Origin: a virus | Direction: 5' to 3' (one strand) | Virus record (IMG/VR): IMGVR_UViG_3300009372_000131 | Length of the DNA stretch: 37,103 bases | In this document: in pieces, positions 1-37,103 of the stretch | How the letters are laid out: each line of letters starts with the position of its first letter | How positions within the stretch are numbered: position 1 is the stretch's first letter | The notes under the pieces: model-generated | What the model was told of the DNA's origin: nothing | Seen by the model: only the letters and a program-made list of their open reading frames with translations | The model's database searches: none | Translations under genes and position numbers: made by a program

Positions 1-119
1 GCACCATCCACTGCTGTGATGGTGATGTTTAAGAACTTCTCGAAGAACCACTTCTCCTGGTCAATCAGTGTGATCTGAATAATAGCAGAGCTGTTGCCTT
101 GCCTAATCGTGAGCGGGCT
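1..119. repeat. Terminal overlap, copy 1: identical to 36985-37103. This is a circular-assembly overlap, not a biological terminal repeat.
   Basis: The window start (gcaccatccactgctgtgatgg...cgtgagcgggct) matches the window end over all 119 nt. The overlap lies inside an open reading frame. Confidence 0.95.
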
Positions 120-407
120 AGGTGTCGAGCTTGACCAGAGCGTGTCCTCTAGAGCAGCCGCGGTGCCCGTTGCTGCCCAGGTAACAGTTACATCATCATC
201 AGCGCCACCTTGACCACTACCTGAGGGCAGACTCAGTTTGAGCTCAATGTCAAAGGTGCTCGAATCGTCTTTGACATGACGCTGCCAGAACTTTTTGACG
301 ATGTGCGATTTAGGCGCTGTCGCATCGAAGGCTGCTGAACTGGTGTAGGTCGCGAGAGGGTCAATTGTGAGGGTGGGCAAGCGCCCCTGGTTAGTTGTAA
401 ACACCAT
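1..407 (-). CDS. Tail fibre/tailspike-like protein 2, N-terminal part. The gene wraps the contig junction and continues at 37103 down to 35652, giving 579 aa in total.
   Basis: ATG at 407-405, 4 nt after the stop of the upstream fibre gene. Hand translation gives MVFTTNQGRLPTLTIDPL...ITAVDGAVLSAATNHCQV, which runs in frame into the ORF 35652..36995. The total unique length is 1740 nt, a multiple of 3. Confidence 0.75.
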   Translation of the reverse strand, partial: MVFTTNQGRLPTLTIDPLATYTSSAAFDATAPKSHIVKKFWQRHVKDDSSTFDIELKLSLPSGSGQGGADDDVTVTWAATGTAAALEDTLWSSSTPSPLTIRQGNSSAIIQITLIDQEKWFFEKFLNITITAVDG

Positions 408-411
408 TGCC

Positions 412-1776
412 TCAGAGCGCTATTCCTGTGAGTGTGGATTTCGATGCCATATAACTGAAGTCAGAAGAGCCCCCTGTCACACCTACGATCAGCGCCGAAT
501 TCAGAGCCATATTGAACGAGTACCCTATTGAGATGGACGCTTCTTCATCATCAGCCACTGTCACAGTGCTCCGGCCTGCGGCGAGAGATGGTACGGTGGT
601 GGTCCCGTCTGTCGCACGGTAGTAAGCGAGAAGCGTGAACTCGGCTGTGGCCCCGCTGATATTCTTGATCCCCACCTGAATCTGGAAACTGTAGTAGCCA
701 GCTTCATCAACTTGTATTGCTGCAGATGTTGTGGCTGCGCCTGCTGAACCTATCATTCCAGACTCTACTGTGAATGGCCCATCCAATGAATACGGTTTGT
801 CCCACTTGACAGGAATGCCCGTTCCGCTTGTTATCTCAGTGTCGGGACCATACCTATGTATTGATCCGCGCACGCCCCCGCTTGCTGCTGCTTGCCACTG
901 AAGACCTGATGTCGTTGAGGTGAGCACTTGCTGATCAGCCCCTTTCGCCAGAGGAGTGTACTGCGTGCCGTTTGCTACCCAGATCTTTCCAGCCTCGTAA
1001 GGTGTCAGAGCAGTAGCGATGTCTGTCTTGACAGTGGGGGATGGACCCCAGCCTGTCTCAGGCCCAGATGAATAGACAAGCGCATCTCCATCAGAAGCAG
1101 GTTCATCATCCCGCACATCGTCAAGACTATCGAGTGCCCCGATGAAACTGGTGAACTCAAGGGCTGTGCCCTCCTGGTCAACCTTGACGAATTTAGTCTT
1201 GTCCCCTGCGTTGCTTGCGAATTGCGCCGGTGTGTCAGTAAGACCTACGAAGGTGCTTGAGCCCCCGCTACCACTACCAGTTCCAGGGGGTTCCTGCCAG
1301 GTGCCATCAGATCGTAAGAACTTCTGAGCAGTAACTTCTGCAGGCGTAGGCGCAGGAACAGCCCCGTCCTCGTTTGTTCCAGTTGTTTCGTGCGTGAACG
1401 GGACAGTTGCTGCTGTTGCAGCAGTCAAGGCAGACTCAGCGTCATCGAGCGCCTCCTGCGAGACATACAGATTCTGCAGCGCACTCTCATCCAAAGCGCT
1501 CTCGCTCAGGATACTGCCGTCTGCGAAATCAATCACTCGCCCAGTCTTTGCAGCCGGCGTAGTTCGCGTGAGTACAACTACATCAGATTCCTCGAGCGTT
1601 GTGCTTGCACCAAATGTGAGGACACCTGACGCTGAGTCAAGAGTGAAGTCTGTATTGGCAACACCTTCGACTGTGGCTGTGACATGTACTGCTCTCAGGT
1701 AGTCAAACCCCAGGGTGAAGGTCTTGCTCGTTGCCTGGGAAGCAGTGACGGTATGGGTAGATGTGCTGTATGCCAT
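412..1776 (-). CDS. Tail fibre protein with a T7 gp17-like N-terminal tail-attachment domain
   Basis: 454 aa. The N-terminus (FTLGFDYLRAVHVTATVEG...VVVLTRTTP...VIDFADGSILSESALDESALQNLYVSQEALD) follows the T7 tail-fibre N-terminal domain pattern. The gene sits after the gp16-like gene. It has a Gly/Ser linker and a divergent C-terminal half. Confidence 0.8.
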   Translation of the reverse strand: MAYSTSTHTVTASQATSKTFTLGFDYLRAVHVTATVEGVANTDFTLDSASGVLTFGASTTLEESDVVVLTRTTPAAKTGRVIDFADGSILSESALDESALQNLYVSQEALDDAESALTAATAATVPFTHETTGTNEDGAVPAPTPAEVTAQKFLRSDGTWQEPPGTGSGSGGSSTFVGLTDTPAQFASNAGDKTKFVKVDQEGTALEFTSFIGALDSLDDVRDDEPASDGDALVYSSGPETGWGPSPTVKTDIATALTPYEAGKIWVANGTQYTPLAKGADQQVLTSTTSGLQWQAAASGGVRGSIHRYGPDTEITSGTGIPVKWDKPYSLDGPFTVESGMIGSAGAATTSAAIQVDEAGYYSFQIQVGIKNISGATAEFTLLAYYRATDGTTTVPSLAAGRSTVTVADDEEASISIGYSFNMALNSALIVGVTGGSSDFSYMASKSTLTGIAL

Positions 1777-1779
1777 GGC

Positions 1780-4700
1780 TTAGTTGTTGAGTGCCTCAGA
1801 CACTAGTTGCTTCCTGCTTTTGATTCGCATTTCGCGCTGGGCCTCTCTGATTTCGGGGAATTCGCGTAGGAGGCGATTTCTCGCTGCCCTGCGGAAGATG
1901 TTGATGTATTTCTTGATCATCTCAGCCCGCGGTGAGGGGACACCAGGCAGGGTTTCAGGAGATGCACGCAAGTACGCTTCAGTCTTGAAGAGCTTCTTTA
2001 GCGCCTGCTTCAAGTGCATTCCTTCAACTGTCACCACACCATGCAGCTCCATGAACCTGTCGTAGGCATCTTGACCCTCTGCGTTCTCAAACTCGCGATA
2101 GTCGATTCCACCAGGTCGTACCTGCGGTGGGTAGAACGCTGTGCCTTTCAGAGAAGCGAATTCACCGAGCACAGACTCATCGTTGGTCTCTGTGTACTGG
2201 ATAGGCAGGAACATGGACTCAATGATTGAGAGCCCAGGGCGCTTCGACATTGTGCCCTTGCGCTTCACAACCTCACCTAGCACATTGCGTTGTGGCGGGA
2301 GTGTCTTAGAGAAGTAGGGCACTCGAGCTAGAGCGTATTCTAACAGTCCACCAACTTCGCGCATTGTATCGTCACCTGTCAGTGGCATCGCAGGCACGCC
2401 TAATGTACGCGGTAGAATGTTAGGGACAAACCCTCCGAAGATTGGGCGCATAGCTTTCAATGCTTGTTCGCTGTCAGCGCCCCCCATCTCCATCATAGCC
2501 TTGAGTCCCTTCATGTAGGACTTCTCGGTGAAGTTGTTCTGTGCAGCAGCCCAGAGCCCAGAGGCAACTGCCTCAAGTTTAGAGGTGTCATCTGTCCCTG
2601 TCTGGCTTAGAGCTGCCACTACATCCGCTACCGTCCCGAGCATGGTCGCCAGCGGGTCCAGGCGATGGAACGAATAGGCTTTGCCACCTATGAGGAACGA
2701 GTAAGGTTGCCAACCTGTCTCTGACCTCTCCAGCAGTTTCCGCTCTTGCAAGTTCGCCGGCCCGCGCCCCGTGATCTTGCCCTGCATCGCCAGGTTCCAA
2801 GCAGTGACAACCAACGCGTTACCTAGCATGACCCGTCCAACAGCTTCACGCTGAATGATCACATCTCCACTACGCAGTTCTTTGACAACGCGACTCCTGA
2901 TCTCGTTCAGGGCTGGCGTGCTCCTCCTGAAATTGATGGGCTCTGCAACCATCTTTGCCATCTCCATCGGATTCATCCTGTCTGCCGCATAGAGCAGGAG
3001 GTTCGTTGGCGTACCTACAAACGGGATGTAGAATCTCGCCGGCCAGAAATCTGCTGTGAAGGATTGAAGTCCAGCCGCGATGCCTGACAGTGTCCCACGC
3101 TCCTTGGAGTGCTTTTTGGTGAAGGTGTTCTCTTCAGCGAATCCCATAGCCTCATCCACAAAGGCGCGGTTTTCCTTGTACTGTTTCCGAGCGTAACGCT
3201 TTGCGAATGGCAGAGCTTTCGCCTTGTCACCTTTGAAGTGCTTCAGGCCCATCGCTAGACCGCGTTTGAAGAACTCTTCAGACGCGATGATCTGACCGTT
3301 GTCCACGATGCGATCCATCTCCTTGACAACATACTCAGCAGCCTCTGCCCCTTGCATGCCTAACTCTGTCATCCCTTTGTCGAAGAGACGCATCTTGATG
3401 CGTGAGCGGAAGTTGATCTGCTTGAAGAAGTTGTCCATGTTCTCCAGCAGAGTGCCTGAGATGTTGACCATCTTGCCTACACGCTCAACCAGCGCTGCCC
3501 CACCTGGGTGCTTATCAATGAAATCCTGGGAGAGGGTATGTTGCCCAATTGATCTGTTGCGCCCAATAGCCTGCCACTTGGTATTGCCTATCGGGCGCAG
3601 GAACTCGTTCCTTTCAACAGACAGTCCTAGGGACAGAGCATCGAGGGTGTCGCTGGTGATGAACTTGATCTGCTCAAACGCAGCACGCATGCCTCGCGAG
3701 TTGAGATTCACCAGGCTACCTGCGGCGAGCTCGACAGGACGCAGCGCAAGCGTCATCGAGTTGCCAATGATGTTCGCCACATGCGTGGCGGGGGCGCTCA
3801 AAATGGCATTCACCCAGCCTTCTGTGACTACATCACCCCAACGGAACTTCTTGCCGCGGAGCATCTTTGCAACGCCGGCCATCTTCTCAAAGTCAGACAG
3901 GTGGGGGTTCTGCTTGAGTGCAGCTGAGACACGGTCAAGCTGGCGCTGGATAGCTTTTGTGTCCAGCCCCTGCTCTGCCAAGATCTTCTTGAGTTGGGAT
4001 GGCTGCAGCCCTCCTAGGGGCGTCTGCATGAAGCGACCCTGGCGGCCCCATTCTCCCCTGAAGTCCCGCACGCCACTCGAGGCTGTAGTGAAGTTGTCTA
4101 CCGCCTTCATCGCGTCCATCATGTCACCGAGGCTGCCTGTCTTTTCAGCCTTCTTCATCAGGCGCGTGAACTGATCAAACAGGGGTGCCATCGTCATCTC
4201 GTGAGCCATGGCACTCTGGCCTAATTCACGCAAGATGTCTGCGTCACTCATGCCTGCACCAAAGCGGCCCGTCAGGGAAGGGTTCAGCTTCTGGATGAGG
4301 CCGGCGTCATCCACATTGTAGAAGTCTTTCATCTTCTGCATCGCAGAACTGAGTTGCTCCTCAGTGACGAGTTCGCGCCCTTTGATCATCTTGGAGTGCT
4401 TGAGATCTAGCGCTCTGATCAGGTTGACCATGTCCTGGGGGTTTGCAGTTGAGAGCAGAGTGTTCTGTACATTCAGACCCTTGCGTAGAGTGAGCCTGCG
4501 GTACAACTCAGAAGTGGAGTATCGATAGCTCCCATCCTCCAGACGCTCTCTAGGGTTCAATATCTCGCCGCGGCCCTCTCCATGAGCCCAATCACCAGGG
4601 TTGCGTCTCTCGGCAATGTCAAGGATCTCCTGAGCATTGTCAGGCATGAACTCATCAACTTGAGAATCAGCTCTTGCTACTGCCTCTTCAGCGTCATCAA

Positions 4701-5571
4701 TGAGACCGCGTGGGATGGCACTTTCAGGCACATCTCCTGCTGTCCTCTCTCCTGTCTCTTCAACAACATCATCAACCTTAGACGCAGGTACGATGCCATC
4801 ACGCTCAAGCGCAGCACCTAGTTCGTCTTGATCAATCAGTCTTTCAGCAAGCTCATCGATCTCTTCAGGTGTCATGTCAGGGTTCTTGCGCTGTGCAGCA
4901 CGCACACCCCTCATGCCTCTGAAGACAACTACTGCTGTTTCTATCATGCCTCCGAAGAGAGCATCCTCTAGCCCTGCTTTGAGACGCAAGACAGCCTCAC
5001 CGTCATCTGGATCAGTGTCAAGAAAGTCAGGCACCAGGTCGCCCAAGTAGGGGATACGCTGGAGGGCCTCGGTAAGTGACCCTTCCTGCCTCTCGTACAG
5101 TGTTGCTGTTGTAAGCCCTGCAGCCATATTTGCCCTGCCGATGCGTAGAGCAGCCGCACCTTTGATGTTCCCGCGCCGCGCCAGCACTTTCTGAGAGGTC
5201 TCTGAGAGACCTTTGAGGTAGCGAGTCTTCCCGATCTTTGCGCCTGCCCCTAAGAATTTCGACACCTTGCTGAAGGTGAACAACCAGGGGATCATCTCCT
5301 GCGTGATGTCGCCCATGGTGGAGGTACGCTCACCAATCAGATCACTCGCCTCCCAGTCTGGCAGAGAATCAAAGGCAAGTGCATCAGCGAAACCGTAGAG
5401 GTCACTTGCCATCTCGACAGGTGCGCCGATGATACCCATGCCAAGATCACCCCAATCGAAGAACTCATGCACATCGGCAGCGCCTGAGGGGGGCGGGGTA
5501 TAAGGTGGGCTATCTGCCCCGAATCCGCTCATCCAGGGCTGCTTCCCATACACGAAGTTGTCTTGCGGCAT
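1780..5571 (-). CDS. Internal virion (ejectosome/core) protein, gp16-like
   Basis: 1263 aa, the last and largest of the block between tail tubular B and the fibres, as in T7. TAATG overlap with the upstream gene. No lytic transglycosylase motif was recognised. Confidence 0.65.
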   Translation of the reverse strand: MPQDNFVYGKQPWMSGFGADSPPYTPPPSGAADVHEFFDWGDLGMGIIGAPVEMASDLYGFADALAFDSLPDWEASDLIGERTSTMGDITQEMIPWLFTFSKVSKFLGAGAKIGKTRYLKGLSETSQKVLARRGNIKGAAALRIGRANMAAGLTTATLYERQEGSLTEALQRIPYLGDLVPDFLDTDPDDGEAVLRLKAGLEDALFGGMIETAVVVFRGMRGVRAAQRKNPDMTPEEIDELAERLIDQDELGAALERDGIVPASKVDDVVEETGERTAGDVPESAIPRGLIDDAEEAVARADSQVDEFMPDNAQEILDIAERRNPGDWAHGEGRGEILNPRERLEDGSYRYSTSELYRRLTLRKGLNVQNTLLSTANPQDMVNLIRALDLKHSKMIKGRELVTEEQLSSAMQKMKDFYNVDDAGLIQKLNPSLTGRFGAGMSDADILRELGQSAMAHEMTMAPLFDQFTRLMKKAEKTGSLGDMMDAMKAVDNFTTASSGVRDFRGEWGRQGRFMQTPLGGLQPSQLKKILAEQGLDTKAIQRQLDRVSAALKQNPHLSDFEKMAGVAKMLRGKKFRWGDVVTEGWVNAILSAPATHVANIIGNSMTLALRPVELAAGSLVNLNSRGMRAAFEQIKFITSDTLDALSLGLSVERNEFLRPIGNTKWQAIGRNRSIGQHTLSQDFIDKHPGGAALVERVGKMVNISGTLLENMDNFFKQINFRSRIKMRLFDKGMTELGMQGAEAAEYVVKEMDRIVDNGQIIASEEFFKRGLAMGLKHFKGDKAKALPFAKRYARKQYKENRAFVDEAMGFAEENTFTKKHSKERGTLSGIAAGLQSFTADFWPARFYIPFVGTPTNLLLYAADRMNPMEMAKMVAEPINFRRSTPALNEIRSRVVKELRSGDVIIQREAVGRVMLGNALVVTAWNLAMQGKITGRGPANLQERKLLERSETGWQPYSFLIGGKAYSFHRLDPLATMLGTVADVVAALSQTGTDDTSKLEAVASGLWAAAQNNFTEKSYMKGLKAMMEMGGADSEQALKAMRPIFGGFVPNILPRTLGVPAMPLTGDDTMREVGGLLEYALARVPYFSKTLPPQRNVLGEVVKRKGTMSKRPGLSIIESMFLPIQYTETNDESVLGEFASLKGTAFYPPQVRPGGIDYREFENAEGQDAYDRFMELHGVVTVEGMHLKQALKKLFKTEAYLRASPETLPGVPSPRAEMIKKYINIFRRAARNRLLREFPEIREAQREMRIKSRKQLVSEALNN

Positions 5572-8500
5572 TAATTGTTCTCCTGGCTCCTGCCGAGGTA
5601 TTTGATGAACTGGGCAGTGAGTGCGTCATCGCGTTCTATGCGTTCCCAGATAAATTCTGGAGTAGCAAATCCACTCTTGGCCCAGGCTTGATCCTGCTTC
5701 TGAGCGAACTGCAGGAATGCCCCAAGATCTTTAGTTGTTGGTGCGGTGACCAGCGTCTCCCCGAGCGACTTGGAGAACTTCCTGAAGGAGTCCAATGTAG
5801 GGCCTACCAGCTCAACCTTTGGTTTCTCTGGCTTCTTCATAGACTCTTGGAACTTAGTGCCTGGGACCAAAGCCCAGCTCTTGCCTAGTTTATTCCGCTC
5901 ACCTGGTGTCATAGGACCAGAGACCGCCCAATTAATGCTAAGAGCAACCTGCTGTTCCGCAATGTCTTTGATCCAGTCACCTAAGTCTCCAGCTTCCAAT
6001 TTGTTTGCCACAGACTTCTCCGAGATGCCAAACGCACCAAGCAGTCTCCGCTGTGCTTCTTCAAGTGGAACAGCAACACCATCCACGCTGACCTCAGTTA
6101 CAGCTGCACCCTGACTGTCTTCACCTGTAGCAAGTATATTGAGCAGGATACTGTCCTCCTCGCTGTGTACAAAGAGATTGGACTTAGGGGAGAATGACGA
6201 AAGGCCGATAGCTTTCAAGTGCTCTGGTGAAATGTTGACCTGGTGATCAGATTGAATCCCCCTTTTCCACGGGGCAGCGTCTCCCCGCCCGGTAATGGTC
6301 ATTGTCCCACTCACCAGGTTACCAATGCTTATGTTTCGCGTGCGTGCTACGGCGATCACTAAAGAGTCACGCTGGTCACTAGATAACCCAGCAAGCGCTT
6401 GGCGGTCTACGAGAAAGATACGCAGATCGCGCATGTCTCGCGCACGCTCAAATGCAAGACTGCCCAGGCTATTGGGATCCATAGCAAATTCTGTCTGCCT
6501 TTGAAGGATGCGCCGCGGCGAGTAAGTCATTTTTCCTGCCCTCTCAGAGATCTGCAACGCCTCGGCAATGTTAGGATCAGAGACAGCGCCGTGTGGAGTA
6601 GACCCCTGTTGGTCTTCCAGCAGTGCAGGGGTTACACCTTTCATTACCACAGTCCTTAATGTTTCCGTGTCCGTCCCAGTGGTAGTACTCGCACTCTGAT
6701 ACCAAGTTGAGAACCTCTCTTCAGCAACTGGCTCTAGTTCGTTGGTGATGCGGTTGATGAGTTCAGCCGGCGGCATAGTGCCCCGTAACTTCTTCCACAT
6801 ATCATGTGCCCTTTCCTGCAAAGAAGCCTCAATACTCCCAGCATCCTTGTTAGCCTGGATAAATGCGTCATCGTCGTTGAATACGCTGTTCTTATCTGAT
6901 GCGGCCACAAACAACGCATTCCTCCCCTTGTGCACCTTTACCTTGTTAGCAATATCCCCTAGAAGCGCCGTGCGCCACAACTCTTCGGGCTTGAACCTCC
7001 CGAGGCGCTCATTCAATTGCGTTTCAGTGCGGCGCGTTAATGTGCCTTGCTCCTGCTTGAGGAGGGCGCGTGCGTCTTCGGGCTCGAACTTATCAAGGTG
7101 CCTCTGAAACTTTTCTTCAATACCTCTTACACGATTGCGCTCCGCAGTGGTGGCCTCCTCGAATTTAGTACCGTACACATTTGCGATCTTTACCGCCTCG
7201 ACCGCAGTATCCGCTTCAGACATGAGTTGAGTCAATTGAGTCCGTAAGACACCCATGTCTTTCATGTATTTAGGCCCGTAATCAGGAGATATTTGAGCGA
7301 GTGCTGCTGCCCTCGCATCCACTATTTGGGGGTGCTTCTGAGCCTGCGCGGAAAAGCTAGCGCTCTTCATATTCCTAAGGATGGGACCATAGAAATCTGG
7401 GTCCCCTCTAAGTGCACCAGTGCTGACCATCCATTCGATTATCTCTGATTCAGAGGCACCAGCAATCAGCATTGAATGATATTCAAATTTCATATCAGCC
7501 GCCTTAGTCGGCTCCCATTTGCCTGCGTCTTTAGCGTCAGTAAACACTGCACTAAGGCGCTCCAGTTGCGCCACAACTATGGCATCATTAGGGTCTAGCC
7601 CGTCTTGCGCGAGGGCATCTGTGGCAGCCTTAAGCGCCTCGTCTTCGGTGCCCCCGGCTGCCTGCACTTCGAGCATAATGGCAGCGGCCTGGTCGTAGAT
7701 GCGCTTCCTCTTCCGCTTATCGCGGGTCTCGTTGTTCTTTTCTGCTGTAGCCTCAATCTCAGATTTCAAGTCTGAGATCTGTGCCTGCACGATCTCATCG
7801 TACTTGATGCTCGTTCCCAGGATCAAACCCTTGCCATCCTCGTCACCAGAAGGTAGCAGAGTCTCAAGCATTTCAAGAGCCATCCTTTCCCCTTCACCTT
7901 CTGGCAATTCCTTATCGCGCTCTTTCTGCAAGAGGATGTGCGCGGCCGCCTTTATGTGCGCGGGAATAGCCTCACGCAGATCATCCACATTGTCCCATGC
8001 GGCCTTGTAGAACTCCGCAATCTTCTTGAGTTGCTCAGGGTCAGCGTAATCCACCTGGCCGAAATCATCAGTCACGCCAGCGACAGGGCCTAGGGCCAGC
8101 TCAACCATCATAGTTGTGGCTGCGACTGCAGTCTCCCGCGTTGCCTGATCATCCTCTCGGGCGTTGATCTCCCTGATTGCTCGATCTGCGAGTTCAGAGT
8201 CTTTCACACCCTTCAGAGGGGCGAAGGCTTCCTCGCCATGAATGCCTAGCTGACTGACGAGCCCTTCGTACTTCCCGTAGATCTCCTGCGCCAGGTCACT
8301 GTAGTCAAGCGCAGGCTCACCAGTGTCTGGGTCGAGCTCATACGCTTCCTTCAGCCTGATCTCAACATCTGAACCGTATTGACGAGCGAGGCGTGACGCT
8401 AGTATCTGCGACCTCCACTTGCGATAGAACGGATCTGCGTTCTTTGCCAATCCCTTGCTACGCATGTCAAGGAAGTTGGCGCGCAGTTCTTTATGTCGCG

Positions 8501-8849
8501 CACGGTCTTCTGCTTCCTTAGCTGCAGCTTCAGCAGTGATAGCAGCAGGAGCAGGATCAGGCCCATAAACATCAGGAGTGTCAGGCGCAAGGTCTGCTTC
8601 AACTAACTCCCTCAGGTCGCTGTCGGAGATGTCCCAGGCAGACTTGATAGCCGCAGCCTTAGCCTCCTCCTTGTCGTCCTTCCATTGCAGCAGGCCCCAC
8701 TTGGAGAGGCTGTCAGCGAATTTCTGGAGCTCACCCGCAGTAGGGTCAGCTTGGGGCAGAGGGAGGCGGGGATCGTAGTAGGTTGAAACTGGTGCAGCCT
8801 GCGGGGACGGAATAGCGCTAGGCAGTTGTGCAGCAGGTTTGCGGGGCAT
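5571..8849 (-). CDS. Internal virion (core) protein, gp15-like
   Basis: 1092 aa, helical and acidic, placed between the gp14-like and gp16-like genes. Assigned by position and size. Confidence 0.6.
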   Translation of the reverse strand: MPRKPAAQLPSAIPSPQAAPVSTYYDPRLPLPQADPTAGELQKFADSLSKWGLLQWKDDKEEAKAAAIKSAWDISDSDLRELVEADLAPDTPDVYGPDPAPAAITAEAAAKEAEDRARHKELRANFLDMRSKGLAKNADPFYRKWRSQILASRLARQYGSDVEIRLKEAYELDPDTGEPALDYSDLAQEIYGKYEGLVSQLGIHGEEAFAPLKGVKDSELADRAIREINAREDDQATRETAVAATTMMVELALGPVAGVTDDFGQVDYADPEQLKKIAEFYKAAWDNVDDLREAIPAHIKAAAHILLQKERDKELPEGEGERMALEMLETLLPSGDEDGKGLILGTSIKYDEIVQAQISDLKSEIEATAEKNNETRDKRKRKRIYDQAAAIMLEVQAAGGTEDEALKAATDALAQDGLDPNDAIVVAQLERLSAVFTDAKDAGKWEPTKAADMKFEYHSMLIAGASESEIIEWMVSTGALRGDPDFYGPILRNMKSASFSAQAQKHPQIVDARAAALAQISPDYGPKYMKDMGVLRTQLTQLMSEADTAVEAVKIANVYGTKFEEATTAERNRVRGIEEKFQRHLDKFEPEDARALLKQEQGTLTRRTETQLNERLGRFKPEELWRTALLGDIANKVKVHKGRNALFVAASDKNSVFNDDDAFIQANKDAGSIEASLQERAHDMWKKLRGTMPPAELINRITNELEPVAEERFSTWYQSASTTTGTDTETLRTVVMKGVTPALLEDQQGSTPHGAVSDPNIAEALQISERAGKMTYSPRRILQRQTEFAMDPNSLGSLAFERARDMRDLRIFLVDRQALAGLSSDQRDSLVIAVARTRNISIGNLVSGTMTITGRGDAAPWKRGIQSDHQVNISPEHLKAIGLSSFSPKSNLFVHSEEDSILLNILATGEDSQGAAVTEVSVDGVAVPLEEAQRRLLGAFGISEKSVANKLEAGDLGDWIKDIAEQQVALSINWAVSGPMTPGERNKLGKSWALVPGTKFQESMKKPEKPKVELVGPTLDSFRKFSKSLGETLVTAPTTKDLGAFLQFAQKQDQAWAKSGFATPEFIWERIERDDALTAQFIKYLGRSQENN

Positions 8850-8851
8850 GA

Positions 8852-9373
8852 TTAGCTAGTTAGTCCTTTGTTCAAGAGGGCGGTGTCGGCAGCAATGCGA
8901 CCGAGTGCGGCCAGGAAATTAGGAGTTTGTAATGGGGTGTAGACACCTCGCAACTCCTGTGCTGCGCGGCCGGCGCGGAGCCCCTCCATCTGCCTGCGTC
9001 TTTGAGCAGCCCCAAATTGCAAGGTGCGCTCTGTCCCAAATCTGTAGTCTAATTCCTGTCGTTGTACATCTTGATACGCAGCCTCGAGTGCTCCACCACT
9101 CATGCCGCCGGCTGCAGCTCTGAGCGTTCCTGCTGCCTTCATGCCTCGCCTGCTCACCTCTGCGAGTTTGGACGCTGCAGCTTCACGCTCCTCCATCTCT
9201 CGCGCATTCAGAGCCTTTGCCTGGTTGTTGAAACTCATCTGGGCGATCTGAGCATTACGCTTCTGAACTTCACTCTGCTGCTCGTTCACCTTGCGTGCGT
9301 AGTTGTGCTGGGAAATTATACCTAGAACACTGGACCCAGCGCTGATGGCTAGGATTGCGGGTACTCCACACAT
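8852..9373 (-). CDS. Internal virion protein B, gp14-like
   Basis: 173 aa. The N-terminus MCGVPAILAISAGSSVLG resembles T7 gp14 (MCWAAAIPIAISGAQ...), followed by a coiled-coil-like Gln/Ala/Arg-rich region. Confidence 0.8.
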   Translation of the reverse strand: MCGVPAILAISAGSSVLGIISQHNYARKVNEQQSEVQKRNAQIAQMSFNNQAKALNAREMEEREAAASKLAEVSRRGMKAAGTLRAAAGGMSGGALEAAYQDVQRQELDYRFGTERTLQFGAAQRRRQMEGLRAGRAAQELRGVYTPLQTPNFLAALGRIAADTALLNKGLTS

Positions 9374-9864
9374 TTTAGGATGAATTCCAAGAAGGGTTTA
9401 CGGGCAACACCAAAGTGTGTATGCCGATGAATGAATATTGCGCCAATCGAACGCAGCCAACGGATAGATTCCCGATGGCGCTCATCGACACAATTTGTAA
9501 CGATCTGATAACCGTTGCACAGTTCAGACAGGTAGTCTTGAGAATGCCTGACAAAGTGCTTTCGGAAATGCCTGACCTCATCTGTGCCTAAGAGCCAGAT
9601 GCCCCCTGTCCCTGGCTCAGAAGGCATGTCAGCAATACCGAACATCAGCGCAGGCACTTGTTTGTAGAGCACGGTAAACGCAGCCTTTGACTGCTGCCTC
9701 GAGTGTTCCACTGCCTCCAGAGGACCCCAGCCATATGCAGCCTTGACCTCAATACAATCAGCTGCACGCAGATTCAGAGCAAGCTCAAGCGAGTCCTCTG
9801 CCCTCGCCGGCCTGATCTCTATATCGCGTATCTGGCGCTCTTTGAGTTGTACCTGGCTGTCCAC
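9349..9864 (-). CDS. gp13-like internal virion/assembly protein with an acetyltransferase-like fold (DUF2833-type)
   Basis: 171 aa between the tubular B and gp14-like genes. The pattern IRPARAED...LRAADCIE...PALMFG...GGIWLLGTDE...SIRWLRSIGA is as I recall for this family. GTG start at 9864 overlaps gp12 by 46 nt, and the start is uncertain. Confidence 0.4.
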   Translation of the reverse strand: MDSQVQLKERQIRDIEIRPARAEDSLELALNLRAADCIEVKAAYGWGPLEAVEHSRQQSKAAFTVLYKQVPALMFGIADMPSEPGTGGIWLLGTDEVRHFRKHFVRHSQDYLSELCNGYQIVTNCVDERHRESIRWLRSIGAIFIHRHTHFGVARKPFLEFILKCVEYPQS

Positions 9865-12800
9865 TCGATGCCTAGAATGTTAGAGGGGAGGGGCGAGTCG
9901 TTCTCAATACTGATCGTCAGGTCTTTTGCATTGCCTATTGCGCTGAATCTCTCGCGCCCACTACGCAGACCTATGTCCCCGCCTAGTACATTTGAAGTGA
10001 ACTGCTGTACTGTGGCAGCACGGTACTTAGGCTGCACACTGAGCTTGAAATAACCAGTCTCATCGAACAAGACAGTAGCGTGTCGCAGGTAATACTCTGC
10101 TGTTGCTACGATACCCTTGCGCCCCTGACGCCCTGAGTTCTCCTTGAGATTGATCTCAGAGAATTCGTATTTCATTGCATACTGTTCGCCTAGCCACAGA
10201 GGAGTCGTTGTCCAATCCCCGCGCAGCACAATGGTGTTTGTAGTCTTTGACTCTTGAGGTACAACTACGCCTCCAACCCTTGTGTAAGGTTCAGCAAGAT
10301 CGTTCTTAACGAGTTGAGCTCCCCAGACAGTTATCGACCTGATGGCAGTGCCTGAAGTAGGGCGCAAACTTATGCGTGCGCGATCAACCACATTAGCACC
10401 AGAAGGTGCGTAATAAGTGAGCGTTGCAGACACTCTCCACCAGTCACCATCTTGCAGGCTCGAGGTGATGCTTGACGCGCTATAGGCACCAAGCGGGCCC
10501 TGTGAGACTGAGGAGTCGTAGGTCACCAGGCCAGTCGATGTGTCTAAGGCGAAAGCTATCTGCTCCCAGGGGGAGACTGACGCGGGGTAGAGATCGAGCA
10601 CAAAGTGCATTGTGTCTTCTACCTGATCTTTCTTGACGAATATCGACCAGGTATAACTGTCGCCCACAACTGGAGCAATAGGATTAGCGCCCCCGCCAAC
10701 CGTTTGGGACAGGTCATGCGTTGAATCACCTAAGCCTGTCAGCGTGTCAGCAGTCAGTTCACCATCTGGGGCTGTGTGGGTGTTACGGCTAATGCTTATA
10801 TCCGCGCCACCACCAGGATTCAGCGTTGAACTGACCCAACCCCCGCCCTCGAATGCCTCAGTTCCACCCAGGAGGTTGAAGGGATCGTTTTTGCCATTCA
10901 GCGTGCGAGTGACAACCTGATACTCGGCGCTGTTGTCCAAATCGTAGGGAAGCGTCAGCGTTGTTTCATGATCGTCAGCAGAGTATGCGACAGAAGTCAA
11001 GTCTGCTTCAGTGATACGCCTATCTAGCGCTATCCTGTAGGTGCTGTCTGTGTCAGATTGCCCGCTTCCAAATGTGATTGATTCAAGAAAGAGCCCTTCT
11101 GTGCGCTTGACCGTGAGGTAGAGCACCTCTTCGATAAAGCCGGCCCCTATGATTTCTGAACCTGCTCCAAGCACAAACCGCTGCCAAGCTGATTGCAAGC
11201 GCTCACGGCCCTGCTGCAAGAACGAGAGCACATAGATCGCATTGGTGTCAGTTGTGCTTGTAGCGGCAAGTATAGACTCAGTCGTTGATCCTGTCAGCGC
11301 ACTGATAGCACCTGGCATGTATTGAGGGATGTGCTGCGTGGAGTCAATGATATTGACCTGGGTCCCATCTGTTGAGTTTGGGAACATCTCAAGTATGCGG
11401 CCAAACCCGTCCGTGCCGAATGGGAAGAAGATGCTGCTGCCTACCAGCACACCACCTACATCTGCGCTGTTCTCATACTCGGCGGCTGTGACAATGGTTG
11501 CCGTAGAGGGGGTGATCACAGACTGAGGTATTACAAACTGTGTCCTGTCACTGAACAAGTACAGCCGCTCGTTGAATGGGATTGCGTGATTCAGGAGCGA
11601 CACGCGGGTGTGCCCAACACCCAGATCTACAGGTTCAGAATCAGGCAGCGTGAGCACAGTGGTGCGCCAGAAATTCCCATAGAGTCCCGTCTCGCTCATG
11701 ATCACATTCTGATCAGCAAGGAATCCAAGACGATTTCCGTGGAAGAAGATGCCTTTTATCTGCTTCCCGACAAAGCTAGGGCTGGGGTTTGTTTCAGCGC
11801 TACCCGCGACGCGGTCTGTCCATTCAAAACTCGCGTATGACTCTGGGTTAGTTCCCGCTGCGAAGTAAGGATCACCCTCATTGAGTGCGCTGGGAAATGT
11901 ATCTGTTGCAATCTTACGCACCAGGACCAGCGGCATAGTCAGCGTGTCTAGCCCTTGTTCAATTCCAGGCTCAGGGGCCTCCTCCCAAACGCCAGGTCCG
12001 AAACTGCCTGTAACCTCAGCCGCAAACTTCAGGAAATAGTCATCCTGATTACTGGACTGGTCACCGTTGATACGGATGACATGACCGTCTTGGCAATTGA
12101 GCGGGAGGTCTGAGATCGAGCTGACGCTCTGCCAAACCCTTTTCAGGTAGGTGCTGCCTACTGAGTCCTCTACTTCAAGGAGGTCAATTGTCTCACCACT
12201 GGCAGGCTCAATCTTGACCGTTGATCCAATCGAAGACGCTGTCCAGTTAGTCAGTGCGCTGATTTCTGTTGCCAGCCTTGTCGCCAGGTCTGTGGTCTTT
12301 AATGATTGCTCCTCAGTAATCGTATCGTCTACAATCGTTCCCAGACTCCAGCTGCCCCCTGTTGGAGCCGCATCAATAGTAAAGCGCTGGTCAAGCCCAG
12401 GGTGATCGCATGTTATGTCGACCGCACCATTATGGTATTCAGCAGTGACACCCTGCACTGCACTGATGTTAGATGCCAATTGTATTTCGAATGGCCCTGT
12501 GGAGTAACTCAGACTCCAAGTGGTGCCCAGCACTGAACCAGACCAGGTGCCAACGGCAGTTACAATAGAGCTGATCCGCATGACCTCCTTTAAATTACCA
12601 GAAGTGTTATCTCCATCCCATGTGCTGAGTGATACCAGTTCGGGGGCTGCATCAGCAGAAGACTGCAGCCTCACCTTGTAGTCAACTTCATAAGCTGACT
12701 GCTGTACGAACAGGAACGCTGCTTCTTGCGCGTCAGGGTTTGTCTGCGTGTTGAGCTCAACAGTCTTGCTGCCGTTCGCTATGAAGGTGTAGTCAGCTAC

Positions 12801-13178
12801 AGTCACCGCATTGAAATCAGAGACAGGGTCAGCGCTTGCCAGGTACGCTAGATCTGCAGCGTCTGCTAGATTGCCGCTCGAGTCATACACACCTAACTCC
12901 ACACCAGTAGTCAGGTCGAAGACATTAAGCGCCTTGTCCCGCATGATCACCGCGTAGCGCTCGCCTACACCGCGGTCAATGATATGGACCTTTGCCAACC
13001 CCAGAGTTCCATCAATGATCTTAGCAATGTGCTCAGTGTGCGGTCGCTTGGTCAGGCCTTCAACAACTGAAGCTAAGGCATTGTCGGATACAGCGCACTG
13101 GTTGGGGAATCTGACAGATGTCGGTTGCTGACTCACTCCACCTAGAAGGCTAGGGACTGAGCTGGCAATGAGCGTCAT
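9819..13178 (-). CDS. Tail tubular protein B (gp12-like), enlarged to 1119 aa with an inserted lectin-like module
   Basis: The N-terminus SLLGGVSQQPTSVRFPNQ...EGLTKRP matches T7 gp12 (NLKGGISQQPDILRYPDQ...EGLQKRP). About 325 aa longer than T7 gp12. Confidence 0.9.
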   Translation of the reverse strand: MTLIASSVPSLLGGVSQQPTSVRFPNQCAVSDNALASVVEGLTKRPHTEHIAKIIDGTLGLAKVHIIDRGVGERYAVIMRDKALNVFDLTTGVELGVYDSSGNLADAADLAYLASADPVSDFNAVTVADYTFIANGSKTVELNTQTNPDAQEAAFLFVQQSAYEVDYKVRLQSSADAAPELVSLSTWDGDNTSGNLKEVMRISSIVTAVGTWSGSVLGTTWSLSYSTGPFEIQLASNISAVQGVTAEYHNGAVDITCDHPGLDQRFTIDAAPTGGSWSLGTIVDDTITEEQSLKTTDLATRLATEISALTNWTASSIGSTVKIEPASGETIDLLEVEDSVGSTYLKRVWQSVSSISDLPLNCQDGHVIRINGDQSSNQDDYFLKFAAEVTGSFGPGVWEEAPEPGIEQGLDTLTMPLVLVRKIATDTFPSALNEGDPYFAAGTNPESYASFEWTDRVAGSAETNPSPSFVGKQIKGIFFHGNRLGFLADQNVIMSETGLYGNFWRTTVLTLPDSEPVDLGVGHTRVSLLNHAIPFNERLYLFSDRTQFVIPQSVITPSTATIVTAAEYENSADVGGVLVGSSIFFPFGTDGFGRILEMFPNSTDGTQVNIIDSTQHIPQYMPGAISALTGSTTESILAATSTTDTNAIYVLSFLQQGRERLQSAWQRFVLGAGSEIIGAGFIEEVLYLTVKRTEGLFLESITFGSGQSDTDSTYRIALDRRITEADLTSVAYSADDHETTLTLPYDLDNSAEYQVVTRTLNGKNDPFNLLGGTEAFEGGGWVSSTLNPGGGADISISRNTHTAPDGELTADTLTGLGDSTHDLSQTVGGGANPIAPVVGDSYTWSIFVKKDQVEDTMHFVLDLYPASVSPWEQIAFALDTSTGLVTYDSSVSQGPLGAYSASSITSSLQDGDWWRVSATLTYYAPSGANVVDRARISLRPTSGTAIRSITVWGAQLVKNDLAEPYTRVGGVVVPQESKTTNTIVLRGDWTTTPLWLGEQYAMKYEFSEINLKENSGRQGRKGIVATAEYYLRHATVLFDETGYFKLSVQPKYRAATVQQFTSNVLGGDIGLRSGRERFSAIGNAKDLTISIENDSPLPSNILGIEWTARYNSKSARYAI

Positions 13179-13777
13179 CTAGATGTCACTCCACTCAATG
13201 GCCCGCGGAAGATCGTCTTAGCTACATCAGGTGCCTGAAGCATCGTGTAATCACCTGTGTCACCCTCGAATTCTCGCAGAGACACTAGAGCAGTGTACTC
13301 ATCGCGACTTGCGTAGGCATTCTGAGCTTGCGATCCGATCACTCTGTCTTGCAGGATTCTTCCAGCTCTGACTGTGATGTACCTGGCAGCAGGCTCTGGT
13401 AGGTCATCCCAAGCCCTGTGGTAGATAGCGTCTATTTTGATAGGTGTGGTGAATGTGTAGGTATGTTCTTTCAGGTCATACAAACGATTACCGCGTAGGA
13501 CGATGTCCATCGCTGAATGATTGCCTGCCTTCACATCGAGACGCACAATCGTAGTAGGGACAAAGATATCACCATTAGAATCGAAGGCCAGCTCAACATC
13601 CTGCTCTGTGTTGTAGTGCCAACCCATGCTGTCCACTTCTATATGGACCTCGTCAAGCACATTCTGAGCCATGATCACAGCGGGTACTGCAGCTTCTGCG
13701 TCAAGACTCGACACAGGCATCTCTCCTAATATGGAGAGCATCTGATTGAGCGCTGTGAGTTTGCTTGTGATTGCCAT
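13175..13777 (-). CDS. Tail tubular protein A (gp11-like)
   Basis: 200 aa. LNQMLSILGEMPVSSLD resembles T7 gp11 VNDILASIGEPPVSTLE. ATGA-type overlap with gp12. Confidence 0.85.
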   Translation of the reverse strand: MAITSKLTALNQMLSILGEMPVSSLDAEAAVPAVIMAQNVLDEVHIEVDSMGWHYNTEQDVELAFDSNGDIFVPTTIVRLDVKAGNHSAMDIVLRGNRLYDLKEHTYTFTTPIKIDAIYHRAWDDLPEPAARYITVRAGRILQDRVIGSQAQNAYASRDEYTALVSLREFEGDTGDYTMLQAPDVAKTIFRGPLSGVTSR

Positions 13778-13789
13778 GTTCAGAGTGGA

Positions 13790-13832
13790 TAAAAAAGAGG
13801 GGGACCACTGACCCGAAGATCAGCAGCCCCCC
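13790..13832 (-). terminator. Intrinsic terminator after the major capsid gene (analogue of T7 Tphi)
   Basis: The minus-strand RNA GGGGGGCUGCUGAUC-UUCG-GGUCAGUGGUCCCCC forms a 15-bp stem (with G-U pairs) closed by a C(UUCG)G tetraloop, followed by UCUUUUUUA. Confidence 0.8.
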
Positions 13833-13865
13833 AGGAGGAGAGAACTACAAGGAGTCCTACTCAGT

Positions 13866-14876
13866 TTAAGTGAACGCAACTTTGTTGAGTTCGATAGCGC
13901 AGTTCGCACGCAGGTAATGGTGGCCCACGCAGAACTTTGCAACAAGAAGAGTACCGAGGTTCTGCGGGATGTAATCAGCAGACACGGTCAAGTCTCGGAG
14001 CATGGCCGTTCCTACTGCCTGCTCATGGAAGACATAACCAGCAGTATCACCTGATACAGACGCATTGTAGTTGGTGTTCGTTCCAGTTTCCTGCCCGGTG
14101 CCGCCAGTGGTGGTTATGTGGTTAGACATGATCACCTTGATGCCTGCAATAGTGATCGGAGCGTTGCCGCCCTGAGTCACGCTTGCCATGCCACCGATCC
14201 GCGAGTCAACGGGGTTACCCCCTGCCGTAGGAGCAACTTGGAGCAAGTTGTAATACATCGCAGGAGTAACGATTGCCCAACGGCGGCCATCACTCGAATC
14301 AGGCACATTCATCGTGTCGAGCTTCTCAGCCGAATCGAAGAGCGCTGCAATCAGGGTAGCCCCATCGGTCAGCATACTGGAATGAGTCACCTGTTTGTCA
14401 GTGTTAGCAGTCAGTCCACCAAACTCACCAGCAACAGTTTCGGCTGCTCGAGCGCAAAGACCAACAGTCTTGATGACTTGTTGGTCAAATTTGGTGCTTA
14501 ATGCAAACCCCAGCTGGCGGCTATATTCCTGCCTTTCGCTCCAGTGGTTCTTCAGTTCCTGAATCTCAGGCACGAATGCACTTGAGGTCAAGATCGAGTC
14601 CATCGTGATGACGCGCTCGTTGTGCGGAATCTCGCTGAGATAAGTGCCGGCCAGCAAATTTTCGCCTTCAGAATGATACGAACTGGATGCCCGTCCCACA
14701 GCGGGGAAAGTTACGGACTTGCCTTGCGAGACCTGCTTTACCATGTGACGCTCTCGCATCACACTTGCTTCTTCAAAACTGGACAGGACCTCATTTCCGA
14801 AGACCTTGACAAAGAGGTCATCTGTTGTCCCCCCGACTGCGGTGCCTGGAGTGGTTAATCTTGTAATGTCAGTCAT
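13866..14876 (-). CDS. Major capsid protein (gp10-like)
   Basis: 336 aa. DDLFVKVFGNEVLSSFEEASVMRERHMV...GKSVTFP and NERVITMDSIL...YSRQLG parallel T7 gp10 (LALFLKVFGGEVLTAF...SRHMV...GKSAQFP; EKVITIDGLL...YTSQLG). AGGAG lies 7 nt upstream of the ATG. Confidence 0.95.
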   Translation of the reverse strand: MTDITRLTTPGTAVGGTTDDLFVKVFGNEVLSSFEEASVMRERHMVKQVSQGKSVTFPAVGRASSSYHSEGENLLAGTYLSEIPHNERVITMDSILTSSAFVPEIQELKNHWSERQEYSRQLGFALSTKFDQQVIKTVGLCARAAETVAGEFGGLTANTDKQVTHSSMLTDGATLIAALFDSAEKLDTMNVPDSSDGRRWAIVTPAMYYNLLQVAPTAGGNPVDSRIGGMASVTQGGNAPITIAGIKVIMSNHITTTGGTGQETGTNTNYNASVSGDTAGYVFHEQAVGTAMLRDLTVSADYIPQNLGTLLVAKFCVGHHYLRANCAIELNKVAFT

Positions 14877-14995
14877 TGCTGACTCCTGGTGCTATTGCAC
14901 CCCTGTGTGTGTAAATGAAAAGGACAGTTACCTTCTTCACTTGCGCCACAGGTTGCCCACCCGTAGATGGACCTGCCGTCAATGTAGACGGTGTT

Positions 14996-15280
14996 CTATT
15001 GCTCGACTTTAGCCGCTTGCTTTTTGCGGCGTGCGCTGCCGAATAGCGCTGTTGCTGCCCCGCCTGCAAGCAGTGCTGCTAGGGGGGAGATGCCATTCAA
15101 TGCTGAAGAGATCAGCGTGCCTAGACCATCAGCGTTGTCTGCGATGCTGTCGCCTACAGTTGTAGAAACGAGCTCACCTGTTGCCTGGTCAGCCACAGTC
15201 ACGGTTGTGCCTAGAAAGGGATCAAGCACAGAGCAACTGACGAATGCTAGGCATGCGATGACAATGAGGCTACTTCGCAC
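14996..15280 (-). CDS. Small lipoprotein-signal protein with a C-terminal transmembrane anchor (u-spanin-like topology)
   Basis: 94 aa, GTG start. N-terminal MRSSLIVIACLAFVSC with a lipobox-like FVSC. C-terminal hydrophobic ISPLAALLAGGAATALFG followed by RRKKQ. Confidence 0.45.
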   Translation of the reverse strand: MRSSLIVIACLAFVSCSVLDPFLGTTVTVADQATGELVSTTVGDSIADNADGLGTLISSALNGISPLAALLAGGAATALFGSARRKKQAAKVEQ

Positions 15281-15482
15281 GCTTCACCATTCCACGCGCA
15301 ACTGCGTAAGCGCCCATCGCTACACCCATGGAGACAATTGCCGCCATTTGCAGCTGCATGGGGTAGGACCCTGTGCAGATAGTTGTGACCAGAGTCAGCA
15401 TACCAGCGAGGGCGAGACCCTCAGAACTGGTGAGCAGGCTCCCAGTAGAAATCGGGCCGATTGTCAGAGGTTCTTTTTCCAT
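15270..15482 (-). CDS. Small two-TM membrane protein (class II holin/pinholin-like size and topology)
   Basis: ATG at 15482, 4 nt after the scaffold stop. 70 aa, MEKEPLTIGP..., with hydrophobic segments GLALAGMLTLVTTICTG and MAAIVSMGVAMGAYAVA and a basic C-terminus RGMVKRAK. The track ORF 15270..15608 extends further upstream into the scaffold gene. Confidence 0.5.
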   Translation of the reverse strand: MEKEPLTIGPISTGSLLTSSEGLALAGMLTLVTTICTGSYPMQLQMAAIVSMGVAMGAYAVARGMVKRAK

Positions 15483-15486
15483 GTGT

Positions 15487-16248
15487 TCACCCAAAGATGT
15501 TAGTGACTGCCAGTCGCCTTTCCACTTCCTTGCGGTAGGCTTCTGATGTTCTGTAGCGAGGATCCCGCATGGCTGCAGTGACCTGGCTGCGGTCCTCGAA
15601 TGGTGCAACCCCAGGGAACTGGGGCGCTTGCCCTGTGATCATTTCAGGATGGGCTGCAGTTGCCTGCTTGTATTGAGCATAGAGGCCCCTGATTGCCATC
15701 AGAGCCGCTGGAGCATCTCCTTGATCAACGACTCTGTTGTGCGCTTCCTGATCGGCCTGACTCATGGTCTTGCCTGCCCACTCCATCATTTGACTGTAAT
15801 TCTCCTCGCCGCCTACAGACTCATAGACCTCCCGCTCCTGTCCTTTGATGATGGCATCGAGGCCAGCCATGTATGTTTTGATCATGGGCTCAGGGATACC
15901 CAGATCTGTGATCGTCTTGAGCTGATCAGCGCTCACCTCACCAGTTTCCGTATAGGAAGCAGCAGCCTGATCCCAGAAGCCTTCAGGCACCAGAGAGTCC
16001 TCTGTAGGCGCTGTGGCCGGCGCAGGCTCTGGAGCGGGCTGTGCGCCCATCTTAGCCTCAAGCGCTGTGTACGCCTCAGCCAGGGCCTCTGCGCTCTGGA
16101 ACTTCTCTGGAAGCCACTCAGGGCGCTCTTCTGTGGCCCCATCAGCCGGCGCTGCCTCAAGGGACTCGAGATCTTGTTTACTGAAAGGCTCAACCTCTGC
16201 TGGGATCGGTGCCTGGAAAGTGTGTTGGCTATCTAGTGGGCTATCCAT
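15487..16248 (-). CDS. Scaffolding protein (gp9-like)
   Basis: 253 aa, acidic and Ala/Glu/Pro-rich, between portal and capsid. Confidence 0.7.
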   Translation of the reverse strand: MDSPLDSQHTFQAPIPAEVEPFSKQDLESLEAAPADGATEERPEWLPEKFQSAEALAEAYTALEAKMGAQPAPEPAPATAPTEDSLVPEGFWDQAAASYTETGEVSADQLKTITDLGIPEPMIKTYMAGLDAIIKGQEREVYESVGGEENYSQMMEWAGKTMSQADQEAHNRVVDQGDAPAALMAIRGLYAQYKQATAAHPEMITGQAPQFPGVAPFEDRSQVTAAMRDPRYRTSEAYRKEVERRLAVTNIFG

Positions 16249-17776
16249 TTTCGTCTGCCGGCGGTTGTAGTTGCGCCGAAATCTCCTCCTTGAAGTTACT
16301 CATGACGCTGGGACCGAGTTGCCCCGTGAGTTGTTGCTGCTGCGCTGCCTGGTCCATTTGGGATACCTCCTCCTCGTTTCGTACCAGGCCAGCAGCATTG
16401 ATTGAGAGTGCAGCTGCAGACCTGCGTAGGTATTCAGGCACTTGTATGTAGCGATCTACTGCCTGAGGCCCAAGTGTCTGTGCGGCGTTTTGCACGAACA
16501 TGGCGAGGCGCTGAAGGTCTGCCTGCCTGCCAAGGTTAGGGAGCCCTGTGATCACCTGTGCCTTGACAAGGTTAGGAGGCAGCGAGGGCATCTTGCCTGC
16601 TTGAGACATGCGCGAGAGCAGTATCTTGACGATAGGTTGCATCAGCTCCTGCGCTAGATTCGAGTACACCCCGCCTAGCGTCTCCTCAAGTTGCTGCGCT
16701 ACAAGCTCAACCTCGCGTGCTGTCGTTCTTTCGCTGTCTCGGATGAGGCCAGCAGTCAGCATGAAAGCCTGCGCGAGTCTTTCTTCAGCAGAGCGCAAGA
16801 CCTGGTAAGCAATCTGCAGGTCGTTCTGCTTCGCTGTCTGGAGGACACTCACATCTCCAGCGTTGCCTTCAATGATCGCACCATTCTGCGCCTTACTCAG
16901 CGCCCGAGCTCGAGTTGTGCCTGTGCCCGAGACAAGGAATATTGTGCGTGCGCTGATAGCAGCAGCCTCTGTCACGCTTTGCGAGATTGACTCAGCTACG
17001 CGCAGGTCACCTAGATGCTCCTCGCATAGGGATCTGCCCATTGACTCAGCACTGTTAGCTCTGATGAAGCGCAGAGGAATCCAAGGAAGAGTCTCTGCAT
17101 CGTACTCACCCTCTGTGCCAGGGATAGCGTTCCCGTACATCTCTTGGAATGCCATGTACTTGCCGCCCTCTTGCAGTTTCACGCAGGTGTACACAGGGAC
17201 TTCTTTGCGCCCACTCTTGCAATAGGCTTTGAGCTCATCCGTCAGCGCTTCGTAGGCCACATCTTCTTTGATAACCAGAGTCAACAAGGTCCCGTCTGCA
17301 GCACGGTCGCATACATACTGGTTGAGATGGTAGACCTGAGCAGTGCCGCTTGGGCTGAGGTACAGGCAGGAGTTACCTGTGACAATCAGGTGCCTGAGCA
17401 CCTGGAAGAGTTGGATACGGAAGTTGCTTGCATCTACCTCCTGATGCACCTGCTCCTCAATCAGAGCCAGGGCTGAGTCCATCTCACCAAGCAGGTCATC
17501 CATACCTGTAGCCTTAGCCAGTTCGACAGAGTCGTACTGCAGCCTGAAGAATCGCCCACCTGGCGGGAGCAAGGTCATCAGAATGCGGCTTGCCAAATGC
17601 GTGCATCCGCGGGAGCCGGTCGAGTTGTAAGGCTGCGGGAATGTATCTGCACCTGAATGCATCTCGGCAGGCATTACTGACGGTATCGTCAGGCGTGAGC
17701 AATCCCTAGCGCGATCAAGAAAAGGCCGCCGCCGCGTCTCGAGCTTGGCATACATCTTCGCGGCAGTGGTGTGCAT
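16241..17776 (-). CDS. Portal (head-tail connector) protein, gp8-like
   Basis: 511 aa, immediately upstream of the scaffold and capsid genes, with size and position as in T7 gp8. TAATG overlap with the upstream small gene. Confidence 0.9.
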   Translation of the reverse strand: MHTTAAKMYAKLETRRRPFLDRARDCSRLTIPSVMPAEMHSGADTFPQPYNSTGSRGCTHLASRILMTLLPPGGRFFRLQYDSVELAKATGMDDLLGEMDSALALIEEQVHQEVDASNFRIQLFQVLRHLIVTGNSCLYLSPSGTAQVYHLNQYVCDRAADGTLLTLVIKEDVAYEALTDELKAYCKSGRKEVPVYTCVKLQEGGKYMAFQEMYGNAIPGTEGEYDAETLPWIPLRFIRANSAESMGRSLCEEHLGDLRVAESISQSVTEAAAISARTIFLVSGTGTTRARALSKAQNGAIIEGNAGDVSVLQTAKQNDLQIAYQVLRSAEERLAQAFMLTAGLIRDSERTTAREVELVAQQLEETLGGVYSNLAQELMQPIVKILLSRMSQAGKMPSLPPNLVKAQVITGLPNLGRQADLQRLAMFVQNAAQTLGPQAVDRYIQVPEYLRRSAAALSINAAGLVRNEEEVSQMDQAAQQQQLTGQLGPSVMSNFKEEISAQLQPPADENG

Positions 17777-17946
17777 TAATAGTTCAATTGAGGGATTCGA
17801 TACAGAGATGTGCCGCGCCGCGCTGCCTGTGCTTGTGCTGCAGCCTGATCCTTGGGCCTGTTAACGATCTTCGCACTCTTGGCCGGCGCAGGGGGAGCAG
17901 GAGGGGGCGGGGGCGGGAGTTCAGGCATCTTGGGGCTAGAACACAT
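17776..17946 (-). CDS. gp6.7-like small virion protein, proline-rich
   Basis: Internal ATG at 17946 of track ORF 17776..18081. MCSSPKMPELPPPPPPAPPAPAK... compares with the T7 gp6.7 N-terminus MCFSPKIKTPKM. The stop overlaps the portal ATG. Confidence 0.55.
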   Translation of the reverse strand: MCSSPKMPELPPPPPPAPPAPAKSAKIVNRPKDQAAAQAQAARRGTSLYRIPQLNY

Positions 17947-18139
17947 CTTGATCTTCCTGCTGTTGTCGGTGAATGGAATGCAAGTACTCAACTGCTGCAC
18001 GCTGCCCTGCTCGGAACCAGATCTCTCGCGTGCGGTCTTTAAGATCTGGAGGCTGTGCTGGAAACCTTGCGTCAAGCGCATTCAATAACTCAATGCGTAT
18101 CGGGGGCATGGGAATTTCCTTAGACTGGTCCTTCATCAT
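17936..18139 (-). CDS. Hypothetical small protein
   Basis: 67 aa with protein-like composition (IRIELLNALDARFP...REIWFRAGQRAAVEYL). An alternative start at 18109 (MPPIRIELL) is preceded by AAGGAA and avoids overlap with the upstream gene. Confidence 0.5.
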   Translation of the reverse strand: MMKDQSKEIPMPPIRIELLNALDARFPAQPPDLKDRTREIWFRAGQRAAVEYLHSIHRQQQEDQDVF

Positions 18140-18437
18140 TCTCCTCGCGTGTGATCGCTATGATTACCAGGTAGTTCAGCGCGTCAATTATGGTGTCATG
18201 CATGCGTTCGCCAGTCACTACTGGGTCACGCTGTAACAGGTTCGCCATCCGACTGATCTTGTCGCACAGGCGTATGAATGTTGCTTGGTCAGTGGGGCAC
18301 ACACCTAGAATCGCAGGCAGTTCAAAGTTGCTGAAGGGTGCGCCAGTTCTTGCATAGTCTGAGTTCTTCTTGATAAAGATCTCAAGCGCTTCAGCGCATA
18401 GGGCCTGATGCCTCTCCTTGATTTTCATGGTGTCCAC
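18120..18437 (-). CDS. DUF1599-like all-alpha protein (MazG-like/nucleotide-modification-associated family)
   Basis: 105 aa. KKNSDY...FSNF...FIRLCDKISRMANL...MHDTIIDALNYLVI fits the KNxDY...R.xDKxxR...DxxxDxxNY pattern I recall for DUF1599. Confidence 0.45.
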   Translation of the reverse strand: MDTMKIKERHQALCAEALEIFIKKNSDYARTGAPFSNFELPAILGVCPTDQATFIRLCDKISRMANLLQRDPVVTGERMHDTIIDALNYLVIIAITREENDEGPV

Positions 18438-19171
18438 AAGATCACCTCCTTCTTGCGACTGTTCCAGTCAGACTTGCGAAGGATCCGAGCGCACCTGGCC
18501 TGCACCAGAGCCTCCTGCTCCCCAAGCCCTGCTTTGTCATAGGCAGCGAGGACCGTAGCCCATGTTGCACCGTCCTCATCGAGCATACGCGCGGCACGGG
18601 TGTTCCCAATTTTAGGGCAGCCGCCATACCCGTCAGTTGTGTCGCCGGCCAGCGTCTGCTTGAGATGGTTGTAATCTGCCTGCTCGACAGTCACATCGTA
18701 CACCTCAGCGTCATCCTTCCATGGGTTGTAATGTAGCCCAGGAATGGTGTCCAGGTCCTTGTCGATGCTCACGATGATCTTCTCCCCCTTGATCCGCGGT
18801 GAGGTCTGGAGGATGCCCAGCACATCATCAGCTTCGAGTTTGGGCATGACCCTTGATCGATACACATCGAGCACATACTCGCGCACCTCTGCGTAGCACA
18901 GGGGCTTGCGCTTCTTCTTACGATGAGACTTGTAAGTGGAGAGGATACCCTTGCGGAAGTTCTCCTGATCAGATACGCACATCACCACATCTGTAGCCTC
19001 GAGTTCATCTTTCAACTCGCAGACCTCCAGGTCTAAACGCTCCTTAGCCTCGCCCCCTTCGCTGGTCAGCGTGAAGCGATCTGGTGCCCACTCCGTACAC
19101 ACCTCTACAGCTATGGAGTATTGGTAGATCAATACATCGGCGTCAATCAATAGGGTTCGTCTCTCGCTCAT
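18425..19171 (-). CDS. 5'-3' exonuclease (T7 gp6-like, FEN/PIN fold)
   Basis: 248 aa. LLIDADVLIYQ, EADDVLGIL, SIDKDLDTIPG, GDTTDGYGG and the C-terminal ARILRKSDWN...VILWTP parallel T7 gp6 (MDGDWLVFQ, EGDDVMGVI, SCDKDFKTIPN, GDITDGYSG, ARILRFNEYN...IYLWRP). Confidence 0.95.
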   Translation of the reverse strand: MSERRTLLIDADVLIYQYSIAVEVCTEWAPDRFTLTSEGGEAKERLDLEVCELKDELEATDVVMCVSDQENFRKGILSTYKSHRKKKRKPLCYAEVREYVLDVYRSRVMPKLEADDVLGILQTSPRIKGEKIIVSIDKDLDTIPGLHYNPWKDDAEVYDVTVEQADYNHLKQTLAGDTTDGYGGCPKIGNTRAARMLDEDGATWATVLAAYDKAGLGEQEALVQARCARILRKSDWNSRKKEVILWTP

Positions 19172-19676
19172 CTTCTGTGTTTCCCTCCTCAGGGTCGTAA
19201 CAAATCCGTTTCGCTGCTCGAAGTTCTTTGATCAATCTCTCCCGCCGAACAGAACGCGGTTGAGATTTGTAGATGTCTATCAGCAGCTGCGCTTGCTGCT
19301 GCTTCTCATGCAGATAGGGGAAGACGCGCAGACTAAAATCAACTGCTTCCTGCCCGTAGACTGCCCACTCGTATGCTGAACGCCAACTCTTCTTCTGCGA
19401 TGTCCTCGATGAGAGCATGCCCCCGTAGCGCTCCATCAGATTGAAGAGCACAAACGGGAATGTGCTCCAGACTACGACTTTGACCCCTCCGCTCGGAGAT
19501 GCGTACCAGCAACCTTCACCGTCTGCATATCCTGCAGCGTAGATCTCATATTCCCTAGTGCGTGTCGGCCCATGTATCTCCGATAGAGTAGTCGCCGGCC
19601 ATTGGGCACGGAAAGCACGCGGCTTCCGCTGAATTAGAAATTGCCTGCACTGCAGCTTGCGCCAGGTCTTGGGCAT
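19143..19676 (-). CDS. LAGLIDADG-type homing endonuclease (single-motif, I-CreI-like)
   Basis: 177 aa. The motif YAAGYADGEGCW (19503-19538) is followed by the typical ...YEWAVYGQEAVDFSLRVFPYLHEKQQQAQLL pattern. The only canonical start is the ATG at 19676 (GGAGG 12 nt upstream). It overlaps the DNA polymerase 3' end by 122 nt and the exonuclease start by 29 nt. Confidence 0.55.
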   Translation of the reverse strand: MPKTWRKLQCRQFLIQRKPRAFRAQWPATTLSEIHGPTRTREYEIYAAGYADGEGCWYASPSGGVKVVVWSTFPFVLFNLMERYGGMLSSRTSQKKSWRSAYEWAVYGQEAVDFSLRVFPYLHEKQQQAQLLIDIYKSQPRSVRRERLIKELRAAKRICYDPEEGNTEDERETNPID

Positions 19677-21315
19677 GGTTTTCGATTACCTCCATCTGAA
19701 TTTCGTCATGGACATGAGCAACCATTGCCCACTGAATGCCATAGGCCAACCGGGTTGACATATGCCTATGCAGCAAGACGGTTGCGTATTTGCACAGTAT
19801 GCTTGCCCCTGATTGAAGGAGCAGATTCACCGCACTGTGCTTGGATCTAACTGGCATCTTCCTGTGATCGATGCCGCGCAGGTAACCTCTACCTGCAGCT
19901 GCAGTCACATCTTCTTTGAATCGCTTGAGTGCAGGCATCTTTGCATACCAGCGCTTCTGCAATTCGGCACCTTCCTTTGCACCCCCTCCAACTACCTCAC
20001 CTAGCAGTCGAGCTGATCCCCCGTATAGCCAGCAATAGACTGCGCGTTTCGCTTGGGCTCTCGTGATTTCCAAGGCATCAGCATTAGCCTGGTGCACATC
20101 AGAGTTCAGTACCGTGTCAATGTATTTGCCACCGTCATAACGCTCGAGGTAGCCGGCGAGAACGCGCAGCTCTGCTGACTTCAGGTCAACACCTACGAGT
20201 TTGTACCCAGCAGGAACGCAGAACAACTCACGAAATTCCTGACCGTACTCAGAACTCAAACTTGGCAATTGCGCCATGTTCGGCCTGATATGAGCGCAAC
20301 GCGATGATACTGTTCCGATGTGCATGACATGACCGTGGATGCGCGAGTCTCTACGCACAAGTTTCGTCAACGCATTCTTCCCGTGCGCCAACTGCCCCAA
20401 GCGCTTGTCGAGCAGCAGGGATTTCAGCAGCACCTTCGCCTCTGGGTAGGGCATCGCAGACAGCACTGCCTCATCGATACGAGGTCTGCCATCAGGCGTG
20501 AATAGCTCAGGCTCCCAGCCCATAGACTTGAAACGCTCTGCGATCTGCACTCTGGAGGACGGATTGAAAACGACAGTGCGCTCCTTCTTGATTTGCTTCT
20601 TAGGTGTCAAGTAGGTCTCTACCAGCGGAGGGAATGCAGCTTGGAGTTCATCACTGAGCCCAGCTCTGTCTGCTGTCAACCTGTTGACCAATGCGTCAGC
20701 TTTGACCTGGTCGAACAGGAAACCGTGCTGCTCCTGCAGCACTAGCGTGCCTGCGAACTGCTGCTCCAATGCCAGGGCAGCGTCAGGGATGTCCTGTTTG
20801 AGCAGGTAGTCAAAGAGTGCGGCTGTAGAGCGGCAGTCCTGGGCACAGTACTCGGCCAGGGCCGGCGAATACTCGAGCGTCTCCCAGTCCTCATCCTCAA
20901 AGTCATCACCAAAGGTATCCTTTTGTACACCGAGTCTGTGGCCCCAAGCCTTGAGTGAATGGCTACCTACTAGCTTCTTAGGCATGAACTCAGGCTCTTC
21001 AGAGAACCTGCGCCAGTCATTGTCTTTGATGCCAGGAAATGCAATGCGTGCCATCACCAGCGTGTCATTTATCACGCCTGATATTTTCGCATGGGGGTAG
21101 AGCGATTTGATGAGCGGGAAGTCGTAGGCAATGATGCCATGACCACATATCTCATCAGCCTGCTCAATGACCTGCAGCCCAGCGTCAATACTGTTGTGCT
21201 CATCCCCTGAATAGCTATCCACCGTGCCGTCTTCGTTCAACACACACAGGACTAGCAGTTTGCTGGCAGTGTCCAGCTTCCCGTTTGCTTCACAATCAAT
21301 TGTGATTCTCGTCAT
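19555..21315 (-). CDS. DNA polymerase, family A (T7 gp5-like) with N-terminal 3'-5' exonuclease
   Basis: 586 aa. Exo I ITIDCEANG, motif A VDLKSAELRVLA, motif B RAQAKRAVYCWLYG, motif C HVHDE, and a C-terminal ...IGDTWADTH ending in His as in T7 gp5. Confidence 0.95.
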   Translation of the reverse strand: MTRITIDCEANGKLDTASKLLVLCVLNEDGTVDSYSGDEHNSIDAGLQVIEQADEICGHGIIAYDFPLIKSLYPHAKISGVINDTLVMARIAFPGIKDNDWRRFSEEPEFMPKKLVGSHSLKAWGHRLGVQKDTFGDDFEDEDWETLEYSPALAEYCAQDCRSTAALFDYLLKQDIPDAALALEQQFAGTLVLQEQHGFLFDQVKADALVNRLTADRAGLSDELQAAFPPLVETYLTPKKQIKKERTVVFNPSSRVQIAERFKSMGWEPELFTPDGRPRIDEAVLSAMPYPEAKVLLKSLLLDKRLGQLAHGKNALTKLVRRDSRIHGHVMHIGTVSSRCAHIRPNMAQLPSLSSEYGQEFRELFCVPAGYKLVGVDLKSAELRVLAGYLERYDGGKYIDTVLNSDVHQANADALEITRAQAKRAVYCWLYGGSARLLGEVVGGGAKEGAELQKRWYAKMPALKRFKEDVTAAAGRGYLRGIDHRKMPVRSKHSAVNLLLQSGASILCKYATVLLHRHMSTRLAYGIQWAMVAHVHDEIQMEVIENHAQDLAQAAVQAISNSAEAACFPCPMAGDYSIGDTWADTH

Positions 21316-21643
21316 CAGTCTCCTCCTTGAGCTGTCGTTTCACTTCTTTGTCCCAATCGCAAATCGATTGGTAGAGCTGCAACCAGGCTGCGTCAGGGTC
21401 ACCCGCTCCAAACCCATTCGCGTCTGTCCAGTTGCGTGCTTGTGCTATTACCCTGAACCCTGCCAGCAGGAGCACGCGCATCTTCCGCATCCACACCTCG
21501 TTCTCCAAGCGCTCCTTTATCAGCAGCCTGTCTGATTTCCTGAGCGCCCTCTGCATTCTCTTTACCTGTGCACGCAATGCAAATTCAGCTAGAGATGCCT
21601 TGTGAGAAGGCCGCGGTTCGTCATCCATTGCTGTAAATTTCAA
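21296..21643 (-). CDS. Hypothetical protein
   Basis: 115 aa between the primase-helicase and the DNA polymerase, overlapping both. No motif recognised. Confidence 0.5.
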   Translation of the reverse strand: MKFTAMDDEPRPSHKASLAEFALRAQVKRMQRALRKSDRLLIKERLENEVWMRKMRVLLLAGFRVIAQARNWTDANGFGAGDPDAAWLQLYQSICDWDKEVKRQLKEETDDENHN

Positions 21644-23277
21644 AAGGGCACACCACTGTCGGCAGTTGTAGGCACAACCTTCAGCGCAGGATCAAACTCA
21701 ACTAGCCTTCCAGTCTCCTCGTCATAACGCAGATGCCCAGCTGGGCCACAGATACCTGACCAGCGATTTTTCACAATGGTCAGTTTGGTTTGATGCCTTG
21801 AGTCTTCCTCGCTAGTGATGTTGCGAGACAGTCCAATTACCCCGTCAGCGAGTTGAGCAATTCCACCAGACCCGCGGAGATGCGATAGCGCAACCTGTGC
21901 TCCGCCTTCATGATCGGTGTCAGAGACTCTGCGGAGGTGTGACACCACAATCAGACTGCAGTCTAGCTCAGAGCACAGCGTGCGTAAGGCAGTGAAGAGC
22001 ACATCTAAAGCCTTGCGCTCATCATCGAGACCAAGGCCGCTGATTGCCATATGGGCATGATCGAGGACAACGAACCTAGCACCCAGAGCCTTCACCGCGT
22101 AGCGAATGCGGTTCATCAGGGGCTCCAACTGCATGCTGCCAAAGTGCGCCCACATAATGCACTTGTCTCTGATCACCTCATCGAAGGCTGTCTGCAATTC
22201 ATCTTGATCTAATTCGTTTGGCGGCAGCAGATGGATAGGCTTTGACAGGTGCAGCGCAAGCAGAGCCAGGGCTGAACGCTTCACGCTTTCCTCAAGCCCG
22301 AAGAATGCAACTTTGTGCCCCTGCTTGATCAGTGAATAGGTGACCTCTCTGGTGAACTGAGTCTTGCCAACACCTGTGCCCGCCGCAATCACATACATCT
22401 CTGCGCGCAGCCCCCCGAACATATCGTTGAGTTTTTGATAAGGCCATTCAGCAACTGTGCCTGATTCCTTCTCAGTCAGCGCATCCCAAACCTCATCGCC
22501 AACGACAATGCCGTCAGGTGAATACGCTCTAGCCTGGAAGATCGCATCAATCACCTCTTTGCTGCGCCCTTGCGCGACCATCTCGCACGCATCTTTGAGA
22601 GGCAGGCGACCGATCTTTGCACGGCCTGGACTCAGGATCTCAGCGCATTCTGCTGCAGCTTTCTGCCCACTTGCATCTGAGTCGAAGAGCAGTACTACCT
22701 CACGCCAGGTTTCCAACCACTCGAGCTTCTTGAGGAATGTCTTCTTCGCACCCCCGTCCCCGCAGGGCACGCTGACAGTCGGCCACTTCCCCCCGCTTGC
22801 CTGCCAGACAGCATGAGCATCGTGCTCACCTGTGCACACAATCAGGCGACCGAAGACACTTGGACCTGGCGCAAACAAGTGGTCCCCATAGAATCCACAC
22901 TTGGACATGTTGCCTAGCACCTTGAAACTCTTGCCGGCGTACCTGAGTTTCTGCGCTACAACTGTCCCGCCTGAGTCACGGTACTGGAAGACCAGCACCC
23001 TCTGACCCGCTCTGTCTGTTGCAAAGCCACACCCAAATTTCTCGAGCGTCTCGCGGCTGAGGCGTCTGTTCTGAATTCCAGCAGCCTCACACTCCAGCAG
23101 CCCCGCGTCGCGCTTTACTACCTGACCGTTCGTAGGCACAGCGCTGCCCCCTGTGTTGGCCTTGCAGGAAAAGCAGTGCGCTGTGCCGTTGTCATACACA
23201 GCACGCGCATCGCTTGACCCGCAGTCAGGGCAGGGCTCGTGTCGCAGAAAGTTTGAAGGCTCAGAATCAAACGGCAT
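21640..23277 (-). CDS. Bifunctional primase-helicase (T7 gp4-like)
   Basis: 545 aa. N-terminal zinc ribbon CPDCGS...CFSC, TOPRIM-like CTGEHDAHAV / LLFDSDASGQ, DnaB-type Walker A AAGTGVGKT and Walker B VVLDH. Confidence 0.95.
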   Translation of the reverse strand: MPFDSEPSNFLRHEPCPDCGSSDARAVYDNGTAHCFSCKANTGGSAVPTNGQVVKRDAGLLECEAAGIQNRRLSRETLEKFGCGFATDRAGQRVLVFQYRDSGGTVVAQKLRYAGKSFKVLGNMSKCGFYGDHLFAPGPSVFGRLIVCTGEHDAHAVWQASGGKWPTVSVPCGDGGAKKTFLKKLEWLETWREVVLLFDSDASGQKAAAECAEILSPGRAKIGRLPLKDACEMVAQGRSKEVIDAIFQARAYSPDGIVVGDEVWDALTEKESGTVAEWPYQKLNDMFGGLRAEMYVIAAGTGVGKTQFTREVTYSLIKQGHKVAFFGLEESVKRSALALLALHLSKPIHLLPPNELDQDELQTAFDEVIRDKCIMWAHFGSMQLEPLMNRIRYAVKALGARFVVLDHAHMAISGLGLDDERKALDVLFTALRTLCSELDCSLIVVSHLRRVSDTDHEGGAQVALSHLRGSGGIAQLADGVIGLSRNITSEEDSRHQTKLTIVKNRWSGICGPAGHLRYDEETGRLVEFDPALKVVPTTADSGVPF

Positions 23278-23713
23278 GGGCTGCAGTGAATGGGTAGAGG
23301 TTGACGAGAACGCCAGGGGGCTCTTCAGCAGTCGCGTAAATCTTCAGCGCATTGATCGACAGCACCTGGTTGTCATCGTGCAGCAGCACTGGAACCAGCG
23401 CATCTCCGACAGCGCGAATAAGTTTGTCGAGATCTGGTTTTTTTGTCGGCCACTTCGGTGCACTAGGGCGCAATCCTTTTGTACCCCAATGCCCCTTAGG
23501 ACGCGGCAGATAGAAGATCAGGTCAAGCACCACAGGTTCCGTAGGTGTGATCGTCCACATCCCACTCTCAGCCTGTGCTGTATTGGCTACCAACGCCCGC
23601 CACTCTTTGAGTCCCTTCGCTGCACTGGTCAGCCTTGGCTTTCCAGCGATCATGAAGGCACGCATCGAGCCTTGCGGGCGCGGCAGTCCGAATGTCCTGA
23701 ACTGGACAGGCAC
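23267..23713 (-). CDS. RusA-family Holliday junction resolvase, in the position of T7 endonuclease I
   Basis: 148 aa. GLPRPQGSMRAF and KKPDLDKLIRAVGDAL...HDDNQV match RusA (RDLDNLQKAAFDAL...LDDAQV). Confidence 0.7.
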   Translation of the reverse strand: MPVQFRTFGLPRPQGSMRAFMIAGKPRLTSAAKGLKEWRALVANTAQAESGMWTITPTEPVVLDLIFYLPRPKGHWGTKGLRPSAPKWPTKKPDLDKLIRAVGDALVPVLLHDDNQVLSINALKIYATAEEPPGVLVNLYPFTAAHAV

Positions 23714-24397
23714 TTAGAAGTCACCGTCATCAGCAACTTCAGCGGGAGTGTTGAACACCTCATTGAATTCCTCTGCCGCGGTAAACCCGTCCTGCTTCTT
23801 GAGCCCTACAGGACCCTCCCCTCCAGGCCGCGGCACATACTTGATCAGCTGCACGCTTTGGATCTGCAGTTTCACGCCTGTGTTACCACTAGCAGTCCAT
23901 GCCCAAGGCTGGGAGGTCACAATGATTTCGCTGCCGGCCCCGATGTCAATATTTTCTATCGGGTAGAGGCTTGAGTCAAAGAGTCCAACCCTGCGTACCC
24001 ATTCGCCTGCATCCGTCACCGAAACCCGTTCCAACTTGAACCTGAAATAGGTTTCACCGGTAGGCTCCCCGTTCTTGTCCATGACCAGGCCATAAGGTGG
24101 GTCTGCCCGCTTTGTGTTCTTACCTCCTGCTGAGGCTGAAGCAACTGCCTCGTCCATTAGCTCATCGATCTGTGCTTTGAAGTCTTCTGCATCGCGTCCT
24201 TCTAGGGCAAGGTCAACCTTGTAAGTGCCGTACTGGATACCAGCGGCATGCCCGCGGGGGCCTTCCTTTTTCTGGGTGACCTTCACTGCTGCACCGTTCT
24301 CACCTTTGGGTGCGTAACGAGTGTCTGGGTGCAGTAAGGAAGGCCAACGGGCCACACCTATAGGGCTGACAAGTATTTTGGCTTTCTTCTTCTTCAT
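23714..24397 (-). CDS. Single-stranded DNA-binding protein (T7 gp2.5-like)
   Basis: 227 aa. GTYKVDL and GVKLQIQSVQL parallel T7 gp2.5 (GVYKVDL, SVKLQLESVML). The acidic C-terminal tail ends ...ADDGDF, as in T7 ...EDGDF. Confidence 0.9.
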   Translation of the reverse strand: MKKKKAKILVSPIGVARWPSLLHPDTRYAPKGENGAAVKVTQKKEGPRGHAAGIQYGTYKVDLALEGRDAEDFKAQIDELMDEAVASASAGGKNTKRADPPYGLVMDKNGEPTGETYFRFKLERVSVTDAGEWVRRVGLFDSSLYPIENIDIGAGSEIIVTSQPWAWTASGNTGVKLQIQSVQLIKYVPRPGGEGPVGLKKQDGFTAAEEFNEVFNTPAEVADDGDF

Positions 24398-24411
24398 ATT
24401 CTCTCCTTTGA

Positions 24412-26829
24412 CTAATGGAAAAAGTAGGGTGAGTCCTTAACGGACTCAACAGGGAAATCGCCTTGCGGCGGGGGAGGAGGACACTCGACACCAGCAGGTA
24501 GCATTGCATCTACCTCGGCTTTGAATGCCTCGAAGGGATTGCCTGAGAAGATCTCAGCCCAGGCAGAACGGAGTGCCTTATGCAGGCGGGGGATGTTGGC
24601 CGCGTGCACTCCGTACGAATCGTGGACGCATGACCAGGCAGTGATTGCATCATCACCCTTGCTGGCCTGGGCTACGGTGAGCTGACACGCAGCAGCATCG
24701 TAGGAATGGATGAGGTTAGCCGGCGTGGCTTGGCGCACTCGGCGTCCGTTGATCTCGTCTTGATCTACCCTATAGAGGTGCTTGCGGCATACCTCACCTA
24801 CTGAGCTCTTGATCCTCACCGTCTCCCACTTGCTGTAGCGCTGAACAACAGGGAATCCTACAACAGGGGTTGTCCAGCGCAGCGCAATCCCATGACTGGT
24901 GCATAGGTCTGCTACCCCGTGGAGCCAAGCCATAGCAACCTTTGCTGCGACCACTGTCTCGCCTATCGCGTCCCACATGATCTGCGCCAAGAATGTGCAA
25001 TGATCATAGGTGTCTAGCGTGAACGGTGTAGGTTGACCGCCTAAGCGCAGATCGTCATACCAGGCAGTGATTGAGCGCTGGCATGAATAGATCGTGCTTC
25101 CATAGCACAAGGTCATCGTGGGTTTTTTAGCGGCAGATCTTGGCATCTCACCATCAACAAACTGCAGCCAGCCCTTCGCATGCGGGTGGTCTGAAGCCTC
25201 GAGTTTTTGAGTCACAAGATCGGAGACCTCCTGATAAATATCCGCAGGTCTATCAGCTGGCGCAACACTCACAGATGCTGCTGTCTCTGCGTGTCTCATC
25301 GCAAGAGCGAAACACTGAAGACCATTGTTCACCCCATCCACATGCACAGGCAGATGACTCACGAACCCTAGCCCCTTGTCAAGGAATTCACCGTACTCCA
25401 AACACCATGCGAGGAATTCCCAAGCGCTCCCCTCTGCCTCTGTCCACCAGGTACATGAGATCGGGTCAGAATAGACCTCATAGATCGCTGACCTATTGTC
25501 ATGCACCCACTGAATTCGTTCAGCGAATGAGCACTTGTCAATGCCAAAGTGGTTGGCACCTGAGATGGCAAACGCATCAGCCTGCTCTTGATTTGTGATT
25601 GCCATCCCATCCCAGAATTCAAGCAGGGATCGCGCCTTCTCATCTCCCTGCGGCTGAAGGAAATAGGGAACAGGGTAGAGGCGTGATCGGAAGTCAGCGC
25701 TCATCGGGAAGTAGAAGGGAATGAACTCGAACTTCTCTGCCATGTATAACAAGCGTGCGATTTGTACACGCTTGCTCTTCAGCTTGAGATTGCGCTGGTG
25801 TACAGCTGCCGCGGTGCGCTTCCACTGCTTGAGGATGACCTTGTCTTCAGCCATTCCCGGCAGTGGGGGAGGGAGCTCAAGATCATTACGCGAGGGCAGG
25901 CCGGCGATCTCTGAGGACTCATCCCAGAAATGCTTGAGCACAGTCAGCACATTCTGATTGACCCTCCACTTAGTGCGCTGCAATGCGTTGACCGCATCGT
26001 AGAACAGCGGCATCTCGGTTGAGTCAAGGTCAGCCAGGTATGCGTTCCTCGTGGTCTTCACCAAGGGCTTGCGTAGGATCTCGTTTGTGTGATAGCCCCC
26101 GCCCCTCATTGCAAGGTGATCGAGAGGTATTGCAACAGTAGGCAGCCAGAACGGCATCAGCACCTCATGCTGTGCATGCGCCGAGTGCAGCCAGTCTTCT
26201 GTGGCTTTGGTTGCTGCTAGCATTGTCTGCTTGCGACCGCGGTGATTGGTTTGAGTGCAGACAGTGATCACTCCCTCTGCTGCACATGTCATGCCTATTG
26301 TTGCCTGCCGCATCAGCTCGATTGCAGCCAAGCCAACCTTGATGCGTTGCTTCTTAGGCATCGCTTCGACTTCAGTCTTGTGCCACACCGCACCTGAGTG
26401 CAGAGCCCTGCGTACAAAGTGCCTGCTGCTCAACTTGTGTCGGCGCAGGATGCGATTGAATTTGACAGGGTGCTCCTCTTTGAACCTGGAGAAATTGATC
26501 TCGTCCTCAATCGCTGCACCGATATGCTCTGCTGCGCTGATCATGCTGCGCCTCAGGCAGATGTCATCTAGCACTGCACGCGCAATGATGTGCGCGGCGA
26601 TGTTAGGATCCAGGCGCTTGAGAGTTTTGACCGCGGGCCTCGTATGAGCGTGAGGGTCTGATGTCCAGCGCTCGATAGCGTCAGCGAGAACTGCAACGCA
26701 TTCACGCAGCAGATGCTGACCTGGCGCAGTCACTGTCTCACGCCGGCCAGCGCGTGCTGAAGCTACCGTCTGCCTGTACCGAGTGATGCCTGCGTTCAGC
26801 ATCTCGATTTCTAGTTCAGCTTGACGCAT
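24412..26829 (-). CDS. Single-subunit DNA-directed RNA polymerase (T7 gp1-like)
   Basis: 805 aa. VHVDGVNNGLQ (motif A Asp), RSAAKKPTMTLCYGS (motif B region), CVHDSYG (motif C). The N-terminal ELEIEMLNAGITRYRQ resembles T7 RNAP. Confidence 0.95.
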   Translation of the reverse strand: MRQAELEIEMLNAGITRYRQTVASARAGRRETVTAPGQHLLRECVAVLADAIERWTSDPHAHTRPAVKTLKRLDPNIAAHIIARAVLDDICLRRSMISAAEHIGAAIEDEINFSRFKEEHPVKFNRILRRHKLSSRHFVRRALHSGAVWHKTEVEAMPKKQRIKVGLAAIELMRQATIGMTCAAEGVITVCTQTNHRGRKQTMLAATKATEDWLHSAHAQHEVLMPFWLPTVAIPLDHLAMRGGGYHTNEILRKPLVKTTRNAYLADLDSTEMPLFYDAVNALQRTKWRVNQNVLTVLKHFWDESSEIAGLPSRNDLELPPPLPGMAEDKVILKQWKRTAAAVHQRNLKLKSKRVQIARLLYMAEKFEFIPFYFPMSADFRSRLYPVPYFLQPQGDEKARSLLEFWDGMAITNQEQADAFAISGANHFGIDKCSFAERIQWVHDNRSAIYEVYSDPISCTWWTEAEGSAWEFLAWCLEYGEFLDKGLGFVSHLPVHVDGVNNGLQCFALAMRHAETAASVSVAPADRPADIYQEVSDLVTQKLEASDHPHAKGWLQFVDGEMPRSAAKKPTMTLCYGSTIYSCQRSITAWYDDLRLGGQPTPFTLDTYDHCTFLAQIMWDAIGETVVAAKVAMAWLHGVADLCTSHGIALRWTTPVVGFPVVQRYSKWETVRIKSSVGEVCRKHLYRVDQDEINGRRVRQATPANLIHSYDAAACQLTVAQASKGDDAITAWSCVHDSYGVHAANIPRLHKALRSAWAEIFSGNPFEAFKAEVDAMLPAGVECPPPPPQGDFPVESVKDSPYFFH

Positions 26830-27776
26830 TACCTGATCCTTGCCCAGAGATCTCTGAGTGCGAGGGCTGCTTGTTGGGGGACAACGGCATTGCCGAGGGC
26901 TCTAAGCTGATCCACCCGCACGGGAACCCCATCAACCACTCCACGAATAGAGGATTCAGTCGCAGGCCAGAGGTCCTCTGGGACATTTGACCAGTCTCCT
27001 TCGGGACCTGGTGGGAAGGTGGCGTCTGAAACCTCTGCTCTGCTGCCTCGTCTAGCTGCCCTTGGCGTTGGTCTAGTTGAAACGATCCCTTGTGGTCGTT
27101 TGCTCCTGGTGTCGGCCAAGCCTTTGCCTCCTTGTCCTGAGTTACACCCTTGTGGTCTCTCTCTGCGGGAGTGCGCCACTGCCTCATCGAGTCGGTCAAT
27201 GTTGTCCCTGGATGCATCACCCCCGTCTTGGTCGAGTGCCTGCCGCTCGAACGGGAATCCCCTGCCACAGCGGTAGGCCAAGACGAACACTCTGTTTCTG
27301 CGCTGAGTAGATCCGGCTTGGGCTGCGGAATAAACTCCCCACTCAGCATCGAACCCCAGTTCCATGAGATCTTCGAGGACTTGACGAAGTCCCTTGGAGA
27401 TATGTCCTTGGACATTTTCGAGAACAACGAGAGCTGGCCCACATTCTCTGATGATTCGCTTGACCTCAGGCCAGAGGTGTCGAGGGTCTTCAACTCCTTT
27501 GCGTGCTCCTGCACAGGAGAAGGGTTGGCATGGGTATCCCGCAGAGACAATATCCACGCATCCACTCCACGCTGCGCCATCGAAGGATCTAAGATCCGTC
27601 CACACAGGAGCGGGAGCCAGCCTCCCTTCCTCCATGCGCGATACCAGGACTTGGCAGCACGCGGCTTCCCTCTCCACGAAACAGACTGTTCGAGCGCCTG
27701 GAAACGCCAATTCGATTCCGAGATCGAGTCCTCCGATTCCTGAACAGAGGCTGAGTACCCTGGGACAACTATCCAC
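26829..27776 (-). CDS. DNA (cytosine-5)-methyltransferase, frame A. The catalytic motifs are intact, but the region between motifs VIII and X reads as low complexity.
   Basis: 315 codons, GTG start. Motif I LSLCSGIGGLDLG, IV PCQPFS, VI ENV, VIII QRRNRVFVL, X LGNAVVP. See the frame B segment and the findings. Confidence 0.8.
   Translation of the reverse strand: MDSCPRVLSLCSGIGGLDLGIELAFPGARTVCFVEREAACCQVLVSRMEEGRLAPAPVWTDLRSFDGAAWSGCVDIVSAGYPCQPFSCAGARKGVEDPRHLWPEVKRIIRECGPALVVLENVQGHISKGLRQVLEDLMELGFDAEWGVYSAAQAGSTQRRNRVFVLAYRCGRGFPFERQALDQDGGDASRDNIDRLDEAVAHSRRERPQGCNSGQGGKGLADTRSKRPQGIVSTRPTPRAARRGSRAEVSDATFPPGPEGDWSNVPEDLWPATESSIRGVVDGVPVRVDQLRALGNAVVPQQAALALRDLWARIR
26912..27280 (-). other. 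Alternate-frame (frame B) segment inside the methyltransferase gene, carrying target-recognition-domain-like motifs
   Basis: Part of track ORF 26816..27778. WPTAVAGDSR, WRTPAERDHKG, WPTPGANDHKGS and LNPLFVEWLMGFPCGW, offset by one nucleotide from frame A. Confidence 0.6.
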
Positions 27777-27779
27777 AAC

Positions 27780-27995
27780 TCAGCGCACCCCCAGATCTGT
27801 CAGCTTGAGTCTGCCTGATTGAGATGTACGCATCTTGTGGTGATGCAGCTGCAGACCATCAGCGGTCAAGACAATCACTCCATCGATTCCTTCCCCAGGC
27901 TTAGGCACCTGGTGTGTGCGGTAGGAACGACAGGCAAGCGTGAGCAGACTCAAGCTCAGGGCTGTGAGGATCACAACCTTGCACGGTAATTTCAT
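27780..27995 (-). CDS. Small secreted protein/lipoprotein candidate
   Basis: 71 aa. The signal-like MKLPCKVVILTALSLSLLTLAC has Cys after the hydrophobic core. ATGA overlap with the upstream mini-ORF. The stop lies 3 nt before the methyltransferase GTG. Confidence 0.5.
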   Translation of the reverse strand: MKLPCKVVILTALSLSLLTLACRSYRTHQVPKPGEGIDGVIVLTADGLQLHHHKMRTSQSGRLKLTDLGVR

Positions 27996-28117
27996 TTGCA
28001 GATCCTCCAGAGAATGTAGGGCACACCTAGGATCAGCGCTGAGATTAGCAGCATCCGCAGCACACCCCAGCTGAACATCACCAGGTAGATCAGGAAGTCA
28101 ATGAGTGGCTCAACCAT
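27992..28117 (-). CDS. 41-aa hydrophobic membrane peptide (not in the ORF track)
   Basis: Hand translation gives MVEPLIDFLIYLVMFSWGVLRMLLISALILGVPYILWRICK. AAGGAG lies 8 nt upstream of the ATG at 28117. Its TGA overlaps the next ATG (ATGA). Confidence 0.45.
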   Translation of the reverse strand: MVEPLIDFLIYLVMFSWGVLRMLLISALILGVPYILWRICK

Positions 28118-28316
28118 CAGAATTTCTCCTTGCTTGCGTGGCTGTGCGATCTTGTTGGATCGCGTGAAAGATGCGCGTCAACGCACTAGATTCAGTGGCG
28201 ATTGCAGCGAGTCTGTTCTCGTTCGCGCACCCTTCAGCCTGCTGCTCTCTGTCTGCTGATTTGCGCCAGTTCCAGTTATGCGCTTGGCATTGCGCGTAGA
28301 AGAGGCGGGGGTTCAT
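28110..28316 (-). CDS. Hypothetical early protein
   Basis: 68 aa ORF in the coupled early operon. No motif recognised. Confidence 0.4.
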   Translation of the reverse strand: MNPRLFYAQCQAHNWNWRKSADREQQAEGCANENRLAAIATESSALTRIFHAIQQDRTATQARRNSDG

Positions 28317-28765
28317 GCCTGCCTCCTGCGCTCTGATGGGGGAGATGCCTCGCCTCTCCGCTGCAATGCTTCAGAGCACGCCGCGTGCAAGCATCTCTCT
28401 CGCAAGATGTCAGCGGCATAATCATGGCTGCCATCGAACACATTTTCTGCTGCTCGAAGTGTCAGCGTGAACTCGCATGGCTCGCCGGCCAAGGTGATTG
28501 AATCCCTGAGCCTGTCCAAGTACCCCGCGAAACATGTCACGCAGAGAGACAAACTGGATCGTTCTGTGCGAGGAGTGGTCCCTTTAGGAACACAATATTC
28601 AGCCTGTCCCCAGCAGTGCGGATGCTCACATCTCTCGCCCTTAGGAGGCAGAGATGAGCGTGGGGGGCGCGGCACCTCTGACTCTATCCCATGATTGCAC
28701 GGCAAGGGCAGGCATTCCCAACCCATTGTGTCGGATAATGTATGTCGTGTTCCCTTATCAATCAT
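28313..28765 (-). CDS. Hypothetical Cys-rich early protein
   Basis: 150 aa. ATGA overlap with the integrase stop. Cys pairs CLPLPC, CEHPHC and CVTC suggest metal binding. Function unknown. Confidence 0.45.
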   Translation of the reverse strand: MIDKGTRHTLSDTMGWECLPLPCNHGIESEVPRPPRSSLPPKGERCEHPHCWGQAEYCVPKGTTPRTERSSLSLCVTCFAGYLDRLRDSITLAGEPCEFTLTLRAAENVFDGSHDYAADILRERCLHAACSEALQRRGEASPPSERRRQA

Positions 28766-29817
28766 GACTCATCCCCCTCAGGCGCATATCTGCGTTCCAT
28801 CGCATCCCTTGCACCTGTCAAGTGGTCTGGTGCCAGATGTGCATAGGTGTGCGTGACCTGCACGCTCGAATGCCCAAGCCATTTGCTCACTTCGTAGAGC
28901 GAGATCCCGCTCATGACCAGGCGGGAGGCACAGGTATGCCTCAAGGTATGCGGGGTGATGCCAGCAGGGTCAAGGCCGGTCTTCAGCTTCGCTCGATTCC
29001 ACTGCTTGCCAAAGGTAGCCTGATTGATTGCGAAAGGCACAGGCAAACCATCAGCGTGCCTCGTCTTCATCACATGCAAGGCACGCTCAGGAATAGGAAC
29101 GCTCCTGTTCTTGTTTGACTTTGTACGAGTGAAGGTGACCTGGCCGCGGTCGAGATCAACATTGTCCCAGGTTAGACTCAATGCCTCACCTACTCGACAC
29201 CCTGTCCACAGCAGGAAGACTGCCAGGTCATGCGCTGCCTGCGAGATAGTGAGCAGAGCCTGGAACATCTCAGTCAATTCATCCTCGCTCAAGAATCGCG
29301 CTTCCTTCGCCGGCTCATGCACATGAGGCAGCTTGGGACGGTCGCTGATCCAGCGCTCTTCCAGGGCTACAGTGAGCATGCGCCCAAGCGTAGACACAAT
29401 GCGCTTCACCGTGCTAGGTGCCAGGTCAGCCTGTTGCAGCGAGGTGATCAACTCACGCACGCTGCCTGTTGTGATTGACTTGATAGGCGTGCTCTCACCC
29501 ATCTCTTCTATGATCCTGCCTGTTGTGCTTGTGACCGTGTCCTCTGAAGGAGATCCAGCCCAGACATGATCAAGACAGTAGGTACGCAATTGCTCGAGCG
29601 TCTCAGGCGCTGCACCCTTAGACAGTCTGCGGCCTGACGCACGACGCGGGTCTGACCCTTCGAGAATTGCAGCACGCATCCTGAGCTGCGCCAGCTCTGC
29701 CTCCTGCTCTGTCGGATAGCTGCACCTGATGCGCTTCTGCACACCGTGCACATCTTTGAACGACAGGTCTACCTGCCATGAATCAGCTCTGCGCTTGATC
29801 ACTCCTGAACTTGTCAT
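28762..29817 (-). CDS. int: Tyrosine recombinase / phage integrase
   Basis: 351 aa. TGCRVGEALSL (Arg I), HTLRHTCASRL (H-x-x-R), LGHSSVQVTHTYAHL (His/Tyr nucleophile region). AAGGAGG/GAGGAG lies upstream of the ATG. Confidence 0.95.
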   Translation of the reverse strand: MTSSGVIKRRADSWQVDLSFKDVHGVQKRIRCSYPTEQEAELAQLRMRAAILEGSDPRRASGRRLSKGAAPETLEQLRTYCLDHVWAGSPSEDTVTSTTGRIIEEMGESTPIKSITTGSVRELITSLQQADLAPSTVKRIVSTLGRMLTVALEERWISDRPKLPHVHEPAKEARFLSEDELTEMFQALLTISQAAHDLAVFLLWTGCRVGEALSLTWDNVDLDRGQVTFTRTKSNKNRSVPIPERALHVMKTRHADGLPVPFAINQATFGKQWNRAKLKTGLDPAGITPHTLRHTCASRLVMSGISLYEVSKWLGHSSVQVTHTYAHLAPDHLTGARDAMERRYAPEGDES

Positions 29818-29877
29818 CTCCTCAATTCCTCCTTCGGCAGCGCCTGGGCTGACTTGCCCAAATACTCTGCTTACCCT

Positions 29878-29906
29878 TTTATATCGGCAGGGCTCTCAGG
29901 GTTCAA
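29878..29906 (-). promoter_or_regulatory. Sigma-70-type promoter candidate for the integrase-led early operon
   Basis: The minus strand reads TTGAAC-17 nt-TATAAA (-35 at 29901-29906, -10 at 29878-29883), about 60 nt upstream of the integrase ATG. Confidence 0.5.
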
Positions 29907-29953
29907 CCCCCTAGTCCATATAAAAGTGTGCCATACCCTCCGTGCCATCAAGA

Positions 29954-29983
29954 TGGGTTAGCCTCTGGGATCTTGGGTTAGCC
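29954..29983. repeat. Two direct copies of TGGGTTAGCC spaced 20 bp apart in the divergent intergenic region
   Basis: Copies at 29954-29963 and 29974-29983. A third extended copy, GGGTTAGCCCT, is at 31809-31819. Confidence 0.6.
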
Positions 29984-30114
29984 CTAGACAGCCAGGAAAC
30001 CCAGTTCTAGGTGCCTGGTTTGGGGTTTGTTTGGGGTGTGCTGTCCTGCTCTTGGGGCGCAAGAATGAGGGCTGTGCTCTTTCTCTTTGTGCCGATAGGA
30101 TAGGGATTCAGGCA

Positions 30115-31029
30115 ATGGTGCCTGTCCAAACAACGGACAAGACAATGACAACCAGAATTGAACTAGAGCGCGATATCCAAGAGCGATGGACCGCGATACA
30201 AGACAAAGCCCGCACAATCAGGGTACCGCTCCCAAAGAAATTGACCCTATTAGGCTCGAGCCGAAAGGTAGCGAAGTCAGACAAAACCTTCCCGGACACT
30301 AGGTCAAGGATCCTATACCTATCGCCGGCGCATGAGGCATTCTCTGACGGGGCAGACGATGGGCGCACGCTTTGCCCTTGGGCTACTCCACAGTGTGCTG
30401 CTGCGTGCCTAGCCCACAATGCCGGACAACTGGCGCTGCCCCATTCAAAGATGGCGCGCATTTGGAAGACCACTCTATTTCTCGGTGACCGACTCGCTTT
30501 CCGCGCTCTGCTCAAGAGTGAGCTCGAGGCATTTCAGGCGGCATGCGAAAAGGCTAGTCTAAAGCCAGCTGTCCGCTTAGACGGAGGCAGCGATACTGGG
30601 GAGGCTGCGGTCTGGTTTAGGAATTACCCAAAAATTCAGTTTTTTGATTACACGAAAAGTTATCTGCGCGCACTAGTTCACAGCGCCTGGCGGGCCTCGA
30701 GAACTGACGGAGTGGAAGGCAAAGACTCCAATTGGACGGTGTGCTTTTCATTTGATGGGACCGAAACCGGCCACCGTAATGCAAAGCGTATTCTCAAAGC
30801 CGGCGGGACCGTATCAGTTGTCTTCAATGTGCGTCCAGAGACAAGACACCGCACAGCCGATCTTCTACCAGACTCTTGGAACGGGTTCCCAGTTTTTGAC
30901 GGTGATGAGCATGACTTTCTACCCGCTGATCCAATTGGAGCGGTACGCGGGCTGAGGTTTAAAGCCCTACGGGACCGGGCCGGCATGCTCAAGGCAGCGG
31001 GCTCATTTGTGCAGGAGGTACAGTCATGA
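30115..31029 (+). CDS. GP88-family-like protein with a Cys cluster (conserved phage protein of unknown function)
   Basis: The frame is open from 30031 (TTG). The first ATG is at 30115, with an alternative at 30145. LCPWATPQCAAACL, VRLDGGSD, IQFFDYTK, VSVVFN, FDGDEHDF and GLRFKA fit the CP.as.gC...CL / vRLNg.SD / vqfYDYTK / vdGD.hDlRf pattern I recall for this family. Confidence 0.6.
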   Translation: MVPVQTTDKTMTTRIELERDIQERWTAIQDKARTIRVPLPKKLTLLGSSRKVAKSDKTFPDTRSRILYLSPAHEAFSDGADDGRTLCPWATPQCAAACLAHNAGQLALPHSKMARIWKTTLFLGDRLAFRALLKSELEAFQAACEKASLKPAVRLDGGSDTGEAAVWFRNYPKIQFFDYTKSYLRALVHSAWRASRTDGVEGKDSNWTVCFSFDGTETGHRNAKRILKAGGTVSVVFNVRPETRHRTADLLPDSWNGFPVFDGDEHDFLPADPIGAVRGLRFKALRDRAGMLKAAGSFVQEVQS

Positions 31030-31307
31030 AGGAAGTACACAATACCGCGCCAGGCTTGCGGCCATTCAACACGAAAGCACGCTATAGGGTATCGGTAACA
31101 GGTGAGCTGGCCAGACGCTACCAACAGGCTGAGTATGGACGGGTCTTAGGGGTTGCGGTACTATTCTCAACTCGGACAGTCAAAGAATCTTGGGAAGTAG
31201 CTATGCGAGTCGTGGAGTGTGCTGCGGATATTCAGCAGGAAGGAATGATGTTCGGCATGATGGTTCGCATCGACACACTGCGGGAAACAAGGACGGTGCT
31301 CCGATGA
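31026..31307 (+). CDS. Hypothetical 93-aa protein, ATGA-coupled to the GP88-like gene
   Basis: ATGA overlap at 31026-31029. ARYRVSVTGELARRYQQAEYG might be a ribbon-helix-helix-like beta strand plus helix, which is speculative. Confidence 0.45.
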   Translation: MKEVHNTAPGLRPFNTKARYRVSVTGELARRYQQAEYGRVLGVAVLFSTRTVKESWEVAMRVVECAADIQQEGMMFGMMVRIDTLRETRTVLR

Positions 31308-31402
31308 GCTGGCGCGATATCCTAGGCACCGTTTGGATGATCGGGAGCGTGCTGCTGTTTGCAGTTGCCGCTACACTTCCTATCTGGCATAAAAGGGAAT
31401 AA
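31304..31402 (+). CDS. 32-aa single-TM peptide, ATGA-coupled
   Basis: ATG at 31304 overlaps the TGA of the previous gene. MSWRDILGTVWMIGSVLLFAVAATLPIWHKRE. Confidence 0.4.
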   Translation: MSWRDILGTVWMIGSVLLFAVAATLPIWHKRE

Positions 31403-31481
31403 GCGCGCGCTCTTGAGCCCTTGGCAGCCCTACAGCTCTTGCGAGTTGTGGGGCTTCTTCGTAGGCATGCGGCATGCGCGG

Positions 31482-31560
31482 GAGTGCTGAAGCGTCTAGA
31501 GCGTGCTCAAGCGTGCTCAAGCGTGCTGAAGCGTGCTGAAGCGTGCTCAAGCGTGGGCAA
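31482..31560. repeat. Array of about 8 tandem 10-bp repeats, consensus GCGTGCTSAA
   Basis: 31501-31560 reads gcgtgctcaa gcgtgctcaa gcgtgctgaa gcgtgctgaa gcgtgctcaa gcgtgggcaa, preceded by the degenerate copies gagtgctgaa gcgtctaga. Confidence 0.95.
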
Positions 31561-31653
31561 TCACAGAAAAAAAGCGTCACGGGGTTCCAGCCTCGCAAGG
31601 GCACACAATGTGGACGCCAGGTGCCTGCAATGGGGGCTGATCGGGTGCCACAG

Positions 31654-31665
31654 TCCCTATAGGGA
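31654..31665. repeat. Perfect 12-bp palindrome TCCCTATAGGGA (contains the TATAGGGA promoter-core-like string on both strands)
   Basis: Read directly. It lies in a noncoding region. Confidence 0.8.
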
Positions 31666-31854
31666 ATCGGAACCCTAGGCTGGACAAGAGTTTGCGTCAA
31701 TCCGCGCCCAATCAGTGTGCCCGCAGGAGTCGAGAGGGTAGGGGATCGCCCTAACGCAGCGCGGGAAGACCCTCCCCCCCCTAGGACATACCCACGGGGG
31801 GCGCTGACGGGTTAGCCCTGCGTATGTTGCCTGCTCATAATTTGTGAACTGAAA

Positions 31855-32109
31855 TCATCGAGGCATCAGATCTAGAGCCGCTTCCACATCATCAAGATTC
31901 CTGAACGACCTACACAATGTAGCGCCTCTGGCGTTGAAGCTGATGCCCCAGCCTAGCCCCTTCGCATACATCGCCAGCGCTTCAGTCCTAGTCAGTTCAG
32001 GTTTCCTCTCCAGCTCTTCGATGCGCTCAAGCAGCCTGTCAGTCTCTGTACGCACTTGAGCAGCTAGGTGAGGATCATGCTTCGCAATCCAATCAAAGTA
32101 CTTGCTCAT
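31855..32109 (-). CDS. Hypothetical early protein
   Basis: 84 aa with helical, protein-like composition (LLERIEELERKPELTRTEALAMYAKGLGW). SD AGAGG lies 6 nt upstream of the ATG. Confidence 0.5.
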   Translation of the reverse strand: MSKYFDWIAKHDPHLAAQVRTETDRLLERIEELERKPELTRTEALAMYAKGLGWGISFNARGATLCRSFRNLDDVEAALDLMPR

Positions 32110-32142
32110 CTGCCGCCTCTAGTGCTCATCTGCCGCCTCTAG
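32103..32142. repeat. Perfect tandem duplication (2 x 20 bp, TGCTCATCTGCCGCCTCTAG) spanning the SD and start codon of the 84-aa gene
   Basis: 32103-32122 is identical to 32123-32142. Confidence 0.95.
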
Positions 32143-32324
32143 AGGGTGGGGGACCTGCCCCGCGTACCCCGGAGCCTATCCTAGCAATTGACCACGATCT
32201 GCCTGCTGATGTAGACATGTAAGCACCTGGCCTGTCAGTCTGTCTCATACTCGGAGCTAGCTCACGCTGAGGAACCTTGAGGCTTGCTCTGCGCCTTGAA
32301 GCACCCCCTCCACCAATCCTGAGA

Positions 32325-32687
32325 TCAGCTCGAGGTGCAATCAGGTGGCTCATGCTGATCTCTGAATCGTGTGGATATTTCATGCTTTTCTTCGGGGTCA
32401 AATGCCTGAACCCAGCCTAGCGCCAGGTTGTAATTGTCTCTTACTATAAGTGTCAAGATCTGCTCTAAACAACGCACATCCTGCTCACTGAGCTTGATGC
32501 CTAGCATGTCATCTACAGCGTGCAGGAGCTCATGCAGCACGGTCAGCTGCAGTTCAGGGAACCTCAGTGTGCTGATATTGATGCTTTGCGTTTGAGGATC
32601 GTATGCCCCCCAGCCATCTAGATCAGGGTCATAGACCACCTTCAGCTGTTGCACGCCTACCTGGAGTGTACAGAGCGTGCGTTGCAT
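32325..32687 (-). CDS. Small HExxH-motif protein (putative zinc metallopeptidase, ImmA/IrrE- or SprT-like)
   Basis: 120 aa. LQLTVLHELLHAV contains HELLH. It is the first ORF after the repeat/promoter region. Confidence 0.45.
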   Translation of the reverse strand: MQRTLCTLQVGVQQLKVVYDPDLDGWGAYDPQTQSINISTLRFPELQLTVLHELLHAVDDMLGIKLSEQDVRCLEQILTLIVRDNYNLALGWVQAFDPEEKHEISTRFRDQHEPPDCTSS

Positions 32688-32765
32688 ATGAGGAAGTGGA
32701 AGGGGCTAGGTGTCTAGAGATCTCGGCAAATGTGGCACACCAGGCCCCCTCCTTTCTTCTTCCCT

Positions 32766-32795
32766 TCTTAAGAAGTCTTAAGAAGTCTTAAGATG
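32766..32795. repeat. Three tandem 10-bp repeats, TCTTAAGAAG (third copy TCTTAAGATG). The core TCTTAAGA is palindromic.
   Basis: Read directly. A further TCTTAAGA lies at 32959-32966. Confidence 0.9.
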
Positions 32796-32804
32796 GCTTG
32801 GGTC

Positions 32805-32821
32805 GGGGATTTAAAATCCCC
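32805..32821. repeat. Hairpin / near-palindrome GGGGATTTAAAATCCCC
   Basis: GGGGAT and ATCCCC arms around TTAAA. Confidence 0.7.
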
Positions 32822-32856
32822 TCCCCTGTTCTTAGTCCTAGTCTGGGGAGTCTTTT

Positions 32857-32876
32857 TATATATATATATATATATA
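32857..32876. repeat. (TA)10 microsatellite flanked by GGGGAGTCTTT / GGGGGTCTTT
   Basis: Read directly. Confidence 0.95.
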
Positions 32877-32889
32877 GGGGGTCTTTCCC

Positions 32890-32912
32890 TCTCCCTATAC
32901 TGGTCCCGCATG
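32890..32912 (-). promoter_or_regulatory. T7-class phage promoter candidate
   Basis: The minus strand reads CAGTATAGGGAGA (32902 down to 32890) against the T7 consensus CACTATAGGGAGA, 12 of 13 positions. It is in a noncoding region on the gene-sense strand. Confidence 0.4.
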
Positions 32913-32969
32913 TCCTAGGGCCTTAGAACAGGGGTATTTGAATTTGTCATCACAGCAGTCTTAAGAGGG

Positions 32970-33008
32970 CTTGTGATCTCTTGTGATCTCTTGTGATGCC
33001 TGTGATGC
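32970..33008. repeat. Four tandem copies of CTTGTGATCT-like repeats (TGTGAT spaced 10, 10 and 9 bp)
   Basis: cttgtgatct cttgtgatct cttgtgatgc ctgtgatgc. An inverted copy, TGTCATCACA, lies at 32945-32954. Confidence 0.9.
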
Positions 33009-33148
33009 CTCTGACCAGGTGTCTTTCGTGATCGTCCCTGTCCGGCTCTCTAAGAGCTTTTTGGCTTGACGGGTGTGTATATGTGGTTTCTGTCCAAAAC
33101 GCAGCCCAGCGCTCTCTCCTTGCCTGTGAGAGTATCCGTGTGTTGTGA

Positions 33149-34852
33149 TCAGGTGTGGAGTGATGTTGTGGTCATCCAGTTTGGTCCCTGCGGGCGTGAG
33201 ATGCCGTCAGCGTCAGCGAGGAACTTCTCGATTGCGATGTCTGTCAGTTCCTCTTTGCGTCTTACCATTTGTGTCGCAGCATCTTTGGCGAGTTGATCGA
33301 TGAAGTGTGTGCAGGCTTGAGCAAGCACATCAACCCTGTCATCATTTGGCAGGCATCCCTTTGAGCGATTGATCCTTGAAATCTGGTAGGCGAGTGAGTA
33401 ATGCGCTGCCCTCTCACCGCGGTCAGAGCTCTGCACAGAGTTGTAGTCTTTTGCCAGCACCTTCTTGTCAACAACTAGACGATGAGAAGAGAGGATAGGC
33501 TCAAGCGATTGATCAATGATCCTGACCTCCTTCTGTCCTGTGCTCCTAGATTCGCTGATCACGCAGGGGTAGATCTCGCGCATCACAGGACGCATCAGCT
33601 CTGTCACAGCGCCATCCCCGAAGTTGTTCTCAATGATGATCTCATTCACTTCCCAGCGCTTGCAGTATTGAGCAATTGACCTGAGCGTCTTCTCTGAGTA
33701 TCCGTCTAGCCAACCCTCGACCTGGCGTATGAAGATATACCCATTCAGTACTTGCGCGATGCAGATAGCTGACTCATCTTTGCCGCGTCCACTTGGGTCA
33801 AATGCACAGATTGTCTTCTCAGGCTCGAGGTGATCGCCTTCAACCTTGAAAGGTCTGTAGTACCTGTCCCCGCTGAATCCTATGCAGGGCAGGTCTTTGA
33901 TCTCTAGATCAGGGTCAGCAGCCCAGATCAAGCGCTCAGGCAGCAGGGTCTTGTCAAGACTATGCACGATCATGTCACTCAACTTCAGAGGCCAACGGTC
34001 AGCGTCTGTTGTCGTAGTGTTCAGCTGATACTGCAGCTTGAAGTTCTGCGTACCACTCGAGGCTTGTCTCTCGGCTAGATCTAGATCTGTGAACCTGCCT
34101 GGATCAGTCGCGCTGCCTTCGATTTTAGGATTGTCCAACAGCGCCTGGTGAATCGATGGAGCCAACCCACCATCGTAGTGGTTGATGTCCTCCTGACTGG
34201 GGTAACGCGCCGGCCAGTAGCGGGTTGAGAAACCCTTCGACTTGAGTGACCTGTAGATCGATTCATGTGATTGAGGTGTTCCTAGGATGATCTGCCTTCC
34301 CCCGGCCTTCATCAGGTTCTCGAACTCTGCGATGCGATGCAGCAGGCGCTCGCGCATCAGGGGGCTGATTGAATTGTTGAGGCTTTCAGCATCATCAGCA
34401 ATCAAGATGTCAGAGCGCATGCCGGTGAGCTGGCCCGTAGCACCTGAAGAATACACAGAAGGCTGATGTGCGGCCGGTGCGCCGGCAACATCGAAGGCAA
34501 CCTTAGCATTGCGTTGGTCAGGCCCAGGATACATATGCTTGAAGATCTCCATCTCCTGCATCAGCCGCATGCAGAACCCACTGAAGAGGTCAGCTCGAGC
34601 TCTTGAAGCGCTGACAATCACGCAGTTGAGAGCAGGATTGTGCAGCAATGAGTGCAGGATGAACGCTGAAGTCAACAGACTCTTTCCGATCCCCCTGTAG
34701 CCGCATATGAAGATCCTCTGATCCTCTGTTTGCAGGAAATCTGCTAGTTCGTACTGCAGCGGGGTAGGGTCAAACCCCAGATGAGTGAAGACCAGGTACG
34801 CTGTGTTACGAAAGTCCTTGAGTCTTGGGTCAATCTGAGGCGCTTTTGTCAA
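33149..34852 (-). CDS. terL: Terminase large subunit (T7 gp19-like)
   Basis: 567 aa. FICGYRGIGKSLLTSAF, VIVSASRARAD, GATGQLTGMRSDILIADDAE and ILGTPQSHES parallel T7 gp19 ([57 protein letters not shown]). TTG start in a TTGA overlap with terS. Confidence 0.95.
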   Translation of the reverse strand: MTKAPQIDPRLKDFRNTAYLVFTHLGFDPTPLQYELADFLQTEDQRIFICGYRGIGKSLLTSAFILHSLLHNPALNCVIVSASRARADLFSGFCMRLMQEMEIFKHMYPGPDQRNAKVAFDVAGAPAAHQPSVYSSGATGQLTGMRSDILIADDAESLNNSISPLMRERLLHRIAEFENLMKAGGRQIILGTPQSHESIYRSLKSKGFSTRYWPARYPSQEDINHYDGGLAPSIHQALLDNPKIEGSATDPGRFTDLDLAERQASSGTQNFKLQYQLNTTTTDADRWPLKLSDMIVHSLDKTLLPERLIWAADPDLEIKDLPCIGFSGDRYYRPFKVEGDHLEPEKTICAFDPSGRGKDESAICIAQVLNGYIFIRQVEGWLDGYSEKTLRSIAQYCKRWEVNEIIIENNFGDGAVTELMRPVMREIYPCVISESRSTGQKEVRIIDQSLEPILSSHRLVVDKKVLAKDYNSVQSSDRGERAAHYSLAYQISRINRSKGCLPNDDRVDVLAQACTHFIDQLAKDAATQMVRRKEELTDIAIEKFLADADGISRPQGPNWMTTTSLHT

Positions 34853-35100
34853 CCTACCATCTCGCTAGGTCCATCAGTCACACTCTTGTGCTCAGGGTCA
34901 ACGAAAGGCAGGCGCTCAGAGATCTCAAGAATAGGTGTCTCGTTCAGCAGGACACGCTCGAAGAAGTTCGCGTCTTTCATTAGAGAGCGGAACTCCTTGA
35001 TTTCCTGAGCTGTAGCCTCACCCGCTTTGATGCGGTCAAGCAATGTCTCGATAGAGGCGTGAAAGCCCTCCTCGAATAGATCATCGAATGAAGTCTTCAT
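34849..35100 (-). CDS. Terminase small subunit (gp18-like)
   Basis: 83 aa from the ATG at 35100 (TGATG overlap with the upstream gene; the track ORF starts at GTG 35115). Size and position directly upstream of terL are as for T7 gp18. Confidence 0.55.
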   Translation of the reverse strand: MKTSFDDLFEEGFHASIETLLDRIKAGEATAQEIKEFRSLMKDANFFERVLLNETPILEISERLPFVDPEHKSVTDGPSEMVG

Positions 35101-35429
35101 CACTCCACCAACCACGCACCGAGTGTCGCGCTTGAAATGGCTTTGATTACGCAGCGCATCTCAGGGAAGATTACAACAACAGACGCAATTGTAGTGTCAC
35201 CTGAAAGAGCTAGGTTGTTGTGGTCATCGATGGAGGTTTCAGTGAATTGTTCAATCACATACCAATCTGCTTCAGATGAGGCACGCCCCTCGAGATTGAT
35301 TGTGAAGGTGCCTGATTCGTCCCAGTCTATTTGGAAGATGCCTGATTCGTCCCCGCTGCGCTGGGGGTAGATTGGAAGAGTGGTTACTGTTCCAGTTCGA
35401 TCTGTGAAGAAGGTGTTTATCTGTCCCAT
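35100..35429 (-). CDS. Hypothetical protein
   Basis: 109 aa ORF between the small membrane protein and terS. No motif recognised. Confidence 0.5.
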   Translation of the reverse strand: MGQINTFFTDRTGTVTTLPIYPQRSGDESGIFQIDWDESGTFTINLEGRASSEADWYVIEQFTETSIDDHNNLALSGDTTIASVVVIFPEMRCVIKAISSATLGAWLVE

Positions 35430-35436
35430 GGTGTTG

Positions 35437-35655
35437 TTAAGTCAAAAGGTTGAAGATGAGGGCGATGCCACAAGAGCACGCGGCAGAGAGTCCGAGCACC
35501 CAGGACTTGCTTTTTTCAAGTTCTCGAATGCGCGTCTCATGACCACGAAATGCCCTGTTCAGGTTTGATGTCTGGGAGATGAGTGCGTCCACTTTCCCCT
35601 CGAGCCTACCAAGAAGGAAGTGCACATCATGGTCATCCCCAGCGCTAGGACTCAT
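35437..35655 (-). CDS. Small tail-anchored membrane protein, in the position of the T7 gp17.5 holin
   Basis: 72 aa. Coiled-coil-like LGRLEGKVDALISQTSNLNRAFRGHETRIRELEK, then the C-terminal TM WVLGLSAACSCGIALIFNLL. It lies between the fibre genes and terS. Confidence 0.45.
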   Translation of the reverse strand: MSPSAGDDHDVHFLLGRLEGKVDALISQTSNLNRAFRGHETRIRELEKSKSWVLGLSAACSCGIALIFNLLT

Positions 35656-37103
35656 GCGACAGTGATTGTGTGCGTGCCAGGTGCAGCAGTATTCAGTACT
35701 GCATTACCCCTGGGAGACCAATGAATGCCCGCCTTAGGCCAATGTGTAGTTGGCGCAGGAGGTGCTGTAGACGCGGTGAACTGCTGGAACTCAACGCTGT
35801 GCATCAGCACGCCTTCCTTGTTCTGTGCCATCTCCACAGGTGTACTGCCGTGAGTGGCTGAATCGTATGCGATGGGGTACTGAATAGGATTGACTGAGTC
35901 AGTTCCTTCAACCTCTGCCCCAATCCCATCCGAGTAGACGAAACTCGAGTCGATCTTGTGACAGTAATAGTACCCCACACCAAACGCATCTTCGAACACA
36001 CCGTAGGTGTCGTCATCATGCCCTGAGTGCTGCTCCCAAAACCAGTGCTTAACTCCTGACGAGTCGGGAAAGACGCTGACTGAAGCACCGTTCTTGGCAA
36101 CACCTGGCGTGAGCCCGGTAACATCAGTTGCAAATGTAGCACCGTGATTGCGGTCCTGCGTGCGTACACGCATCCCTACCCTATGCAGTGCAATGTTCCG
36201 ATTGAGCACCTCGTTCTCAGTCCAGTGAGCAATGCGGTAGACACTCCTTGACCATGCTTGCGTGATGTGGCCTGTGTCAGGCCCTCCACCCCAGACCACA
36301 TCGAAGCTCTGGCGAATATAAGGCAGCGCCCCAGCATCGGTGTAGTTGGCGTTGGGCGTGAACGCAGATAGGGCCGTTCCTGTGACGGGGTCAGTAGCTT
36401 TTGAATCTGTCGTATTCTGCGGCTCCGCAGTTCCAATAGGCAGTGACTTGTCATCCTGATCAACGCCGCCTAGCAATGTGTTCCTAGGGTCAGCCGGAAT
36501 GCGAGGCCAATCTGTTGTCAGAGGCCACCACTCTGTACCTGCACCCATTGTATCTGTGCTGTGACACCAGAGATTCTCGTCAGCGTGGACAGGCTTTGCG
36601 CCAGTCACCCAGGCTTGAGTGTCAGGATCCCAAAGCCTGTCAGAGTACGCTACCTGGTCGCTCTCATAGTCAGCGACAATAGTGCCTGATGTTCCTGAAG
36701 CCATGCTGCCGTCATGCTCAACGGTGAAATTGCGAGATTGCGTACCGGCCGCAAATACGAGAGAGCCCGACGCGGTGCCTGTGATCGCTGACGCTAGGTC
36801 CCCTTCAGCCTTCCAGTAGATCGTAGGCTCTTCGCCGGCCAGAGGTATGTAGCTGAGGTGGACCCCAACAACTTGAGCAGTTTCTGCAGCAACTGACCCT
36901 CCTGGTGTGCTGATGTCCACCAGAGGAGGATCTGTTGAAGGGATGATCACTACCTGGCAGTGATTTGTTGCTGCGCTCAAGACCGCACCATCCACTGCTG
37001 TGATGGTGATGTTTAAGAACTTCTCGAAGAACCACTTCTCCTGGTCAATCAGTGTGATCTGAATAATAGCAGAGCTGTTGCCTTGCCTAATCGTGAGCGG
37101 GCT
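35652..37103 (-). CDS. Tail fibre/tailspike-like protein 2, C-terminal part (continuation of 407..1 across the junction)
   Basis: The track ORF 35652..36995 stays open upstream to the window end. The translation across the junction is continuous (..ITAVDGAVLSAATNHCQVVII..). Confidence 0.75.
   Translation of the reverse strand, partial: SPLTIRQGNSSAIIQITLIDQEKWFFEKFLNITITAVDGAVLSAATNHCQVVIIPSTDPPLVDISTPGGSVAAETAQVVGVHLSYIPLAGEEPTIYWKAEGDLASAITGTASGSLVFAAGTQSRNFTVEHDGSMASGTSGTIVADYESDQVAYSDRLWDPDTQAWVTGAKPVHADENLWCHSTDTMGAGTEWWPLTTDWPRIPADPRNTLLGGVDQDDKSLPIGTAEPQNTTDSKATDPVTGTALSAFTPNANYTDAGALPYIRQSFDVVWGGGPDTGHITQAWSRSVYRIAHWTENEVLNRNIALHRVGMRVRTQDRNHGATFATDVTGLTPGVAKNGASVSVFPDSSGVKHWFWEQHSGHDDDTYGVFEDAFGVGYYYCHKIDSSFVYSDGIGAEVEGTDSVNPIQYPIAYDSATHGSTPVEMAQNKEGVLMHSVEFQQFTASTAPPAPTTHWPKAGIHWSPRGNAVLNTAAPGTHTITVA
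36985..37103. repeat. Terminal overlap, copy 2 (identical to 1-119)
   Basis: Direct comparison. Confidence 0.95.

What the first reader, a model, noticed from the sequence alone, without database searches (positions are those of the whole stretch)
14996..15482. Two small membrane proteins inserted between scaffold and capsid genes, in a genome with no recognisable endolysin
T7-like phages normally have nothing between the scaffold (gp9) and capsid (gp10) genes. Here a 70-aa protein with two hydrophobic helices and a basic C-terminus (pinholin-like format) starts 4 nt after the scaffold stop. It overlaps a 94-aa protein that combines an N-terminal lipoprotein-type signal (IACLAFVSC) with a C-terminal TM anchor followed by RRKKQ. 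That topology is known for unimolecular spanins. I could not recognise an amidase, lysozyme, transglycosylase or peptidase motif in the genome, including the gp15/gp16-like proteins. Lysis in this phage may rely on an unusual module expressed with the late structural genes, or these proteins do something else entirely in the envelope.
Basis: partly seen in the sequence, partly recalled or inferred. Interest (0 to 1): 0.6.

Follow-up and report, generated by a model that had tools for sequence, protein, structure and literature searches.

The report
Probable lysis gene pair, marine phage
Two tiny, tightly coupled membrane-protein genes between the scaffold and capsid genes of an uncultured marine T7-like phage belong to two unnamed families that always travel together; they most likely help burst the host cell, in a complete genome where no cell-wall-cutting enzyme can be recognised.

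Summary
On the minus strand, p70 (70 aa, 15482-15270) starts 4 nt after the scaffold stop. It overlaps by 11 nt a 94-aa gene, p94 (15280-14996).

Both are real genes under purifying selection. They belong to two unnamed families of about 45 and 51 clusters, found only in marine metagenomic phages. In every locus with enough flank, p70 sits directly upstream of p94 with overlapping stop and start.

p70 is a confident two-helix hairpin with a basic tail, which is the class II holin or pinholin format. Some relatives weakly match a holin PHROG. p94 has a lipobox whose Cys is the only invariant column, a short acidic exported part, a weakly hydrophobic Gly/Ala-rich C-terminal helix and RRKK. That is u-spanin architecture without u-spanin sequence homology.

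In one relative the pair lies, with three other membrane-protein families, between tail fibre and small terminase. That is T7's holin position. Cultured phage LUZ100 has spanin-like genes in the same scaffold-capsid gap.

The window is a closed 36,984-bp genome with no recognisable peptidoglycan hydrolase. Two phages with the same cassette do carry i-type lysozymes, so an endolysin-free mechanism is not established.

A lysis role is the best reading (about 0.5). It is untested.

The parts
15270..15482 (-). p70: a 70-aa two-helix membrane hairpin with a basic C-terminus. It is a candidate class II holin or pinholin-like protein. Its ATG lies 4 nt after the scaffold stop.
   Evidence: The ORF and sequence are. 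The AlphaFold2 model has helices 20-37 and 42-69 with mean pLDDT 83. The family has 45 clusters, with SEG, Y59, R63 and K67 invariant. 9 of 35 members weakly match phrog_1299 'holin'; the window copy does not.
14996..15280 (-). p94: a 94-aa protein with a lipoprotein signal (lipobox FVSC, Cys16), an acidic exported part of about 47 aa carrying the TVGDxIAD motif, a Gly/Ala-rich C-terminal hydrophobic helix and RRKKQ. This is u-spanin-like architecture. The GTG start overlaps the p70 stop by 11 nt.
   Evidence: The family has 51 clusters at 50% identity. Cys16 is the only invariant column. In 40 full-length members the lipobox always ends [GAS]-C, the +2 residue is never Asp, and there is no further Cys. 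The AlphaFold2 model is low confidence: a beta hairpin at 26-41, then helices 42-62 and 66-92.
35437..35655 (-). p79-type protein: 72 aa, an N-terminal coiled coil with a hydrophobic helix at the very C-terminus. It lies between the second tail-fibre gene and the small terminase, which is the position of T7 gp17.5. It belongs to a third family that co-occurs with p70 and p94.
   Evidence: The ORF is. It matches phrog_5225 (unknown function, E 2e-5). My own HMM finds it next to or near p70/p94 in G001, G002, G005, L022 and L027-L029.
14877..14995 (-). A 119-nt spacer between p94 and the capsid gene. It has a small hairpin and a block conserved with relative L001, and is probably a late regulatory or RNA-processing element in front of the capsid gene.
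   Evidence: It aligns with the p130-to-capsid spacer of L001. The hairpin is listed.
15487..16248 (-). Scaffold (T7 gp9-like) gene, the upstream flank.
   Evidence: Pfam PF05396, E 6e-10.
13866..14876 (-). Major capsid (T7 gp10-like) gene, the downstream flank. It is followed by a strong terminator-like hairpin at 13832-13799.
   Evidence: Pfam PF21703, E 5e-48.

Best explanation
p70 and p94 are the core of a mobile late-expressed lysis module of uncultured marine podophages.

Inferred mechanism, step by step:
1. p70 accumulates in the inner membrane as an N-in/C-in helical hairpin.
2. At a set time p70 collapses the membrane potential, which is holin or pinholin-like behaviour.
3. p94 is exported and lipidated at Cys16. 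It stays tied to the inner membrane by its weakly hydrophobic C-terminal helix.
4. After the wall is weakened, p94 links or disrupts the outer membrane, which is u-spanin-like behaviour.
5. The 72-aa tail-anchored protein at 35437-35655 probably belongs to the same system.

What is shown: gene reality, topology features, strict pairing and overlap, and genomic context in relatives. What is inferred: every functional step. The wall-degrading step in this particular phage is unidentified.
For: 1. Architecture. p70 is a confident two-helix hairpin with a basic tail. p94 has a lipobox with an invariant Cys, no further Cys, never Asp at +2, and a C-terminal hydrophobic helix followed by RRKK. These are the in-silico criteria used for u-spanins, including the absence of periplasmic Cys, in PMC6139136.
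2. Coupling. p70 is immediately upstream of p94 in every locus with enough flank, with 1-11 nt stop/start overlaps.
3. Position in relatives. In G001 (94% complete) the order is fibre, collar protein, p79, p70, p94, p140, p130, small terminase, large terminase. That places the cassette exactly where T7-like phages keep the holin.
4. Precedent for the site. Cultured phage LUZ100 has, between scaffold and capsid, a small TM protein, an unannotated ORF with an N-terminal TMD and a charged helix, and a lipoprotein.
5. Weak homology. 9 of 35 p70-family members hit one PHROG, phrog_1299 'holin' (best E 6e-4). No other PHROG is hit by more than one member.
6. No alternative spanin. The window has no other spanin candidate, and p94 is the only lipobox plus C-terminal TMD ORF.
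7. Late expression. The genes are translationally linked to the scaffold gene and lie upstream of the capsid terminator.
8. Endolysin partners. Cassette-bearing G002 and G005 encode Destabilase-type lysozymes, so the cassette can work with an ordinary endolysin.
Against: - There is no experimental datum for any member of these families.
- There is no significant sequence similarity to any known holin or spanin family for the window's own proteins.
- The exported part of p94 is only about 47 aa (family range 28-57). The low-confidence model folds it into a hairpin plus helix. It may be too short to bridge a periplasm of E. coli width, though SIO1 gp22, an accepted u-spanin candidate, has only 59 aa.
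- The C-terminal helix is marginally hydrophobic.
- Most relatives carry a second lipobox plus C-terminal TMD protein (p140) right after p94. A simple 'one u-spanin' model does not predict this.
- No endolysin is recognisable in the window or in G001.
- The host is unknown.
Confidence: 0.5

Rival explanations
1. The pair acts in the envelope but not in lysis. One possibility is exclusion of superinfecting phage or masking of a receptor, so that progeny are not lost on cell debris, as with T5 Llp or T4 Imm/Sp. Another is a membrane tether that remodels the envelope during late infection.
For: These are small phage lipoproteins and small inner-membrane proteins, which is the usual format of exclusion systems (general knowledge). 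The phage is temperate-like, with an integrase. The exported part of p94 is short. The cassette moves between genomic sites like a moron.
Against: The genes are embedded in the late structural operon and overlap-coupled to it, not placed near the integrase or the early region. In G001 the cassette sits at the canonical holin site. A separate small lipoprotein ORF already lies in the early operon at 27780-27995. A lipid anchor plus a C-terminal TMD is not known for exclusion lipoproteins.
Confidence: 0.2
2. The pair controls lysis timing rather than outer-membrane disruption. p94 is an inner-membrane-stapled regulator (antiholin-like) of p70 or of the tail-anchored p79. Its Gly/Ala-rich helix behaves like a releasable SAR domain. 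The outer membrane is left to break passively.
For: Strict 1:1 coupling of p70 and p94. The p94 C-terminal helix and p70 helix 1 are both weakly hydrophobic and Gly/Ala/Thr-rich, like SAR domains. The exported domain is short. Many marine phages have no identifiable spanin (PMC6139136).
Against: The invariant lipobox and the absence of Asp at +2 argue for outer-membrane sorting under the E. coli rule. No antiholin with a lipid anchor is known to me.
Confidence: 0.15
3. The module lyses the cell without any phage endolysin. It would do so by depolarisation-triggered host autolysis, by blocking wall synthesis (amurin-like), or by direct fusion of the two membranes.
For: The closed window genome and the 94%-complete G001 have no recognisable peptidoglycan hydrolase. 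They also have no exported ORF of at least 80 aa other than the gp14-like protein and p94.
Against: G002 and G005 carry the same cassette together with Destabilase-type lysozymes. Absence rests on profile searches only. The long gp15, gp16 and nozzle proteins contain large unassigned regions that could hide a wall hydrolase.
Confidence: 0.1

Closest known systems
Unimolecular spanins: phage T1 gp11 (experimentally shown) and roseophage SIO1 gp22 / cobavirus spanins (predicted)
   Same: Both have an N-terminal lipoprotein signal with a lipobox Cys, a C-terminal transmembrane helix followed by basic residues, and no Cys in the exported part. Both are small proteins encoded among late or lysis genes (PMC6139136; PMC6775973; SIO1 gp22 read).
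   Different: There is no sequence similarity. The exported part is shorter: about 47 aa against 59 in SIO1 gp22 and about 90 in T1 gp11 (the T1 figure is from memory). The C-terminal helix is Gly/Ala-rich and only marginally hydrophobic, whereas that of SIO1 gp22 is strongly hydrophobic. p94 is always overlap-coupled to a two-helix protein and is usually followed by a second protein of the same architecture (p140). No endolysin gene is adjacent.
Class II holins and pinholins (phage 21 S21 68)
   Same: About 70 aa, two transmembrane helices with a short loop, and a charged C-terminal tail. The first helix is weakly hydrophobic (the S21 features are from general knowledge and PMC6139136).
   Different: There is no significant homology for the window copy; only 9 of 35 relatives weakly hit a holin PHROG. 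No SAR or signal-bearing endolysin is present in this genome.
Small genes between scaffold and capsid in Pseudomonas phage LUZ100 (gp37, an unannotated 78-aa ORF, gp38)
   Same: The genomic site is the same, in a T7-like phage with an integrase whose capsid is 37% identical. The set comprises a small TM protein followed by envelope-anchored proteins, including a lipoprotein.
   Different: LUZ100 has a two-component layout: an ORF with an N-terminal TMD and a charged helix overlapping a 63-aa lipoprotein that contains Cys residues. The families are unrelated. LUZ100 also has a T7-type amidase and a gp17.5-type holin. Its authors reported no spanins (PMC10134795), so these too are predictions.
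T7 lysis genes 17.5 (holin) and 18.5/18.7 (spanins)
   Same: They are late class III genes. In relative G001 the whole cassette occupies the fibre-to-terminase interval where T7 has gene 17.5.
   Different: The families and architectures differ. In the window only the 72-aa p79-type gene remains at that site, and the p70-p94 pair lies between genes 9 and 10.

Membership tests
Unimolecular spanin (u-spanin, T1 gp11 type) | N-terminal lipoprotein signal peptide with a lipobox Cys | tested here: met
   FVSC with Cys16 passes the PROSITE-type rule. The Cys is the only invariant column in 35 sequences. All 40 full-length members have [GAS]-C.
Unimolecular spanin (u-spanin, T1 gp11 type) | C-terminal transmembrane domain anchoring the protein in the inner membrane | tested here: inconclusive
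   A hydrophobic stretch at 63-81 is followed by RRKK and is modelled as a helix. It is Gly/Ala-rich, with Kyte-Doolittle about 1.5 and a summed apparent insertion energy of about +4 kcal/mol, so it is marginal.
Unimolecular spanin (u-spanin, T1 gp11 type) | No Cys in the periplasmic domain, and an outer-membrane sorting signal (no Asp at +2) | tested here: met
   0 of 40 members have another Cys. The +2 residue is A, S, G, K, Q, E or V, never D. The published trait is in PMC6139136.
Unimolecular spanin (u-spanin, T1 gp11 type) | A periplasmic domain able to span the periplasm, predicted to be mainly beta | tested here: inconclusive
   The exported part is about 47 aa (family range 28-57). The low-confidence model gives one beta hairpin plus one helix. 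SIO1 gp22 has 59 aa. The host periplasm width is unknown.
Unimolecular spanin (u-spanin, T1 gp11 type) | Encoded within or beside a holin-endolysin cassette | tested here: inconclusive
   p94 is next to a holin-like gene everywhere, and at the T7 holin site in G001. No endolysin gene is adjacent in any locus.
Unimolecular spanin (u-spanin, T1 gp11 type) | Sequence homology to a catalogued u-spanin family | tested here: not met
   No match in GenBank phages or in Pfam, PHROGs or NCBIfam. One of 35 members hits the Rz-like spanin PHROG at E 0.04, which is noise.
Unimolecular spanin (u-spanin, T1 gp11 type) | Disrupts the outer membrane; complements a lambda Rz/Rz1 defect | not testable with these tools
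   A bench assay is needed.
Class II holin / pinholin | A small protein with two TMDs, N-in/C-in topology and a charged C-terminus | tested here: met
   Helices 20-37 and 42-69 with pLDDT 83. The C-terminal 15 residues have net charge +4, and the loop GSYPM/GDYSD is acidic in relatives.
Class II holin / pinholin | Homology to a known holin family | tested here: inconclusive
   9 of 35 family members hit phrog_1299 'holin' (best E 6e-4). The window copy has no hit.
Class II holin / pinholin | A partner endolysin (SAR or secreted for pinholins, cytoplasmic for canonical holins) | tested here: not met
   None is recognisable in the closed window genome. Relatives G002 and G005 do have Destabilase-type lysozymes.
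Class II holin / pinholin | Timed lethal membrane permeabilisation | not testable with these tools
   A bench assay is needed.
Two-component spanin (Rz/Rz1 type) | An i-spanin with an N-terminal TMD and a periplasmic coiled coil, paired with an o-spanin lipoprotein | tested here: not met
   p70 has no periplasmic domain; its loop is 4-5 residues. p94 carries its own TMD.
Superinfection-exclusion lipoproteins (T5 Llp, Cor type) | Early or lysogenic expression, and a soluble lipoprotein without a second membrane anchor | tested here: not met
   The genes are overlap-coupled to the late scaffold gene. p94 has a C-terminal hydrophobic helix.

The most novel reading that the evidence does not exclude
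A tailed dsDNA phage lyses its host without a dedicated endolysin. In this reading the p70/p94/p79 membrane proteins alone bring about wall failure and membrane rupture: a pinholin-like trigger, a lipid-anchored protein with a releasable Gly/Ala helix, and a tail-anchored coiled-coil protein. They would act by activating host autolysins or by blocking wall synthesis. Alternatively, p94-type proteins are a new, very short class of membrane-bridging fusogen.
Probability: 0.1. Interest if true: 0.85.

Novelty: new variant of a known kind. Interest (0 to 1): 0.5.

Why it matters
Spanins and holins are known to be very diverse. Many marine phages are still listed as having no identifiable outer-membrane-disruption genes (PMC6139136).

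This work defines a recurring, mobile set of up to five small membrane-protein families in uncultured ocean podophages. Its two-gene core is p70 and p94. It gives annotators a concrete candidate for the missing lysis genes, and a second example after LUZ100 of such genes lying between scaffold and capsid.

If p94 works as a spanin with only about 47 exported residues, it would constrain models of how unimolecular spanins bridge and fuse membranes.

If the window phage and G001 truly lack an endolysin, that would be an exception to the holin-endolysin rule for tailed phages.

Tried and rejected
**Searches that found nothing**
- BLAST of the region and of p70, p94, p140 and relatives against 50,697 GenBank phage records: no match.
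- Pfam, PHROGs and NCBIfam on p70 and p94: no family.
- ESM Atlas: only unnamed viral clusters, nothing usable.
- Host identification: no tRNA or Rfam hit near the integrase, and no prophage copy in GTDB species genomes with capsid or p94 patterns.
- The T7-like promoter motif noted by another reader is not repeated near the pair.
- PDB sequence searches of gp15, gp16, the second fibre, the GP88-like protein and the HExxH protein found no wall hydrolase. The HExxH protein weakly resembles IrrE.

**An error I made and corrected**
My longest-ORF gene picking put a wrong-frame ORF of G002 into the batch Pfam scan. That scan therefore missed the G002 lysozyme, which tblastn later revealed.

**Readings rejected**
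- The 170-aa plus-strand ORF as the real gene, because of the codon-position pattern.
- p70 as an i-spanin, because it has no periplasmic domain.
- The p94 C-terminus as a sortase or rhombosortase-type sorting signal, because 10-20 further residues follow the basic cluster.

Full report
**What is there**

The window is a T7-like podophage genome read on the minus strand. The gene order is integrase, C5 methylase, RNA polymerase, SSB, RusA, primase-helicase, DNA polymerase, HNH, exonuclease, portal, scaffold, capsid, tail tube A and B, gp13, gp14, gp15, gp16, fibre, second fibre, small and large terminase. The first and last 119 bases are identical, so this is a closed genome of 36,984 bp. The two open-ended ORFs at the ends are one 579-aa gene.

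Between the scaffold gene (15487-16248) and the capsid gene (13866-14876) lie two small genes:
- p70: ATG at 15482, 4 nt after the scaffold TGA; stop at 15270.
- p94: GTG at 15280, overlapping the p70 stop by 11 nt; stop at 14996.

A 119-nt spacer follows. A strong terminator-like hairpin lies only after the capsid gene. The pair is therefore part of the most strongly expressed late unit.

**Are they genes?**

Yes, on three grounds.
- The closest relative is an IMG/VR contig (L001) with 67% capsid identity. It has both genes in the same place, at 64% and 46-49% protein identity.
- Differences between the two phages fall mainly on third codon positions, with many synonymous codon changes. This also dismisses the long antisense ORF.
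- A profile search of 1.8 billion representative proteins found 51 clusters of the p94 family. A word-indexed profile search found 45 clusters of the p70 family. All are unnamed and come from marine metagenomes (TARA, IMG/VR, ENA). None is in the 50,697 GenBank phage records.

**Anatomy of p70**

p70 folds with high confidence (mean pLDDT 83) into a helical hairpin, residues 20-37 and 42-69. The loop is four to five residues and acidic in relatives. The C-terminal tail is basic. An SEG motif before helix 1 is invariant, as are Y59, R63 and K67. Both helices are only moderately hydrophobic and rich in Gly, Ala and Thr.

**Anatomy of p94**

- The protein starts MRSSLIVIACLAFVSC. The Cys is the only invariant column in a 35-sequence alignment.
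- All 40 full-length family members have [GAS]-Cys. The +2 residue is never Asp. There is no other Cys after the lipobox.
- The exported part is acidic and carries the conserved motifs TGE..E.TVGDxIAD and GNPxLG. It is about 47 residues long (family range 28-57).
- It ends in a Gly/Ala-rich hydrophobic stretch followed by ARRKKK and a short tail.
- The AlphaFold2 model is of low confidence (pLDDT 63). It shows a beta hairpin, a 20-residue helix and a long C-terminal helix.

**Context in relatives**

I built HMMs from the fetched loci and found five small membrane-protein families that travel together:
- p70.
- p94.
- p140: a second lipobox protein with a strongly hydrophobic C-terminal TMD and a basic tail.
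- p130: an N-terminal coiled coil plus two TMDs.
- p79: a coiled coil plus a TMD at the very C-terminus.

The window's 72-aa ORF at 35437-35655 is a p79 member. It sits between the second fibre and the small terminase. p70 is always directly followed by p94 with a 1-11 nt overlap.

| Phage or locus | Where the genes lie |
|---|---|
| Window, L033/L034, L036 | p70-p94 alone, between scaffold and capsid |
| L001, L015 | p70-p94-p140-p130, between scaffold and capsid |
| G002 (= L016) | p70-p94-p140-p130 between scaffold and capsid; p79 at the fibre-terminase site |
| G001 (37.6 kb, 94% complete) | p79-p70-p94-p140-p130 contiguous between fibre/collar and small terminase; scaffold and capsid adjacent |
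| G005 (52.7 kb, not T7-like) | the families scattered among tail-fibre genes |

The fibre-to-terminase interval is where T7 has its holin gene 17.5, and the T7 spanin genes lie just beyond it (general knowledge).

The window's spacer in front of the capsid gene aligns with the spacer that follows p130 in L001. The window may therefore have lost p140 and p130 by deletion.

**A cultured precedent for the site**

I checked this. The LUZ100 capsid is 37% identical to the window's. Between its scaffold gene gp36 and capsid gene gp41 there are three relevant ORFs:
- gp37, a 65-aa single-TMD protein.
- An unannotated 78-aa ORF with an N-terminal TMD and a charged helix.
- gp38, a 63-aa lipoprotein, overlapping the 78-aa ORF.

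The LUZ100 paper states that no spanins could be found (PMC10134795). Roseophage CRP-114, the best capsid match among cultured phages, has nothing in this gap and a lysozyme at the T7 gp3.5 position.

**Function**

The features used in the published spanin survey to call u-spanins are a lipobox, a C-terminal TMD and no periplasmic Cys (PMC6139136). p94 has all three. SIO1 gp22, the roseophage protein treated as a u-spanin in the cobavirus paper (PMC6775973), has a comparably short exported part of 59 aa.

p70 has the class II holin format. 9 of 35 family members weakly match one PHROG annotated as holin, and no other PHROG recurs. The window's own copy does not match.

Together with the late, overlap-coupled expression, the holin-site location in G001, and the lack of any other spanin candidate in the window, the best reading is a lysis module. 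In it, p70 would be the membrane trigger and p94 the outer-membrane step. I put this at about 0.5.

Weak points:
- No homology to characterised proteins.
- A short exported domain.
- A marginal C-terminal helix.
- The unexplained second u-spanin-like protein (p140) in most relatives.
- An unknown host.

**The endolysin question**

In the closed window genome, no gene-strand ORF scanned with Pfam or PHROGs shows a peptidoglycan hydrolase domain. NCBIfam scans of ten unexplained ORFs and PDB sequence searches of six proteins found none either. The portal, the tail-tube genes and a low-complexity 91-aa ORF were not put through Pfam or PHROGs. The position where CRP-114 and LUZ100 keep their amidase is empty. 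Apart from the gp14-like protein and p94, no ORF of at least 80 aa has an N-terminal hydrophobic segment.

G001 also shows nothing.

This is not a property of the cassette, however:
- G005 encodes a Destabilase-family (i-type) lysozyme with a lipoprotein signal.
- G002 encodes a 122-aa homologue right after its primase-helicase gene. I first missed this one because my ORF picking chose the wrong frame.

So the cassette can work with an ordinary muralytic enzyme. The window phage either has an unrecognised enzyme or has really lost it. Large parts of gp15, gp16 and the nozzle are unassigned and could hide one.

**Verdict**

- The pair is a new variant of a known kind: a holin-like protein plus a u-spanin-like protein, from new families, at an unusual but not unprecedented site, in a genome without a recognisable endolysin.
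- It is of moderate interest and directly testable at the bench.

Noticed in passing
window 1-119 and 36985-37103: The first and last 119 bases are identical. The contig is therefore a closed genome of 36,984 bp. The open-ended ORFs 3-407 and 35652-37103 (minus strand) join in frame into one 579-aa second tail-fibre or spike gene.
   Followed up: yes
window 27780-27995 (-): A 71-aa ORF with a good lipoprotein signal (LTLAC, Cys22) and no second anchor. It lies in the early operon between the 150-aa ORF and the methylase. It is a candidate exclusion or lysogenic-conversion lipoprotein with no family match.
   Followed up: partly
window 32325-32687 (-): A 120-aa protein with an HELLH motif, located after the large terminase. 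It weakly resembles IrrE/ImmA-type metalloproteases (PDB 3dte, E 0.14; phrog_1233). This would fit a temperate lifestyle rather than lysis.
   Followed up: partly
window 14877-14995 (-) and L001:5860-6000: A conserved block of about 60 nt (ACGGCAGG...GGCAACCTGTGGCG...GTAACTGTCC.TTTCA) lies just upstream of the capsid gene in both phages. The last codons of the window p94 align with the end of L001 p130. This suggests that a deletion removed p140 and p130 from the window lineage.
   Followed up: partly
L045 (LUZ100) 19039-19275 and 19190-19381: An unannotated 78-aa ORF with an N-terminal TMD and a charged helix overlaps the lipoprotein gene gp38, between scaffold and capsid. This is a likely spanin pair, which the LUZ100 paper says could not be found.
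   Followed up: partly
L039:4203-4571 (+) and L031:13036-13476 (-): Both are Destabilase-family (i-type) lysozymes in phages that carry the cassette. The G005 copy has a lipoprotein signal (LSSC). The G002 copy overlaps the end of the primase-helicase gene and is easily missed by longest-ORF gene calling.
   Followed up: yes
L012:3008-3199 and L045 (LUZ100) 18845-19042: A family of single-TMD proteins of about 63-65 aa with a TPTP(K/R)DD motif (phrog_9685). It occupies the same scaffold-capsid gap in other T7-like phages. The gap is a recurrent landing site for small membrane-protein genes.
   Followed up: no
window 9819-13178 (-): The 1119-aa nozzle (tail tube B) is closest to the solved nozzle of Prochlorococcus cyanophage P-SCSP1u (E 5e-99). 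It carries about 290 extra N-terminal residues that do not match any solved nozzle.
   Followed up: no
L016:5312-5746, L023:3686-4123, L030:7478-7888: The p140 family has a lipobox (LGGC or LTGC), the conserved motifs PDE(L/F)T(I/V)GHG and ESTYAALTW, an R.ERR.LRE helix, and a strongly hydrophobic C-terminal TMD with a basic tail. It is a second, longer u-spanin-like protein that follows p94 in most relatives and is absent from the window.
   Followed up: partly

Follow-up and report, generated by a model that had tools for sequence, protein, structure and literature searches.

A phage C5 DNA methyltransferase gene read in two co-extensive overlapping frames: a probable alpha/beta enzyme

An overlapping-frame layout of a two-chain C5 methyltransferase has been demonstrated experimentally once, with M.EcoHK31I of E. 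coli HK31 (Lee, Kam and Shaw 1995). In the available descriptions, this enzyme consists of two polypeptides: alpha bears motifs I-VIII together with X, and beta, encoded wholly in another frame inside the alpha gene, carries motif IX (PMC2836561, PMC3404938). According to the same descriptions both chains are required, the genes are functional when separated, and several internal start codons are possible for beta, whose N-terminal residues are partly dispensable (PMC2836561, PMC3404938). Another natural alpha/beta C5 methyltransferase, M.AquI of Synechococcus sp. PCC 7002, is split within the variable region; its domains assemble non-covalently, its beta chain comprises motifs IX and X, and its ORFs overlap only partly (PMC3404938). 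Such natural heterodimeric methyltransferases are starting material for targeted-methylation tools (PMC2836561). With regard to initiation, AUGUG/GUGUG sites allow one ribosome binding site to open two reading frames, and the E. coli cases involve short out-of-frame peptides or a regulatory role (PMC9841429).

The locus described here lies in the window, i.e., the whole 37,103-nt stretch of viral DNA that was analysed (IMG/VR record IMGVR_UViG_3300009372_000131). Two minus-strand frames, one nucleotide apart, are stop-free over the whole gene of ~950 nt, as pointed out in the initial annotation and confirmed by recomputing the ORF coordinates. The placement of the motifs in each frame was also correct, with motif X moved from 26894-26877 to 26897-26877. 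Frame B spans all of the putative alpha ORF, starting 2 nt ahead of it and ending 13 nt past its stop. The methyltransferase is an orphan phage gene that adjoins an RNA polymerase gene and is not in a restriction-modification pair. The features of the locus, all on the minus strand, are the following:

26829-27776, minus strand: frame A ORF (putative alpha), GTG start at 27776, TAA stop at 26831-26829, 315 codons
26816-27778, minus strand: frame B ORF (putative beta), +1 of frame A, TTG start at 27778, TGA stop at 26818-26816, 320 codons
27774-27778, minus strand: overlapping starts TTGTG, the frame B TTG at 27778-27776 sharing one nucleotide with the frame A GTG at 27776-27774
27755-27717, minus strand: frame A motif I, LSLCSGIGGLDLG, the AdoMet-binding FxGxG-type loop
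27578-27580, minus strand: ATG inside frame B (codon 67), from which MAQRGV begins, arising from the conserved FDG (GAT GGN) of frame A
27533-27516, minus strand: frame A motif IV, PCQPFS, with the catalytic Cys
27419-27411, minus strand: frame A motif VI, ENV
27305-27279, minus strand: frame A motif VIII, QRRNRVFVL (QxRxR)
27089-27280, minus strand: frame B recognition region, comprising three repeats of the W-x-T-P type
27280-27251, minus strand: frame B repeat WPTAVAGDSR
27178-27149, minus strand: frame B repeat WRTPAERDHK
27118-27089, minus strand: frame B repeat WPTPGANDHK
26955-27017, minus strand: frame A PPGP..WPA element, FPPGPEGDWSNVPEDLWPATE, between two frame-B-selected segments, pLDDT 68-81
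26912-26959, minus strand: frame B motif IX, LNPLFVEWLMGFPCGW, with L, M and G invariant across 76 loci
26909-26918, minus strand: IX/X junction coded in both frames, R-V-D in A (26918-26910) and G-W-I in B (26917-26909), family consensus GGGTGGAC
26832-26918, minus strand: frame A motif X region, RVDQLRALGNAVVPQQAALALRDLWARIR, pLDDT 84-98, variable at frame A third positions from GN on
26897-26877, minus strand: frame A motif X, LGNAVVP

The second frame stays open for longer than chance would predict. No off-frame stop occurs in the +1 frame of the methyltransferase gene over 316 codons (Poisson ~3e-7); the other window ORFs of at least 200 codons have ~2-7 stops per 100 codons in +1 (most 4-5.7) and ~2.4-8.2 in +2. 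With codons resampled within the methyltransferase gene alone, openness has a P value of 0.0018 over the N-terminal half and of 0.0004 over the middle, which bears out the earlier view that such an open alternate frame is unlikely by chance.

In frame A, motifs I-VIII are followed by a linker of low complexity, by the PPGP..WPA element and, last, by motif X. In 75 homologues P, C and S of motif IV are invariant, and Q, P and F nearly so. Motifs I, IV, VI and VIII are those of PF00145, which frame A matches over residues 6-172 only (profile positions 2-165); IX and X, which members of this family bear on the same polypeptide as I-VIII, are here split, with X in frame A and IX in frame B only. 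phrog_363 covers frame A end to end (E = 2e-63). The AF2 model reaches a pLDDT of at least 90 at residues 1-170 and 291-315 and folds into the large domain and the helix of motif X, leaving residues 185-241 disordered (pLDDT below 50). Foldseek matches this model to M.HhaI/M.HaeIII over ~170-175 columns only, i.e., the large domain. The text between motifs VIII and X, previously described as Arg/Gly/Pro/Ser-rich, is low-complexity and poorly conserved.

Frame B begins with an out-of-frame image of the catalytic domain, which makes up its N-terminal half, and continues with the recognition region, whose conserved blocks read WPTAVxGDSRSSGRHSTxTGVMHPGTTLTD and WPTPGANDHKG..GQLDEAAEQ, and with motif IX. 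Assigning the frames by homology, as the initial annotation had proposed, places phrog_363 and PF00145 in frame A, and PHROG 1008 (phrog_1008, E = 1e-24) together with 71 homologues of 27280-26912 in frame B; with variability peaking at the third codon positions of frame B in 76 loci, this shows that 27280-26912 is a genuine, conserved protein region. Recognition modules and insertions, such as the insertion in relative L007 and zinc-ribbon inserts, are coherent in frame B. A Pfam search of frame B returned no match, and the recognition subunit was not detected in NCBIfam. Frame B is modelled by AF2 with a mean pLDDT of 59.8, the motif IX helix being the sole confident element.

The layout is far from private to the window. 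Comparison of the same locus in related genomes, also proposed at the outset, shows motif IX in the +1 frame of the N domain, and motif X back in the N-domain frame, in 160 of 183 related loci, comprising IMG/VR contigs, cultured phages and prophages of many phyla (91 of the 103 that are viral or metagenomic, and 69 of the 80 that come from bacterial or archaeal genome assemblies). N-domain identity to the window goes down to 48% in this sample, which includes subfamilies with a different motif IV. In 75 complete viral loci the two frames stay open together for 216-479 codons, with a median of 296; in the 69 genome loci they do so for 177-505 codons, with a median of 319. Frame B is always open from a point 85 codons or more ahead of where motif VIII ends. 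Motif-pattern matches comprise at least 452 relatives among the first 600 in IMG/VR and at least 403 among the first 600 in species-representative genomes. Complete genomes of cultured phages with this layout include K1G and Yong-M2-251, and a Logan assembly (P0018) is identical to the JGI contig. Motifs IX and X share one frame in five viral or metagenomic relatives, including the cultured phage BabyBack, whose gene 82 joins the recognition region, IX and X, and in three bacterial genome-assembly loci. Among fused variants, L013 and L015 have the N domain, recognition region and IX in one frame, and L014 has IX and X. Since parts are fused in one frame in some relatives, covalent linkage is tolerated.

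Selection follows the two frames in turn. Across the 76 loci, variability peaks at frame B third positions over motif IX and at frame A third positions over motif X, and in the window clade purifying selection, judged by codon-position variability, alternates A, B, A, B, A along the gene. In the catalytic motif region (27279-27755), substitutions relative to L001, L002 and L003 are mainly at frame A third positions. The recognition region differs from that of L001 by seven substitutions, with a synonymous/nonsynonymous ratio of 4/1 when read in frame B and of 2/5 when read in frame A. In the PPGP..WPA segment of the window clade, frame A third positions account for 8 of 11, 8 of 12 and 9 of 15 substitutions, and the corresponding ratios are 7/4, 7/5 and 9/6 in frame A versus 1/10, 3/9 and 2/13 in frame B. 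This segment runs into motif IX, such that WPATE (frame A) and LRLN of motif IX (frame B) are written with the same nucleotides. At the IX/X junction, identical nucleotides encode a conserved RVD in frame A and a conserved GWT in frame B across the family; of the third positions of this junction in the 76 loci, those of frame A are 94, 100 and 89% one base, and those of frame B 94 and 100%.

These data point to a likely explanation, in which a C5 methyltransferase is made from two overlapping ORFs that are independently translated, alpha and beta assembling as in M.EcoHK31I. Frame A would give alpha, made of the large catalytic domain (I-VIII), a disordered linker that is no more than the out-of-frame image of the recognition region, the short PPGP..W..PA element, and motif X. 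Frame B would give beta, whose W-x-T-P target-recognition region and motif IX would together form the small domain, and whose N-terminal part, the image of the catalytic domain, is probably dispensable. From the sequence, we infer that both chains are produced and join non-covalently into a normal, active two-domain C5 methyltransferase, with the start of beta probably being the TTG that overlaps the GTG, the internal ATG at 27580, or both of these. The dual coding that had been one of the options initially put forward fits these observations, both frames being open end to end, with their own starts, alternating selection and shared conserved nucleotides.

The start region adds to this picture. 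The TTGTG at 27778-27774 provides two starts, 2 nt apart and in different frames, just 3' of a TGA stop (27782-27780) that ends an upstream 71-aa ORF, and could act as one ribosome landing site. In 40 of 75 loci, only 2-5 nt separate the A start from the B start. The paired starts read NTGTGG (14 loci), ATGAATG (20) or GTGACATGG (6), and the opening of the B ORF often coincides with them, immediately 3' of a stop codon. The conservation of the NUGUGG/AUGAAUG pairs suggests a functional pay-off of dual-frame initiation. In ~20 relatives the B ORF opens around the point of the internal ATG, an alternative beta start at which the P0018 gene call begins.

Several observations count against the two-chain explanation. 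Both starts in the window are weak codons (TTG, GTG), the N-terminal ~165 residues of frame B have no evident function, and AF2 confidence for frame B is low. Upstream of motif IX, no clear frame of selection is seen family-wide, and just 50 of the 173 loci have the PPGP motif in frame A (each of the other two frames has it in 1-4). As far as M.EcoHK31I can be compared by its available description, its recognition domain is in alpha, which differs from the window. Given the fused relatives, rare frameshift fusions may also have to be reckoned with.

A mixed mode, in which separate alpha and beta chains coexist with fused isoforms that come from a fraction of the ribosomes or transcripts and have regulatory or specificity roles, is an unlikely rival of the two-chain explanation. 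Slippage could for example take place at the C5/G5 run at 27220-27224, a C5 run noticed from the start and indeed present. Between close relatives there are indel differences that join the frames at varying places (P0066 vs P0076, P0061 vs P0105), so the frames are interchangeable over short evolutionary times. However, the junctions have no conserved slippery or homopolymer site, and the fused variants, taken from metagenome assemblies, may reflect either natural mutation or error.

Alternatively, programmed frameshifting could yield one canonical chain, read in A, shifted +1 after motif VIII (~27281-27290) into B, and shifted -1 after GFPCGW (~26912) back into A for motif X. The order of the DNA, I-VIII, recognition region with IX, and X, is that of a canonical single chain, and an A-B-A hybrid lengthens the PF00145 match to profile positions 2-313 of 324; some relatives have one or the other junction in frame, and selection switches exactly at the domain boundaries. 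Yet a frameshift gene would have its zero frame end shortly past the shift site and would not need the new frame to be open upstream, whereas here frame A is open through to motif X and frame B from the gene start: frameshifting needs neither B open upstream of 27280 nor A open over 27280-26912, and both are kept open in 160 loci. Frame B moreover owns a start codon beside that of frame A. A canonical X_XXY_YYZ heptamer is present at the IX/X junction (GW to GN) in only 2 of 76 loci, and no stop or rare-codon +1 site is seen at motif VIII. The spacing from W to GN would be 6 residues, against 13 in P0083; it is 13 residues in M.HhaI. Since RVD and GWT are both conserved on the same nucleotides, a single ribosome pass could not make both, and the frame-A-selected PPGP..WPA element between two B segments of the window clade means that four shifts would be needed. 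No DNA methyltransferase case was found in a 2016 review of recoding. The recoding by a +1 then a -1 shift that had been envisaged initially is thus disfavoured by the two open frames, the paired starts, the lack of a slippery site, the A/B/A/B/A selection and the shared junction nucleotides, and we regard it as quite improbable.

Translation of frame A alone, frame B being a decaying relic left after a fixed compensating pair of indels that rewrote the middle as low-complexity sequence, would account for A being a complete start-to-stop ORF, for the end-to-end phrog_363 match and for database annotations being mostly of frame-A-type proteins. It is nevertheless very hard to reconcile with purifying selection on frame B at motif IX and the recognition blocks in at least 76 diverged loci, with the coherent modules and insertions of frame B and with its stop-free run of median ~300 codons; the single chain would be devoid of motif IX and a recognition domain, its middle being low-complexity, poorly conserved and predicted to be disordered. 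The proposal that a fixed compensated frameshift pair rewrote the specificity domain, one of those made initially, is refuted by the selection that still acts on frame B and by the spread of the layout through the whole family. Two indel errors in the window contig, suggested at the same time, are a formal possibility only, even with PGAP calling one E. coli prophage copy pseudogene fragments, and can practically be dismissed: of 183 independent loci, obtained by different projects with different technologies, 160 show the layout, among them the finished cultured-phage genomes of K1G and Yong-M2-251, and so does the identical second assembly P0018.

If the two-chain explanation is true, its reach may extend well beyond this locus. 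On balance, we lean towards the view that these phage and prophage C5 methyltransferases form an ancient, very large family in which the enzymes are obligate alpha/beta pairs, encoded by co-extensive same-strand ORFs (median overlap ~300 codons, maximum ~500) with paired starts (NUGUGG/AUGAAUG) and with the DNA-recognition subunit in the +1 frame. Few functional gene overlaps known from prokaryotic viruses would be longer or more widespread, and catalytic and specificity subunits would naturally be forced to co-evolve on the same nucleotides. Annotation pipelines would then label the +1 recognition subunit 'hypothetical protein', skip it or flag a pseudogene; frame B proteins are indeed filed as hypothetical protein, and PGAP marks the E. 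coli prophage copy as two pseudogene fragments. With the recognition subunit overlooked, frame-A-only predictions of methylation specificity and of phage restriction evasion would miss the DNA-reading part. The ~950-nt same-strand overlap, with its alternating selection, short truly dual-coded stretches and cross-phylum distribution, would be a rare natural test bed for two-protein evolution on one sequence and for detectors of overlapping genes, and for engineering the family would supply many new putative alpha/beta pairs.

Compared with known systems, the TTGTG of the window resembles the dual initiation sites AUGUG/GUGUG (PMC9841429) in having two starts 2 nt apart, as do ATGTGG, GTGTGG and TTGTGG in relatives; a UUG in first position, as in the window, was not among the motifs tested there, and, unlike in the E. 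coli cases, the second frame would span ~320 codons and encode a putative functional subunit. Relative to canonical M.HhaI and M.HaeIII (PF00145), on whose large domain the frame A model superposes, the window DNA has motifs I, IV, VI, VIII, IX and X in canonical order but splits them over two frames, and neither ORF has the full set. The M.AquI layout is found in relatives of the gene (Mycobacterium phage BabyBack genes 83/82, L061, L071); in the window, by contrast, beta does not combine the distal variable region with both IX and X, motif X being back in the alpha frame, and the overlap is total. As in M.EcoHK31I, the alpha ORF carries I-VIII and X, and motif IX belongs to a beta ORF that runs in another frame inside the alpha gene. 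As compared by the available description of that enzyme, however, the second frame of the window is co-extensive with alpha (320 vs 315 codons) and the starts overlap in TTGTG; the recognition blocks are in frame B with motif IX, whereas the recognition domain of M.EcoHK31I is predicted in alpha; residues 185-241 of the window alpha, with a pLDDT below 50, would be a disordered shadow; and the gene is an orphan phage methyltransferase and not a restriction-modification partner. In Escherichia phage K1G, annotated since 2010 (GU196277.1) with a 'putative C-specific methylase' and a nested 'putative Mte8-like protein' without functional link between the ORFs, and for whose nested pair we found no paper in the literature, the B ORF opens 88 nt past the A start, unlike in the window. 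K1G ORF31/ORF30 otherwise shows the same family and architecture as the window gene, a +1 ORF of 230 aa with WPTPTANDFRG and motif IX RLNPAHSRWLMGYPQEW being nested inside a methylase ORF of 274 aa.

On the minus strand of the window, the C5-methyltransferase gene consists of a catalytic ORF, frame A, and an ORF in the +1 frame relative to it, frame B. Both are free of stop codons, as the initial annotation had stated, and recomputed coordinates place the family motifs in the same frames as that annotation did:

27776..26829, minus strand: frame A ORF, GTG start, 315 aa, stop-free
27778..26816, minus strand: frame B ORF, TTG start, 320 codons, stop-free
27755-27717, minus strand: motif I, frame A
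27533-27516, minus strand: motif IV (PCQPFS), frame A
27419-27411, minus strand: motif VI, frame A
27305-27279, minus strand: motif VIII, frame A
From 27280, minus strand: WPTAVAGDSR, frame B
From 27178, minus strand: WRTPAERDHK, frame B
From 27118, minus strand: WPTPGANDHK, frame B
26959-26912, minus strand: motif IX (LNPLFVEWLMGFPCGW), frame B
26897-26877, minus strand: motif X (LGNAVVP), frame A

The Pfam profile PF00145 matches frame A over residues 6-172 only (profile positions 2-165 of 324), and matches of M.HaeIII and M.HhaI in a PDB sequence search likewise end at about residue 170. Frame B has no match in Pfam, NCBIfam or PDB sequences, and PHROGs alone recognised it among the profile and sequence databases searched (Pfam, NCBIfam, PDB, PHROGs). 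When an A-B-A hybrid protein is compared to Pfam, the alignment covers the whole profile and the score hardly moves (117.5 against 116.6 bits), so that the hybrid is no proof of a single chain. In the AF2 model of frame A, built with 75 homologues, pLDDT reaches 90 or more over residues 1-170 and lies at 84-98 over 291-315, whereas it is below 50 over 185-241 and 68-81 over 251-270; Foldseek aligns this model to M.HhaI and M.HaeIII over about 170-175 columns only, i.e., the large domain. The frame B model is poor (mean pLDDT 59.8, N-terminal half below 50), the motif IX helix being its sole confident element.

Other ORFs of the window have about 2-7 stops per 100 codons in the +1 frame (most 4-5.7) and about 2.4-8.2 in the +2 frame; the +1 frame of the methyltransferase has 0 in 316 codons. 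With synonymous codons resampled from the window's own usage, openness of the N-terminal half in frame B has P = 0.0018, and that of the middle in frame A P = 0.0004. Within-segment synonymous shuffling of the window alone gives weak significance for the N-terminal half (P = 0.09), and what makes the case strong is not this shuffling but the comparison with an external codon-usage null, together with the recurrence at other loci. Composition is ruled out as the cause of the open frames, and stop counts and resampling both uphold the earlier view that an alternate frame would hardly stay open by chance. On the plus strand, too, 27150-27822 holds open frames of unusual length (197 and 142 codons), probably as a by-product of stop avoidance in two sense frames.

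The same layout is found in relatives. The window's reading is shared by two close ones (L001, L002) and by eight loci from IMG/VR (L003-L010), at N-domain identities from 74% down to 48%: frame 0 has motifs I-VIII, a low-complexity middle, and then RVDxLRALGN[AS]V[VC]P, and frame +1 is open throughout, with W-x-T-P repeats and LNPxFVE[WST]LMG[FL]PxGW. Their middle regions vary in sequence and length, and a large insertion in L007 is coherent in frame +1 only. HMMs of three elements (the N domain and motifs IX and X), run on the three forward frames of each locus, recover the window's architecture in 91 of the 103 loci of viral or metagenomic origin (80 of these came from a motif IX pattern alone) and in 69 of 80 loci of species-representative bacterial and archaeal genomes from many phyla. 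For the 75 viral loci that are complete, the stretch open in both frames is 216-479 codons long (median 296). Cultured phages with this layout include Escherichia phages K1G, K1H, and K1ind, Synechococcus phage Yong-M2-251, and Microcystis, Salmonella, and Klebsiella phages.

Used as a query, the frame B region retrieved 71 proteins, every one without a Pfam domain and most without a name; where named, they are 'hypothetical protein' save in one case. Common to them are the strongly conserved blocks WPTAVxGDSRSSGRHSTTTGVMHPGTTLTDA, WPTPGANDHKGxxxxGQRRGQLDEAAEQ, and RLNPxFVEWLMGFPxGWT. At three loci, such proteins turned out to be read from the +1 frame of complete methyltransferases of the frame A type that belong to other subfamilies, 'SSWKTSQ' being motif VI 'VVVENVAAL' seen in the +1 frame. 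The 'SWKTSQ..WPRSGMMRNG' N-termini of hypothetical proteins, considered as an independent domain, were rejected as the +1 image of motifs VI-VIII. Some beta-type (frame B) chains (P0163, P0164, P0168, P0176, P0181, P0185) have a Cys/His-rich insert (e.g., PCPCCENYWCLIHNAHAHECPCPP) that follows the GQLDEAAE block and precedes motif IX; it resembles a zinc ribbon gained by the recognition region.

Codon phase indicates which frame is under selection. Among 76 distinct gap-free loci anchored on motif IX, variability peaks at the frame B third position across motif IX (0 to +68) and at the frame A third position from the GN of motif X onward. At the IX/X junction (consensus GGGTGGAC), a single base accounts for 94, 100, and 89% at the third positions of frame A and for 94 and 100% at those of frame B; since both sets are near-invariant, R-V-D (frame A) and G-W-T (frame B) are conserved on shared nucleotides. 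At motif VIII, selection in frame A extends as far as (I/V)(L/V)A, and W-P-T of frame B starts within those bases.

Within the window's clade, substitutions relative to L001, L002, and L003 were sorted by codon phase. They fall chiefly at frame A third positions in the N domain and at frame B third positions in motif IX, and the first recognition block, with 7 substitutions only, has synonymous/nonsynonymous counts of 4/1 in B and 2/5 in A. In PPGPEGDWSNVPEDLWPA (27017-26955 region), 8/11, 8/12, and 9/15 substitutions (L001, L002, and L003, respectively) are at frame A third positions, with synonymous/nonsynonymous counts of 7/4, 7/5, and 9/6 in A and 1/10, 3/9, and 2/13 in B. For motif X, 13/17 substitutions relative to L003 are at frame A third positions, and L001 and L002, with just 4 substitutions each, give no clear phase. 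Along the gene, the frame under selection is thus A, then B, A, B, and A again. The frame A step at the PPGP..WPA element, between the recognition region and motif IX, is firm in this clade alone: just 50/173 loci have the PPGP element in frame A and, family-wide, codon phase over the 75 nt upstream of motif IX is nearly flat (0.30/0.31/0.39), which confines such selection to the window's clade and those 50 loci. The bases that spell 'WPATE' in frame A also spell the 'LRLN' of motif IX in frame B. A 77-nt stretch at the IX/X junction (26868-26944) has about 81% DNA identity to human-gut phage contigs MT838282.1 and MT838482.1, whose genomes are otherwise unrelated to the window; this fits extra constraint from coding in two frames.

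In the window (TTGTGGAT, 27778/27776), the frame B start codon precedes the GTG of frame A by 2 nt and comes immediately behind the TGA of an upstream ORF (27782-27780). The NTGTGG arrangement is found in 14 of the 75 complete loci and GTGACATGG in 6; 20 have ATGAATG, comprising the A start, a +1 TGA and the B ATG, with the B ORF opening exactly there. In about 20 of the 75, the opening of the B ORF lies 145-230 nt deeper in the gene, for many of them close to an ATG created by the conserved FDG of frame A; the window has an internal frame B ATG within its FDG codons at 27580 (minus strand). All 75 have frame B open for at least 85 codons upstream of the motif VIII end. In E. coli, translation has been shown to begin in two frames at start codons lying 2 nt from each other (PMC9841429).

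The upstream ORF (27780-27995, minus strand, 71 aa, MKLPCKVVILTALSLSLLTLACRSY...) has a signal-peptide-like N-terminus and a lipobox-like LTLAC and may encode a small phage lipoprotein, e.g., for superinfection exclusion; its TGA abutting the paired starts suggests translational coupling. The adjoining gene (24412..26829) encodes a single-subunit RNA polymerase of 805 aa, which, together with the integrase, DUF3310, RNA polymerase, and SSB genes of relatives, identifies the window as a T7-like phage. The frame A TAA (26831-26829) shares bases with the polymerase ATG (26829-26827), as TAATG, and the frame B TGA (26818-26816) falls 13 nt inside the polymerase gene. A DUF3310 gene, absent from the window, separates methyltransferase and polymerase in L001 and L002.

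Two separately initiated ORFs account best for the data, and dual coding, one option of the initial annotation, is the probable reading, given two open and selected frames, paired starts, and shared conserved nucleotides. Rare fused isoforms may exist besides the separate chains. In L013 and L015, the N domain, recognition region, and motif IX are fused and motif X lies in the -1 frame, in L014 motifs IX and X are fused via a 22-nt insertion, and in BabyBack, L061, and L071 the recognition region, IX, and X form one ORF, alpha (the frame A chain) ending after motif VIII; covalent linkage is thus optional. The -1 frame carrying motif X stays open for about 290 codons in L013 and L015. In the near-identical prophage pairs L013/P0076 and L015/P0105, indels shift about 100 recognition-region codons between frames, which may reflect one junction having become hard-wired naturally, phase-like variation, or errors of assembly. 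A single chain made by a +1 and then a -1 frameshift, as also proposed initially, would account for the motif order, but it is improbable: it leaves the end-to-end openness of both frames and the paired starts unexplained, slippery heptamers occur at the IX/X junction in just 2/76 loci, the alternation of selected frames does not fit, and frameshifting is incapable of yielding both frames' conserved residues from shared nucleotides. That frame B is a relic is highly improbable, given the selection acting on it, and the recurrence of the same frames in L001-L010 and in the 91/103 and 69/80 loci rules out a compensated frameshift private to one lineage. Sequence error, the suggested pair of indels, has a negligible chance of being right and is refuted by replication across related loci, including cultured phages: relatives share the two-frame layout, so this is no single-contig error.

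Gene calls differ between copies: the JGI call on the window (P0009, 37,103 bases) is frame A from Met48, and that on an independent Logan assembly of identical sequence (P0018) is frame B from an internal Met. The K1G annotation, from 2010 on, shows two nested ORFs, named 'putative C-specific methylase' and 'putative Mte8-like protein'. For a prophage member of the family in E. coli Ec1117 (L183, NZ_CP126602.1 2057858-2059027), PGAP reports a DNA cytosine methyltransferase pseudogene in two fragments, each marked 'incomplete', and the adjoining MT-A70 methyltransferase is flagged frameshifted. Literature searches (few subscription journals covered) for 'Mte8' and for frameshifts or overlaps in phage C5 methyltransferases gave only M.EcoHK31I and M.AquI, and no description of a family-wide two-frame feature of phage methyltransferases was found in this incompletely covered literature. 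On balance, we lean towards the view that alpha/beta methyltransferase genes overlapping over their full length form a very large family, which annotation pipelines mishandle.

In such a system, alpha would comprise the large domain, a linker, the PPGP..WPA element, and motif X, beta would comprise a probably dispensable leader, the W-x-T-P recognition region, and motif IX, and the two would assemble into a two-domain methyltransferase. There is precedent for this: in M.EcoHK31I, alpha has motifs I-VIII together with X, beta has motif IX, both are required, the genes work apart, and several internal sites can serve as the beta start (PMC2836561; PMC3404938); assembly in trans of the domains of C5 methyltransferases is shown by M.AquI and by fragment complementation (PMC3404938). 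As read from sequence, the window gene resembles M.EcoHK31I in structure, with motifs I-VIII and X in alpha and motif IX in a beta of another frame. It differs in that the recognition-type region is in beta, whereas that of M.EcoHK31I is, by description rather than sequence comparison, in alpha, and, unlike in M.EcoHK31I, beta is co-extensive with alpha and the start codons of the two overlap.

Follow-up and report, generated by a model that had tools for sequence, protein, structure and literature searches.

A short segment on the minus strand of the window (by which we mean the whole 37,103-nucleotide stretch of virus DNA that was analysed, IMG/VR record IMGVR_UViG_3300009372_000131) can be read in two frames as the ending of a cytosine methyltransferase. 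One frame gives LNPLFVEWLMGFPCGW, while the other gives ESSIRGVVDGVPVRVD, which is followed by QLRALGNAVVPQQAA and runs directly into QLRALGNAVVPQQAALALRDL. Both readings are present, within the positions given for them in the first-pass annotation, which proposed that the two strings are motif classes related by a frameshift and that these 48 nt are either a living intermediate between them or a genuinely dual-coded segment. The question raised by the locus is therefore which of the two it is, and how far the double coding extends. Our analysis indicates that the whole methylase gene is dual-coded, beyond the flagged 48 nt. We think it probable that the gene at 26816-27778 encodes two proteins in two frames of one mRNA, which together most likely constitute a single C5-cytosine DNA methyltransferase.

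The methylase gene adjoins, directly upstream, a T7-type RNA polymerase gene in the genome of a T7-like phage with an integrase, and the TAA stop codon of frame A overlaps the polymerase ATG as TAATG. The two reading frames, named A and B (products alpha and beta), are co-extensive over ~950 nt, with starts 2 nt apart (TTG at 27778, GTG at 27776) and stops 13 nt apart. The features of both frames are collected in Table 1.

Table 1. Features of the dual-coded methylase gene, with positions in the window.
Feature	Position	Strand	Evidence or remark
Shine-Dalgarno-like, G-rich run GGGGGTG (27786-27792), and stop codon TGA ending the upstream ORF (27780-27782)	27780..27792	-	sequence read
Overlapping dual start TTGTGG	27773..27778	-	sequence; conserved among relatives
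Frame A ORF (alpha, 315 aa)	26829..27776	-	GTG start, TAA stop
Frame A content: C5-cytosine methyltransferase large domain, linker and motif X	26829..27776	-	PF00145, phrog_363, AF2, Foldseek
Frame B ORF (beta, 320 aa)	26816..27778	-	TTG start, +1 relative to A
Frame B content: W(P/R)T(P/A)xAxDxKG repeats and motif IX	26816..27778	-	phrog_1008, profile search, hhalign to P0282
Frame A motif I LSLCSGIGGLDLG, AdoMet binding	27717..27755	-	A wobble position least conserved
Frame B patch PSMAQRGVDAWILSL	27542..27586	-	family consensus PSTAxRGVxxWISSL
Frame A motif IV GYPCQPFS, catalytic Cys	27516..27539	-	P82, C83, P85, S87 invariant
Frame A motif VI ENV	27411..27419	-	E120, N121, V122 invariant
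Frame A motif VIII QRRNRVFVLAY	27273..27305	-	overlaps first frame B repeat ...ECSSWPTA
Frame B repeat 1 ECSSWPTAVAGDSRSSG	27242..27292	-	sequence; codon-position conservation
Frame A linker, aa 169-253, R/G-rich, predicted disordered	27018..27272	-	AF2; gap-rich, unconserved in A
Frame B repeat 2 WRTPAERDHKG	27146..27178	-	sequence; codon-position conservation
Frame B repeat 3 WPTPGANDHKG	27086..27118	-	B wobble least conserved at A 216-225
Frame A FPPGPEGDW	26991..27017	-	position 3 least conserved; B identity equals control frame; pLDDT 66-81
Frame B motif IX LNPLFVEWLMGFPCGW, aa 274-289	26912..26959	-	B selected; hhalign to P0282
Frame A reading ESSIRGVVDGVPVRVD, aa 274-289	26910..26957	-	low confidence in A model
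Frame A motif X and helix QLRALGNAVVPQQAALALRDL	26847..26909	-	A selected, B unconserved; pLDDT 83-97

The protein read in frame A is a C5-cytosine methyltransferase; it has motifs I-VIII and X but lacks a folded target-recognition domain (TRD). It matches PF00145 over aa 6-172 (E 2e-33), phrog_363 (E 2e-63) and TIGR00675 (E 1e-27), and its more than 4600 homologues all belong to PF00145. Motifs I (GxGG), IV (PCQ), VI (ENV) and VIII (RxR) are found in order along the polypeptide, their motif residues being invariant in 81 homologues, and motif X (GNxVP) is found as LGNAVVPQQA at aa 294-303, with G295 and N296 invariant. At motif I, A is the selected frame, since its wobble position is the least conserved there. 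The AF2 model of frame A has pLDDT values of ~95 over aa 1-172, 90-97 over aa 288-314, ~40 over aa 185-251 and 52-57 over aa 271-290; no folded TRD with motif IX was found between motifs VIII and X in the last two stretches. With this model, Foldseek aligned M.HhaI and M.HaeIII over only ~170 columns (M.HhaI E 9e-14), and the PF00145 and Foldseek matches are both confined to the large domain. Within the linker, the frame A string 'GLADT' is a shadow of the frame B 'WPTP'. Further along, P255, P258 and W262 of FPPGPEGDW are nearly invariant.

Relatives were collected at 245 loci, namely a first set of 85, another 80 found by frame A only, and 80 in bacterial genomes. The first set consists of 80 loci fetched by frame B similarity together with L001, N15, Yong-M2-251, Eagle and the window itself; the ascertainment bias of the 80 loci fetched with frame B was checked by the resampling with frame A only, with the same outcome. 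At all 245 loci, the frame A homologue has a frame B homologue in its +1 frame, and the dual arrangement occurs in phages and in many bacterial phyla.

Over the flagged nucleotides, it is the frame B reading that is selected. LNPLFVEWLMGFPCGW is aligned by hhalign with RLAAAFSEWMQGWPLGW of the single-chain enzyme P0282 (probability 96.6%), and, judged by its sequence, LNPxFVEWLMGFPxGW is the canonical motif IX. A helix is predicted by AF2 at B 276-283 (pLDDT 84-89). Column identity at the motif is 0.71-0.82 in B versus 0.38-0.52 in A, and the pairwise identity of LFVEWLMGFP is 0.72-0.92 in frame B versus 0.27-0.73 in frame A. Across A codons 276-285 the least conserved position is the first codon position of A, which is the wobble position of B; this bears out the earlier remark that the match is not free and requires particular synonymous choices in A. 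The consensus strings given in the first-pass annotation are also real, as two readings of one DNA segment: by one strict pattern, at 72 of the 85 first-set loci the same nucleotides yield LNPxFVE(W/A)LMG(W/F)PxGWT when read in one frame and, when read in the other, (L/V)EPxxxR(V/M)ADG(L/V)xxRVDRLRxxGN(G/A)VVP. The agreement greatly exceeds what chance would give. Their interpretation as two motif classes that are frameshift relatives is not supported, because the strings are not homologous classes. One is motif IX and the other, including 'RGVADGVP', appears to be mostly its out-of-frame shadow; within the frame A string, selection in A is confined to 'RVDxLRxLGNAVVP', which comprises motif X with the residues leading into it.

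These observations leave very little probability for the proposal that the locus is an evolutionary intermediate in which one C-terminal motif class arose from the other by a frameshift. The two consensus strings are indeed exact out-of-frame readings of each other, and the frame of motif X differs from that of motif IX when compared with the single-chain and Eagle-type relatives, so that indels did occur. However, the same architecture is stable, widespread and intact at every one of the 245 loci, which is not what a living intermediate would look like; purifying selection acts on both frames in complementary segments, and 'RGVADGVP' behaves as a shadow, with lower conservation than the B reading and low model confidence.

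The frame B protein belongs to a large family of its own. phrog_1008 matches its whole length (E 1.3e-24), at least 250 homologues were found (best E 1e-116, 30-63% identity over 90-99% of the length), and a frame B profile matches 48,856 cluster representatives out of 1.84 billion. Pfam and NCBIfam gave no match to frame B or to its Eagle, N15 and Yong-M2-251 versions, and no Pfam domain was found in the best 120 of the at least 250 homologues. Searched against PDB sequences, the frame B profile found no methyltransferase; its only hit, in which a short piece of the MS2 coat protein (PSNFANGVAEWISS) is weakly matched, was regarded as chance. Modeled alone by AF2, frame B is of low confidence (mean pLDDT 58, pTM 0.24). 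In repeat 3, the first two codon positions of B are rich in nucleotide information and the third is poor in it. Profile-profile comparison relates both frames to the same reference, since P0282 (412 aa, PF00145) is aligned across motifs I-VIII with the A profile (probability 100%, E 6.5e-49) and across its TRD and motif IX with the B profile (probability 96.6%, E 6.3e-10). On this computational evidence, each frame is homologous to its own part of a single-chain enzyme.

A different possibility is that frame B is real and unrelated in function to the methylase, for instance a separate protein, overprinted on the gene, that acts in DNA binding, regulation or anti-defence. This would fit the lack of Pfam and NCBIfam matches, the largely disordered prediction for B alone, and the long N-terminal part of B that has no counterpart in single-chain enzymes. 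We nevertheless consider it unlikely, as the selected segments of B are exactly those homologous to the single-chain TRD repeats and motif IX, frame A lacks exactly those parts, and M.EcoHK31I, discussed below, offers a precedent.

The N-terminal half of frame B requires separate consideration. Its pairwise identity of 0.35 compares with 0.31 for the +2 control frame and with 0.24 on permutation, and strong amino-acid constraint is not supported for this half, with conservation near that of the control frame. The conservation seen there thus seems to be mostly a by-product of A, so that about half of beta is without demonstrated function beyond staying open. Two exceptions to this weak constraint are the N-terminal hexapeptide and the PSTAxRGVxxWISSL patch. 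The latter, PSMAQRGVDAWILSL in the window, is the sole stretch of the N-terminal half with unusually conserved A wobble positions: third-position identity is 0.54-0.62 at A codons 56-80 versus 0.35-0.45 elsewhere, B is conserved more than A at A codons 76-80, and AF2 predicts a helix at B 68-80 (pLDDT ~80).

Stop codons are avoided in both frames. With expected numbers obtained by synonymous-codon permutation of A, the +1 frame contains 22 stops against 307 expected (range 275-335), and the +2 control frame 858 against 1001 expected. In the N-terminal half, a single +1 stop was observed at 36 non-redundant loci versus 98 expected. Conversely, when B synonymous codons were permuted, 96 stops were expected in the A-frame linker and none was observed. 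The sample found by frame A only gives a similar picture, with 64 of 72 loci free of internal +1 stops and a mean of 12.6 stops in the +2 frame. As in overlapping genes, therefore, the +1 frame is stop-poor beyond synonymous permutation and constraint is frame-specific. Stop depletion in the alternate frame and synonymous-site constraint are signs that the first-pass annotation had suggested looking for; the former is found in the +1 frame, and the latter at the 48 nt, where conservation is frame-specific and B is selected. Its notion of a genuinely dual-coded segment is supported on both counts, with the correction that the segment is the whole gene and not 48 nt.

It could also be that frame B has no function and is a by-product, whether of composition, of codon usage, or of errors in sequencing or assembly. 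The GC content is ~56%, codon usage alone cuts the expected number of +1 stops to ~2-5 per gene, and much of the N-terminal conservation of B hitch-hikes on A. Against this, the deficit of +1 stops is accompanied by a +2 frame near expectation, the wobble position of B is the least conserved one both in the WPTP repeats and in motif IX, and the pair is intact in the genomes of the cultured phages Yong-M2-251 and Alfacinha1. We therefore regard a by-product as almost certainly the wrong explanation.

Following the selected frame along the gene gives an alternation of A, B, A, B and A. The blocks are A codons 6-165, WPTA and WPTPGA in B, FPPGPxGDW in A, LFVEWLMGFP in B, and RVDxLRxLGNAVVP in A, with the switch from A to B located at A codons 166-170. 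FPPGPxGDW is A-selected despite the B-selected segments on both of its sides. Computationally, both ORFs are conserved, both avoid stops, and selection is frame-specific and interleaved.

An alternation of this kind might be taken for a single mosaic polypeptide made by programmed ribosomal frameshifting, in which translation of A (motifs I-VIII) would shift +1 to B (TRD and motif IX) and then -1 back to A (motif X), restoring the canonical order of a single-chain enzyme. The order is indeed colinear with P0271 and P0282, and in Eagle one +1 shift would suffice. In the present family, however, the A-selected FPPGPxGDW between B-selected segments raises the number of shifts needed to at least four, and the mosaic has no need of two frames that are stop-free from end to end or of a conserved dual start and B N-terminus. 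A slippery site of the X_XXY_YYZ type, as would be expected at the junction of a programmed frameshift, is also absent between motifs IX and X from all 26 non-redundant loci, and both frames are open throughout and not just in the segments that would be used. A mosaic is thus highly unlikely; the constraint on A at FPPGP, the end-to-end openness and the lack of slippery heptamers led us to set it aside as the main model.

Two separate products, each read from its own start, are more compatible with the 5' end of the gene. In the window, TTG (27778-27776) begins frame B as M-W and GTG (27776-27774) begins frame A, and an NTGTGG dual start is present at 48 of the 85 first-set loci (ATGTGG 31, GTGTGG 13, TTGTGG 4). 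The N-terminus of frame B, MW(L/I)(Y/H)(V/I/L)P, is conserved among relatives; among 54 distinct starts, column identity is 0.93 for Pro6 of frame B versus 0.07 for the residue that A has there. At 48 of these 54 dual starts, a purine run resembling a Shine-Dalgarno sequence lies within -16..-4. The GGGGGTG run of the window is of this type and may function as such, and the TGA of the upstream ORF lies 1 nt ahead of the dual start. Co-initiation at the 5' end is not universal, since B has an open frame across no more than the 3' two-thirds in N15 and in a few further lineages.

The two-protein enzyme that we favor can be pictured as follows. Alpha would supply the large catalytic domain, with motifs I-VIII, a disordered linker at the usual TRD position, FPPGPxGDW and motif X. 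Translation of beta would start 2 nt upstream of that of A, at the overlapping start (TTGTGG here and ATGTGG in most relatives), would first yield a leader under weak constraint, read in the +1 frame across the catalytic domain, and would then provide the small-domain parts of a single-chain enzyme, namely the TRD-like W-P-T-P-x-A-x-D-x-K-G repeats and motif IX, LNPxFVEWLMGFPxGW. By analogy with M.EcoHK31I and M.AquI, alpha and beta may associate, and the enzyme would probably methylate the phage DNA and so protect it from host restriction. Dual initiation, translation of frame B, the association of alpha with beta, the need for both and the anti-restriction role are all inferred.

A search of the literature for this arrangement returned only M.EcoHK31I and M.AquI as precedents, in addition to an unrelated case of a hidden HNH endonuclease. 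In M.EcoHK31I, described by Lee, Kam & Shaw in 1995 (as given in PMC2836561, PMC3404938), motifs I-VIII and X are on alpha, motif IX is on beta, whose coding sequence lies in a different frame inside the alpha gene, and activity requires both (PMC2836561, PMC3404938). The gene in the window shares these traits: its alpha has motifs I-VIII as well as X but lacks IX, its beta ORF lies inside the alpha gene in another frame (+1, as at all 245 loci), and its beta carries motif IX. The analogy is inexact, as the beta of M.EcoHK31I is only a short internal peptide and the TRD is kept in alpha (PMC2836561, PMC3404938), whereas the TRD-like WPTP repeats of the window are in frame B, where they are selected, and its beta is as long as 320 aa against 315 aa for alpha, with starts 2 nt apart. 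M.EcoHK31I also belongs to a restriction-modification system and is likened to the window gene by description, not by sequence.

M.AquI of Agmenellum quadruplicatum is a natural split of a C5-methyltransferase into alpha and beta within the variable region (Karreman & de Waard 1990, cited in PMC3404938), and detached fragments of such enzymes are able to complement each other (PMC3404938). The window enzyme is likewise proposed to consist of two polypeptides, but motifs IX and X, which are together in the small subunit of M.AquI, are divided here between frames B and A, and the ORFs overlap along their whole length. The layout of M.AquI is matched by the Eagle-type relatives: in mycobacteriophage Eagle, frame A (gp78, motifs I-VIII) stops shortly past motif VIII, and the +1 frame B (gp77) carries the TRD, IX and X. 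The single-chain enzymes P0271 and P0282, of an actinobacterial and actinophage type with PF00145 and LLPTPxAxDGxGG-repeat TRDs, have the same parts as the window, namely motifs I-VIII, the PTP-repeat TRD, IX (RLxxxFxEWMxGWPxGW) and X (GNGVVPQQA), but all in one frame and one polypeptide. Frameshifting indels must have occurred in the history of the arrangement, since the module of TRD and motif IX is out of frame here relative to P0271, P0282 and the Eagle type.

Same-strand nesting of cooperating products is also known from lambda Rz/Rz1, in which one gene occupies the +1 frame within the other. Rz1 is short and fully internal, whereas the window ORFs are co-extensive with an overlap of ~950 nt, and, unlike Rz and Rz1, the window frames encode two parts of one ancestral enzyme. 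The ShiLan insertion of actinophage methylase genes conceals an HNH endonuclease, a patchily distributed mobile homing element (PMC11855218) that does not form a conserved part of the enzyme.

With moderate confidence, we extend this reading to a family of phage and prophage C5-methyltransferases organized as a co-extensive, same-strand dual-coding unit of ~1 kb. In this family an NTGTGG double start would feed a large-domain and a small-domain frame, and the N-terminal half of the second protein would be overprinted on the catalytic domain. It would comprise tens of thousands of sequence clusters from Proteobacteria, Cyanobacteria, Acidobacteriota, Chloroflexota, Saccharibacteria and their phages. 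Should both proteins be made, the single curiosity of 1995, M.EcoHK31I, would become a general design principle, which a very large family of methyltransferases from mobile elements would use with coding that overlaps fully over ~950 nt. The pair would then be among the longest and most widespread overlapping genes known in prokaryotic viruses, and a clean natural case of two proteins sharing codons with constraint alternating in blocks.

Such a reading would also account for a large family of 'hypothetical proteins' without Pfam assignment. Many annotated phage cytosine methylases have low-complexity 'LADT...GARL' linkers, which are the shadow of WPTPxARD repeats encoded in the alternate frame. 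A frame A ORF that had been 'cleaned' or codon-optimised would, when expressed, lose the second subunit. Existing annotations choose between the two frames inconsistently. In Synechococcus phage Yong-M2-251 the gene is annotated in frame A, and in its relative Ssp-JY39 the same gene is annotated in frame B as a 'hypothetical protein'. In Acidovorax phage Alfacinha1 it is the frame B ORF that is labelled 'cytosine-specific methyltransferase', and for the window's own gene either frame is called, depending on the contig.

Both methyltransferase-like C-terminal strings that the first-pass annotation had read in two frames from the same 48 nt were recovered on re-reading; the dual reading, however, is not confined to these nucleotides, which are merely the tip of a 950-nt overlap between two nearly coincident ORFs, frame A (alpha) and frame B (beta). 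The window holds no other same-strand ORF pair of such size. Elsewhere, a 447-aa ORF with no Pfam match (35652-36995, minus strand) encloses a 121-aa ORF on the same strand (35804-36169).

Positions of the features discussed, with the frame under selection in each methylase segment
Feature	Position	Strand	Reading	Selected frame
Primase-helicase	21640-23277	-
RNA polymerase	24412-26829	-
Frame A ORF	26829-27776	-	315 aa, GTG start
Frame B ORF	26816-27778	-	320 aa, TTG start, +1 relative to A
Frame B aa 274-289	26912-26959	-	LNPLFVEWLMGFPCGW
Frame A aa 274-289	26910-26957	-	ESSIRGVVDGVPVRVD
Direct continuation of frame A	26847-26909	-	QLRALGNAVVPQQAALALRDL
Integrase	28762-29817	-
GP88-family gene	30031-31029	+
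Terminase	33149-34852	-
Frame-A codons	6-165	-	motifs I-VIII; A's wobble least conserved	A
Frame-A codons	166-170	-	B = WPTA	B
Frame-A codons	216-225	-	B = AWPTPGA	B
Frame-A codons	251-265	-	FPPGPxGDW	A
Frame-A codons	276-285	-	B = LFVEWLMGFP	B, strongly
Frame-A codons	286-314	-	RVDxLRxLGNAVVP...	A

By homology, frame A is assigned to the C5-cytosine methyltransferases: it matches PF00145 over aa 6-172 (E 2e-33) and phrog_363 over aa 5-309 (E 2e-63), and its more than 4600 homologues all carry PF00145. Frame B had no match in Pfam or NCBIfam, and a Pfam domain was found in none of its best 120 homologues. Its aa 75-301 match phrog_1008, 'DNA methyltransferase' (E 1.3e-24), and it has at least 250 homologues, at 30-63% identity and nearly full-length coverage. 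Against 1.84 billion proteins, a frame-B profile built from 98 members retrieved 8,881 cluster representatives at E<=1e-30 and 48,856 at E<=1e-3, not all of which need be overlapping genes, as some will be Eagle-type or single-chain enzymes. Members of the family share the N-terminus MW(I/L)Y(V/I)P, an N-terminal half without indels, a variable middle with 1-7 W-P-T-P-x-A-x-D-x-K-G repeats, and the block RLNPxFVEWLMG(F/W)PxGWT, followed by a tail that is not conserved. The profile also gave a short match to MS2 coat protein, PSNFANGVAEWISS against PSTAqrGVesWISS (B aa 63-90, window ~27510-27590), with E ~0.2-0.6 for single-copy chains and 7e-4 for tandem-dimer constructs only, which is probably due to chance.

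A query with the protein of the Eagle gp77 type led to single-chain C5-methyltransferases with PF00145. In two of these, P0271 (423 aa) and P0282 (412 aa), a single frame holds motifs I-VIII, LLPTPxAxDGxGG repeats, RLAAAFSEWMQGWPLGWVTD and LRIIGNGVVPQQA. Using hhalign, the frame-A profile aligned with P0282 residues 2-164 (probability 100%, E 6.5e-49) and the frame-B profile with residues 226-374, a stretch spanning the repeats up to and including motif IX (probability 96.6%, E 6.3e-10). Because of these alignments to a single chain, the C-terminal half of B corresponds to the small domain (target-recognition domain, TRD, plus motif IX) and A to the large domain. The split matches the known structural division of these enzymes, in which motifs I-VIII and X form the large domain and the TRD and motif IX the small one (PMC3404938). 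The AF2 model of A is confident for aa 1-172 and 288-314, disordered for aa 185-251, and superposes on M.HhaI and M.HaeIII over only ~170 columns; that of B alone is poor except for local elements, the motif IX helix among them. The models are consistent with the domain division.

The pairing was followed across three sets of loci, 245 in all. In the first, of 85, were 80 IMG/VR loci retrieved with the frame-B family, the locus L001, three phage loci (Yong-M2-251, N15 and Eagle) and the window; another 80 IMG/VR loci were retrieved with the frame-A family alone so as to remove ascertainment bias, and 80 came from species-representative bacterial genomes, including Rhizobium, Sphingomonas, Devosia, Brucella endophytica, Myxococcus, Bdellovibrionales, Acidobacteriota, Chloroflexota, Saccharibacteria and Armatimonadota. 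The frame offset was the same in 245/245, the B homologue being +1 relative to the A homologue. Each of the 72 complete A ORFs in the frame-A-fetched set is accompanied by a +1 frame-B match, and 64 have no internal +1 stop; for seven of the other eight the first +1 stop falls within the final tenth of A, and for L109 two-thirds along it. The +2 frame of this set has a mean of 12.6 stops. A metagenomic contig encoding the homologue P0008 again has both ORFs open over the same extent (B 3001-3996, A 3003-3992, start ATGTGG).

In the three cultured phages, frame-B similarity is likewise found at +1 relative to the annotated methylase. The two ORFs are co-extensive in Synechococcus phage Yong-M2-251 (A 379 aa, B 371 aa). 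The +1 ORF of E. coli phage N15 gp58 (L002 1251-2261) has 215 aa and is open in the 3' two-thirds only; in N15 and a few IMG/VR loci (L076, L078) it becomes open only at about frame-A codon 55-70, and a second protein of such lineages would need an internal start. In mycobacteriophage Eagle (L004 1173-2313), frame A ends just after motif VIII (gp78), and the LLPTP repeats, motif IX and motif X lie together in the +1 frame (gp77). The enzyme is annotated in mycobacteriophages (146 records) as two neighbouring 'DNA methylase' genes, which could be either two subunits or one +1-frameshift product.

The alternate frame is depleted of stops in homologues, a check that the first-pass annotation had proposed. 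Permuting the synonymous codons of frame A per gene, with protein and codon usage preserved, gave an expectation of 307 +1 stops over 79 loci (range 275-335) vs 22 observed; for +2 stops, 1001 were expected and 858 observed. In a non-redundant subset of 36 loci (<65% pairwise frame-A identity), +1 stops numbered 1 vs 98 expected in the N-terminal half and 2 vs 56 in the C-terminal half. Conversely, permuting the frame-B synonymous codons of the linker gave 96 expected frame-A stops, and none was observed. Since stops fall far below expectation both ways, each frame is kept open where the other holds information, and the open second frame exceeds chance or hitch-hiking. Antisense ORFs opposite the gene, in the window (27150-27743, 197 aa, and 27394-27822, 142 aa, both plus strand) and in relatives (L001 3009-3626, 205 aa, and L003 1670-2356, 228 aa, both minus), are probably a by-product of two sense frames without stops.

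The selected frame, judged by codon-position conservation among divergent loci, alternates along the gene (table). For codons 276-285, column identity is 0.71-0.82 in B vs 0.38-0.52 in A, and pairwise identity 0.72-0.92 vs 0.27-0.73. A's first position (B's wobble) is the least conserved there. Of the two strings first noticed, the LNPxFVEWLMG-type reading is thus the selected one, in B, and 'RGVADGVP' is its shadow, an out-of-frame reading; within the 48 nt and their continuation only 'RVDxLR...GNAVVP' belongs to A. In the B repeats, the first two B codon positions have high nucleotide information and the third has low, also at the unselected-for Ala and Asp columns. Their frame-A reading, (L/V/M)-A-(D/N/H)-(A/T/S), accounts for the odd 'LADT...GARL' linkers of longer prophage enzymes. 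Prophage frame-A proteins of 400-460 aa on bacterial contigs of 0.8 Mb (P0204, P0215, P0199) have very long linkers rich in 'LADT/LANT...GARLQ' and 'LGNAEH' strings, which can be read as shadows of extra WPTPxARD repeats in the other frame. Conservation of the N-terminal half of B is mostly hitch-hiking (pairwise identity 0.35 vs 0.31 for the +2 control and 0.24 after permutation). The patch PSTAxRGVxxWISSL (A codons 56-80) and the N-terminal hexapeptide are the two exceptions; in the hexapeptide, the Pro6 column of B has an identity of 0.93 vs 0.07 for the corresponding A residue.

An overlapping start NTGTGG occurs in 48/85 loci of the first set (ATGTGG 31, GTGTGG 13, TTGTGG 4), mostly with a Shine-Dalgarno-like run 5' of it. 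In the window, the upstream ORF's stop TGA is followed by G and then by TTG (B) and GTG (A), and A's stop overlaps the RNA polymerase start in TAATG; in many relatives, the context of A's stop is ATGA. A simple frameshift mosaic joining A and B segments in one polypeptide is ruled out, because constraint interleaved as A, B, A, B, A would demand four shifts, both frames are open end to end, the double start is conserved, and slippery heptamers sought after motif IX were present in 0/26 loci. The best model is that one mRNA would give two proteins, A and B, each from its own start, with dual initiation predicted at the overlapping NTGTGG. By analogy with M.EcoHK31I and M.AquI, alpha and beta may then associate.

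M.EcoHK31I is a precedent for the principle: its beta chain is coded wholly in another frame of the alpha gene, has motif IX and is needed for activity (PMC2836561). M.AquI, described in PMC3404938 as a natural split enzyme, resembles the Eagle-type layout, and the same paper describes detached C5-methyltransferase fragments able to complement one another. Four features are new relative to these: two co-extensive ORFs that overlap and share a start region, a second frame holding the TRD-like repeats, constraint alternating block by block, and the breadth of the family; a literature search for a description of the whole arrangement found none.

The window appears to be a T7-like podophage, close to complete. 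It encodes a tyrosine integrase (PF00589), a primase-helicase, a terminase of the T7 type and an RNA polymerase sharing only 33% identity with the enzymes of Pelagibacter phages and Pseudomonas phage LUZ100; a GP88-family gene (PF17338) is the sole long one on the plus strand. The methylase gene lies immediately upstream of the RNA polymerase gene, a position that fits a putative role in early self-protection against restriction. Public annotation of the gene is inconsistent. The record of Yong-M2-251 (L003 1494-2633) has it in frame A, as 'cytosine-specific DNA methyltransferase', and that of its relative Ssp-JY39 (L246 601-1716) has the frame-B ORF, labelled 'hypothetical protein'; Alfacinha1 gp46, 'cytosine-specific methyltransferase' (L245 601-1734), is the frame-B ORF. 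Gene finders called the window's own gene (proteins P0001 and P0121) differently from contig to contig: on some in frame B, beginning at an internal Met (254 aa), and on others in frame A, beginning at an internal start (268 aa, without motif I).
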